A stretch of DNA of 63,740 bases, counting the filler, from Asterionella formosa (taxonomy: Eukaryota), in assembly GCA_002256025.1 (NCBI GenBank). It is 20 parts of 20 records of this genome, joined end to end, with 100 filler letters (N's around TTAATTAATTAA, not from the genome) between each part and the next. Parts side by side here need not be neighbours in the genome. Positions count along the whole stretch, not along the records: positions 1 to 1,234 come from NKIB01003507.1; 19 more parts are not named here. One strand, given 5' to 3'. Below, piece after piece: positions 1-63,740 of this stretch. The first letter of the stretch is position 1. Every line of letters starts with the position of its first letter. Made by a program: the position numbers and the translations under genes. The notes under the pieces were generated by a model, which saw nothing but the letters and a program-made list of their open reading frames with translations, had not been told where the DNA came from and ran no database searches.

Positions 1-130
1 TATTCAGATAATATATAGACATGTTCAACTACGTATTTTGATGTATTCAACTAATTCATGTGATGCATTCAAAATCAACTAGGCTTATTTACGTGATGGT
101 CACTTCACGTAATACGCGGCTTAGATGCAG
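1..130. repeat. Dispersed repeat; near-identical reverse complement of ~8807-8936
   Basis: TATTCAGATAATATATAGA...CACTTCACGTAATACGCGGCTTAGAT matches the reverse complement of 8811-8936 with only a few substitutions. Confidence 0.85.
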
Positions 131-584
131 TACATTTTTTTTAATCTATACATGAAGATTTTTACCCCCAAACCGTGTTTTTTTAACTCGATTGTTACCA
201 CAAAACTATTTTCTATTACTTTTGTTGATCCTATAATTAGCGGTACCAGCTAGCGGTGCCAGGTACCAGAGTCTTAAGTGCCGATCATACTAACAGTACT
301 GGTAGCAAATTTGTCAAGTATTTGTTCAGACCTCGCATATCAATCACTCCAAGTTCTCATCTGTCCAGTGGTCATCCTCTTCTTTCAATTCATTTTACGG
401 GTGATTTTTGCGATTTCATGAAAAATCCTTGTATGTAGTGTTTCAGGTAGTCACGCCAAGAGGTCGCAGCTGATGTTCTCCATTTAGGTAGAGGAGAATG
501 CCAAATGATGTTGTTATATATTTTACCGCAGCAAAAAAATCAATTCGGACACCAAATGAATCTACCGACAGAAATACTTTTAAA

Positions 585-831
585 AATTAATTTAGCTTTT
601 TTTATTTCACTTCTCGTCGACAGCAACCTTTGGGACCAAATACGGAAGTAACGCTAGCTAATTGACGAGTTCAAAGCACGATCATTATTGGTTAGTACAT
701 AAATCGCTACAACATTGCTTGAATAATTATGTTCGCATCTAGCATATTTAGCCCAAAACGTGAATTTACTCGATTTAACGTTGACTCTCAGTTCAAAATC
801 TTTCAAACGTTGACTCTCAGTTTTTAGGTGG
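585..831 (-). mobile_element. Terminal segment (TIR end) of a pogo/Tc1-mariner-type DNA transposon
   Basis: Homologous to 53430-53645. Ends in TGACTCTCAGTTTTTAGGTGG followed by TA. Carries a duplicated subterminal AACGTTGACTCTCAGTT. The 53-kb copy lies upstream of a decayed pogo-like transposase. Confidence 0.7.
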
Positions 832-968
832 TAGCTGCAGCGATTTTTGCGACTCAAGTGCCGAGCAACTTAATTTTAGGACGGATTATGTAGAAAAATA
901 CCATATCGCTACGTTGCTCCTACATGTTTATGTTCTGTACCTGGTACCCTTGAATTGTACTGGTACTG

Positions 969-1163
969 GCTGAAGGCAATACACGCCCGAGGTGGTCTCT
1001 TGCCTGCGAGTATACATGTGTTCGAGGCTGAGTGGCGCGAGTAGGTTGACCGTACGAGTGGCGCCCCCGGCGCTGCGAGAAGGTCACCCTACGAGTGCCA
1101 TCCCAGTCGAGTACACATGTATACGAGAAGGCAAGTAGCCGCCGAGAAGGGTATTGTTGAGGC
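969..1163 (+). other. Long imperfect hairpin with five tandem G.A mismatches (structured ncRNA or ssDNA element, unclassified)
   Basis: Arms pair about an axis at ~1067. CGAG at 988/1007/1023/1038/1055 faces CGAG at 1143/1124/1108/1092/1076. The intervening stems pair with Watson-Crick and G.T pairs on the + strand. Confidence 0.75.
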
Positions 1164-1234
1164 AATTCCCGCTCTAGCTATCGTCGCGTCATTCGCTTAC
1201 CTACTGCCCACAAATTTAGCATAAATGTCAATTT

Positions 1235-1334
1235 NNNNNNNNNNNNNNNNNNNNNNNNNNNNNNNNNNNNNNNNNNNNTTAATTAATTAANNNNNNNNNN
1301 NNNNNNNNNNNNNNNNNNNNNNNNNNNNNNNNNN
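1235..1334. other. Artificial contig linker (N44-TTAATTAATTAA-N44); 18 more identical linkers in the window
   Basis: Identical 100-bp pattern carrying stops in all six frames, repeated 19 times between ~1.23-kb contigs and two ~19.8-kb scaffolds. Confidence 0.97.
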
Positions 1335-1775
1335 GTGAATGATTTAGTCGTTAGCATGCCTTCTGAGGAGGTGGCAGGTTTGATTCCTGAACTCTCCACC
1401 TGTCTTTTTGATGAAGTACTAGTTCTAGGCAAGTGCTGGTGTCGGGGCTGACAACAGACAGGTCTAAGGTCTTCTGGGCCACAGTTCAACTTCACAACCT
1501 CCACAATTGCCAAGTTCTTAAACAAAAGCAACTTAAAAATAAATTTTAAATAATATTTTAGAGCAGGTGAGTTTACATTCACATGTAGCTATATTACTCA
1601 GTATTAAAAAGTATATTTTCGATGAGGCAAAAAATCCTCAATAATGTTGAAACCTAATTTTTTAGCCGCAATCCATTCTAAAATTAAGCGACCTTGTACT
1701 CTTACATAATTGTTGAGCTTCAAGAAGCAAGTAACGCAATTTTTCGGACAGCCGATGACGAGGAGTAACAGTGTA

Positions 1776-1862
1776 CAGGGAAGGTCCGGTAATCGAGATT
1801 TTATACCTTCATTACGTAATCGTTTTCAAAGTAATAACCGTGTTTTACCGGACCTTCCAATG
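1776..1862. mobile_element. 87-bp MITE (Tc1/mariner-type)
   Basis: Perfect 14-bp inverted repeat GGAAGGTCCGGTAA (1779-1792) / TTACCGGACCTTCC (1845-1858), CA...TG ends, TA on both sides. A similar end (TA-CGAGGAAGGTCCGGTA) occurs at 54620. Confidence 0.65.
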
Positions 1863-2386
1863 TATCCTAATTGTCCCGGTATGCAGGTAGGAAAACCTAC
1901 GTACGACGAAGCTTTCCATTATCAGTGCGTAGAACGTATCTGTTTTTATGTACCCCTGGCACCGTAATAGCATTACGAAGCGATCTACCGGTCTCTAGTC
2001 TCATGTTTACTCCCAGGTACCTGGTACCAGTACACTGGTACTGGTATTTGACTTGGATTCGGCTGACGTATCAATATTCTGCTATCATATGCATCAGGTA
2101 GACTGCCGGTAATCGTACCGGAGTACCGGTACCAGGGTAGGTTGGCTACAAGTGTATGTATAATACATACCGGCATGCTTCTTCGCTCTTCTATCCGATG
2201 CGTCCTTTTGCTTTGCTTGATTTCCGTCGTCATGATGATTCTATTCATTTGATGTAACCTAACCATATTAGTATTCACGTATCATTTTTACTCAGAATTT
2301 CATTGTATTCTGAGTGAATCTTAGCATTTCGATCATCATTGTCGGTTGGGTCCTGTATCCGAAAAGATACTAACCAATCTCTCACA

Positions 2387-2568
2387 ATGATTTCGACTCG
2401 CATCATTCGACACGCTGCGACTCAACGAGTCGTCGTCCGCTCCTTTTCCAATGCCGAGCAAATGGAAGCCATGAAGTCGCATCTGGCCAACATGCGCATG
2501 ACCTACTCGTTCGAGCCTATTCCATATGATTCCAGGCTTCCCATAATTCCCATCAACGACGACGCCAA
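2387..2568 (+). CDS. 5' fragment of a putative mitochondrion-targeted protein (cut by contig end)
   Basis: MISTRIIRHAATQRVVVRSFS is Arg-rich, acid-free and has an R-S-F-S presequence-like end. The GC-richer frame is open to the contig edge. Confidence 0.5.
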
Positions 2569-2679
2569 NNNNNNNNNNNNNNNNNNNNNNNNNNNNNNNN
2601 NNNNNNNNNNNNTTAATTAATTAANNNNNNNNNNNNNNNNNNNNNNNNNNNNNNNNNNNNNNNNNNNNGTTACCATCAC

Positions 2680-2880
2680 ACCAGTTCCACCATTTTACAT
2701 CATAGTCTTCTGGCCCTTCGACAACTTTCCAAATGGCATTTCACGGATTTCATGGAAAGGATCAGTCAAACAAGAAACGAGACTTACTTCCATTGTTTAC
2801 ACTACACGACTTTATGTTTTCGGAAAAGAAGATGAAGAAAGTTATGAAATCAATCGAAGATTCCTTTGAATACACTCAAA
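2680..2880. repeat. Dispersed repeat shared with ~5570-5760
   Basis: CATAGTCTTCTGGCCCTT...GGAAAGGATCAGTCAAACAAGAAACGAGACTTACTTCC...GAATACACTCAA is present in both contigs. Confidence 0.85.
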
Positions 2881-2917
2881 GATTTGCGCACAAATCTTTT
2901 ATGGCCTCACATCCCAA

Positions 2918-3530
2918 ATGATTAACGTTTACAGGATGCCTAGTGAGAGTCATGCACCTGGACCTTATAATGACTTTTTGCATGACCGGGGCGCCTCAAC
3001 TTTCCTCCACCACGATAATTATAGAGTTCAAACTGGCCTTAAATTTCGAGAGCTCAACCGCACTTACCTTGTGGCCAACGAATACACTGAACCCTATCAC
3101 CCGCAACAAAATCCTGCAGAAATGCGCGCGATTAAATGGATCAAAATGCACACACAAACGCTCTTAGACCGCACTGGCGTAAACCCTAATTTATGGTTAC
3201 ATGCTGCCAAGTACCTGGCAGATATCCATAATGTAAGTGCTGATGAGTCAATCTGATGGGAAATACCCCTAATGCTCCGTCATGGCAAAACACTTCTTGA
3301 CATCTCAACCTATATCCACTTCATGTTTTATGAACCCACCTTCTACCATGATCATATGGAAACATACCCCACCTCCAAGGAAAAAGCAGGATATTGGGTA
3401 GGGGTTGCCCTCCATGTGGGTGACACCCTCACATATAAAATCCTTACTGCTGACTCACCTCGCATCCCTAATTGCAGTAACCCTAACCCTAACCCTACCA
3501 ATCCCCTCCATCCCAACAAACGTGTCCCCT
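2918..3530 (+). mobile_element. Degenerate Ty1/copia integrase region (diatom CoDi-like)
   Basis: TEPYHPQQNPAE, LWLHAAKYLADIHN, DISTYIHFMFYEP, EKAGYWVGVALHVGDTLTYKILT and PLHPNKRV are copia integrase core/C-terminal motifs. In-frame stop at 3254-3256. Confidence 0.8.
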
Positions 3531-3659
3531 TCCCCCCCCCCCCCTTCCTCATACCCCACCCTTACCCTGACCCGGCACCCGGTGCGCATTGAATCCAAAA
3601 CTTTTCCTGCCCATCCCACCAGTCCCCTTTTGACTTCAGGGGAGACTCCTATCAACAAT

Positions 3660-3902
3660 TGCTTCATGAAAAGATACACACGTCGTAGTAAAGCACATGA
3701 CAAGAAAAGAAAGTTTATGCAATACATAACGAGAAAAACATTGTGGCTTCGACACATTGCGCATTCGAAGGATGGAGAATGTTTAAGGTAATGAAGCCAT
3801 CAATGTGGTACTTGGATGACAATCGTTGGGAGGCAGGCAGTACAACAACAAATTGTTAACTAAACGCAGCCACATTTCCTTTTTTCTCAGTTGATTCAAC
3901 AG
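3660..3902. repeat. Dispersed repeat shared with ~32780-33023
   Basis: CTTCATGAAAAGATAC...AAAGCACATGACAAGAAAAGAAA...CGCAGCCACATTTCCTTTTTTCTCAGTTGATT is present in both contigs. Confidence 0.88.
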
Positions 3903-4002
3903 NNNNNNNNNNNNNNNNNNNNNNNNNNNNNNNNNNNNNNNNNNNNTTAATTAATTAANNNNNNNNNNNNNNNNNNNNNNNNNNNNNNNNNNNNNNNNNN
4001 NN

Positions 4003-5236
4003 TCCTTATAATAACCGAGTAAATCACCAGTCCATTGATCAGTGAGACCATTTGAAACTGAACTTTCTTCCCTCTAACTGTTTTGTTAAGTGGTTTCCCA
4101 ACAATGTCGACAAAATCAGTAGAATGACGAATATCTATCATTCTCTGAAATTTCATGCTTAGTATCTGGATTAAAACCCAAATATTTTTGTTGCAATCGA
4201 AATTTTCCTTTGAGCACCAAGAAGCAAAAGGCTTCTGTACTGGCATTGATCAGCGAACCAACAAAACGTGTTTGCAATTCACACTGTGCCCGAAGACTTA
4301 GTTAAGATTTGGACACACCAGATTTGTCTCCTGTTAAAAATGGTTCTCCACGGCTTGTCCTGCCTATAAAATACACAGGAGCAAGAATATCACGCCAGAC
4401 TTGCTTGGTATCCTTGGCTTCCCCTGTCAATGTGCTTTGACTGCGCAAAAAGATAAAGCGTGAACGCCCACCTAATAAAGTCATCAATATCCATAGTCTG
4501 GAAGTAATAATCTGTTAGACCAGCTGGTGTGTCATGAATTATGTTAGCATTTTTAAATTCAAACATATTTGATAAGAATATAATCACCAACTCAAAACAT
4601 CATGCTTTCGGAGCATCTCCCTGCAAGAACTTACCTAAGATTCCTTTAAATTGATTATTCAATACATTCTGACATTCTCTCAACTTTTTTATGCACATGC
4701 CACCAAATGTCGATTTGATGTAATCTAAACGTGCCTTGTTGGTACGTTCAATGGTCTAGTTCATTGGAAGTAGTGCATCAGAACCATTCCATATGAAATC
4801 GGGAAGCTCTGGGTCAATCTCCACTTCTTTGCCTAACTCCGGTTTCACTGTGTATAGCCGAGTTAGGCAACATTGGGCACACCAATCCTCTTTGTGATTG
4901 GAAATGCCTTTCATACTACTTGGACCAGATAGGTCGGGATGTTTGATTCTCTTTTGGGACCAGAAAAAGGCACATTTGATTGATATTCTGTTTTACAGTA
5001 CCTGCAACTCACGAACTATAACCTCAAACTTACATGTTCACAGCAAAACTTCTTGGTCTTGAAAATAGAAGTCACAACTTTTGTGACAATTGATGGTTCA
5101 ATTTTAGCTAAGCGAGAAGGACGTTCTGATAAGGCTGCTGAAATTGAAGAGTCTTGATAACCTCGTATGGACGAGTTTTGAACCGAATTACGACCTTTGT
5201 AGTGCTTGAGTTCATTGACCAATTGATTATATCCTT
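4003..5236 (-). pseudogene. Decayed coding sequence of unknown identity (probably TE-derived)
   Basis: Protein-like minus-strand frames are broken by stops and frameshifts. No family motif recognised. Confidence 0.25.
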
Positions 5237-5599
5237 NNNNNNNNNNNNNNNNNNNNNNNNNNNNNNNNNNNNNNNNNNNNTTAATTAATTAANNNNNNNN
5301 NNNNNNNNNNNNNNNNNNNNNNNNNNNNNNNNNNNNATAATATGATTTGTGATATGGATTGATGCATATCACATACCGGTATCCTCCACAACCAGCCATC
5401 ACGTTCATTGTCGTGTCGTTTTTCCTTGTTATTATATATGTATTGTGTAAACACTACGCTGGCGGGACATGCATATTACACTGCTGTGCACTGTTCAACA
5501 ATTACTACACTCGGTTACCATCACAGCAGCTGCACCTCCACAAGCGCCGCAAAAAGCTCCGCGTTTTCCTTCCACTGTTTTACATCATAGTCTTCTGGC

Positions 5600-6570
5600 C
5601 CTTTGACAACTTGCTTTCCAAATGATTTCATGGAAAGGATCAGTCAAACAAGAAACGAGACTTACTTCCACTGTTAACACTACACGACTTTATGTTTTCG
5701 GAAAAGAAGATGAAGAAACTTATGAAATATATTGAAGATTCATTTGAATACACTCAAGGATCAGATGAATTTGAACAGATTCATAATGCTCCAGAAAAAT
5801 AATGAAGTATGCCGACACAATAGTGGAAGAGATTGAAAAGAAGGAAAGATTGCTTTCGAAGAGCCAAGGAAACCCAAACAGTTGTTCTTCGCAGATGAAG
5901 ACTCTATTCCAACAGAGTCACAGTTCCATCCAGTGTCGTATTTTGCTCCTCATTCTCCTGAAATCGCTGATAATGAAGAAGGACTCAGTGATTCTCATTC
6001 ATTTGATGAACAAATTTTCATGCAATGAATGAAAATACCGGCGGAAATGTGGGAGACATACATCACTTCTGAAGTAGAAATGGTTGAAAAGTTGCAAAAC
6101 CAAGAACCTTGAAACAATTACCTTGCTCTACTCTCCATTATATAATTCATGAATTTCATCCAACTGATGTAAAGGTTATATTTGATCTGGATGAGAACCC
6201 AGAAAAGGGTAATGACAAACCGTATTTATACCAGGGTGATTGTCATCCACTTCATCATGACAGTAACTATGTGCTAATTGTTTATTGCAAAAGATCAGAT
6301 GAGGAGCAAGGAAAACAACAACCATTTTGATCATTATCTTTTTGCTATAAATGATGGATTATGTCAAGTCCATGACCCAGGAAAAGATGCAAGTTTGGAT
6401 GAACATGATGATCAAGTATATCACCTTGCCCATAAGTACTGCATCATCCCTGGATGCAGAAAGGAATTGGAATTTTTTCGCACCGAGACAGGATATCTTG
6501 CTTCCACAAGAATCCCATACACCTGAAGAAATTGGTTTATCGGAATCTTTCTATACTGGCACCAAAGCAC
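5600..6570 (+). pseudogene. Decayed coding sequence of an unclassified repetitive element
   Basis: Chained short + strand ORFs (5802, 6109, 6278) have protein-like acidic composition. The 5' part is repeated at 2680-2880. Confidence 0.3.
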
Positions 6571-6670
6571 NNNNNNNNNNNNNNNNNNNNNNNNNNNNNN
6601 NNNNNNNNNNNNNNTTAATTAATTAANNNNNNNNNNNNNNNNNNNNNNNNNNNNNNNNNNNNNNNNNNNN

Positions 6671-7750
6671 CTGACTTCTCAATCAAACGATGAAGCTTCT
6701 GGGATCAAAACGAAGATTGCTGATCGCAAACGAAGAAGAGAAAGCTCCGTGTCGAACACTTCGTTGAAACCAACAAACAACAAACCGAAATTGAGCAATG
6801 GTCGTTGTCCCAGTGTGGGCGAACGATACGAAAAGATTGGACGCGTTGGTGAAGGAACGTACGGCATTGTGTACAAGGCCCGAGACAAACACAAAAACCA
6901 GCTGGTGGCCCTCAAACGGTGTTTACCTCACCAGGAAGCCACTGAAGGGTTTCCGATAACTACACTTCGGGAGATTGCTACGCTCCAAAGCAGCCAACAC
7001 CATCCAAACATTATTCGACTCCAAACAGTGGCAGTCTCATCCTCAGCTGTCTTTCTCGTGTTTGACTACTGCCCTCATGATCTGGCTCAGCTAGTTGATC
7101 AGCACTATCAGATACATCACAAGTCACCATTTTCTCTGCCTCAAGTCAAGCGTCTCTTGTTGCAACTCTTCTCAGCGCTGGAATTTATACATGCTCGAAA
7201 CATATTACATCGGGATTTAAAGCTCGCCAATTTGTTATATGATGGTGAGCTGAAATTGGCAGACTTTGGACTGAGTCGCAAGTACAAAGTACAATTGACC
7301 CCCAAGGTGATGTCATTGTGGTATCGACCACCAGAGCTGTTGTTGGGTGCCTCCAGGTATGACGAGTCCATCGACATTTGGGGAGCTGGCTGTGTCATGG
7401 GAGAACTGCTATTGGGAAAACCACTTTGGACATGCAAGACAGAGATGGAAATGATCAGAACACTCTTCAACGAACTAGGCACACCACATGAGGCCATATG
7501 GTCAGGTATTTTAGAACTACCCTTGATTGCAAATGAGACCATTGAACTTCCTACCATAGTTTTACCTGCAAAACTGTGGGATCGCTTTCCTGAAATATCA
7601 CCAGTTGGTCTCACATTATTTTCCAATTTAATGAAGTGGGATCCCAGTAAACGATGGACTGCTCAACAGGCAAGCAAGTCGATTTATTTTGATGAATTGC
7701 CCATGCCAACACCAGACTGTGCCATGCCAAGATTCCATGACAGAAAATAG
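6671..7750 (+). CDS. CDK10: Cyclin-dependent kinase, CDK10/CDK11 (PISSLRE/PITSLRE) group; 5'-truncated
   Basis: GEGTYGIVYKA, VALK, PITTLRE, HRDLKLAN, DFG and TPKVMSLWYRPPELLLG. The GRCPSV N-terminus and TPKV loop resemble CDK10. The frame is open from the contig start. Confidence 0.88.
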   Translation: MTSQSNDEASGIKTKIADRKRRRESSVSNTSLKPTNNKPKLSNGRCPSVGERYEKIGRVGEGTYGIVYKARDKHKNQLVALKRCLPHQEATEGFPITTLREIATLQSSQHHPNIIRLQTVAVSSSAVFLVFDYCPHDLAQLVDQHYQIHHKSPFSLPQVKRLLLQLFSALEFIHARNILHRDLKLANLLYDGELKLADFGLSRKYKVQLTPKVMSLWYRPPELLLGASRYDESIDIWGAGCVMGELLLGKPLWTCKTEMEMIRTLFNELGTPHEAIWSGILELPLIANETIELPTIVLPAKLWDRFPEISPVGLTLFSNLMKWDPSKRWTAQQASKSIYFDELPMPTPDCAMPRFHDRK

Positions 7751-8004
7751 ACAGACAATTTGCTAATATTTAAAATGTTATATAAATGAATCGAATTAAT
7801 ACCAGCAGATGCTTGGTATTTTACTACTATCATGGAATTCTGGCCGCCTTAAGATATAAATTGAGTATGCATCTACACAAATCATCAGAGCAAAAAATGA
7901 TTAANNNNNNNNNNNNNNNNNNNNNNNNNNNNNNNNNNNNNNNNNNNNTTAATTAATTAANNNNNNNNNNNNNNNNNNNNNNNNNNNNNNNNNNNNNNNN
8001 NNNN

Positions 8005-8090
8005 GAGGTCATGTCTTTGGCGGACTTCGCAGCTTCGTCGCTGAGGCCTTCTGAAAGACCAGCCAGTGCCTCGGAAACTAACGAGCTCAT
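8005..8090 (-). CDS. Possible 5' end of a gene cut by the contig edge
   Basis: ATG at 8090 opens MSSLVSEALAGLSEGLSDEAAKSAKDMT, which is GC-richer than the flank. Too short to identify. Confidence 0.25.
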
Positions 8091-8429
8091 GGCGCTGGAT
8101 GATGATGATGCGGTAAAAAGAATGGTATCGGCGTTAGGGGTTATTTTGATAAACAATATACCGTATGCACACAGTCGTACTGAGTCGAAAACCCACAATA
8201 CCACGACTATCCGTCAGGTAGGAATTTCATTCATGCGCGCTGGGGGAAAATAAACCACAGGAATGACAAATACCAGTCAAAACCCACTCTACCGGTACCT
8301 GGTACCAGGTACCTGGTACTGTACGTAAACATGGTAACCGTATCGGCACTCCGGTACCAGGTGAGTACCAGGTACCACACCTTGTACCAGGATAAACGTT
8401 GTTTGCTATATTAGGTGCATATGATGGCA

Positions 8430-8585
8430 CTTAGGTTGAAATGGTGACTTCACACAGTGAGCAAATTGCAACATTAAGCAAACCAACTTTAAGCAAAACA
8501 GTTCTACATTGCATAGTTAAGCAAAACCTATGGAAGCAAAACAGATTGGTCTCATTATTTTAGGCTAAATCAGCACATTAAAGGT
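8430..8585. repeat. Diverged dispersed repeat, related to ~30880-31030
   Basis: Shared blocks in the same order: GGTTGAAATG.TGAC.TCACACA, ACATTAAGCAAA and GGTCTCA.TATT.TAGGCTAAATCAG. Confidence 0.55.
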
Positions 8586-9005
8586 AGATATGCTAGCTCA
8601 CACAATATCCAGAAAAAAATTATAAAAAAATTTAAAAGCACTTATAACACGCTTCCTAAGACCATGGAAATACATGTGGAATTTCATAGCACGGCCTGCC
8701 AACCAGTCCTTGTGCTTCCCTAGTTTTATTAGCGTGGGTGAGTCCCCAACCATCTTTTGTGAAAGGTGATCATCTTAGCCGCAGCATTGGGGGAAACTCC
8801 GACTGCCTACATCTAAGCCGCGTATTACGTGAAGTGACCATCACATAAATAAGCCTAGTTGATTTTGAATGCATCACATGAATTAGTTGAATACATCAAA
8901 ATACGTAGTTGAATATATCTATATATTATCTGAATACATCACGTTAAATATTTGATCAAAGTATCATGCATGCATTCCTGATCATCACTATATTATGTGA
9001 TCACG

Positions 9006-9150
9006 TTCACATAATTATTTGAAATACTTCACATAATTATTTGAAATACTTCACATAATTATTTGAAATACTTCACATAATTATTTGAAATACTTCACAT
9101 AATTATTTGAAAATACTTCACATAATTATTTGAAATACTTCACGTAATTC
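9006..9150. repeat. 22-bp minisatellite (TTCACATAATTATTTGAAATAC) x6
   Basis: Six head-to-tail near-identical units plus a partial seventh. Adjoins the dispersed repeat shared with 1-130. Confidence 0.95.
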
Positions 9151-9510
9151 TGTAATTTCGTTCACATAATTCTAGAATAAAGTTCACTTAATATGTAACA
9201 TTTGTTTACGTAATTTTCTGGAGTTCATTCAACTAAANNNNNNNNNNNNNNNNNNNNNNNNNNNNNNNNNNNNNNNNNNNNTTAATTAATTAANNNNNNN
9301 NNNNNNNNNNNNNNNNNNNNNNNNNNNNNNNNNNNNNTATATAGCGTGACAACTTCAAGCGTGCTTTTCTCATCCAAAAAAAGAAGCTAGTAATGAAAAG
9401 TAGAATAATATTGTTTCAAGTCAACAGTGAATCATTTATTGCTTTTTACTTTTTGAATAATATTATTCGTAACGTGTATTTTCGCGACGAATCAAACAGA
9501 CGCGCAGTTC

Positions 9511-10656
9511 CTACATGTTGAATCCTTCCGCACAAACATCCCCTTGTTTGGAGATTTCAGTATAATACTTTTTACCTTGTGCCGTGAATGCCTTTTTGGC
9601 CATTCTGGTGGCCCGTTTCTTGGCAATGAGTGCATCCTTGGAAGTCTCACGTGCTGCAGTGGCCCGTGCTGCGGCGCGACGAGCTTCGGCGGCATATGGG
9701 TCTAGTGCCTCCAATGCTTCAATGTTCCTCAATGGGTTTCTCTTTGGAGCATAGGTCTTAATTTGCGGCTTAGCGGGGTTGACAACGGATTGGATTTCAT
9801 CCGAGTTGATGAGACGAGCCAAATCAGCATTGACCATACAGGCCGAGGGGATACGCTTGCCATCTTCTCCATAAATCTCTTCCAGCTTGTCAAATGCTGC
9901 TTGCGACCAGATACAGAAACGTCCCATATGTCCACCAGGAGCCAACTGCAACAAGTTGAGACGTGTGACACAGCAAATCTCAACGCCAGGCAAGTTGCGG
10001 AATGCTTGTTCAACACCATCATTGGTATTGTAAATGACGAGTGGTCCGCGACGCATCGTGTGTCTGCGGTTTCTCATTTTACCCTTACCAGCGCGGATCT
10101 TTTTGGAGTTGGCGGCCTTGTCAACATCATCGACGGCACCGACCGCCGCCAAGATATCCTTGGCTGTCGATGTCTTCTTGGTGGATTCAATGCCCGTCTC
10201 CAAGACCAATGGGATTTCTGGCACTTCATCAATAACATGCCCACGGGACATGACAAGAGCCGGAACAGCCGTTGCCGCCAAGGCGGAGGCCACAGCGTAT
10301 CTCTTCTGCGTCAAGTTGATCTTATGATGCCACTTGCGGTATGTTTTGGTTGGAGCGAATTGTCGTCCACCACGACACATGTTACCAAAGGCTCCCTGTC
10401 CACTGCGGGAGGTACCACCACCACCGACACGGGGAATACGAGCGACGGCACGTCCAGTTCCCCACGAGGTAGCAACAGTTTGTTTGGCAGCCAAGATGCT
10501 GACAGCGTATGCCTGGCGGTGATTCTTGTTCATGTTGGTGTGAACAAACTGAACAATATCAGGACGAAGTGGAGCCTTCATGACGGCGGGGAGGGTAGTC
10601 TCACCTGCCTTGTCGCCGTTCAGGGCAAAGACGCTAACTAATGGACGAGCAGCCAT
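9511..10656 (-). CDS. RPL4: 60S ribosomal protein L4 (uL4)
   Basis: [60 protein letters not shown] and [12 protein letters not shown]. Intronless, 381 aa. Confidence 0.98.
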
Positions 10657-13141
10657 GGTTTTAGGATATTTATCTTGTTAAGAATCTTAAATGGTGAGGA
10701 GAAGAGGAAACTGTCAGTGATTTGCAGATGGGGAAATTTGGTAAGAGTAGTAATAGAGGCGCGGATGCAAATTCTAGTAACTGGTATCGTTGTTCTAGTA
10801 TGTCTTCCACGTGGATGATACAGGACGCGACGGAATCGCGAGAATACAATCTGATGGACAATGAATGCACCATGGCGGTTCACANNNNNNNNNNNNNNNN
10901 NNNNNNNNNNNNNNNNNNNNNNNNNNNNNNNNNNNNNNNNNNNNNNNNNNNNNNNNNNNNNNNNNNNNNNNNNNNNNNNNNNNNNNNNNNNNNNNNNNNN
11001 NNNNNNNNNNNNNNNNNNNNNNNNNNNNNNNNNNNNNNNNNNNNNNNNNNNNNNNNNNNNNNNNNNNNNNNNNNNNNNNNNNNNNNNNNNNNNNNNNNNN
11101 NNNNNNNNNNNNNNNNNNNNNNNNNNNNNNNNNNNNNNNNNNNNNNNNNNNNNNNNNNNNNNNNNNNNNNNNNNNNNNNNNNNNNNNNNNNNNNNNNNNN
11201 NNNNNNNNNNNNNNNNNNNNNNNNNNNNNNNNNNNNNNNNNNNNNNNNNNNNNNNNNNNNNNNNNNNNNNNNNNNNNNNNNNNNNNNNNNNNNNNNNNNN
11301 NNNNNGTAGAACTTGAAATTATGATACACGGCATGTATCATCACGGATAAGATTTTTTACGTAGGGTTAGGGTTAAAAACTGGGACCATATGCATCCCAG
11401 TATATACCCTAAAAATAAGGAGAAGACTACCGGTACTGGGACAGAAGAACACTGGGAAGAACAAATCATTCGTAAACATTAACTCAAGGAAGTCCCCTGA
11501 AATTTGCTATAAGAAATGTGGCTACTAGTATATACATACTTTGAGAAAATGTGCAAAGAAGCGAAAATAGTATATACTGCAGTATGTAAGAATCCATTTC
11601 AACGTCACCCTAGTAGGACCAATTGAGAAGGCATTAAAGTATTAGCAATCAAGACCAACAAACCATTGAAAACATGGACAAATCAAACAAACACAGTGAT
11701 CTTAGGAAATAACATTGCAAGACTGGGCATAGCACCACTGGAAGGTGTACCATGGTCAAAATTTCTTATTATAAAGAAAGAATGAAAAGGGGAGGATGTA
11801 TGTGACAGCTATGTAAAAATCAAATAGTGTAGCAAATTTTCAAAGCATAAGGACAATGACAAACATGACATTGACTGATGCAGAACATAAAATAAATACT
11901 AACCTTAGAATGTAAGAACCAAGCATGAGTTGAGCGAGCTTCACAATGATGAGAAGTAGAGGTGACCAAGAAAGTCAGTAGCTATCCAGCAGCTCCATCC
12001 CCAGGTTTTCCGGTCTGGAGGGCATAAATGGAAAAGGTCATTAAGGTCAATGATCCAACAGGAAGAAAATGCCATATCAGAGGAAACCCAAAATAACCAT
12101 GGCATTTAGTAAAGCAACATCAGGCTCCAAAGGACTGTAGTATTCTGCACAGCGAGGGTCATGAAGGACAAGCAAAGTGTAATCAGCAATGAGTCAGACT
12201 TCAACTGATATTATGAATCTGCTGTGGCATCAGCCAATGTATTTTACTTACTAACATACCGACATAAATAAATGAAGAAGCCATGAACCTTTCCAATTTT
12301 GACACAGTCCATAACAGACGATGAACAAGGCTGCATGGTCAAAAAACCAGAGAAATCCAGTCAAATACTGAGACACAAGAAAGCCGAAGCCATACCAGAT
12401 TACCGATGAGTCAGGAGGTAATGTATCAACAGATAATCTGGAGAAGTGACCAAAAAGTGAGGTGCCTGGTAGTGCAAATAATTTATCAGTAAATGAGTCG
12501 TCTATTAGACTGAACTATTTCGAAATATTATGTTCACTTTTATCAATTTTAATCATGGTGGTTTTTATTTGAAAATGACTCAGTTGTTGCTTTGCCACCA
12601 TTCTACTCATAGAATATGACGAACAGTATTTTATGCCCAACAAATACTCGNNNNNNNNNNNNNNNNNNNNNNNNNNNNNNNNNNNNNNNNNNNNNNNNNN
12701 NNNNNNNNNNNNNNNNNNNNNNNNNNNNNNNNNNNNNNNNNNNNNNNNNNNNNNNNNNNNNNNNNNNNNNNNNNNNNNNNNNNNNNNNNNNNNNNNNNNN
12801 NNNNNNNNNNNNNNNNNNNNNNNNNNNNNNNNNNNNNNNNNNNNNNNNNNNNNNNNNNNNNNNNNNNNNNNNNNNNNNNNNNNNNNNNNNNNNNNNNNNN
12901 NNNNNNNNNNNNNNNNNNNNNNNNNNNNNNNNNNNNNNNNNNNNNNNNNNNNNNNNNNNNNNNNNNNNNNNNNNNNNNNNNNNNNNNNNNNNNNNNNNNN
13001 NNNNNNNNNNNNNNNNNNNNNNNNNNNNNNNNNNNNNNNNNNNNNNNNNNNNNNNNNNNNNNNNNNNNNNNNNNNNNNNNNNNNNNNNNNNNNNNNNNNN
13101 NNNNNNNNNNNNNTCGATTCATTTTTACGTTGTTGACTAAA

Positions 13142-15096
13142 ATGGAAGCAACTCCAGGAACGCTAGCAGAATCCTTGTTGGATGATCTGGACGACCTTTC
13201 CGATGCCGACGATGAAGGAGAAGAAGAAGAATTGGCTTCAGGAACGAACAACAGTAAGCAGGACTCACACCACACAATACAGAGTGGCAATAACAGAGCA
13301 ACAACAACGGGAAGGAATACCAAATTGACACTGGATCCGGTACTCTTGAATCATTTAAACAACATTCGACAACACCAAAATCAACAGCCACAACAACAAG
13401 CAATGGATCAGAAACAAGATGAAGAATACGAACACACGCTCATTACTCTGACAAACAAACATCTTGTTGCACTGGCAAATGAATTACAACAAGCACATTT
13501 AGATCTTTGCCATGCCTATGCACCTAAATTTCCTGAATTACAAGAACTTGTTGTGGATCCAATGCAATACAAGAATGCTGTCCGGGTTATTTGTAATGAA
13601 ATGGATGTTACGAAAGTGAATGATGAACTTAATAACTTTTTGACCAGTAACCAAATTATTACTATTAGTGTTGCAGCATCCACCACCTCGGGGATGCCAC
13701 TCACTCAACACCAACTCACCCATGTGCAACAATGTGCTGACTATATGGATGACATTTATGCCATTCAAAAGGAATTGACTGCATTTGTGGAATCAAGAAT
13801 GACAGCTCTAGCTCCAAGTATGTGTGCACTTATTGGTCCATCGACTGCAGCGAAATTAGTTGGATTAGCAGGAGGTTTGGGAGCGCTCTCAAATATACCT
13901 GCTTGTAATGTACAAGTATTGGGACAAATCAAACATAATGCCACATCCAAGGCAGGATTGGCAACGACGTCCACCATCACACAAGCACAACATCATGTTG
14001 GAGTACTGGCAGAATGTGATTTGGTTCAAAGTGTCCCATCGTATTTACAAAAAAAGACACTCAAGGTAGTGGCTGCAAAACTTGTTTTGGCAGCTAGATG
14101 TGACTTTGTTAATGTTGATACAGGTAGAAAGAGAAGTGCGACATCTGGAATTGCTTTTAGACAGGAGATTTTGAATAAAATTCAAGAATGGCAAGCACCA
14201 CATAAAGCTCAAGTACTCAAGGCTTTACCAAAGTAAGTTTCATTCAAAAGTCCATCCCCTCTCCCAGCCTCCCCTCACTACTACNNNNNNNNNNNNNNNN
14301 NNNNNNNNNNNNNNNNNNNNNNNNNNNNNNNNNNNNNNNNNNNNNNNNNNNNNNNNNNNNNNNNNNNNNNNNNNNNNNNNNNNNNNNNNNNNNNNNNNNN
14401 NNNNNNNNNNNNNNNNNNNNNNNNNNNNNNNNNNNNNNNNNNNNNNNNNNNNNNNNNNNNNNNNNNNNNNNNNNNNNNNNNNNNNNNNNNNNNNNNNNNN
14501 NNNNNNNNNNNNNNNNNNNNNNNNNNNNNNNNNNNNNNNNNNNNNNNNNNNNNNNNNNNNNNNNNNNNNNNNNNNNNNNNNNNNNNNNNNNNNNNNNNNN
14601 NNNNNNNNNNNNNNNNNNNNNNNNNNNNNNNNNNNNNNNNNNNNNNNNNNNNNNNNNNNNNNNNNNNNNNNNNNNNNNNNNNNNNNNNNNNNNNNNNNNN
14701 NNNNNNNNNNNNNNNNNNCGATTTGAAGAAACAGAACTCATGAAGCAAGCTAATACCAGAGCATTTTCCTTGCAATCTGGCGAGTATGGAGATGACGCCA
14801 TGGGCCGTTCCATGGGGATGTTAGATACAGAGGGTGGTCAGCTTCGTAAAACATTCCAAAAACGAGTCATGAGTCAAGCCAATACCAAGGCATCCAGAAA
14901 ACGAGATGCCCATCAAATGAAAGCTGCTGCAGGATCATCTACAAATGCAAATGGGTTGGCAAGTAGTATGGTATTTACTCCGATGCAAGGGATGGAACTG
15001 ATTGACCCAGATGCCAATCGAAATCGAGTAAAGGACGCAAATCGCAAGTGGTTTTCAGACAATGCTGGATTTCAATCAGCATTACCAAGGAAGTGA
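13142..15096 (+). CDS. PRPF31: U4/U6 snRNP protein Prp31 (exon 13142-14232; intron and gap; last exon visible 14719-15096)
   Basis: LLDDLDDL N-terminus, NOSIC YAPKFPELQELV, Nop domain LAGGLGALSNIPACNVQVLG, then KALPK followed by a GTAAGT donor. C-terminal ETELMKQAN...GLASSMVFTPMQGMEL. Confidence 0.93.
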
Positions 15097-15279
15097 GAAC
15101 CATTTGGCAATGTTGATTGGCATTTGATAGTTGAATAAAGTAAATTACTATAATTTAAAAAAGACGTGCCATTCATTCGCATATATGTCCACATACACTT
15201 ACAGGCCCAGCGACAACTGGAACTAGGATAAGAACAAAAATCGTTTCCATTACTAAACAATCAGGTATTAATAGAAAAC

Positions 15280-17376
15280 TCAATTCAACTTTTGTTCGTT
15301 CATATCAAGTCGACCACCTCGTAGCAATCGTCGTCCTGTGTGTTGTTTCAAATGACGCATTCGATGTTCCATTAAATTTGTGGTCCATAGAAAATCTCCA
15401 TCTGCCGTAATTGGCCGCACAACGTGTCCAATGGGTGTATCATTCAATGGTACTCCCGATCGACACGACCACGACGGCGGCAATCGCTTGCCCCCCAACT
15501 TTGGTTCATCTTGAGCTGCTGCCACAACCATTTTTGTATACACGTCGTCGGAACAAATGTCACGAAACAAATTCAGAATTTCCCGATTCAATAATCCCAG
15601 TTTGCAACCTTCCTCAAAGACTGTTTCCAAGGCGCGGTTCCGTGCCTCTCCAACGGGGATTAAATTGTTACATGCCGATAGCATACTATGAAAGGTATCG
15701 GCATCGCACATGTTAGCAAGCCGTGCATCACGAAAGGTTTGAATGGCCAATGAAAATGCTTGCATCATGATAGTTGAGTCTTTCTGTGATGCACAGACAC
15801 GAATAAAGCCATTGTATACACTCGGTAGTATGGATGTTCCCAATCGTTGTTTGGCTTGTTCGAATAATTCCATTGCTGGGAGGAGTTTTTCCGTATTTTT
15901 GGATATGGCGTAGGTAATCAAAATGGCTGCATAGGATTCCGCATTTGGTCGTGTGTCGCTCGATGCAATCATGGTTGCCAAAAGTGCATGGGCATTTTGT
16001 AGTGGTATGACAGGTCTACTTGTAGCTGACCATGCATTGAGAACATGATTATAATCATTTGTGGTTAGAAATAAGTCTGTCTGGGTATGATGAGCTCGAT
16101 TCATGGCATACAATAGTTCATGAGCCCGGGATGCCGACTTGAATGGATCCTGACATTTTTTGTGACGTGCGTCATTGGCCCATGTTTGAATGGCAGCCGA
16201 ATAACAGTCAATATCTGCTAAAATATGTCGTTCCTGCATGAATTTGAAAACAGCATCAACTTTGGGTCCCAAGTTATGAATGGTACTGTTGGCCAATGTT
16301 TGTAAGACGCATTTGTAACACAGTAGGTCAGGTCGTACTTGAGTATACCGATGGACAAATAAAAAGTTCATGCGTGTCAAAAGGTCGTAGCCTTGAACCG
16401 CAGCTCCCTTTTCTTTGGCAGTTACCATGGCTTTAAATACGAAATGGTATTCTTGTAATGTTGGTTCCATATCGAAACGTCCCGATGAAGTGAGCAAGTC
16501 AGTCATAGTAAGGAGGTATGCCTTTGCATTCAAGGCCGCTCGTTTTTGTCCACTATTGCACCACACCTGAATCATGATTCTAAACGTCTCTGCCGTTGGT
16601 TGCACTAGATTTTTACTACTAGTACTCATCGTGTTGAATAATTGAGTAGCAAATGTAGCTCTAGCATGCTCTTTCGATTGTCCCCAAATGTTGAATACTC
16701 GATTGTACATGTCAATGGTTGGTCGCGATGTAGTGGTAGTACTCCTTGATTCCATGAGTTCTAAAACTCGTTGTGCTCGTTGTGGTACACCTTTTTGATC
16801 ATGTGGTACTAACGACCAAGCTGTCAGGACAGCCATGTAATGAGTAGATGTTGGCAATAGTAGTTTGTTATTCGTCCTTATTGCCTGTGTATACATGAGT
16901 TCAAGTAGTTCATTGATTCGTTCCGCTTTCGTGACGAAGGAGGAGGAGGATGTTAGGTCGTTTGTGTTGGCCCATGCCTCCATACAAGCAGTGTAAGCAG
17001 CTGCACTATTGGTGTTGCTATTGCTACTACTACTATTAGTAGTAGTGTTGTTGTCGTCCTTGTGTTGTTTGAGTATAATGGCATGAGCTTGAGCAGCATG
17101 TCCAGCAGCAGCTAAAGCAAAGAGTTCTGTTCTTTGGTTATTAGAAGGTGTGGTGGTAGAAGTAGTGGTAGTGGTGGTATCAGCAGTATCAGAAGTTGTA
17201 TCAGAAGTGTCTGATGTGGAGGATAGAAAGCGGTTCCATGGAGTCACATTCCCGGTAGTCCTAGGCAATGATAGGAATGTACGACACGTAGTTGTTGTTA
17301 CGGCTGTGCGGTGAGAGAATGCTACTGATGGAAGTACGAATGATCCTGATTTTGGTTGTTTGAATGGTTTTGCCAT
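15280..17376 (-). CDS. Pentatricopeptide-repeat (PPR) protein, probably organelle (mitochondrion)-targeted
   Basis: Recurring PPR-like motifs (YTACMEAWA, YMAVLTAWS, YNRVFNIWG, YKCVLQTLA, YSAAIQTWA, YNHVLNAWS, FHSMLSAC). Basic R/S/T-rich N-terminus. The start could also be the ATG at 17454. Confidence 0.85.
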   Translation of the reverse strand: MAKPFKQPKSGSFVLPSVAFSHRTAVTTTTCRTFLSLPRTTGNVTPWNRFLSSTSDTSDTTSDTADTTTTTTSTTTPSNNQRTELFALAAAGHAAQAHAIILKQHKDDNNTTTNSSSSNSNTNSAAAYTACMEAWANTNDLTSSSSFVTKAERINELLELMYTQAIRTNNKLLLPTSTHYMAVLTAWSLVPHDQKGVPQRAQRVLELMESRSTTTTSRPTIDMYNRVFNIWGQSKEHARATFATQLFNTMSTSSKNLVQPTAETFRIMIQVWCNSGQKRAALNAKAYLLTMTDLLTSSGRFDMEPTLQEYHFVFKAMVTAKEKGAAVQGYDLLTRMNFLFVHRYTQVRPDLLCYKCVLQTLANSTIHNLGPKVDAVFKFMQERHILADIDCYSAAIQTWANDARHKKCQDPFKSASRAHELLYAMNRAHHTQTDLFLTTNDYNHVLNAWSATSRPVIPLQNAHALLATMIASSDTRPNAESYAAILITYAISKNTEKLLPAMELFEQAKQRLGTSILPSVYNGFIRVCASQKDSTIMMQAFSLAIQTFRDARLANMCDADTFHSMLSACNNLIPVGEARNRALETVFEEGCKLGLLNREILNLFRDICSDDVYTKMVVAAAQDEPKLGGKRLPPSWSCRSGVPLNDTPIGHVVRPITADGDFLWTTNLMEHRMRHLKQHTGRRLLRGGRLDMNEQKLN

Positions 17377-17987
17377 TCTTGTCGCAGTTGAATTCTTCGT
17401 TGTGCATCGGCGCAGCAGTAGAATTGCGTAAAAGTTGGGGTTGCTCGAAGTCATTTCATAGATGATAGGAAACACGCAACAACTAAGGAGAGCGTGTGTA
17501 TGTGTGTGTAGTTAGTATCAGTGTTGGGTTGGTCGATTGGGGGATGAAAACAATTCAATTGTTGTTCAAGAAGCAATTATCAACTGTTTATACCGATACG
17601 CTGTACATACATATCAGTAGTACACCATGGTGCAGTATTTGGCGGTCGGTCTCGTTTGTTTACAAGAAAGCGCGCAACAACCACAACGAAGAGCGAGACG
17701 ATCGAGGGCTGTGGGGGGGGGGGTTATTTGCTTGCTATGATGGTACAGAATACCGGTAGACGACTGTACTGGCTACGTATGAATTGGTCACTGGTCTTAG
17801 GTACCCGTGCAGTACCGGTATGTATGTCATAAGTACGTACAAGGGGGCCGGGGGTTTCGCCCATCAATAAAGTGATTTCACGAAAATCAGCAACAAATAA
17901 AAGTATGGACACATATCAAGAACATAAAATAATAGCCATTTCATTAGCCAGGCATTCTCCTCATCCTCATCGCATCTCTTATCAAGA

Positions 17988-19622
17988 ATGTCAGTAGTAT
18001 CACATTGTGCATTTGAACTCACATTCCTATTACTACTACAATTGATGATGACGACAATGACTTTTTCGTTTCGAATAGCCAATTATGGGTTCGTTCGTTC
18101 ACAACGACCGTTCCATTTGCATCCTTACCAATTCAATCCATATTGCTATTCTTCGTCCACCATTGCTCGACAAGGTGCCTTGTTTACTACAAACAAACAA
18201 GAACATCAATTCACTACCACTGCAACTACTACAACTACGACGACGAAACCTCAACTCATTATTCATTGGAAGGGTGAATGTGACAAACACTTTAGTGCAC
18301 AATTTCGACAGCTTGAATTTCTCAATTCATTGGCTGCTGTTTGGGGAAAATTACAAGAATCAACAACAACAACAAATACTACTATTAATTCTATTCAACC
18401 ACCTACAATTACATTTACAAATGCTCTGGAATGTAACATTGATGAATTTGGACAAGAACAAGTGGACTTGTACAATGAAGCAATGCAATATATAACTCTT
18501 GCTGCCGATGATGACAACGATAGTACACGACACGCACTCTATGATGCTACAGAGCGATGTTCCTTGGTACATGCCATTTATCAAATCATGGCTGTGGGAC
18601 ATGTCCCAGAGGATTTGGCACCCAAAGCAATAGAAAATGGAGGTTTTGCAGATATGGTTGTCACGCCACCTCCAAACGACGGAACAAATAGTAACAACAA
18701 AAACTACCAAAAACAATATCCCCTTACTTGGTGTGTTAGAGCACGAAACTATGGTGGATCCACTGGACGACATTCAGAAAAGGCAAGATCCATGACATTG
18801 GAACAGTCCATGTTGATTGCTTTGACTCCATTGCTAAAAACATTCACTGGCAAGGCACATCTTGCAAATCCAGATTGTAAAATATATGTCTTTGATGGTC
18901 TACTTGGAACATTTCCAATGATTTTAGCACGACGCAGAGCCAGAGGTCCACTCACATTTACCATTGCACCCACAACACGAATATGTATTACAAATACGCC
19001 CTTGCCACCCACAGCTGCCTTTACACTTTGCAATGTAGCAAGAATACGCAATGGACAGACTATACTAGACCCTTACGGTGGATCATGTACTATACTATTG
19101 GCAGCTGCCATGTTGGCACCAGAGTGTCAGTCGGTAGCTATTGACATTGCACCTCCACACATTCTACGTCGAGATCATGTTCTCCAAGATTTTGAAACAC
19201 GAGGACTTTGTCCTCCCCTAGCCTTGATTCATGGGGATTGCACCAGTTTGGAAATTCGTGACCAAGCCCGTGCAGCAATTTTTGACAATACTACTACTAC
19301 TACTAAATCGAATGATGGATTTGATGTCATTTGTACTGACCCACCCTATGGAGTTCGTGAGTCTGCAAAGTACAATGAATTGAATCCATTGGACCATTTG
19401 TTTTTATCTATAGCTCAAGATGCTGAGCAGGGCAAACGATTGGTAAAAGTTGGAGGACGAGTGGTGGCGTTTGTACCAGTAATGGAAGAGGAAGTATTGG
19501 AAGATTGCATGCCAAGTAAGGAATTGACACAACAGGCGGGGTTAGAATTGGAGATGGTACAAGAACAAGTTTTGAATGAACGACTTAGTCGATGGATGGT
19601 TGCCTATCAATGTGTGCGATGA
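17988..19622 (+). CDS. Trm11-like SAM-dependent tRNA (guanine-N2) methyltransferase with N-terminal targeting peptide
   Basis: Motif I ILDPYGGSCTILLAAA, catalytic DVICTDPPYGVRE, a THUMP-like upstream region, and C-terminal LVKVGGRVVAF. Confidence 0.75.
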   Translation: MSVVSHCAFELTFLLLLQLMMTTMTFSFRIANYGFVRSQRPFHLHPYQFNPYCYSSSTIARQGALFTTNKQEHQFTTTATTTTTTTKPQLIIHWKGECDKHFSAQFRQLEFLNSLAAVWGKLQESTTTTNTTINSIQPPTITFTNALECNIDEFGQEQVDLYNEAMQYITLAADDDNDSTRHALYDATERCSLVHAIYQIMAVGHVPEDLAPKAIENGGFADMVVTPPPNDGTNSNNKNYQKQYPLTWCVRARNYGGSTGRHSEKARSMTLEQSMLIALTPLLKTFTGKAHLANPDCKIYVFDGLLGTFPMILARRRARGPLTFTIAPTTRICITNTPLPPTAAFTLCNVARIRNGQTILDPYGGSCTILLAAAMLAPECQSVAIDIAPPHILRRDHVLQDFETRGLCPPLALIHGDCTSLEIRDQARAAIFDNTTTTTKSNDGFDVICTDPPYGVRESAKYNELNPLDHLFLSIAQDAEQGKRLVKVGGRVVAFVPVMEEEVLEDCMPSKELTQQAGLELEMVQEQVLNERLSRWMVAYQCVR

Positions 19623-19749
19623 AGTCCCTGTTTAGTTACTAGAACTACATCTATCGATTAAAACTAATGGGCCAGTAGGCTAATTTTGTTGAGAATGCCA
19701 TCAGTATCATTTTAAGCATACGGCATATGCTGCAAATGAAGAGTCTGAA

Positions 19750-21000
19750 CTACATGTTGAAATCTAAAATGACAGTTTCATTATGATAAGGGGGGAGGGG
19801 GATTTCAGATATCATGGTCACCGATATTTTTGGACTATCAGTGTACAAATATGAATGCTCATCGCTCTTCACACATTTGTGTGGTACATTCCAGCATTCA
19901 TACCGAATTTGTGTTGAACAAAATAAATTGTTTAGCAAATAATTTTAAAAATTAGGTTATACCTACATGATGCATATTTATACTTAAGACCATTCAATAT
20001 CTCTCAGAATATTTTGGATGTGCCTGCTCTTGGGAGCACCAACTCATATATGAATATATATAAACTTTAATTAAATCATCTTATAGTCGCATGTTGAAGC
20101 TATCCAAAAATTGCACTCATACCCACATGATGAAAGGAAACAATTAGTAATAATTTTATTCGTCTGTGAGTCACTCATGACTGCCTGCATTTCCAATTGC
20201 ATTCCTCTGCAGAAGAAACAAGGCAGGGTGCGCATATCCAATAGAGACATTTAATTTTGAACAAAAACTGGTGGCCCGAAATTACAATGTAAATCAATCA
20301 TTTGTAGAATGATTTTCTTCTTCCCCATTGCTTTTACATAGTAAGATTGTGTTTGATATTGGGAAAGATCCTGCATTTTCATGTTTGTCGGCCGATATTG
20401 CTCTGATGTGATATAATATTGATTATGCTTATTTTGGAAGCAAAATTGGAACAACAACTTTCACACCAGCCACATGTTGTAGTAACCTACAATTTTGTTT
20501 GTTTCATGATACATTGCTGAACAGCCTTGATTGCTGAATTGTGAAGAATGTAATTAGATTTGACTAATTACTTTTCTGTCAGCCAGTTGGGCTAAAAATG
20601 AATAAGTTTATTGTGTAATTCTCCGGAGTATACTTTAATTCATAGTTGGAATGAACTGGAAAACTTTGATGATAAATTGAAGCAAATACTGTGCCCCCCC
20701 CCTCTTGGCAGAATCTTCACAAAACTCTTCAAGGAAAAGCCAAGCACTTGCTAAATTGCCAACTTATGGTCAGTCCATAATTTGATTGTAGTAGAACAGC
20801 TAAAAAACCATGTGTTGTCACTTCTTGTCCATATCATGACCCCAAATCCTAAACTGCTACTGGCACATAGCTTTCTTGGTAATCATGAATTTTTTGATTG
20901 TGACTTTTTATCAAGCAATGAAGCCAGCATGCATAACATACTGCTTCCCACTTATTGGTTTCAACTTTTGAAATAACAACAAGGACGCCATACACAGCAC
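19750..21000 (-). pseudogene. Heavily decayed coding remnant, possibly MULE/SWIM-type transposase
   Basis: Stop-riddled minus-strand fragments. LFCSTQIRYECWNVPHKC loosely resembles a SWIM Zn finger. Weak support. Confidence 0.2.
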
Positions 21001-21680
21001 ATAGTATGTATCATGACATGCAACAACTCAAAAGAGGCGTGATTGAAAGCAACCCAAAGATTGTTATGAATGTGTCATCATGATGACAAGAATTATACTG
21101 TACACTGTGTTCAAAAGGCAGGTGATAGTGCCGATTGGAGGGGCTTTGTTCCAGTCCTGCGTTGCACTTTTTTGACCACCTCTTCGTCAATTACTGGTAA
21201 ATTAGCTACCGGTACCGGTACCGGGATTCAATTTGAATTCGTAGACGTACTGTACCTAGCGGTATTCTATACACACAAATATATATATGTACCGGTATAC
21301 CGGTATAGACAAATTTTATAATTCTTATTTATCCCGCCTGTACTAAGCACCAAGGAGGAGCCACGCCGAGGGAAAACGCTTTCTTGTTTGTGCTGGCTTG
21401 TTCATGTTTGAATTTCGATGTATGTACCCCTCGTTACTTTCTGTACTCAAAACAAACGCGTCTGAAGCGCAGACGACCAGGTACGATACCTACGTAGGAT
21501 GGTAGAAGGTACTTCAGTATCTGGTATGTACAGTTTGATCCTGCTTCACAAAATAGAGTTAAAATAACGGATCTTTTTCTGGTTCTTGTTTGTTTCGTTT
21601 ATATGGTGGCACAAAGTACCGGCAAAGGATAAATTACAATTATACTCCGAGTACTACATATATAGTATTACAGGTCAACA

Positions 21681-21815
21681 CCGACAACGACAACGACAAC
21701 GACAACGAGGACCCTTCTCAGACCTTTTTATTTTAGACTAGTCTACGGTACACTTGTTTGCCGGACTCCTTCTGCTACTGCTACTGATACTGATACTGAT
21801 ACTGATACTGATCCT
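21681..21815. repeat. Hexanucleotide microsatellites (CGACAA)n and (CTGATA)n
   Basis: Directly visible at ~21682-21708 and ~21784-21812, upstream of the GT90 gene. Confidence 0.85.
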
Positions 21816-21920
21816 GCTACTTAGTAATAACACAAATCACATTCTTGCTTCGTTGCTTGAGGTTCCACCTTTAAGCTTTCAAATTCAACGGTATATCTTC
21901 CATTTTGGTTTGACTCACAC

Positions 21921-23591
21921 ATGCTGTTGAAACGTCCTCGAGCTTGTACGACAACAGCCATGGACGATGATTCGCAAGCCAACACGATGAAGCTAGCAAC
22001 AAACACAATTCAGTCATCATCATCATCAGTACGGAAGAGACTTGTCGATGGACCAAAGCAGAAACGGGGAGGAATGCAACTGATCCGACGATCCACCCAC
22101 AGCAGCAGCAGCAGCATCAATGACCCTCAAAGGCGTGTCATACCCCTCCTCATTGCCATTATTGTCGGCCTCACTCTGGTGCTGAATCGCTTTCAATCTG
22201 ATGTCATTCTGGCAACCATGGAGCAATCTCTCGTCCGCTACCGTCAGGAACCATTTATCATTTCCGCTGTCCTGGTCGATAATAACATTTCGGACATTTT
22301 TGGAACAGCTCCCATTGACTTTCCCGGACCAGAGTGGCACCCCACAGAACGCAGCGACCGCTTCCCCTCGGTAGAAGCGAGAATTCAGTTGTACATGTCC
22401 AATTGGTACCAACCGCCCTGCAATCGCAAGACACAAATTGACTACACCTTATCGCGGGACAATGAAACCTTTCCAACACTCACGTATACTGGTCCCATTG
22501 ATGATATTGTTTTGACGGAATACAAGAGCATTGTCGCTCCTGATGCGAAAATATTGTTGGAAGAAGAGACAATGGCGGATTGTGGACGAACGCCCTTGAT
22601 GGAAGGAAACGAAGGGTTTGACATGTTGGAAAAATTTCCACGCACGGAAAAGAGGATTTTTAGGCGTAGCAATTTATGGAACTATTGCAAAGATTCGATT
22701 GAGATAATTGCCATTACCAAGCAGTTGACTCGCAACAAGTACAGTCCCATTCTTCTTCAAATGGGGGATGAAAAGTCACTGTCCTTGTCCATGCCAGTCA
22801 TTGCCAAATATCGAGGACGAATGCCTCGGAAGGAATTGGAACGAGTCTCAGACCCGAGCACATGTGCCGATCGACCACATGCCACTACCGCCATGGGCAA
22901 AGGGGTGGGCTTTGACGGATTTGCACCCATTGTTTGGAATCTCAATAGTGAACGACACTTTGGAATGTTGGAACAAGCATGGAGAGAAGACATACCATGG
23001 AAGGACAAGATATTGGGAACCTTGTGGAGAGGGTTTATGACTGGCCGCATGGATGATGCGGAGCAAGCGACTGAATTGGAGCAATGCAATTCCAATACTC
23101 GTTGTAGATTTGTTTATGAAGCAAATCGAATGAAATCACCGTTGATTGACGCTAAGTTGATTGGGATGTATCCAGGATACAAGGGCGGTAAGTCCTGCAA
23201 TGGCGTTCAGTTGGTGGAAAATGTCACTTCGTTTGCTGAAATGCAATCGTACAAGGTCATTTTGTCCTTGGAAGGAAATGATGTAAGTTCAGCACTCAAA
23301 TGGAATTTGTTAAGTAATTCTGTAGTGTTGATGCCTCCCCCTACCAAGACATCGTGGGCAATGGAAGAATTGTTGGAACCATGGGTTCACTACATTCCAG
23401 TTCATGCAAATCTAAGTAACTTGGAAGAACAGATTCGTTGGGTGGGGAACAATGATGATTTTGCTCGACGTATTGCCGAACGTGCCACCTTGTTTATGTA
23501 CGACTTGTGGATCTCGCCGGAAGCACAATTGGAAAATCTGCAAGTCAAGTACGGAATTTTAGATCGATACAGGAATCTTTGGCGTCCTTGA
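21921..23591 (+). CDS. Glycosyltransferase family 90 (CAP10/KDELC/LpsA-like), type II membrane protein
   Basis: Single N-terminal TM (VIPLLIAIIVGLTLVL). C-terminal GT90 motifs PWKDK..TLWRG and YKVILSLEGNDVSSALKWNLLSNSVVLMPPP...EELLEPWVHYIPV. Confidence 0.88.
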   Translation: MLLKRPRACTTTAMDDDSQANTMKLATNTIQSSSSSVRKRLVDGPKQKRGGMQLIRRSTHSSSSSINDPQRRVIPLLIAIIVGLTLVLNRFQSDVILATMEQSLVRYRQEPFIISAVLVDNNISDIFGTAPIDFPGPEWHPTERSDRFPSVEARIQLYMSNWYQPPCNRKTQIDYTLSRDNETFPTLTYTGPIDDIVLTEYKSIVAPDAKILLEEETMADCGRTPLMEGNEGFDMLEKFPRTEKRIFRRSNLWNYCKDSIEIIAITKQLTRNKYSPILLQMGDEKSLSLSMPVIAKYRGRMPRKELERVSDPSTCADRPHATTAMGKGVGFDGFAPIVWNLNSERHFGMLEQAWREDIPWKDKILGTLWRGFMTGRMDDAEQATELEQCNSNTRCRFVYEANRMKSPLIDAKLIGMYPGYKGGKSCNGVQLVENVTSFAEMQSYKVILSLEGNDVSSALKWNLLSNSVVLMPPPTKTSWAMEELLEPWVHYIPVHANLSNLEEQIRWVGNNDDFARRIAERATLFMYDLWISPEAQLENLQVKYGILDRYRNLWRP

Positions 23592-24307
23592 ACACTGTAA
23601 GATTCTATATTGATCCAAAACTATATATATATTTAAAATGTTATACATGACGAATACTGGACTTTACTTTAAAGGTCGACAACAATTTGTAGTTGCGTTA
23701 CCTGCAGCAATCATGCGTTGAGATGGAGACTTGTCCTTCATTCTCTGAAAGTTTGTGCGCACCGAGCTCAACATTGAAATTGGTATTGCCATCATGGATT
23801 ATTGCCTACCGATACCTGTGCCACATGACTTTCATTTACGTTCATCGTCAAGAGGAAAATTGAAGTCGGTATGCTAAATGGCACCTTCATTATTTTTTAA
23901 ATACAATTTTTCTTTCCGGAACGCGATGTCTAATACCGGTACTTCATGTCCGTGCCTTACTTATGTCGCTCTTGTATATGTCACATTATATGGATTCCTC
24001 CACAGTGATTTTCATCGATTCTATTAGCTACACATATGTAGTGTCTGTTGGTACGTCTTGCGATCCTTGCGAGTATGTGACGTGTATTGGCCGCTCCATA
24101 CCACAGAAGGAGAAAAGAATCCCAAAACATATACGTAATGGCACATAAGGGTCGCCACCACACAGAAGAGAGCAACGTATGTGTTTCTTCATCGTCACTT
24201 TTTTTATTTTGTTCTTCATACATTTCTTCCAAGGAGAATTTTATATCACGAGCTGATTGAAGTCAGTCATTCATCGCGGTTGGTCTAGCAGATATACTTT
24301 TAATACC

Positions 24308-25713
24308 ATGATGATTTCCTTGTCTACTACCCTCGTGATCTTGTTGATGCCCACCACAGGAGCATTTGCTCCGATTCGCATCAGTACTGCTCCAAGATTC
24401 GCCACATTCCAACAGGCATCGGATAAGCCCCTCACGGAACTATGTGAGATTACCAAGGAGGCCTGCGATGCAGTCGCTCCCATGTTGAGTGGTAAGTTGG
24501 ATGTGTCGTTGACGGCATGAACGATACCACACGAGATGGACGCGTGTGGTGGTTTTCTTTGCACCCGAACCAGATCACAACATGACCATTCGAATGACCA
24601 CAAGTTCGATAGATACACGTACATAATCTTAGTACTTTGACTAACAGAAACGATTTTTCATTGCTCTTCCTCCAAACAGAACTATATTCACAAATTAAAA
24701 TCGGAACAGGTACTTCCGACACGGCAGCCTTCAAGTCAGATGCCACCTTCTTCACCATTGCGGACGGTATTGTCCAGCATATGTTCATTGAGTACTTATT
24801 CGCTGGCAACAAGTTTCATGAAATTGTCGGGGAGGAAGATGACTCCGTCGTTAACATTATCGAAACACCATTCAAGGTGGACGATTTGGTTGTTCCAGAA
24901 GAGTTTGAAGAGCTCATTAGGACTACGCTTGAAAAAATCAAGGCCCTCGCCGCACGCATCGATTCAGAAGCATACTCTGATATGACCATTTTCCTCGATC
25001 CCATTGACGGGACAAGAGAATTCGCCACCGGAAAGGGCGACAAGGTTACCATTCTTGTGGGGTACAACGATGCAGAGGGCATCCCGCAAGCTGGCATTGT
25101 GTATCGTCCACTCACAGTACCTGCCACATGGGCTTCCGGTGCCAAAAGCGAAGGTTTCACTGCAGGTGTCTTGGACTTGCCTGACGAACCCAACCCCAAG
25201 GGCGTTCTTATCACTGACGGAAAAGTGTCTCCATTTATTAAAAGTACCATTGAGAATTCAGGAATGAACATGGTTCCTTCGTTGGCATCTGGCAACCGTG
25301 TGCTCATGTTGGTTGAAGGCAAGGCCGGTGCTTACATTCGTGACACTGGAGGCTTTGCTAAATGGGACACATCGGGACCACAAGCAGTCTTGGAAGCCTA
25401 TGGTGGAGTCATGGCCAAATTGCCAGCGTTTTTGGCTGACAAGACGATGATCTCGTACACACACAAAAAGACATCATTGAATTTGGACTTTGGCAAGCGA
25501 TGCGTGGGGTTGACGTTGTCGAATGCCCGAGACAAGCGCATGTTTATTCCTGGACTTGAGTCAATAGTTACAGATGTGCATCTGTTGAAGGAGTATAGTT
25601 GTGTACAGGGGCTGGTGGCACTGGCGCCCACCAAAATGGAGGCGTTTTATCTGAATGCCATTCATAGTGCCATGAACAATATCAAGAAGGATTCTCCGCC
25701 AATGTACACTTAA
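24308..25713 (+). CDS. Inositol monophosphatase / 3'(2'),5'-bisphosphate nucleotidase family, plastid-targeted (exons 24308-24491, 24680-25713)
   Basis: FTIAD, IVGEE, LDPIDGTREF and KWD motifs. The GT-AG intron 24492-24679 keeps frame (G|AA). Signal peptide ends in TGA-FAP. Confidence 0.88.
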
Positions 25714-26012
25714 GGAGCTCTTTTACCTCCAGTTACAACCATAATAGCAGAAAATCATATTTTAGAAAATGAATTTGCGTTTTGTCACTGTTGTCTTGAG
25801 AAGTTCAGATATCTACCTACTATAATGAGTTTTACATATGAAAAACACAAAAAATTAAGTGAATACCGGTACTTGCATATCATATTATGACTTGACGATA
25901 TATGAAACCCATCGCACAACAACCATCATACATCATGTATACCGGTACATACTTGCCTTTTGAGAATCAACTCCTTATACATACATGTCTGCCTGTATGT
26001 ATTCTCCCTCGT

Positions 26013-26684
26013 TTACGATTGCCTTCCCCCCGTAATTTGCACTGCAATCCCTCTTGACTTTGGTCCATCCATATCAATTGCCAAAATGCTTTGATACTTT
26101 CCTTTTTTCATGCTTCCTTCACTAATGGGAATACATTCTGATGTCCCCAACATCATGGCAATCAAATGCGAATGTGTATTGACAGGTTGAGTCCTACGAA
26201 AGGCTCTCCATGCCTCATTCCCACCTGGCCAATCGTCAGGTCCAACCCGATAGTCCAAGTCGTTGTGAAGATACGGCAAATGAGATGGCACCAATGTTAA
26301 AAAGTATTGACGAATGTCATCCACAAGTCTGCCCTCCATTTCATTGATCGAAATCGACAAGGTGGAGTGTTTGGACAGAACAGTGACTGTCCCTTCTTGA
26401 CATTTGCTTTTGGCAACAATGGCTTCAATTTGTGAAGTAATGTCAAAGACTGACATGCCATGATCAGTGGAAAGTTGAATTTCTTCATAGTGCGTCATGA
26501 ATTCCATTGTCATTTGCAACTTTGTTGTTGTTGTTGTTGTTGTGGAGGAAGAGAAGGAGGACGAGGACGACATGATGGAGGAATAACGAGCTGAGGGCAA
26601 CGCAGTAAATGCGACTGTACCAAGTGGACCCAAGACCATCATGGCGGTTAGCATAGCAAGAAGTGGTACAGACGATACCATCAT
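26013..26684 (-). CDS. YjbQ/UPF0047 family protein, plastid-targeted
   Basis: DIT..I..IV, GTVTVLSKHSTLSISINE, YLHND, NTHSHL and GKYQSILAIDMDGPKSR. Signal peptide ends in TVA-F, followed by an S/T-rich transit peptide. Confidence 0.88.
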   Translation of the reverse strand: MMVSSVPLLAMLTAMMVLGPLGTVAFTALPSARYSSIMSSSSSFSSSTTTTTTTKLQMTMEFMTHYEEIQLSTDHGMSVFDITSQIEAIVAKSKCQEGTVTVLSKHSTLSISINEMEGRLVDDIRQYFLTLVPSHLPYLHNDLDYRVGPDDWPGGNEAWRAFRRTQPVNTHSHLIAMMLGTSECIPISEGSMKKGKYQSILAIDMDGPKSRGIAVQITGGRQS

Positions 26685-27514
26685 AGTCTATTTATATTGA
26701 CGTTTGTTGGGATCTCTGTAATGGTTTTCAAAGAAAGGTGGAGTGAAGTCCCTTGTCCCATTCAGAGTATTATTTTGTGAGAATGATGATTTCATCAGAC
26801 ATGACGTACATAGCGGTAAGAAAATCATCCAACAAAATATGTTTCATCATGTGCGTAGAAAACGCAGACATGACGTATACAATTCACATTGTACTGTAAT
26901 ACTGGTGGTAAGAAATAAAGAAAGGCACAGCCAACAAGCGAATCCAGGCCAAGTGCTACAGCGCTATACGTACTATAAGCATACTGGTCCTGGTATGATG
27001 TATGATCTACGACTATCGTCATCACGTGCGTGAGTTCCTGTTGGCGTCTGCAATGCGTCGGCTTGATCGATCTTGTGTTCCTATGAGGGAACAATGCATT
27101 CGATGTGGATATAAATAGCGGTCAACAGTAAACACCGGCAGTACTGTACTCATCAGTGAACGAACTGGCCGCACGACGAAGGATTACACAGTTATTTAGG
27201 GAATATCTCCTGATATTGCAATATTCCTACTGGTGTATGAAAGGCTATCTTAAGGTATACTATGTAGGGGGCACCAGAGCAAGTTGAGGTAAATGAAAAA
27301 TTTAGTTTGGTTTCCCTAATAGTAAAAACCGTCTTCTACCGCAACCCCTTGGTACCATTGCTGGGAAGCAAACTGCTGTTCCGGTCCGCTCGTCACTACC
27401 GGTACTGAAACAGCAGCGCCACGTGAAACAAGCCAACATAAAATAATCACACTGGCGGTGATTGTCGTTCGCTCGTTACCGATAGGTAACAATTTCAATA
27501 TCATCCCCATCACC

Positions 27515-29145
27515 ATGACGGACGTTTGCGAGACTGCCATTCTCCAGTACTTGGACACTGATAACACCAATACTGGTACTGGTGGTGCCACTATCATTGA
27601 AGACACGTACCCCTGGTCATTGAGTCAAGGATTAAATCACAAGGACGTGGTGGGGGCCGTCAAGTCCTTGTTGGTGGAAGAGTATGTCACGTCGCAAGAT
27701 GTGGTGTGGAGCTACTACACCTTGTCCGCAGAAGCCGAATCCATCGTGGCGCAAGGGACACAGGAAATGAGGGTGCTTCAAGTGCTCAACGAGGAGTCGT
27801 CGCGGAGCATGACAATGCCGGAATTGCAAGCCAAGGTGGGAATGGAGGTTTCCAAAATCGGCATGGGCAACTGTATGAAGAACCAGTGGGTCAAGAAGGA
27901 GGGACCGAATCTCGTTCCGCTCAAAACCATGGATGAAGTCACGGACACTGTCAGAGAGGAACTGCAATCGATTCTTGCCAAGGACGGAGCTCCGGATGCT
28001 TTGGACGAAAAGGTATGTTTCTGTTATGTCACTGCTACGGTGGGGCATTGTCTTACCTAGAATACCGGGTAGACTGCTCACTATCAAATGCACATACTCT
28101 CTCGTACTTTTCATAGGCATTGGCAAGTCTCAAACGAAGAAAGCTCATTACCTTGGTCACCCGCAAATCATTGTCAGTGGCCAAGGGCCCCGCCTACTCC
28201 CCCGTTCGCATCAAAAAGGCAGCTGACTTGACTAAGGAAATGTTGGATTCTGGAGCCTGGAAGACGACGCCCTTTAAGCCGTACAACTTTTTGACCTTGG
28301 GAGAAAAGGTCGGAGGGGGATACCTTCACCCACTTTTAAAAGTTAGGGCTGAATTTAGAAAGATTTTGATGCAAATGGGCTTTTCGGAAATGCCCACCAA
28401 CAAATGGGTGGAATCCTCCTTTTGGAACTTTGACACGCTCTTTCAACCACAATCACATCCAGCAAGAGATGCGCATGATACCTTTTTTATTAAAGAACCT
28501 GCGGTTACGCTGTCAGTCCCTGAAGAATATTACGAAAGGGTCAAGTCCATGCATGAAGTGGGTGGGGCCGGCTCCATTGGATATAGATATGACTTCAAGC
28601 GAGAGGAAGCATTCAAGAATCTATTGCGGACTCACACAACGGCCATTTCATCGCAAATGCTATACAAACTTGCCAATCAAGAGGGAGGCTTCCAACCAGC
28701 AAAATACTTTTCCATTGATAGAGTCTTTCGGAATGAAACCATGGATGCGACCCATCTATGTGAGTTTCATCAAGTGGAAGGGCTGGTGGCAGACTATGAT
28801 TTGAGCTTGGGAGATTTAATTGGAACCATTGAAACCTTTTTCAACAAAATCGGAATTACCCAACTTAGATTCAAGCCTGCCTTCAATCCCTATACCGAAC
28901 CATCCATGGAGATTTTTGGGTACCATCCTATTTTGAAAAAATGGACTGAAATTGGAAATTCCGGCATGTTTCGGCCTGAAATGTTGGTCCCCATGGGCTT
29001 GCCGCCAAACGTCAGAGTCATTGCATGGGGATTGTCCTTGGAACGTCCTACCATGATCAAGTACAAGATTGACAATATCAGAGATCTCTTTGGACACAAG
29101 GTGGAAATGGCACGAACACGAACGGCACCAGTCTGCCGCTTTTAA
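27515..29145 (+). CDS. FARSA: Cytosolic phenylalanyl-tRNA synthetase alpha subunit (exons 27515-28012, 28117-29145)
   Basis: [65 protein letters not shown] and [14 protein letters not shown]. In-frame GT-AG intron 28013-28116. Confidence 0.97.
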
Positions 29146-31399
29146 GGTAAAGAAGTCAGAATGAAAAAGTAGACAATGGGTNNNNNNNNNNNNNNNNNNN
29201 NNNNNNNNNNNNNNNNNNNNNNNNNTTAATTAATTAANNNNNNNNNNNNNNNNNNNNNNNNNNNNNNNNNNNNNNNNNNNNTATTCCAGATACATCAAAG
29301 AATAGCTACGCTCCTGTCTTCAAAGGTAAGGAACTAGTACGATGACAAAGAAAATCTAATGAGACATGAAAATTACGAAACCAGAATCACTCTGTTACTA
29401 TAAATAGACGGCACAGTCTCATGCTTCTTTGTGCATATCGCCTGCTATGCTGCGTTTCAATTCTAGATGTATTACGTTCTTGTTAGAGAGACAATGCTAC
29501 TAAAGAGAAGTAGATTGTGCAGTTCTATAATGGATGTGGTTTAGCTATGATTGAGTTTATAACACTGATTGATGCTCTGGTGAAAGACCGATCGGAAATA
29601 TTCGTCTTGTGTGATGAGCCATTTCGTTTTCATTGGATTTCTTTTCAAGCTCTTAACGGATTGCATAGTACAAACATACTGTGCAATGTAGATGATGATT
29701 CATCGAAGACATATGATGACTTGAACTACAAATGAAGATTTTATCGCAAACATTCGTTCCTCTCGACATGGCTGGTTTGTCGTTGTTGCAAGAATCAGAG
29801 CGAGGACTGGAGAGGATGATGAGCCAAACCACATTACTTTAACTGGTACATTATCCTACCAAGTAATTTAAATAGAAGAAATTAAAAGAAACATTACATA
29901 TAACAATTAAATTTCCATAGTCAAAAGGGTTACTATTTAAATTACAAAGGCATTCTTTATCAAAATTATTAGATGATATAACGAAAAATTATGATCAGAT
30001 GATCACAATCCTATGATGCATCATGGAAATATGATAGTTTTTATTTGCAGACGTTTCTTAAATGGTCACTGAAATATTTTGTACGTTGTCTTGGTTGGTT
30101 CTGTTTTATACCTCACACTTCATGAATTGAGGTATTGAACTTTAGGAATGTTTCTTTCACTATCAACATTGCCTGCTGATAGCAAAAGTAAATGATTTAT
30201 AATTTAATTGCAGTCAATTCAATAATGTTTATCCTTTTTGAGCATTACTAGTAGTAAATTCACTTGTTCAAATAAAATAATGGATCTCATAAGTCAGTGA
30301 ATCTCAACAAATGCTACTACCAAGAAGTTCAATGGTGATGAGAATGGCAGGTGAGTTTTGTTAAAAAGTGTTTGCCATGATCATACTGATGCCCTTTTCT
30401 ACCATACCAACACTGCTCACACCACATGGCCATTAGAGTGTACTTTTTTGATTTTGGTGAACTTGAAAGTGTAAAAGGCGAACAGCAAATCAAATAGTTG
30501 CAGCATGTGGAGGCNNNNNNNNNNNNNNNNNNNNNNNNNNNNNNNNNNNNNNNNNNNNTTAATTAATTAANNNNNNNNNNNNNNNNNNNNNNNNNNNNNN
30601 NNNNNNNNNNNNNNTTATGCAATATTCGCTCTCCAGCCATTCAGAATGACTACACTGTAGTGTATTAAATATAGAAAAAGCATAATCTAAGCTAAATAAT
30701 TACATTCTAGTGCCTATGTGGGCTACCTCAGGTACCCTGTAGCTACATGAATCCATCAAAAGGTGTATGATATATTGCATGTTTCATGGGCAATACATTG
30801 CCTACTTCACCTTATGTTTACCGGTATGTTGTATCATCATTAACTACAGTGTTATGTTGGTATGCGGCTGTGATGGCATTTGGGTTGAAATGATGACATC
30901 ACACATCAAGGGAAATTGATACTTTAATCAAAATGGTCAAACATTAAGCAAATCCTAGCTACTATGGTACCAACTGGCAGAATAAGTAAAAAGATCCTAG
31001 GTCTCAATATTGTAGGCTAAATCAGATTAAAGTTACAGACAATTCCAATCAACCAGGTGGTCAGGTGGTTTATTAAATGAAAAATCAAAAGAGATACAGA
31101 TGAATCAATTTGGAATTGGAATCACTATTGCCAGCACGATGACGTATGTAGCACTAAAGTTTGGATACTGCTCGTTTAGCAAAATTACCGCAACTTGCCG
31201 GTAAGCTGAGTACCAGGTGAAGTATCTAACTAGAAGTAGTAGTATTTGTTGAATATATGAGCTTATTTGTTAATCCTTGTGTGTAACTCGTTCTCCAAGT
31301 CGACACCAAAGTATACAATGAGGGTTAGTCGAGTTCTCTCATTATTGAGTTCTGATACATATATGATATAACACTAACCCTATATACATCTGTATTGAT

Positions 31400-31847
31400 G
31401 CGCAAGATCGCTCACTCTCCCACACCAAGGGAAAACCTTTTACCTTTGAAAAGGTTTGATGTAATGGATATTAATTCGTTCCGTTGTATGCATAGTTTGT
31501 TGAAAAGTAACTGTACCATAGGATTCGATAGTGATGTAGGAATAACAATACGTCAAGTATCTCCTGGATTCTTTACAAAATACATGAAATGTATATGATG
31601 AAAATTGATAGAGGGAAAATTTAACAGATGTGTTTGGTTTGTTGATTGAGAATGAGATGAGTTGTTTGATTGAGAATCAATTGTATATCCAGCAATTGTC
31701 TATCATGTATTGAGTAATATTCCAGAGGATATTGAATATTGTCTGCCAAAATTGGATGATTGAGGGAACAGGTAAACAAAGGTTCATCATCTACTTCAAT
31801 TGAGAAAGTAGAAATGGATGTTGATGCTGAAGATTTCGGTCCAATAT
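31400..31847 (-). mobile_element. Degenerate LTR retrotransposon (gypsy-like) pol fragment
   Basis: Minus-strand EVDDEPLFTCSLNHP...QYPLEY..IHDRQ resembles the RNase H-integrase linker of diatom gypsy elements. Many stops. Confidence 0.35.
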
Positions 31848-31999
31848 NNNNNNNNNNNNNNNNNNNNNNNNNNNNNNNNNNNNNNNNNNNNTTAATTAAT
31901 TAANNNNNNNNNNNNNNNNNNNNNNNNNNNNNNNNNNNNNNNNNNNNGCCAGTTAAATTCATAAAAGCAATATTATGATAACTACCGGGTAGGTATGCC

Positions 32000-32350
32000 A
32001 GAACATATGGTGTTCTGTTGCTCGCTTATTACTCCGACTATTGGTTTTTAGTTTTACGATCATACAATCCTAGAACTATGATGATTTATTGTCCCACGGT
32101 AGCTAGTAGCAACAGTCCTGAATATATGGTATTCCATTGGTTTTTAGTTTTACGATGATATGATCCTAAAATTATGATGATTTACTGTCCCACTGCAGTA
32201 GCAACAGTCATGAACATATGGTGTTCTTTTGGATCATAATTTTACGATCATAAAATCCTAAAACTATGATGATTTACTGTCCCACTGCAGTAGCAACAGT
32301 CCTGAACATATGGTGTTCTGTTGCTAGTTTACCGGTACTACTCCGACTAC
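32000..32350. repeat. ~92-96-bp tandem repeat, ~3.5 copies
   Basis: Unit TTTTACGAT.ATA..ATCCTA.AA.TATGATGATTTA.TGTCCCAC...GTAGCAACAGTC.TGAA.ATATGGT recurs at ~32041, 32137 and 32229. Confidence 0.88.
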
Positions 32351-32779
32351 CCCCAGTATATCACTTACTACCTGCTACTGGTACCCTGTATGTATAAATG
32401 ATACATTGTTATTGTCATATGATGTACCGGTACACATGAAGAGCTCCCGCCCAAAAAAGGGGCATTTGAACGGTCTAAATAATTAGTTTCAACAGACGTA
32501 GAAAATATCGATGCAAACAAATTTCAGAGATAATACTGGTACACGTAGTCGTGGAAAACAATGGACATATAGTGCATTGAGTATTTTCGAATTATGTATA
32601 TGCGAGTATGGCCATCTCAACCATATCAGATGTTCCATATCGAGAGAGCCTTTGAATTTTATAAAATGTATTACGCTATATATATATATATATATATATA
32701 TATTTACAAATTTTATTAGTATATTCATGGCCAGTATATTTTTCAAATCGTTCTGTCATGTTAACAAACAATGCCTGCT

Positions 32780-33023
32780 ACTTCATGAAAAGATACGTCG
32801 TACTAGTAAAGCACATGACAAGAAAAGAAATTTTTTGCAATACATGACGAAAAACATTGTGACTTCGACACATTGCGCCTTCGAAGGATGGAGAATGTTT
32901 AAGGTAATATAATGAAGCCATCAATGTGGTAGCTACTTGGATGACAATCGTTGGGAGGCAGGACAACAACAAATTGTTAACTAAACGCAGCCACATTTCC
33001 TTTTTTCTCAGTTGATTAAACAG
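32780..33023. repeat. Dispersed repeat shared with 3660-3902
   Basis: Near-identical to 3660-3902, with small insertions at TA sites. Confidence 0.88.
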
Positions 33024-34612
33024 CTCGTTTCGCTTGTTGGGGAGCACCAATGTAAAACCAAACCAAATTGCGTAAGTGCTCTTGTCGCTCGTTGGACCTA
33101 TTCACTTCTGTTGGAACAAAGCTGACAAAACGTTTACCTTCTCTCAAAGTTAGCTAAGATGACAAAAATGTACCGGTAAGNNNNNNNNNNNNNNNNNNNN
33201 NNNNNNNNNNNNNNNNNNNNNNNNTTAATTAATTAANNNNNNNNNNNNNNNNNNNNNNNNNNNNNNNNNNNNNNNNNNNNCCTGGTCTGTTCATTAAAAC
33301 GACTGCCCTAACGCAACAAAGAATAAGTAATAATAAGAAAGGATACGAAATGTGGCATTCCTACAATCCCAGCTCATAAATAAAGAAAGCAATACTGTAT
33401 ACGACAGATTGGTACGGAGTATATTACACGAACATATCGGTAGATCCTGCCTTGCAATTAAGGTTCTTGGCTACCTGGTACTGGTACCTGCAATAGGTAC
33501 GGTACCATCAGATGCATTCAATGCACGCATGTACAAAAGTATCAGGTACCTGGTACCTGGTACCACAGGTTGCGTATAGTAGATACCCAGGTACCTGGTA
33601 GTGGTACCTCGTACTTACAACGGACAGTACCTGGTGCTACCAGTATACAAGGATACTGGTAACAGCACCTGGTACCTCTGGTACCAGGGTACCACAAATT
33701 ACTGCTACCTGGTACCTGGTAACAGGTAGACTGACGTGTTTTGTTCCATTTTTACGAAATACAGGTAGGTCGTATGTAGTGCTACCGAGACTTTGTATAC
33801 CTGTTAGTACCTGGTACCAGGTTACCAGGTACCTGGACCGTACTCCAGTTGACTCATCCTCAAAAGCAATGGAGTACAAATGTGTCCCGTTCCCAAAAAT
33901 CCGGGTTCAAATCTGGATAAAATCTCCGGGTTCTGCGGTAGTCGAGTTGCGCTTTGCTGTGGGAGGGACTTCGGGTGGGTGATTTAGACTATGGTACTGG
34001 TATGTACTACATACATAAGTATAAATTGCGAAAAGCTTGGCAATGCTTTAGACTACTTCCCTGAATTGTATTCAAAGAATTGTGCTCTTCACCCCTGCAC
34101 TAATTTACTGATGATAATCATGCATAGCTGCCGATTCTTGGTTGTTCGATTCAACTCTAAAGCTACTAGAACTTAGCTAATATTCACATTGTTGCTACAT
34201 TAACATCTCTGCTTTGACTGCTTTGATTCATGTCGCACAGTTTGATACTATAGTCCAGTGTTTGCCTGGTATAACTCCATTGCATCCATCCTTGTCTGTA
34301 ATTTAAAAAGTTGGGAAAGCTATCATAATCATTTCGGTAAACAAAGAAGGTACATGACGTTTCCGCAGGCAACATAGGGGATAATAAACTTATCCCATGA
34401 TCCATAACAACAAAATGCTCCATGTATAGTAGGCATGTGGCACTTTAATGGTGAGTTGCATTTGCTTCAGTTTTACCAGACACTTTGACATTTACATAGG
34501 TAAGATATGAACNNNNNNNNNNNNNNNNNNNNNNNNNNNNNNNNNNNNNNNNNNNNTTAATTAATTAANNNNNNNNNNNNNNNNNNNNNNNNNNNNNNNN
34601 NNNNNNNNNNNN

Positions 34613-35036
34613 CATCATTTACATGTCACAGCCCGGATTTTTTCACCTACACCCTACACGGGCGGTGATGATTGTTACCACTACTGACTTGTCAATAACT
34701 TCATCAATATTGGAGCAATCCATACCTAAGAACCACTCAACTCATTGGAAGATAGTACCGAATAAGATGGTATTCCGTTGATTCACAATGGATCAATGCT
34801 ACTCAACATTTACATGTCACAGCCCGGGTTTTTCACCTACACCCTACACGGTGGTGATTGTTACCACTACTGACTTGTCAATAACTTCATCAATATTGGA
34901 GCAATCCATACCTAAGAACCACTCAACTCATTGGAAGATAGTACCGAATAAGATGGTATTCCGTTGATTCACAATGGATCAATGCTACTCATCATTTACA
35001 TGTCACAGCCCGGATTTTTTCACCTACACCCTACAT
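34613..35036. repeat. ~190-bp tandem repeat, 2.2 visible copies
   Basis: CATTTACATGTCACAGCCCGG...CAATGGATCAATGCTACTC is repeated at ~34613, 34805 and 34991 (partial). Runs into the contig start. Confidence 0.92.
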
Positions 35037-35084
35037 CTAAGATGCCGTTTACGGCACTTTTTCGAATTTATGTCTAAAGTGACG

Positions 35085-35167
35085 TATTTATGCTACTTTT
35101 TTAAAATTTTATGTTACTTTTCTAAAATATTATGTTACTTTTTTGACATATTATGCTACTTTTTCCC
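35085..35167. repeat. ~21-bp tandem repeat (TTATG[C/T]TACTTTT core) x4
   Basis: Directly visible degenerate units. Confidence 0.75.
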
Positions 35168-37129
35168 TAATTTATTCGGGTTAAACAAAAATTTATTTCA
35201 CTTATCGAATAATCATGTGATCACGCCAATAATTATGTGTGTTTGTGACAATATATGTTGACCAACTAGCCATCGCAACAGTTTAAAAGCGAAATTATGC
35301 TGCTCTGCCGCAATATTATGCTGCTTTCACCATATAATGAACGAAAGAGTCACCAATTCCGATTCACTTATTATTTTTTCCGCTCTGACATATTTCTTTG
35401 ATCTGAACTGGCAAAGAATAACACATGCAAGAGGAAGATTCACACAGTAGAATTCAGCACACGTAGTAGTAGTTGATGTTGTAGACACATTATTAAGTCA
35501 TTGTTGATTGTAGAGATTACAATAGCCTGCAGATTGGAAATAAAGCACCGTTGGTACTCGTTGAGCATCGTTGAGCATTGCATGTCTCCGTAGTGAATCG
35601 AAATTGAGATGTGCCACAATGGCCTTCTCCGTTTCGGAGCAGCTACAAATAGTCTACAGCGATAACTCTAGCAAGTACAATTTAGAAAAAGAAGGAAAGG
35701 ATGAGTAGCTGACAACCATTGAATTCGTAAATTCGTTAAGAAACAGCTGTTGCATATTTTAAATATTCAATGCATGTTGCCATGATAGTGAGTCAAAATT
35801 GAGATGTGCCGCAATGGCCGTCTCCTTTTCGGATCGGCTACAAANNNNNNNNNNNNNNNNNNNNNNNNNNNNNNNNNNNNNNNNNNNNTTAATTAATTAA
35901 NNNNNNNNNNNNNNNNNNNNNNNNNNNNNNNNNNNNNNNNNNNNCTATAGAGTTCTACACGAAGAGACTATAGTGAATGTAATGTAATCATGTATGCACT
36001 CATTAAACTATAAATGTTAGGTTGCCAGCATGAGCCACAATCTAAACGAATAGAAATGCTCCTTTTTTGGCTATGGTTGGAGTCTAGTAATTGACCAAAT
36101 ACCTGATATTTGGTGGATAAGAGTGTCATCCTTGACCAAGACCAAAGCATATTTTGTCTTGGTCAATGCAGTGGCTAAAATATTTTTGCTTTTTCGACCA
36201 ACACAATGCATCATGATGTTGACCTACAACTTCAGTTGGCTTCTTGGTGACATTTGGTGGTTGATGTGGTGGTGATGCTCTTAAGGTTTATCAGCATGTT
36301 ATGATATACAAAGTTTGGTAATCCGAATACCAAATTGTTATGAACTCCAGTGACCATGCCAATTTGGGTTCGGACAAAATAATGGAAAAGATTCTAACTA
36401 TATACCCTTGCTTGGTAAATGGGTCCAAATTTTGTGGTTTATACTGGAACGGAGTACCCGATACCAGTGTTGTTGCTTGCGTTTCGGATCCTTTGTAGCG
36501 TGGTACATACCACATACTCGATCGACGGTGTGTTTATGCATACTTTGACAGTACCTGGTGATCACCTGGTACCTGGTACTACCAGGCACTTTGCAGCATC
36601 ATTATTTATGTACGTAGAACGAAGTCTGAACGAATGATGACGAACACGACATCATCAGTATTCGCAAGGACGACGTCAGCAGCGGTGCCAATTTGCGCTG
36701 CTGTTGGTGTTGTTGCTGTTAATAGATACCGGTATGCTATACTACCGGCACCTGGTACCAGGTACCAGCTACCCTGAACTATACTCGGTAGACTACCAGG
36801 TACCTGGTACCTGGTATACCACGAGAGGATCGGAACCCAATCACCTTGCACCTTTAATAACAGACAATTCATTCACACGTAATCATACTGATGATGATGA
36901 TGATGGCTACCCGGTATTCATGATCATATGACACCTTCCACAGCTACCGGTACCGGTATTATTCTCGTTTTGCCCTTCCTTCCTATGCAATCATTGTGTT
37001 CAGCTATAGGCTTCTCACACTTTCGCATCCCAGGTACATAGCTATTACAGTAGATTATACATCTGCTTGCTTACATGTATTTACAAGAAGAATATTTCCA
37101 CAATCCAAAGGATCATACATTTTCGAGCG

Positions 37130-38994
37130 ATGAAGTTTCAAAACCTTGCAAGCCTTTCTTTGCTGTGTGCAGCTCGCTCTTGGGCTTTTGTCGTTCCCGG
37201 CTCTAGTAGACAGCATGTTACCACGTACATGACATCTTCATCCGTCTCGGATCCTAGCTGGGACGACGATGTGGACTATAAGCAAGAATTCAATCTGGAC
37301 GCGAACGGCGAACTTCCAGATCCAACTTCCAACTGGAACGACCAAGGCGAAAATCCCAGTCTTGGAATCAGCATCGGCAAGCAAGTTACGCTCACCGGAC
37401 GTCAGATCGCTACCCTCAAAAAGGAGGCAGCTGAAATGATTAATGACAAGATTGATGAAGGGATTCAAGATATTGAGCGAATGCGAATTCAAATGAAGGA
37501 CGACCTAGACAAGTCAAGAGAGCTCATGAAGGTGCAATCTGAGCTGAATGCCCAGCGAGAGGCAGCCATTCTCATGGACAAGATTGACAAGTTGACCGGA
37601 AAGTTTTTGGATTCGAACAAGCAAGTGCGACAGTCCACAGTACTTGCTGCTATGGCTGATGCCGCTACTGAGGGAACAGGCAAGGTGCTAGGGTCGTGGG
37701 GTAGCCTGGGAGGGGTCGACGTGCGAACTTCAGGAAAGTCCCTTTTGGGTCAAGAGGACGAACAAGCGTCTCTTGCAGCTCCCAGAAAGAATAGAATCTT
37801 GATAATTGCAGATGAAACAAAGGTATGCCATGCTTATATGAATTTTAATGTTGATTTCGCCTTGTCACTCAACCACAGCACAATTACTGACTGCAGGATC
37901 CAGTGGCCAAGAATGTGATTCCTGTGTTCAGTTCGTTGCTTCAAACTTCCATGGACGTTACTTTCCAGACTCTCAAACCCACTGAAACTATGCCGCTAGG
38001 AGGAGACGATGCGGCTTGCGTCATTTTCTTCGCAACTTCACTGTCGTCACCTCCCAAGGCTCTGTTGGAGCGGTTGCTGCGTCGAACTCTGCAAGCTGGT
38101 CAAATGCCAGGCTCTCCTCCCACTCAGCTGGTCTGCGTTTCGACAGTTGGCACTGAACGAACCAATAAGTCGCCATACAACATGCAGAATGTACTTGGAG
38201 GGAAACTTACTACTCGTCGCCAGATTGAGGAAAGTATCATTAGCATTGTTCAGGGTCGTGCCGTTGAGCCATCTCTAGACTATATCATTTGCAAGTTTGG
38301 TGACATCAAAGAAAGTGGCGATACTTTTCAATTCCAGCCGGGAGATGTCTTGGATGGGACCACAACTGTGGAGACGGCAGCCAATGTGCTAGTACAAGCC
38401 ATTGCGTTTCAGCCAGCAGCCCGCAACTCTACTTTGTGTGCAGTTGGTAGTCTTCCAAAAGACTTGACACATGAGTTTTGGGACCAAGCTTTCTTGAAAC
38501 TTGATGGCCCAGAGTTGTGGAGAGTTGAAAACCTTGGAGATCCATCTGAATATGGCCAACTTGTGGAATATGTTAGGGAATGGTCTGAATTGCTTACAAC
38601 TGGAAAGAGATTGACTACTCCAACTCGTGCAGAACGGACCAATCCGGCACCTAACCCTGAATTTGAGGGAGTGAAGGCACGAGCAGGAGCAAAGCTGGCA
38701 TTTTTGCCCACAAACACAGGCTCAACCTATCGTAATAAGAAAGAAGAGAGAGAGGCAGAGTCTGCTCCTAAAACTAGTGCCCCATTGAAGGTGCGCAAGG
38801 GCAACACTGATGGAGGTATCGAAGTATTGATCGAAGTAACGACAAATGATGAATTGAGGGTTCGGGCACGACGATGTAATATGGGAGACAAAACAACAAT
38901 CAAGGAATTAAGCGAAGAAGTTATTTTGAAAGAACTCAAAGATAGCATTGTGGTATGGAAGACCAAGTACCGGCATCAAGGAAAAACAAAATGA
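37130..38994 (+). CDS. Uncharacterised plastid-targeted protein: coiled-coil plus Rossmann-like (atypical SDR-like) region (exons 37130-37822, 37897-38994)
   Basis: Signal peptide ends in SWA-F. In-frame GT-AG intron 37823-37896. LVCVSTVGTER..PY, RRQIEE..I, LDYIICKFG and GDVLDG resemble NAD(P)-binding_10-type folds without a clear GxxGxxG. Confidence 0.8.
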
Positions 38995-39618
38995 ACCCAC
39001 TGCTGGAAAAATCAATTGTGCAGATAAATTAGCTGCCATGTTGTTATTTGCTTTTTTTGATAGTTTTTTCAGTACCTTGCCAGTAGCACCCTTACACAGT
39101 AAAAATGTTAGAATATTGTTTGTACCACAAGATCTGTTTGTTTCTTATTGTGCTATGTTGAAAAGAGTGAGCTTAAACTAGACGTAAATTTGAATGAAGG
39201 TCGATCACAACAAACAAATTCATGCATGTTTCAAAGTAGATGTGTAGTTCAGAGGCAAGGTTCATTTGTGTTCCCAACTTGAACTGGTTGTAAATTCCAT
39301 TCACTTCTGAATTTAACATTTGTCCATTTTGACCTCCTAAAAAGTTAGGCCTAACTGCTCTTGACTGAAGATTACCTAAAGAATTATCCTGCTAATAAAC
39401 ACGAAGATTAAACACCCGACAGGTATCCGGGCGACTCAATCTTTGTAATTCGGGCACCGTAAGATGGGGGCCTAAAGGAAGGCCTTGATGATGTGGGGAA
39501 TCATGTTCATATTGTCGAGTACAGATGGCCATCGTCTGCCTGCCAGGAGATTACGTGTCGCGACATGAATACAGTCAAATGACTGAATAATATAATACAT
39601 CATAAATAGACCACTGTA

Positions 39619-39714
39619 CCTGCAAGTTGCGGTAATTTTGCTTGAAATAACAATTTAATATGGGATAAAGATAGCTAAACTTTTAGTTTCAGAAAAATCA
39701 ACCCAACTTGCTGG
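39619..39714. mobile_element. 96-bp MITE, TA-flanked
   Basis: TIRs CCTGCAAGTTGCGGT / ACCCAACTTGCTGG with TA on both sides. Inverted diverged copy at 44038-44132; partial end at ~31178-31201. Confidence 0.7.
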
Positions 39715-40124
39715 TACCTGGCACCCCCTCTGGCAGCTTAACCAGTACCGGTAGATTCGTCGTTTACTGGTATGTGTTTGTTATTAGCAATCTACCCAAT
39801 CCCTGTTGTTCGAGGAATTCAAAATTATTTAAGCCGTTCCGACGCGAACATTTGACAAAATGATAATAGATTCATATTCCGGTATGGTTACCGGTAATAT
39901 AAACCACAATTGTCACCAACAGACCGGCCTTTTCGCTGCAACGCATGTGTAAACCTGGACACTGTTGTTCAGTCGTCATTACCTGGTAGGAGTACCTGGT
40001 ACAATACCAGGTACAAGGTTCCAGACGTGGAACAACATACTGGTAATTACCGTAAGATAGTATTTCATTCCCACACCACACCTGAAAAGGAGCGGATCCA
40101 ATCAAGTGACGCAAAGCAGCAAGA

Positions 40125-41369
40125 ATGATGTCCAAGCGAATTCTCTTGGCGTACTCTTGGTTGATCCCGGCGGTGGTCATGGCCTACCATATGCTCACAT
40201 CGCCCTCTCTAACTCATCTACCGGTAGACGCTCATCGAGCACTCGAAGACAACGCACGTGAATTAAAGTCTATAGAAACATCAGAATGGCCAACTTGGCT
40301 ATCCGAGTACGTCGAATGGCACATGAAAGTGAGACAGGATCCAACGTTGTTTGAAAATGCCCGCATTCTCGTTGTTGATCAGGGTGTCGGTGGTCTGGGA
40401 GATCGACTCAAGAGCCTTCCCTTCTTTCTTTGGATGGCAGCAAAACACAAGCGATTGTTGATGATTTATTGGGATGGGGAATGTGAAATTCAAGAATTCT
40501 TGCAGCCAAGCACTTTCGATTGGAGGATCAACGTTGCCATCGATAAAGATGACATACTAGCGAAAGCGGTTCGCCTCAACAGAATTGGCGACACTGGAGA
40601 CTATTTCCACCACTTGATAGATGATGCCGAATTGGAAAGCCACAACGCTGATCGTGTGCTACAAGCGTTTGGCAATCATCAGTCTCTGACCAAGGGACTT
40701 GCCCTAGTAGTCAAGGATTCGAACAACGATAGGCGGGTTTTAGAGTACGCGTTCTCGAGTCTCTTTCGCTTGGCAGATCCTGTGCAGCAATTGATGGACA
40801 AGACAAAGAACGAACTAGGCTTGGATGGAAAGGACTACATAGGGGTGCACTTTAGAGCGCGATATCCAGGAATATCCAAGATTCTGAGCGCAGACGATAA
40901 AATCGATACACAAGGTATCACCAATGTAACGAAGGAAGTCAAGGATGAACTAACAAAACTTGGTAGCCATGCCATTCAGTGTACACGATTAGCATATGGA
41001 GATGGAAACGTGCTCGTATATTTTGCCTCTGACACGCTCCTGGCCATGGAGATACAACATCAATTGGATGAGAAAATCGTATACTTATCCACTGACGAGG
41101 AACGTCTTCACTTCAGTTACGGAAGGAGCTCGTGCAGTGCGAGATACCCAGCTTTGATTGATCTTTGGATTATGTCGGAAGCTCAATGCATTGGTGTGGG
41201 CGTTGGAGGGTTCAGCATGCTGGCGTCGATGATGAATGGATTCAAGTGCTATACCTTTCATCAGTTCAACTACATGGTCAAACACGCGTTTTCCCAGGAA
41301 AACAATTTCTTTCGTGGTGAGGATGGGAATGTGCCAGAGTGCTACCTACCAGAAACAGAGGAAAAATAA
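40125..41369 (+). CDS. Fucosyltransferase-like glycosyltransferase (NodZ/FUT8/GT11/GT37-type GT-B fold), membrane-anchored
   Basis: N-terminal TM. GGLGDRL, motif I YIGVHFRAR, motif II VYFASD and motif III ALIDLWIMSEAQC...GGFS. Intronless, 414 aa. Confidence 0.78.
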   Translation: MMSKRILLAYSWLIPAVVMAYHMLTSPSLTHLPVDAHRALEDNARELKSIETSEWPTWLSEYVEWHMKVRQDPTLFENARILVVDQGVGGLGDRLKSLPFFLWMAAKHKRLLMIYWDGECEIQEFLQPSTFDWRINVAIDKDDILAKAVRLNRIGDTGDYFHHLIDDAELESHNADRVLQAFGNHQSLTKGLALVVKDSNNDRRVLEYAFSSLFRLADPVQQLMDKTKNELGLDGKDYIGVHFRARYPGISKILSADDKIDTQGITNVTKEVKDELTKLGSHAIQCTRLAYGDGNVLVYFASDTLLAMEIQHQLDEKIVYLSTDEERLHFSYGRSSCSARYPALIDLWIMSEAQCIGVGVGGFSMLASMMNGFKCYTFHQFNYMVKHAFSQENNFFRGEDGNVPECYLPETEEK

Positions 41370-41787
41370 GAGTTTTACTTGCTGCTTTTGATGTTGACTG
41401 GGATTTGACTTGTACGGTAACATTAGGACACCAAACACGTATTCACATTCCTTTTCTCTATGCACACAAGAGTGTCATGGATTTAAATAGATATGACAAA
41501 CAAAAACGAGTATATCCAAGAAGGCATCCAATAGCAATCTATATGTTTTTCTCTGTTTATATTTGCCGCGGCAATTTGTGCCATTCTCATTAGTTAATGC
41601 TGCCCTAGTAAAGGATCGGATGCTAGATGGGCTACAGATCAGCATTGAGAAGCGTACTAAGCAATGTCAATCTGCCGCGATAAAGCAATCATACAAGGTT
41701 ACTGTATTGGAAAAGTAAACACAAATCATGAAGCGTGAAAATGAAAGTATTCTATCAATAACATGGGTATTCGTGGTCACCGACGTC

Positions 41788-43376
41788 TTACATCGATCCA
41801 CGGCGATTAGTCTTGCTTTTATTGTTGAAAGACTTGAGTATTCCAAAGTTTGTGAGGGATGGCCGCCGTGACCTCGGTCCATTGGGGGCAACGTTCTGAC
41901 TACTCATCGACATGCGATGATGCGTTTGGCGAGCATTCTCGCGCTGAATTGCTTGATCATTCTTCATGGTATCAATGCTACGTTCCAGTGAATGGTTGAT
42001 TTGAACCATGGTTGGTCTAGTCTTTGGATTTGACGACCAACCGCACTTCATGACCATAGTCAAAAAGGAAGGCCACAATGGGTCAATTTCAGGTCGGGCC
42101 TTACCCTGGACGACCTTTTTAAAATGGTCATCAACTGACATTCGCTTGAATGCAGGTTGGAGCTTGAACATCTCGTACATGACAATGATAAATGAATAAG
42201 TATCTGCTGATAGATTATATGGTTCGCATAACACTACTTCAGGTGCCATGTACCTTCGGCTTCCAGTTTGGCCTGTGACGGGAAGCCGACGAATAAAATG
42301 AGTGAATGTTCTGTTCTTAATACTGTCCAGGGCTATCAAATGCGTTGACCTTTGTACTTACCCGACATTTTATAAGTTACATTGGTTGTTCGTTGTCGCG
42401 GATCTAATTCCTTCGCCAAGCCAAAATCAAAAAGCTTTAAGGTGCCGGATGCATCAAAACCTGGTGGTGAAGTCATCAGAATAAGTTAGGTGTGATTTTA
42501 TATCTATCAACGATCGATGTGGCTAGCAACAAAATTTTGCACTCACCTATGTTGTCAGGCTTGAGATCACGGAATATTATGTCACGTTTGTGTAAATATG
42601 ACAATGCACTGGATAGGTCATGGGCGATCCCGAGACGCTCCATGAAGTGAAAATAATCATCCTTTTGGTACACTTTCTGCCGGTTTTGAAGGTTGCTCGT
42701 CATCATTTTGTTGTCACGTGCCCTCTCATCCGCTCGCCACTCCTTGATTTTGTCACCAAGTGTGCCTGCCAAACGGTCAACAATCAAGAAGAATCCTCCT
42801 TCGACTCCACTCCTGAAGCCATTTACTCCAGCAGCAGCAATACCATGAAGTGTTAAGATATTAGGATGTACCAGACTGGTTAAGAGCTTCGCTTCAATGA
42901 TAAGGTCGGCAGCACCATTGCAAAAGGAGCTGTGATGTTCGGAACGACGATTAGTGAATTGTGAGTGCACACCAAGGAAGCATGAATCAGACACATCAGA
43001 TCCTTAACACGCACTCTTGATTCGCCATGATTTCCGCCTTCAAAAACTTGATTGCATAGCATGGTCCCGCCCGAGCACAGCATTCAAGTTCCGACCGTCC
43101 ATCTTTTTGGACCTGATCCATAACATCGCGGAGACAACTGGACATTTGGTCGAGATTCCTTTTCAGATCAATGGAGTGCAAGGCATAGACATCATTGAAT
43201 CCACCACTTCCTAACAGATTGTCGAGAACCATTTCATCGCGATCAAAGCGGGGAAGACGGAATTCTTTGACAGGGTCAATGACCACAGAATAGGCTTCCA
43301 TGTCTTGAGCCATCTGCTTGGCACACCGAGCGGCCATTCTGCCTGCTGACTTGGAGCGGACAGCAAGCTCTTCCAT
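41788..43376 (-). CDS. TKL-like Ser/Thr protein kinase (exons 43376-43015, 42929-42547, 42460-42362, 42272-41788)
   Basis: LGSGGFNDVY, YAIK, EAKLLTSLVHPNI, FRDLKPDNIG|FD, LFDFGLAKEL, TGSRRYMAPEV and ADTYSF. Three GT-AG introns restore a continuous frame. Confidence 0.9.
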
Positions 43377-44037
43377 CGATAAGGTGATTGCTGCAGACAC
43401 GTTTAACGGTATTATGTCGAAGCAAAGCGTTCTGATTGCTGCGTTGAGGTCATGACAAAGATGAGAGCAAAATAAATCGAACGCGGACCTCCCGGTTAGG
43501 TATACAGGTATGAACTGGTATTTGCTCACGGGTAATAGGATGACCTTTCTTAAGAGGCCCTCCTAATTCCTGCGACACATCTAATGGTGCAGTACACATA
43601 TACACTCTAAAGGTGTACCGGGACATAGATTGAAACAGTTGCTAACGCGTGTACGAAATTGGGGTGCTAACACTGAAAGAAGACAGCATCCCACCCATAT
43701 CATTGTTTATCCTCGTAATGAGGGAGTACTTATCATATATATTAAAGACATAAAGCGGCAGACTGACTAACACGGAATGTACTCTGCAAGACTTGGTTCT
43801 CGTAATAATTACTACCGGTAGCAATCCCTTTTGCATCAATGCATACATATATGCACTTGCTCATGTATGGATATATATTGATAAACCTGTATGAAGTCTT
43901 TTAAATATATATGATACACTGAATACTGTGCAGTGGGATTGGAGAATAAAGTGAAGTACATAGAAAAGCGGCTTACCAGGTACCGACACCGGTACACGGT
44001 ACTCGGAGAACATTATGGATAACTGCCACCAATGGTA

Positions 44038-44132
44038 ATTGAGAGTTGCGGTAAATTAGAAAAACTAATGATTTAGCTTTGTTTATCCCAAATTAAATTG
44101 TCTATTTAAGGAAAATGACCCCAACTTACTGG
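44038..44132. mobile_element. 95-bp MITE, inverted diverged copy of 39619-39714
   Basis: AGTTGCGGT...TTTATCCCA.ATTAAATTG...ACCCCAACTTACTGG-TA aligns with the reverse complement of 39619-39714. Confidence 0.6.
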
Positions 44133-44150
44133 TACGAGGGTACCGTGGTA

Positions 44151-44171
44151 CCACCTAAAAACTGCGAGTCA
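44151..44171 (+). mobile_element. Isolated TIR of the pogo-like family
   Basis: TA-CCACCTAAAAACTGCGAGTCA is a 20/21 match to the reverse complement of the ends at 811-831 and 53625-53645. Confidence 0.6.
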
Positions 44172-45899
44172 TCATGGGTCCATTTTACTACATAAGAGTC
44201 ATCCTTATTGTTGCTGAATAGAACCCCTAACCAAAAATTTAAAAAGTAGCTGAGGGTTGCAGAAATTCACTGGAATTGGGAATTTTTATGGGCAAATTTT
44301 GAATAACATTACTTTCAACCATTTCATCATCAGGAACCTCTATTACATTTGTGGTTCATTCATTTGTCGTGATTCATTTTTCAACAAATTTGTTCCCATG
44401 ATTATGTGTGTTCTTCATGAGAGAAGGAGCAAAATGCGATGATGTAGGAAGTGACTTTGGAAAAATATACTCTTCTTCAGAGAGAACCAATTGCTTTGGG
44501 TTTCACCTTAGGAAGTGAAGCAATCTTTCTTTCCTTTGTAATTCCGCCACTATTGAATCTGCATACTTCCCTACAATTGACCCAAAAGTAGTAGGTGATT
44601 GAAATAAGTGTTGTAAATTGGTGTGTGGTGCATGTAATTATGAGCTTAACAATTAGTGTATCTATTTCAGCTCATGGTAAGTGCTGATAATGAGAGTAAG
44701 AATCAGTATACTGGTTGCATGTCCAATCTATGTAGTGTACATAGGTACTCACTCTCTATGTAGTTGAAGCATGATAGTCATGATATTGTATCTCAGGTAC
44801 ACAATTATTTGATAGGAATTGCATGCTAGTCATGTGAGCTTACTTGGATGGGAACACACATTTCACAGCCAGGTAACATGTATTGAATAATTTTCTATGA
44901 TGAGTAAGAATCGTATTCAGTATACTGGTGGTAGACTAGTCTTTGTAGGAGAGCCTATGATGATATTGTATACCACCGTATACATAGGACTAATACAATC
45001 TATTCTTACATGGGTCTAGCTAAGTACATATTACTTAAACTATAGGTCACATACTTCATTCTTTTATCTGGAGAGTGTTAAACCAATTCGAATTCATTTG
45101 ACCTGTGTGTGGTAACAAATGATTGTTCTATTGCTTTAAGAAGTTTTTACATTTTCTTGTTGGATGTCACTAGGTTGGAAAGTGTAAAGCAAGACGTTTC
45201 TCAGTTCTTGCTGATTCATCCTTATCATTACATTTCATTTTTGGAATTTGTCAATGGCCCAATATGACAATTAGACAGAACAGTTAATGAGTGAAGAGTT
45301 TGGCTGGAGTACAACCAGAATCCGTTCTGATTCTGATAATTTTTCAACAGAGAAAAATTGCGCATCAACAAATATAATATCATCATGATCCCGTGTGTTG
45401 GTTGTAGTTAATCCAGTATATCGATGAGAAACAACATGATGATACATGTAGTAGTAGCTGATCTTAAAATAATAAAACAATGAGTGATGACATAGTGATG
45501 TATTCTCAGCACAAGAACACAATACCTTTATCATACTGACGCGATATACGCATGCACAAAACGCAATGCCTATTGGTATATCCTGCTGTCTTGATATATG
45601 CATCGACAAAATGCAATATTTATCCTGTTTTTATAAAAAAATTGATCACACATTTATAAGTATTTAAGGTTATAAGATTTGGCTATATTCTTATTATTGC
45701 ATTATCTTATTTAAATTAATTATCGCTCATCACATTATTTTGTCAAAGCACCCAAATGTAATTTAGAAGAAACTAAGCTAGTAGTACTATCACAGCGATC
45801 CTAATAGCACTGGTAGGCACCCTCTCTCACCACGGAGGACGATGTATATTGACAGCTGCACCATCAACTGAGTCCGTTTCAGCGTCACTGCCGCTACAA

Positions 45900-46862
45900 C
45901 GTATACAGCACACTACAGGCAGATGAAAGAAACACAGTAATTGACCAGAAACTCATGGAGAAAGACCAAAATGACCAATTTCCACCCAACAGCATCATTA
46001 AATTGGTAAGGCTTTTGACGACATTCCAGCATCCAGATTGACCGTTTCCGTCGCACCGCACCTGCACAGTATGCAACACACGACAAAAGCAGATAAAAGA
46101 AAAACATGAATTGACAAGAAACTCATGGAGAAAGACCAAAATGAGTGATTTCCACCCAACAGCATCATTAAACTGAGGAAGGCTTTTGACTATGTCCAAG
46201 CATCCTAATCAGATCCAGACAGAGGACCGTTTCCGTCACACCGCACCTACACATTATACAACACACGACAAAAGCAGATGAGAGAAACACAGGAATTGAC
46301 AAGAAGAGATAGACCAGAATGACCAATTTCCACCTAACAACATCATTATAAATTGAGTAAGGCTTTTGACGATGTCCAATAATCCAAATCAGATCCAAAT
46401 AGACCGTTTCCGTCGCACAGTACCAACACATTATACATCACACTATAAGTAGATCAAAGAACTACAAGAATTGACAAGAAACTCATGGAGATAGACCAGA
46501 ATGACCAAAATCAACCCAACAGCAGCCATCATTAAATTGAGTAAGGCTTTTGAGTATGTCCATGCATCCGAATCCGATCCAGACAGACCGTGTTACCATC
46601 CCACCTTACCTACACAGTACATACTGACCAACAAACAGATGAAAGAATCACAAGAAGCGACTAGAAACTCATGGAGAGAGACAAGAATGACTGGCATCCA
46701 CCCAACAGCAATATTAAATTGAGTAAGGCTTTTGACGATGTCCAAGCATCCAAATCAGATCCAAAAAGACCGATTCTGCCCCACTGCAGCTGCACAGTGC
46801 ATACTGAACAATAAACAGATAAAAGAACTACATGAATTGACAAGAAACTCATGGTGACAGAC
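45900..46862. repeat. Diverged satellite, ~170-186-bp unit, ~5.3 copies
   Basis: Unit AGAT.AAAGAA...ATTGACAAGAAACTCATGGAG...CACCCAACAGCATCATTAAATTGAGTAAGGCTTTTGAC...GACCGTTTCCGTC starts at ~45920, 46090, 46275, 46450, 46636 and 46816. Confidence 0.92.
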
Positions 46863-48635
46863 CAATCATTTAATACATATCATGTTTCTTTCAATGCCTC
46901 CATCAGCTGACCCATATCGTATCATGATAACTAGAGTCTTCCACTATATTTTATTGGCCACTCCGGAGTGCGCAAAACCAATTGAGATTGTTAATGTTCA
47001 TTACTGGCAATTTTGCAGGTTGCCCTGTTAACTTTATACTTCTTCATCCATTCAAATTACCTGCATCTAGGAAGATTGAGTTGTCATGTTGGATGTATAC
47101 TGTCTTAAAACCATTCACACCAACCAGCCACTTCTCCCAAATCGCCAGTATCATATAGCTTGATTATCATGTCTGCATATCTGCTTTGAAACCAACTGCC
47201 AGAGTCTGCTGAAGGAGAGGCAATATACCAATCTTGCTGTCGAAGGAGCACACTCGATTTTCGTCATACCATGGGCAAGCAATAGTGGATCAAAGGATTG
47301 TTCACCAATTCAATGTGATCCTTGTGTTTTTAATTGGATCAGAATTAATTTCAGGTGAAGGGTGAAGTTGTTCTGGATGAGCAATTCAACTGTAGATGGT
47401 TGACGCAATACAGAATCCTCTGTCAACTTCGGAACAGCAGTATTCATATGAGGTGGTATCACATCCCGCTTTGATTGTCTATTGCGATTGAATGGACAGT
47501 TGATTTTGGCAAATTAAGTGCTGATGCCAGCTGATGAATTGCAGTGCGCTTGTGGAAAGTAATTTCTTTTATATCTACAATCATCTCATCATGAGTATAT
47601 CTTTAATGAAGACCAGATCCGTTTTTGCAGGAAAGCGAGGCGAATTTGTCACTTCCATCTAAAGGGTATGAGGTTAGCTAGCATGCAGTTCCATATACTT
47701 CATACAGTAGTACTCTTATTAACATCTAACTTTTCCCCTGCATTTCAGCACCCTTTGTCACCATGTCTGTTGGGTTGATCATGGATTGATTCTCACTTCA
47801 GAATCTAGTCTGGCGACGCCAAGAAGCGCCACTTGAGCTGCACTATTCATAGTTGTGTAGTTTTCAGGCGCTTAAGAATTTTACTTTTAACTACCTATTT
47901 TTTATTTGTATTAAATAATGTGCTGAAAACAGACCTCACAATGTGTAACTGCAGGGCCTTAACCCTAACTATATTTTTAGTATACATAGATCTAGTATAG
48001 CTTTTTGGATGGCACACAATTAGGCAATTGAACCGGTGAATAAAGCTAGGAATCAAAATTGTCCCATAGAAATATTTTGAAATCCCTGCAACTATTTTCA
48101 ACCAGAGGAGTTACTAGGTACTCGCTCTGTCTTTAGTAACAGTTGCATCGATTCGCCGGCACCACCAGTGTCTTTACTGTTCACATATGAAGGAACGACG
48201 CTTTGCTATTGTTTGGTACTCCGTCTGTCTAGTAGTAACAGTTGCAACGATTATTCAATTGGTTTCGATTAATTTATTTACATGCTAAAAATTCAATTAC
48301 AGAAACCGAGTATATGTTCACGTCTATGGAACTTACAAAAATCGCATTTTTTCGAGTTAATTGACCCTCACGTAGAAATTTGGTATATTGGCTACACAAT
48401 CCTCATTTTTCATGGAGATGTTCGCCGTTTTCGTCATGGTAAGTAAACAAAAGCAGGATTCTCCAGCTGCTCACTACGACTACCTAGTACCTAGTACCGG
48501 TAAGCTCAAGTTTCTTATACGGTACATTCAAAAGAATCGCAATTTTCTAAGCTAAATTATTAAATCCCAGTGCCTATGTATGAGGGTACCTGGTACCTGG
48601 TACCACCATGGTAGCCATAATTATCATAGAATTGT

Positions 48636-48950
48636 CTATAGTGACGATCTCAATGATGATGCGCCCACCGCCTGCATACCGTACATAGTTAATTCTTGCC
48701 GGCATCGTCGAGGGACTGCCGGCGGTGTTTGAATGTTGTTGTTCCGGATTTGTCGGTTTGTCTGAATGATTGTTGAAGTATCTTCGCGATCTTTCGATTT
48801 GACATGGGGTGTCAACAAGGCTTCCAATAACTTCATACGGTGCTGGAGTTCAAAGTTCAAAGTGCCTGACGTTTGCATGCTGGTGCTTGGCAGCTGGGGA
48901 GAAATTACCGTACCCAGGTTGAACCGTCTACCCGTACAAGTATTCATCAT
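48636..48950 (-). CDS. Hypothetical small protein, divergent from the Mpv17 gene
   Basis: 104-aa ATG ORF with gene-like GC. No recognisable domain. Confidence 0.3.
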   Translation of the reverse strand: MMNTCTGRRFNLGTVISPQLPSTSMQTSGTLNFELQHRMKLLEALLTPHVKSKDREDTSTIIQTNRQIRNNNIQTPPAVPRRCRQELTMYGMQAVGASSLRSSL

Positions 48951-49061
48951 AGCGATCGTTGTTATTTGCGGCTAAACATACAGTCCTTATTGTCGGCGTC
49001 ACCGTAATTGGCGCACTCCATCCTCCATTGCTTAAGGCCAAGAATCCGAACGACAGCCACC

Positions 49062-49833
49062 ATGAAGCTCTTCACTCTCCTTGCCCTCACCACCTCCTTC
49101 TTTGCGGCTAGCGCCTTCGGTGTTAACCCATCGCGTCAGGTTAACAAGGCTGTGAACGTCAGTCCTTTCCGCAAGGACAGCTCAATGGTGTCACCTCTCT
49201 TTCGTGATCCTACCCTTGTTCGTGGAGGAGCCGTTCCTGGATGGGCTGCTTACAACAACGCTCTCGACAAGCACCCTTTGACGGCCAAGTCGTGCACCTC
49301 CCTTGTTGGCTGGGCTCTTGGAGATGTTCTTGCTCAGGTACGATCGTACGAATGGATTCGTTATCCTTCCGAATGTCAATAAACAATTAACGCTACCCTT
49401 CAATGCTTGTAACTTGCAGATCTTCATTTCCGGAGGACCTTTCGACGTGAAGCGCTTCCTCACCCTTTCTGCCTTCGGTTTCTTCTATCACGGACCTTCG
49501 GGCCATTTCTTCTACAACTGGCTTGACAGCAAGATTCCAGGAACCGCCGGAAAGGACATTGCCATGAAAGTCGCTATTGATCAGATCCTTTGGTGTCCCG
49601 TTTTCATGACTGTTTTCTTCACATACTTGGGTTTGGTGAATGGAGATTCATTGGCAACGATTGGCAGCAAGATCAAGAACGACTTGTTCTCAGCTTGTCA
49701 AGGATCCTGGAAGGTCTGGCCTATCGTCCACGCGGTCAACTTTAAGTTCATCTCCTCCAAGCACCGTCTCGTTTTCATCAATGGTGTCCAGGTCGCCTTC
49801 AACATGTTCCTTTCCTTGATTGGAACCAAGTAA
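49062..49833 (+). CDS. Mpv17/PMP22 family membrane protein, plastid-targeted (exons 49062-49337, 49420-49833)
   Basis: Signal peptide ends in ASA-F. YNNALDKHPLTAKSCTS..GWALGDVLAQ, HFFYNWLD, KVAIDQILWCP and WKVWPIVHAVNFKFI. In-frame GT-AG intron 49338-49419. Confidence 0.93.
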
Positions 49834-51829
49834 ATTTTCCCACATTTTGGCAAATTAAAATATGTTGTCGTCCAGTTATTCCCGGGGTCTGTGTCTTCGA
49901 TAAATCTAGCAATGCTGAATGCACAATGAGAAGGAAGTAGATAGTTGTGTTGACTAGAGGAGCGTAAGGCAAACATGCTAATTCAGGAACTTCTTGTCAG
50001 TACACAGTCGTAGCATTGCTCGTGCTAAATAGTTAGTCAGCACTTGCTTTTCACTACTCATCAGAAAAATGAATTTAACATGGAACAGGTGAAAAGTGCA
50101 GCACAGATGCACTACATGAGCTTTATCTCCCAATTCTGGTACCTGGTACTTCGTTGCCGATAACTTGTGAAACCCATTCAATTTGCAACTAAGTGCTGGT
50201 TGTAACTATGGTAGGTACCGAGAATTCAAATGGTGCAATATCTGTAGTGGTCAGGGTTGGTGATCGTGTTACTGCTGGGATAACTGTGGCATTGCTGCAC
50301 CTTGATTTGTCTAGAAAACTTTGGCGAACCATGGAAGTGACTCAACATTCATAGGAAGATGGATGATACATTTGGTGCATTCCCCTTGGAAACGTAAGCA
50401 AAAGGAGGAGCTGGTGTCTTTCTAACAGTTATTTGGAAACTAGCAAAGCCTTAGTATATGTCGATCATGTTGCTCTTTGGGGGTAGTAGAACAATGCTCA
50501 GGAGAGTGGCCTGTTCATGATATTCACAACCTTCTTGAATGACAAATTGACCTTCAATATTAGACCAAATTTTTTAATTGCTTCAGCAAAACAATATCAT
50601 CCGATCATCTTGGGTCAGATCATCAAGGCTTCAATTCTGTCCTCTTGGCTTGTATACACCACTGAAACCTTCATGTTGCTGGTACTTGGTACGAATAAAG
50701 ACCTTTTGTGACCCACTCCTAACATGCATGGCATATATTTCGCATGAAAGGATTAATCATTATAGTCATTTATGTAAATATATAAGTATGTGTGTTATAA
50801 TTTCAATTCTCCAAATAATATTGGGATATTTCATGCACTTTCTGTCTTGTGGTTTTTTTTTGAAAGNNNNNNNNNNNNNNNNNNNNNNNNNNNNNNNNNN
50901 NNNNNNNNNNNNNNNNNNNNNNNNNNNNNNNNNNNNNNNNNNNNNNNNNNNNNNNNNNNNNNNNNNNNNNNNNNNNNNNNNNNNNNNNNNNNNNNNNNNN
51001 NNNNNNNNNNNNNNNNNNNNNNNNNNNNNNNNNNNNNNNNNNNNNNNNNNNNNNNNNNNNNNNNNNNNNNNNNNNNNNNNNNNNNNNNNNNNNNNNNNNN
51101 NNNNNNNNNNNNNNNNNNNNNNNNNNNNNNNNNNNNNNNNNNNNNNNNNNNNNNNNNNNNNNNNNNNNNNNNNNNNNNNNNNNNNNNNNNNNNNNNNNNN
51201 NNNNNNNNNNNNNNNNNNNNNNNNNNNNNNNNNNNNNNNNNNNNNNNNNNNNNNNNNNNNNNNNNNNNNNNNNNNNNNNNNNNNNNNNNNNNNNNNNNNN
51301 NNNNNNNNNNNNNNNNNNNNNNNNNNNNNNNNNNNNNNNNNNNNNNNNNNNNNNNNNNNNNNNNNNNNNNNNNNNNNNNNNNNNNNNNNNNNNNNNNNNN
51401 NNNNNNNNNNNNNNNNNNNNNNNNNNNNNNNNNNNNNNNNNNNNNNNNGAACTCGATGATTGTTACCTCAAAACCTTTTTCTTATTACTTTATGCCTGGT
51501 TGTGCATCTCAGAATTTCAGTGTATTCTTTAAATGAATTTTTCTGACATGCATTGCATGTCGATCAATTCAACTTCGCATCTGCTCTCAGATTTTCCCTT
51601 GCACTAACACAACGCTTGCACACAATTAAACCTCTGCATCCGGTGATGGTTGGCTGCGGTACAGCGAAGGGCGGCAGAAGCAACAGCAACAGCAACAGTG
51701 ACAGGGACAGGATAATGCCCAACAAGCAGAAATGGTGGCTGCTGGTTGCCTTGCTGATTAGTTTCCATAAATCTGGTAAGTAGCTCTGATCTTGTTTGTG
51801 GCGATGGTACGTCGCCTTAGCGCCTATAC

Positions 51830-53645
51830 CATCGCACCATTTGGTCTTTGTCGCAACTCCCCCACTCACCATCTCTTTGTGCACTTCTTCACACATAGAA
51901 GAAAATGAAAGATGGGTGCACCAGTCTGTTCGCTTTCTTTCGAAATTCACTCCTCCCTTTGAAGTGATAAGCTGTGAATTTCTCTTCAAGAATCCCCGCC
52001 AATAACCTTTGCCAAGTTCTTGCTTGGCGTTAAGTCTAAATGGCATGCTATGCTTTTACCTCCACTGGTCAAGGTTTTCCTTTGTTTTGTTGTCGGCAAT
52101 CAAAGAATTGGCAAGAAACAACCCCTCTGCAACAGAGACACCAGGTACTCTCATTCATGACAACTGAATGAGTCCAACAACAAGGAAGGTAAGGCTCGAT
52201 TTCAGACATTGGTGAACTTTGCCCCTGCACTTGCTCAACTCTTCTTTCTAAATGCACTGCTTCCTACTGTTTCACATTTAATTGATGAATAAATCTAAAT
52301 CCCATTCTTTTCTTTTGTTGATTTGATAATAAAGGTAAATGTTCCTTTTGGTATGTGTCTGTTGTGTTGTGTCATGTTGCTAGCAATTGTTTGTTGGATA
52401 ACTTTCATGTATGCTTCTGTTGCTTCTTTCAATGTATCTTGCACCCTGTATTTGGTCTCAACCACAGCAGAAATGGGCGATGGCGCCCTTTGGCCATCCA
52501 CCAACAGTTGGGCTAAAAGATTTTCCATCGCTCATCATCGTTTGTAATTGTCTCCCCAAACTCTCCACAGCAGGTAAGTTTATCAATCACTTCATCAGCA
52601 CAATTGAGGGTTGTTTGCAGTCCTCTCTGTCTCTATCGACTGACTCTTGTATCATTGCTCCTCATCTTCTTCATCCTCTTGAACTGCAAATGAACTGTGC
52701 ATGATTGTATTGCTGGTCATGGGCAATGAGGAGGGGGGGGGGGGAAGTGTGTTCCATATTTCCATATTCACTATCCTGTGTCAATGTTGAAAGTGTTGTT
52801 GTTTTAAATAGTATGAAAGGAGTCGCAGCAGCAGCACCTCCAGCAGCACAGGCAGTACTAGTCGTACCAGTAGAGTTAAATTCTAGTTGTGCAGCTTTCT
52901 TTAATTGATTTTTTACTTGATAAATAGTTAGCAACCAAGGTAAAATTATCTGTTTAGCAAGGATGACTTCAGAAATAGCGTCATATCATGGCATTCTTCC
53001 ACCATTGTTAGCTTTCTGAACTTCAAGCTCTCTCACTATGTTGTTTATAATGATCTGTATGGTGTTTTGCTGTTCCTTGAAAGGTATCCTGTTCTTCTTT
53101 GCAGCCTGCGAGGAGGCTTTGTCGCTCTTTGTAGCTTCCAATTTTATGATGGATTTGTGGGTGGTTGTGGTCGGTTGTTTTCTCATTATATTTCATGCAA
53201 TTGTCAATTGTTAGTTAGGCGGCGCGCCAGGAATTCGCAGTTGATGTCTTCCATTTCGAATGACATCGATTTATTATGGCGCACAGAAGCATGCGCGCAA
53301 CATGCCACTGTTGCATATTATGAACTCACAAACTGTTCTATTCAGACACTAAAATTATTTTCTACCCGAAAGATATTACTACAATAGTACCTGTATATGT
53401 ATTGAAAAAGTGATGCCAGCTGAATGAAGTAAAATTAATTTAGTTTTTCATTCCATTTCTCGTCGACAGCAATCTTTTTCACTAAATATGGAAGTAATGA
53501 CACGCTAGCTAATTGACGAGTTCAAAGCATGATCATTATTGATTAATACATTTATCGCTACAAAATTGCTTGACTGTACTAGCATCATATTTAGTCCAAA
53601 ACGTGAATTTACTTGATTTAACGTTGACTCTCAGTTTTTAGGTGG
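51830..53645 (-). mobile_element. Decayed pogo/CENP-B-like (Tc1/mariner superfamily) DNA transposon, 5' half with TIR
   Basis: Frameshifted ORF pieces 53186->51830, including LGKGYWRGFLKRN...KRTDWCT..F..M.EEV..EMV..GVA (CENP-B HTH-like). Upstream end TCAGTTTTTAGGTGG-TA at 53645. No DDE domain visible. Confidence 0.65.
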
Positions 53646-54892
53646 TACCAGTTAAAGCCTCCTTTGAACCTCTATTTCACCACATTTGATCGATTAGTAT
53701 GACTAAGCACTGCCATATTCATTTCAATCATTGCTTGCAGAGGATGCTCCATATGTTCAGCCATAAGGTGGTGGATTATTATTGGATAAATGATTCAACC
53801 AGCCAGATTCCATTGACAATGAAGACATTNNNNNNNNNNNNNNNNNNNNNNNNNNNNNNNNNNNNNNNNNNNNNNNNNNNNNNNNNNNNNNNNNNNNNNN
53901 NNNNNNNNNNNNNNNNNNNNNNNNNNNNNNNNNNNNNNNNNNNNNNNNNATCCATTGACAATGAAGATGTCAATGTTCATAATGATGCATTTATCCATTT
54001 TACTAGCTGTTCAAAGCAGTATTTAAAAATGTGTTGTTGTTAATCCCTTAAAATTAAGTTATATTCTAGAGGGAAGATGGATAAAAACATTTCATAATGA
54101 ATATTAGCCATCAAATACCACCAGGGGTTCTTGGTACCTGGCAATGCATACAACTGGTATGAGTAGGTACTACGGGTATGCGAGCTAAATAAATATATGA
54201 TAGTAAGGTTTACCTGATTCATGCATGTGTACATATGCCTGCATACTCAGAGGACATGGTAAACAGCTATTTTGTCCAAAACGGACGATGAATCCACACT
54301 TTCATGTATATTTGTCAATCTTACCACTGAATGTTCAGTGTACCAGGTAGCTCCTTCACACATAGAGAAGCGCTGTATGCATGCTCAGCTACAAATGGGT
54401 TCAAAGCAGTTTTTAGCTGTTACTCCTAGTCCCAGGGTACCTGTGTGCGCAGCAGGGTAGTAATCATCATTCATTCTACATACTATGTATTGTATGCCAC
54501 ATGTCATTATTTCTTTCACATAGCTACTACATTGTGATGTGAATGATGGTGGTTGGTTTGTGCATTCCGCCTCAATGGTATGTGTGCCAGAGTATCGGTA
54601 CTGGTACCAGTACCAGGTACGAGGAAGGTCCGGTAGTGCACGTTTTCTGTACACCTTTTCAGTTACAATTCACTCCCCATGATTCGTCCCATGCCAGCCA
54701 GACAAGCTATGCCAGGTTTCGATGAATATAATATTCCTAAAGAAATTTAGGATTTTGTTACTCTTATTGACTGGTGATGACAATTTGAAGAATCAAACTC
54801 TGAACACGACTCGGATTTGCTGCCAGATCAAATTGGTTCAGCAAGCAAACCGTCTTCTTGCTTCAGAATACAAATAGGAATCATTCTACATT

Positions 54893-54990
54893 TAGAACTT
54901 GCTGACTATTACTAGAATTTGCTGAATACGAATAGAATCTGCTGACAACAACTAGAGCTTGCAGGCGAATATGAATAGATTTTCTGAATG
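54893..54990. repeat. ~20-bp degenerate tandem repeat (TAGAA..TGCTGA core) x5
   Basis: Directly visible. Confidence 0.6.
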
Positions 54991-55847
54991 ACCCTTAGCT
55001 AGTATGCAAATGAAGTAACGGTATATATATGAAAATACACAATTATTTGCAATATACGCCCTAATAGCCATGCTAATACTGCTATGAACATACATAACGT
55101 TATTTCTATATACATAGTCACAGTCATTATAACGCCTGATGTGCCAGCCAGGTACCTGGGATATTTGCGAATATCATACTAACACACATACCAGCCAGAT
55201 GTACCAGGCACTACTATGGCTACATAGGATAGCTAGTATATGCTCAGGGTATCCGAGGTAGCCCTTGTTTGTAGAAGCTATTATATAATTATTATTTAGC
55301 TGAGATGTTGCGATTTGTTTCTAAATTTAAAACGCTACAGAGTACTAGTTGTTGTGAGCAGCTGGAGAATCCTGCATCATATTGTCTCCGCCTTGACCAT
55401 AACGAAAACAACAAATATCCCTATGGAAAAGGAGAATGACGCTATGCTTTTTGGTACATATATTATACATGATATATACGATGCAATCATAGGAGAATCA
55501 CAGTGATATTTGCTAGGAATGACAACGAACATTGAAGTCGACGATGCTGCTGGTGCATTGCTTCACGTAGTTTAGACAATGCACAATTCAAAACTAGGAA
55601 GTTAGGACAAGATTTGACACTTTCACAGTATGCAATACTCTACACTATGGTAATCTGTAGGTTGAACCAAATTTGGTTGACTTGCTATTCAACAATATCA
55701 AATAATAGTCCATTGATATTTTCAAAATGACTCTTTGTATAGGAGTANNNNNNNNNNNNNNNNNNNNNNNNNNNNNNNNNNNNNNNNNNNNTTAATTAAT
55801 TAANNNNNNNNNNNNNNNNNNNNNNNNNNNNNNNNNNNNNNNNNNNN

Positions 55848-57078
55848 GCTAGTTGTTAGTTCAAGGTGAGTGATATGCTGCACTGTAGTGCGTGAGATAA
55901 CGCGACAAGCAATGGTTAGAATCCAATACGACATTAGGTTACCGACTTGGTGAGACACACCAAGCCAGCGCCCGAACATGTTTTCGCCAACCCCTGCATT
56001 ATTCTTGTACCACACCCAATCGTAGGACCCGAAATCCAAGTATTCGGATATATCGGGTGTCTTGCCTGTGATTGCTCTATAGGAGTCCGACCTTCCAGCG
56101 CAAATGATGAGTTAGCAGTGAGAGACGTTGTTTCGCACACCCACACAATTCCGTAATCCCACAAACGCTTCGGAACCCGATGCTTCATCATTTGTGGAAT
56201 CCATCGCTTCTTCACTTCGCGAATGACTGACTCCGCTCGATTCTGTCGATGCTGTTTAGTTTCGCTCACGTGATGTTCAATCCCATACTTCCTCACGTTC
56301 TTAATGAATACCGTTTTCGGTCCAGTCTGTTCGGACGCCCCGTCAGACGTGAGGTACTCAGGTGCTCCGTAATCACGAATGAATTGTCGGAGCGCCAGAA
56401 CCGCGCCAGACTTCTTCTCCATCGGGTACGCTTTTACGAAATACGCTTCATTTGCAAAGATTTGAGCACATGTGTTGTTAGTCAGTGATTTGCATTTCCC
56501 GAAAATGGTGTCAGTGTAGAACCGTTGGTTCCGTAACTTCCGCTGGCCATACATCCTATCTGTTTGGTACCGCCTGCTCAATGGGAGTATTGCTGACCGA
56601 GTGCCCTTCTGAGTGGTGACCTCTAGGGTCTGTTTCGCTTGAGTCAGTCCGATATTACACCTTTCGCTGAGTGTCTCATAATTCACTTGAGCTTGCCGGT
56701 CCAACGAAACAAAAGTCCTGGTGGCTGGTACGTCCACTTGGGTTGATTTAATGTATCGAACATCTCTTAAACAAGCCTCCGCCATCTCCTTGAAGCAGTA
56801 GATGGACGATATCTGGGACAAGAAAGGCTCGACGCCGATCGTGTCCTCCGCCTCCACAGATTGTATGAGGGAAAGGTTGACAGTCTGTGGATTCCATTCG
56901 GTGTTGCAGGTTAAATGAATGTGAGTACAAGTATCAAGTTCACGCTGGGTGGGAGTGGTAGTCTCTGAGAAGATGTTTGTTCCGCTGATCTGCAGCGGAA
57001 TATCGATTTCCGTTGTCGAGATTGACAGCGGTGCCGCTTTATCGAATGGATTGCCATTGACAACCACCCCGGAAAATC
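55848..57078 (-). mobile_element. Ty1/copia LTR retrotransposon pol fragment (protease end plus integrase; diatom CoDi-like)
   Basis: HIHLT...WNP, TTQKGTRSAILPLSRRY, FYTDT (D), LTSDGASEQ (D), QNRAESVIREVKKRW (E), PKRLWDY. Continues after a frameshift with GRWLGVSHQVGNLMSYWILT. Confidence 0.9.
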
Positions 57079-59199
57079 NNNNNNNNNNNNNNNNNNNNNN
57101 NNNNNNNNNNNNNNNNNNNNNNTTAATTAATTAANNNNNNNNNNNNNNNNNNNNNNNNNNNNNNNNNNNNNNNNNNNNCATCATGACAATGATGATTAGC
57201 CTATTGTAAATGGATAAATCACGAATTATAGATCAATTGTTGTTTTCAGAAACTGATGATGTAGTATACCGGTATGTCTACATGAGCGATGTACGACGGT
57301 TATGTACGAAATACTCAGGCTTTGATCCGGCAAGAAATCACAGAGATTTTGTTGTTGCCTTCGAGCGCCATTTTGCTTCAGCCATTTTCTATTTTAGCTA
57401 TTTTGCAATGAATATCAAAGCTATGTAAACAATTGTTTCACTACTTGCTAGCGGCACAAGTATTCTATCTAAGAAACAAATAAAAGTGTTAAGGAGTTGT
57501 GCAAAAATTAAAATTAAAAATCATTTTCTCATGGTCTTTTTATTTATTTATATGGTAATGGGAAATTTATCATGCTTGATTCATGATTGTACAATATAAA
57601 AACTATTTGTATATAGAACATGCATGTTGTGTACCGGTATGTTCACATGATACAAATGTACCACAACCATTTTCACTTTTGTACATTCATACCGGTAGTA
57701 TGGAATGCATGTAAACGAAGAGATTTAGAGGGGAGAACATTCTGTTGCACCCGGAGCACTACACTCTGTATCTTACTCCCACCTGGATTACAACATGAAG
57801 TCCTCGTTCATGGAACAGCATCAGCCATTTGAGCATGGAAATGACCTCTTTGTGGGCATGTGGGCTATTCCGCTTCAATGTCAGCATGATCGGTACATCA
57901 TGGAAGTCTTTCAAGAAAAGCAAATAAGTTAATTCAAACTTTTTCATCTCAATTGATGCAGGATTTACCTCGAAGTGGATGGTGACAATGGCAGATATCA
58001 CGACAGCAGATGGAAAGTAACTTACCGATAGACACAATATCCTGTAGTGGGAGAAAAAATCTAGGGATAGAATATCGAGGATGATTTGGCCTAATCAACC
58101 AAATCACATTAACGAACAGAAAGCAGATTGTAAAGCGGCTCTGATATCTTGCTTATTAAAATACTCTAAAACTATGAATTTACATCAATGCCTGAGTAAA
58201 TGGATTCGGCCTCCCAATCTGACATGGAAATTCTACTACCACCAAGAGAAAAAACTATGGCAAAGCTCATACACTAGCTATTGGCTGGTCCATGACCATC
58301 TGAAATCCAACCGACTCTCAGCAACCTTCCACACTGAAGGGAGCATGACATGACTGACAAAAATGTCAACTTAACTATATAGCACATTAAATCTATCCAA
58401 CAATTGCACNNNNNNNNNNNNNNNNNNNNNNNNNNNNNNNNNNNNNNNNNNNNTTAATTAATTAANNNNNNNNNNNNNNNNNNNNNNNNNNNNNNNNNNN
58501 NNNNNNNNNTTTTTAACAGGTTTTGAGGATGAGCAGTGATGATGAGCTTCTCGATCCTTGGATGGCAAGAGTATACTCTGCAGTAGTAGACAAAATGGTT
58601 GTAAATTACTATGGTAACAATCAGCATTATATATGCCGCCATCCTTAAGTGGAGACTGTGGACATTGCTTGTGTTACTCCTCCTTTGCAAGGAGGAAAAG
58701 CATTTATCCATGGGATTCTAGAGCACTGGTAATAGTTAAGAGGAATAGTGTATGATTTTATGCAGTTACAATGTCCAAATGAATTATTGCTGTTCCCATT
58801 TTTAATCCGAACACAGTTCCAGTACATTACCTTATACTCCCTCACAAAGTATACCTACTAGTACATACCGTAAGTTCACTGGTGAAACATGTATCATCGT
58901 GGTACCAGCTGCAATACCAGTATATCGCTCTCGGTGTGAGTGATATGCTGATGATGTGATGCTCGATTTCGACATCAAGCATTACATCCAAGCTGATTCT
59001 GGATTCCGTTTCTCCATATACTCGTGTGTAGAATTTGTCGTATGTAGATGGCTAGTACAAACGGAACACACCGACCTGAGTGTCCGGTAAAATGGTTGTG
59101 CAACTCATCATAGATAGGTGTCGTGTCTGAGTGAAGAATTACAAAAACACGAAGGCGTTTCATCACACGTTCGATAAAACTCCTGCTCCAACGACTCCA

Positions 59200-59747
59200 A
59201 TGCCTCAGCATCCTCCTCCTTCGCCAGTAAGACAATCTCAGCCTTCAAACCAAATACCAACCACTTCAATTTCGTCTCCGATTGCTGCAATTCTTTCAAA
59301 GATGCAAATGAACAAGCAGGATGCTGCCATTCAAGGAGATGGTCTCGAAGAGATTGCGAACTTGGATTATACTAATGACAACAACAGGGTGACAATTGCT
59401 AGAACAGGAAGATTAACTGCGATTTGGTCGGAAATGACGATAATGCATCAGAACGACAACAAGAAGGTGGCAATTGCAAAAGCAGATCGTATGAAAAACC
59501 AGATTCCAACCACTTCAATTACATTTAAGCCAACAAACTTTGAGAAAGATTTCGAACGGTTTAAAGCAAATGATCCCACTTTGACTACATTTTATCTACA
59601 AAGTGAGTCAATTGGTGATTCTGGCACCACAGCCATTGCAAAGGCTCTCAAGGACAATAATGTCGTGACTGAACTTTATCTCGGAGATAATTCGATTGGT
59701 GATGACGGAGCCGAGGCCATTGCAGAGGCTCTCAAGGACAATACTGC
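59200..59747 (+). CDS. RNI-like leucine-rich repeat protein (NLRC3-type LRRs), 3'-truncated
   Basis: NDPTLT..YL...SIGDSGTTAIAKALKDN and VTELYLGDNSIGDDGAEAIAEALKDN are 28-aa RI-like repeats. Start uncertain. Confidence 0.75.
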
Positions 59748-59847
59748 NNNNNNNNNNNNNNNNNNNNNNNNNNNNNNNNNNNNNNNNNNNNTTAATTAAT
59801 TAANNNNNNNNNNNNNNNNNNNNNNNNNNNNNNNNNNNNNNNNNNNN

Positions 59848-61077
59848 TTTGTCCCTACTACACAACAGCAGAATACTGATCGCCATCACAGAGGTACTAT
59901 GTGCAATAATAGCAATGCTATTCATAATGACCTATTGATTATATCTCACGTCAGTCATCACCTGGATGATATTGTTTATTTAAAGGTTGAATACACTATG
60001 GATACCGCCGTTGCTGTAATGCGGGACATATATAATTGCATCAACAGACATGACATCCTACATACAAACCAGGGTCCGATTCCGGTTTCCTGTTTTACTT
60101 CTAAGGATGCATTAATGTTAATTAACTTAATTCCAATTTCTCTCTTAGCGCCACGACTGGTGGATGCTATAGCTATGCAAAAAAACACTACAAGTATTAT
60201 TTGATAGTGGAGGATCCTTATCTTCAATACATGAACTGGTTATGCCTGAAGGTATTTCTTTGTCAAACGAGACTTCCCAATTAATACATAGCATAGCTGG
60301 TACTTATTCATCTCATGCCAGTGTTATTTTACATGATATAATTCTACATGAATTCAATCAAGCTGCTCATATTTTGCATCAAAAGTGTCAAGTTTTTGAT
60401 GGGGTCTATGCACATTTGATGCTCAATGGCCAATGCACATTTGATGCTATTTTAGGACGTGCTTTCCTTCGTCAAGTTGGTTTACCTATTAAACACCATG
60501 TCTTGTATAGAGATGATCGTTCCTATTCATCCTCTCACATTTTTTGCTGATGGAAAACATTTACGTGATGGATTAAAAAATTTTGATGCGCGCACCTATG
60601 ATTGTGGAATCCTCATATGCGCTGGAAATTGAAGCTGCTGAATATAATTACATGAATATTGATACAGCCAGTGGTGGATAAACAGTTGTATTTGACAACA
60701 GTCCAACGGTCATGTTTACAAACCATTTTGTCTAAATATCAACAAACTTTATTTGATTGCAAATTATATGTTTATCCTCATAAACAAGTACATTTGGAAT
60801 TATTATCAGATGCTATTCCCTGTCATCAATGAACGTATCCAGTCGCCCATATTATTATAAAAGTTTTCAAAACCGAATTGCAACGGTCATGTGATATTGG
60901 CGTCCTAAATATGTGGTGCTTCCAAATGGGCATCTCCTACTTCTATCATGTTCGCAAAAAAGATGGAAGTGTCAGATTTTCGTGAATTAAATAAATTCAT
61001 CAATCGCATTATTTATTATTTACTTCGAATACAACTAGTCTCCCGAAACGTGCTGGATATGCATTTTTCACCAAATT
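59848..61077 (+). mobile_element. Degenerate Ty3/gypsy retrotransposon protease-RT fragment
   Basis: FDAILGRAFLRQVGL, VHLEL..DAIP...YPV....VFKTEL, KKDG..SDFRELNKFI.R..Y.L.RIQ and KRAGYAFFTK are read across frameshifts and stops. Confidence 0.8.
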
Positions 61078-62510
61078 NNNNNNNNNNNNNNNNNNNNNNN
61101 NNNNNNNNNNNNNNNNNNNNNTTAATTAATTAANNNNNNNNNNNNNNNNNNNNNNNNNNNNNNNNNNNNNNNNNNNNCCCTCTCTCGCCATTGCAAACAT
61201 TTAAACGTGTTGCGCTTGCACGCTTGAAACTTCCCTTTGGAATGTTCTTGAAATTAAACTGACTTCTTTGGGGCTTTCGCACTTGCTTTGTGTAACGAAT
61301 TTATAAGGATTGACATCACAGCATTGTCTTCAATCCTCATGCGGGACAAAAGTCTATACAATAGAGCAGCATAGTTACTGTAATTTGTAAAAGACTACAA
61401 AGCTTTATGTGAGTATGCGAGATAACTACCGGTATATCTGAGTACGGTATGCGAGAAAACGAAGCTTTACCGTACCGGTAGTACTGGTAGTCTACCTGGT
61501 ACCTGGTACTGGTACTCTTCTACCTTTCGGACGGGCGGCGGGTCAGCCAATCATAATATCTCCACTTGTACATTTTTCATCTGTGATAGCGCTGTAGGTT
61601 TAGAAGGTGACGTAACACGATACATTCATAGGGACAGGTACCTGGAGTACCAGTGACATGTTTCTGTCTCACCAACAACCCGCTATCATGCCGCATGCAT
61701 CTGTATCGTTTTATTAGGAGCGGTAGGAATACGGTAGCGTCTGCTACAGTACCAGGTACCCCGTACCTGTCACATTCAGGTTCAGCGCACTCTGGTATTT
61801 ACCAGTATATCTAGCCGGTACAAATAGATTGTAAAGACAGGACACAGCTACCTGGTACGGTACGGGTAAATTGTTGTTACATCGGTGTACATGTACATAC
61901 CGGTATACCTAATACAGCATAGGAGTAAGTATCTACATCAAGATCCCTCTCTATCAAGATGTTTGATGCAGTTTTTGGGTCCAGCCAACATAGCCTTCAT
62001 ATAAACCACCAATATTTTGTTTTCCACACGAAACTAAGCGACTATCCTGACTCTTTGAAGAACAAGGAGACAGCCACTGCTCTCAGAAAAGGCAGGCGAC
62101 TTCGCAGGCAGTCTCCACCCTCGGTCGCGTATTACCTTCAGAAGCTCGACGGGGGGCTGTATCACATTGTGACATCCAAAATTGGTCGGGTGCCGGTTTG
62201 GTCAGGACAACGTCTAGTGCATACAAACATATGTGATACACCAAAGTTCCGGCATGCTGATGATGACTGAGTGAATTTGGAGGATGCATGTAGAAAATTC
62301 AACGACAGATGGTAGAGACTCAAGTATACAAACTCGGCCACAAAGAAAACTGCGTTTCATCACACGTGCGTTCACAAACAACAAAAGCAATCAACGAGAA
62401 CAAATCAAACNNNNNNNNNNNNNNNNNNNNNNNNNNNNNNNNNNNNNNNNNNNNTTAATTAATTAANNNNNNNNNNNNNNNNNNNNNNNNNNNNNNNNNN
62501 NNNNNNNNNN

Positions 62511-63740
62511 TTGATCTAAGACATCAATCTCGTTAGCAAGCTTCTTGACATGGGAACGCACCATTTGACTCATTGGACTATAGTCGAGTCCACAGTCCTT
62601 GTGACTCATTATAGCCATTGATGCTATATTCTTGACATCCTCCTCGTTACCATGTTCAAGAAGTTCTAAAATTGTACCACTCAGCACAGGTCCAGATAAC
62701 CTTGTAAAAATCTGCTCTTTGACATTCTTCGTCAAAATGTCTGCTGGATTGTTTTCTGATCTTAGAAAAACAATATGCAACTCACCCTCATCTATCATGT
62801 TCTTGACATGATGAAACTTAATATCAATGTGTTTTTGTAGTGGACCTTGTTCCGTGATATTAAAATCCTCCTTGATCATATTTTTCATGTAGTCCACTGC
62901 ATTCCTGGTACCACAAATAATTCCATCATCCACATAGTTTGCCAACAGCCCTTCAATTTGTCCATCGTTGTTACGGTAGATAAACAACATTGGTGGTGAC
63001 GCACTTCGCGAATGTCTTGGACCAGCATCTTGGAGCTTGTACAATTCCATACATAGCCTTAATTAATTTGCAGATATGTATATTCTGATCGATCCCTGTC
63101 AATCCTTCTGGGGGCTCAATATAAATGTCTTCGTCGACGTCAGCATTTAGAAACGCTGCTTCAACGTCGATTGCTTCCGCTATCCAACCGTAGTACAAAG
63201 TAACAGCCAGAACAGTTTTTATTGTAGCATCACTTGCAACAGGAGCGAATGTTTCAGTAAAATCAACTCCCGGGATCTGTTCATATCCCTTTACAACCAA
63301 CCGTGCCTTGTATACTGTCTTTCCAGTTATCACGTCCTCCTTAATACGGAAGACCCATCTTGTCTTAAGAGCTCTCTTGTTCACGTCATTTCTCTTAACT
63401 ATTTTCCATACTCTTCTTGCTTGGAAGTTTTCAAATTCTTTCTTTATAGCTTTCATCCACTCTTTGCGATCAGGTCTTATCATTGCCTCATCATAACTAT
63501 TTGGTAAACCTGGGTCCGATGCAAGACTTGCATTGAATACGAAATTTACTTCAGTTTCCTTATTCGAAGAAGCTTCCTCCTCAATCACATTTGGTAGTGA
63601 AGTGTCTGGAGGGAATTTAACATTTTTAGTTGGATTGTACGATGAGTCCAACTTCTTCATTTCTCGTTCCAACTTTGCCTGTTGCTTCAAAACATTTCTC
63701 TTTTCTAGGTCAGAAATTTCATCACTCCTTGAGGTAGATT
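62511..63740 (-). mobile_element. Ty1/copia RT-RNase H fragment with internal deletion
   Basis: RWVFRIK, YKARLVVKGYEQIPGVDFTETFAPV, IDVEAAFLNA, KAMYGIVQAPRCW and YVDD, followed directly by the RNase H tail KHIDIKFHH...NPADILTKN. Confidence 0.92.

Follow-up and report, generated by a model that had tools for sequence, protein, structure and literature searches.

A 195-nt hairpin with five regularly spaced tandem G.A steps as the putative terminus of an abundant repeat of Asterionella formosa

What kind of genetic object would carry a ~195-nt hairpin in which the same tandem G.A mismatch recurs five times, on one strand only, is the question raised by positions 969-1163 of the sequence analysed here, a 63,740-nt stretch of DNA from the diatom Asterionella formosa (assembly GCA_002256025.1), hereafter the window. 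A first-pass annotation, made from the sequence alone, had considered three possibilities for it: an unknown non-coding RNA, a protein-binding scaffold, or the recognition hairpin of a mobile element that moves through a single-stranded DNA intermediate. The window consists of scaffolds, most of them of ~1,230 nt, joined by 19 artificial linkers, each a 12-nt spacer with stop codons in every frame set between two blocks of 44 N, and containing five longer N gaps of 120-582 nt; the hairpin is located on the first scaffold (1-1234). Nuclear genes of eukaryotic type, among them those for a kinase, ribosomal protein L4, Nop and PheRS, account for the ORFs in the window. For ribosomal protein L4, diatoms (Nitzschia, Cylindrotheca, Cyclotella and others) are the nearest named relatives at 79-80% identity, and metagenome proteins attain 89-99%.

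On the + strand, 969-1163 folds as one long rod of 74 pairs (42 G-C, 21 A-T and 11 G.U), as the annotation had claimed, with a calculated energy of -106.5 kcal/mol under RNA parameters, against -65.1 +/- 4.4 for shuffled sequences (z -9.4, with 0 of 200 shuffles equal). Folding of both strands, a check that had been suggested, gives -82.2 kcal/mol for the - strand (z -5.7), and -46.7 (+) versus -40.8 (-) with DNA parameters. When 200-nt N-free segments of the window were scanned at steps of 100 nt (n=548), the hairpin ranked first in stability (-107.9 versus a mean of -43.7, sd 10.9). The energy gap between its strands (-25.7, + minus -) ranked fifth among the same 548 segments, and the size of this gap is therefore not exceptional by itself. 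The strand specificity of the hairpin resides instead in the type of its mismatches.

All ten CGAG tetramers described by the annotation occupy the mirror positions that it gave them (Table 1), and CTCG, their counterpart on the - strand, is absent from the hairpin; the whole window contains 113 CGAG and 98 CTCG, with ~0.3 expected per 195 nt. In the + strand fold each CGAG lies opposite its mirror CGAG as C-G / G.A / A.G / G-C, and the stems that had been named between the steps are all present. Since the right-arm sequence is CGAGAAGG, additional purines accompany three of the steps, and CGAGNNGG is found at 5 of the 10 CGAG sites. Among the facing positions left unpaired by an automatic alignment of the arms, 14 are purine.purine (G.A/A.G 10, G.G 3, A.A 1) and 3 are pyrimidine.pyrimidine. 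The further claim that many deviations are G.T wobbles on the + strand holds weakly: such wobbles do occur, though in the same alignment they number 5 versus 4 for A.C/C.A. A GGCAA-containing word appears three times in direct orientation within the hairpin, which is itself flanked by a short direct repeat (969-980 and 1156-1166).

Rfam yielded no match to 969-1163 at E <= 1 (positions 1-5000 searched) and no gathering-level match across the whole window, so that the described Rfam family envisaged by the annotation as a possible identity was not found. Three simpler descriptions were also discarded. Arms built as tandem arrays were not supported, TRF returning 0 rows on 900-1234; a resemblance to Pol III boxes within the hairpin has the wrong box order and is lost in the consensus; and an assembly artefact is contradicted by the recurrence of the identical sequence in independent assemblies.

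Table 1. Coordinates of the hairpin, its internal steps and the adjoining features (positions along the window).
Feature	Position	Strand	Basis or remark
Flank base	968	+	G in window, T in 8 other copies (8/9 T)
Terminal hairpin module H, long form	969..1163	+	Five CGAG/CGAG tandem G.A steps; folds, motif positions, sharp left boundary
CGAG step 1	988..991, opposite 1143-1146	+	Right-arm copy = CGAGAAGG
CGAG step 2	1007..1010, opposite 1124-1127	+	Additional G1006.A1128 mismatch
Left edge of 101-nt segment absent from short forms	1007	+	Joint 1006>1108; L002, L003, L008
CGAG step 3	1023..1026, opposite 1108-1111	+	Fold, motif positions
CGAG step 4	1038..1041, opposite 1092-1095	+	Fold, motif positions
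CGAG step 5	1055..1058, opposite 1076-1079	+	Then 7-bp apical stem
CCC apex loop, 3 nt	1065-1067	+	Fold
Subterminal inverted repeat, inner side of hairpin	1162..1193	+	27/32 reverse complement to abutting member's last 32 nt in L001
Start of non-coding body	1194..1234	+	Runs off 1,234-nt scaffold

The hairpin belongs to a repeat family. At least half of the sampled words of 850-1234 were found in 15 public runs from 11 studies, with the possible source left out; the labels of these runs include freshwater, lake, estuary, marine, sediment and industrial waste, and RNA libraries are among them. Contigs of four runs, including those referred to as X2, X15 and X16, were aligned to scaffold 1-1234. 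Summed contig depth in X2 amounts to 750-1,200 just upstream of the hairpin, ~351,000 at 967-1008 and 107,000-349,000 onward to the scaffold end, figures that do not equate to copy number and are read only as hundreds of dispersed copies of the element with differing flanks. In the same run, the unique flank 805-972 is matched without difference by a contig of 2,181 nt with a depth of ~400, and contig pieces of the element number thousands in two runs. The left boundary at 969 is sharp, unlike flanks replacing the scaffold sequence there in 44 X2 contigs (agreement 0.40) and 28 X16 contigs (agreement 0.39), and loose-end consensuses ahead of 969 end in T. Exact-pattern scans of prokaryote genomes gave no match, nor did three exact patterns against 2.9 million viral contigs, and judged from these sequences the family looks eukaryotic only.

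One metagenome scan provided eight further loci (L001-L008), and together with the contig pieces these dispose of the single-copy locus that the annotation had named as an outcome contrary to its view. Because the scan pattern was 24 nt long with two free positions, the eight loci are biased to near-identical left arms. The window, L001 and L006 hold long-form copies; L002, L003 and L008 hold short-form copies without the inner 101 nt; L004 ends at the hairpin apex, and L005 and L007 are interrupted by contig ends. In the runs, the inner third of the hairpin is found at about one third of the outer depth and the joint 1006>1108 recurs in both X2 and X16; therefore, long (five-step) and short (two-step) forms coexist. 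The segment missing from the latter sits between direct repeats that start with CGAG at 1007 and 1108. Left flanks are unrelated in seven of the nine copies, the window included, whereas the same body follows the hairpin in all six copies whose downstream side is visible, in diverged form in L008; hairpin orientation is identical in the five of five copies that combine an unrelated left flank with a visible body. The flank of L008 carries a trypsin-like gene with 80% DNA identity to window 29608-30054, and this locus is therefore either part of a related genome or a paralogous region.

Comparison of the copies bears out the annotation's argument that five GA/GA steps would not arise by random decay of a palindrome, since no near-full copy lacks the steps and pairing is more complete in the family consensus than in the window copy. 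The base at 1031, A in the window, is G in 247,601 of 247,960 depth in X2 and also in all three other runs, which restores a pair; at 1107, T gives way to C in about half of the depth. The L001 hairpin, with G at 1031, folds at -109.9 versus -83.1 for its other strand, and short forms keep the asymmetry (L003, -39.6 versus -26.8; L002, -36.5 versus -26.7). Intact CGAG motifs amount to 10/10 in the window and L001, 9/10 in L006, 4/5 in L004, 4/4 in L002 and L003, and 3/4 in L008, all losses being CpG transitions. The five steps are present in the family consensus and appear to be part of the design of the element.

The copies are 90-100% alike, and a six-row alignment contains too few variable columns for a test of covariation. 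L008, the only clearly diverged copy, displays one double compensatory change (1000/1134, T-A to A-T), wobble-to-Watson-Crick changes at 1141 and 1157, a broken pair at 1002 and one lost CGAG, a mixture that decaying transposon copies would be expected to produce. Its strand asymmetry is lost (+ -32.5 versus - -35.6) and, since it folds as well on the - strand, selection for the + strand is visible only in young, near-consensus copies. Loose ends in the run contigs also reveal diverged subfamilies with different stem sequences. A history of nested insertions, each CGAG pair being a target duplication, was examined as well and rejected: CGAG-flanked edges occur only at the 101-nt difference between long and short forms, which would result equally well from loss of the sequence separating the two direct repeats (1007 and 1108), and the other joints in X2 fall off CGAG.

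Some minor features of individual loci deserve mention on their own account. L004, in its left hairpin arm, and L008, in a second half-copy, show the same 6-nt insertion at two different TA sites (TA to TA-CCGG-TA), which looks like the excision footprint of a TA-targeting cut-and-paste transposon. L008 further contains, at 2038-2326 of the oriented copy, a tandem duplication of ~141-148 nt with 94% identity that comprises the right half of the short hairpin and 90 nt of body. In L005, ~200 nt upstream of the hairpin (870-961 of the oriented copy), there is a (TGTCGAG)n microsatellite together with a word of ~17 nt that is present twice; this array is CGAG-rich, with an architecture unlike that of the hairpin.

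Beyond the hairpin, the body extends over 600 to at least 966 nt in L001, L006 and L007 without any Pfam-matching ORF, and holds two 44-nt direct repeats together with recurring GGCAA/TTGCC words, some of them as small palindromes. In L001 the order is the end of one family member, then the hairpin, then the body, the abutting member being of a short type seen also downstream of the L008 hairpin; in L007, at least 966 nt of reverse-complemented body run directly into the hairpin. From these two layouts, the unit is therefore deduced to be hairpin, inverted repeat, non-coding body and inverted repeat, and where members abut one another the hairpin lies between two inverted repeats. The first 14 nt of the element have no inverted partner in the window, their sole exact match there being the site itself; five other matches from the same search, with 2-3 mismatches, are within chance. 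Pfam searches of 38 of the 55 window ORFs of at least 110 aa returned no Rep, helicase or transposase, and the 47 ORFs of at least 70 aa from the eight short loci returned no transposase, Rep, helicase or RT family match, so the neighbouring transposase or HUH-type ORFs that the annotation had proposed to look for did not appear in either set.

Altogether, the hairpin is in all probability the terminus of a mobile element, as judged from a precise boundary, a high copy number and a non-coding body, and among the three options of the annotation it is the mobile-element one that these results sustain. Its mechanism may be of the Helitron2/Helentron type (HLE2), an assignment that we propose tentatively and regard as possible rather than probable. 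The amplified unit, starting at 969 and usually right after a host T, would then be a non-autonomous HLE2 of the type that bears a 5' stem-loop outside its left inverted repeat, with the hairpin followed by the ~32-nt subterminal inverted repeat and the non-coding body, and with the matching inverted repeat at the far end of the member. It would be mobilized in trans by a Rep-helicase, one strand being displaced as ssDNA whose terminal palindrome would fold and mark the end of the element for the enzyme. Of the traits to be expected from such an element, (i) the subterminal inverted repeat is present, with its 27/32 correspondence between 1162-1193 and the end of the abutting member, (ii) a stem-loop stands at the extreme end beside one inverted repeat, although its size is far beyond the described range, (iii) as to insertion between T and T with no target-site duplication, the 5' flank is T in 8/9 copies, the recovered ends being 5' ends, and (iv) a Rep-helicase partner was not among the ORFs searched in the 63.7 kb and the eight short loci. 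A canonical Helitron (HLE1) was discarded: elements of that kind have 5' TC, 3' CTRR with a 16-20-nt hairpin, and insertion between A and T, while the present one starts with GC (or TGC) and is preceded by T.

Within an HLE2-like mechanism, a role may be conceived for the G.A steps. The CGAG/CGAG steps put tandem G.A in place of Watson-Crick pairs every 15-19 nt. The + strand tolerates these well, but the opposite strand gets C.T/T.C at the same steps, which would favour the folding of one strand and would keep a long palindrome in duplex DNA from being perfectly symmetrical. The steps might thereby act as a strand selector, such that only the displaced strand folds stably and the duplex contains no perfect, unstable palindrome, a rather unlikely proposal. 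The apex recurs as a breakpoint, both at the end of L004 and in three joints at 1065/1066 in X2, and considering also the slipped 101-nt deletion the palindrome is nevertheless fragile.

Other explanations would account for part of these observations. The hairpin could be the palindromic appendage of a cut-and-paste DNA transposon or foldback-type MITE, in which the transposase would recognize the ~32-nt inverted repeats and the GGCAA/TTGCC words, and the ten same-oriented CGAG, often as CGAGNNGG, would be protein-binding sites in duplex DNA with no single-stranded role. The match between the inverted repeats, the non-coding and high-copy nature of the element, the three hairpin occurrences of the GGCAA-containing word and its recurrence in the body, the occurrence of CGAGNNGG at half of the CGAG sites and the long inverted arms of L007 are all compatible with this. 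By definition, a TIR-type MITE carries inverted repeats at both extreme termini and a target-site duplication. Against this reading, the edge of the amplified unit is the outermost base of the hairpin, with the inverted repeat lying further in, and this holds at one end only; the first 14 nt of the unit are without an inverted partner in the window, and an array of binding sites would leave the nested complementarity of all the spacers unexplained; a MITE of this kind consequently seems to us an outsider, with a modest chance of being correct. Somewhat fainter is the prospect of a function at the RNA level, with a transcribed + strand hairpin that tolerates G.U and G.A and serves as a small-RNA precursor or as a SINE-like 5' structure. 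Contigs from RNA libraries do span hairpin and body (480 contigs aligned in X16, and one of 383 nt in X15 that covers 981-1234 with 1 difference), the strand gap is 24 kcal/mol with RNA parameters versus 6 with DNA parameters, and the precise 5' boundary with variable flanks would fit. Nonetheless, contigs carry neither strand nor ends nor proof of transcription, and those of X15 also cross the 969 boundary into other sequence; cover in this run is restricted to 969-1234, and the uncovered 1-968 is not counted as evidence. The subterminal inverted repeats and the head-to-tail and palindromic junctions are moreover foreign to retroposons, no tail was seen, and Rfam contains no match. A stand-alone non-coding RNA, as the annotation had considered, is thus unsupported, the hairpin being the sharply bounded terminal module of an interspersed repeat, and an RNA-level role in general is judged unlikely.

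A rolling-hairpin or hairpin-telomere replicon, parvovirus-like or linear-plasmid-like and integrated many times, is a very improbable source of this terminus. Mismatched bubbles are typical of such ends, the apex is a recurrent breakpoint, and the passage of at least 966 nt of reverse-complemented body straight into the hairpin in L007 could be regarded as a replication junction. Against it, all five monomeric copies show one orientation, with no flip/flop, the 966 nt or more adjoining the hairpin contain no Pfam-matching ORF, the three exact patterns are absent from the 2.9 million viral contigs, and copies are dispersed by the hundreds with different flanks.

Returning to the HLE2-like assignment, the closest match to the element is found in HLE2 with a 5' stem-loop, namely the 'HLE2-reverse' FoHeli3-5 of Fusarium and a proto-Helentron of Phytophthora, FoHeli3-5 having a hairpin at the 5' end only (PMC5148889). 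As described in three accounts, HLE2 and their HINE/DINE-1 derivatives share with the present element a stem-loop at one end, outside an inverted repeat that is matched at the other end, as well as a T flank, non-coding content, high copy number and end-to-end junctions (PMC11417382, PMC5148889, PMC4067079). Non-autonomous Helentron derivatives are portrayed in one of these accounts as high-copy, T-flanked and often provided with internal tandem repeats (PMC4067079), and Helitrons have been annotated in one diatom genome (PMC7466962). Dimensions are on the contrary different: the HLE2 stem-loops described so far measure a few to a few tens of nt, as compared with 195 nt here, ~10 times longer and with five patterned G.A steps, and the inverted repeats given there as 12-16 nt compare with ~32 nt in this element (PMC11417382).

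The patterned G.A design is an unusual addition to a known class, that of transposon terminal hairpins. Tandem sheared G.A pairs in a pyrimidine-GA-purine context are a known biophysical motif, as an isolated motif; every step of the hairpin, C-G / G.A / A.G / G-C, has that same context, which the annotation had cited as stable in RNA and DNA, and here five of them follow one another, 15-19 nt apart, in a putative transposon terminus. Subterminal hairpins of IS200/IS605 elements are bacterial, about 20-40 nt long and located at both ends, in contrast with the eukaryotic host and the one giant hairpin of the present case. Elements moved by HUH enzymes, IS200/IS605 included, are described in one report as having strand-specific end hairpins, with non-canonical features in recognition (PMC10288648). 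The same report deals with Replitrons, a group of HUH transposons that encode Rep only and occur in algae and protists; they spread by copy-and-paste and have terminal motifs and perhaps a hairpin. It mentions none in diatoms and a palindrome of only 11 bp, and gives as their hallmark direct repeats that are short and stand at either terminus (PMC10288648). The short direct repeat that brackets the hairpin (969-980 and 1156-1166) recalls the latter. A literature search retrieved neither a transposon end with patterned G.A steps in its hairpin nor this diatom repeat, for which a prior Repbase or Dfam name is possible.

Transposons that move as single strands have terminal hairpins, normally short ones, as their recognition and termination signals. 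The present family offers a ~200-nt end structure with regularly spaced, chemically special imperfections, and hence a natural test case for whether non-canonical pairs can give a mobile element strand choice. Should the strand-selector reading be true, it would represent a design principle for transposon ends that is absent from the compared papers, and the hairpin would be by far the largest Helitron-type terminal stem-loop; if this is merely another MITE-like repeat, the finding would be ordinary except for its odd design. The element is very abundant in a diatom from runs labelled freshwater, estuarine and marine, and it could be of use as a marker repeat. It is disruptive to assembly as well, the window being made up of scaffolds of ~1.2 kb.

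Other repeats were noticed in the window. The end of a second family occurs at 1-127 (+) and 8807-8936 (-), the latter with 8956-9214, and reaches in X2 a depth of 258,000-301,000, about equal to that of the hairpin family. It has a sharp boundary at 127, a small stem-loop ~17 nt from the end and, in loose-end consensuses, a T after the boundary, while a 22-nt unit is repeated in tandem at least nine times in the interior of its second copy. Positions 128 and 969 are directly joined in one X2 contig. The family could be a further non-autonomous element of Helitron-like type, or even represent the opposite end of the hairpin element.

A dispersed word consisting of GGTACC/TGGTACC runs, with 12 sites in one repeat family, occurs at 941-968, 2010-2041, 8288-8319, 33532-33831, 36741-36817, 48474-48617 and 61492-61773 and in the L006 flank; it lies just upstream of the hairpin in both the window and L006, and its regions also rank high in fold stability within the window. 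At 583-833, the hairpin flank, although unique in appearance, contains another low-copy repeat, shared with 53431-53647, with 83% identity over 216 nt and an exact 28-nt match. Finally, copia-type fragments, including the copia-type RT detected among the window ORFs, lie on other, small and separate scaffolds (55937-57076 (-) and 62511-63738 (-)) and are unrelated to the hairpin element; the translation of the former is integrase-like, with no Pfam match at E <= 1e-5, and the latter contains an RVT_2 match at 62974-63738.
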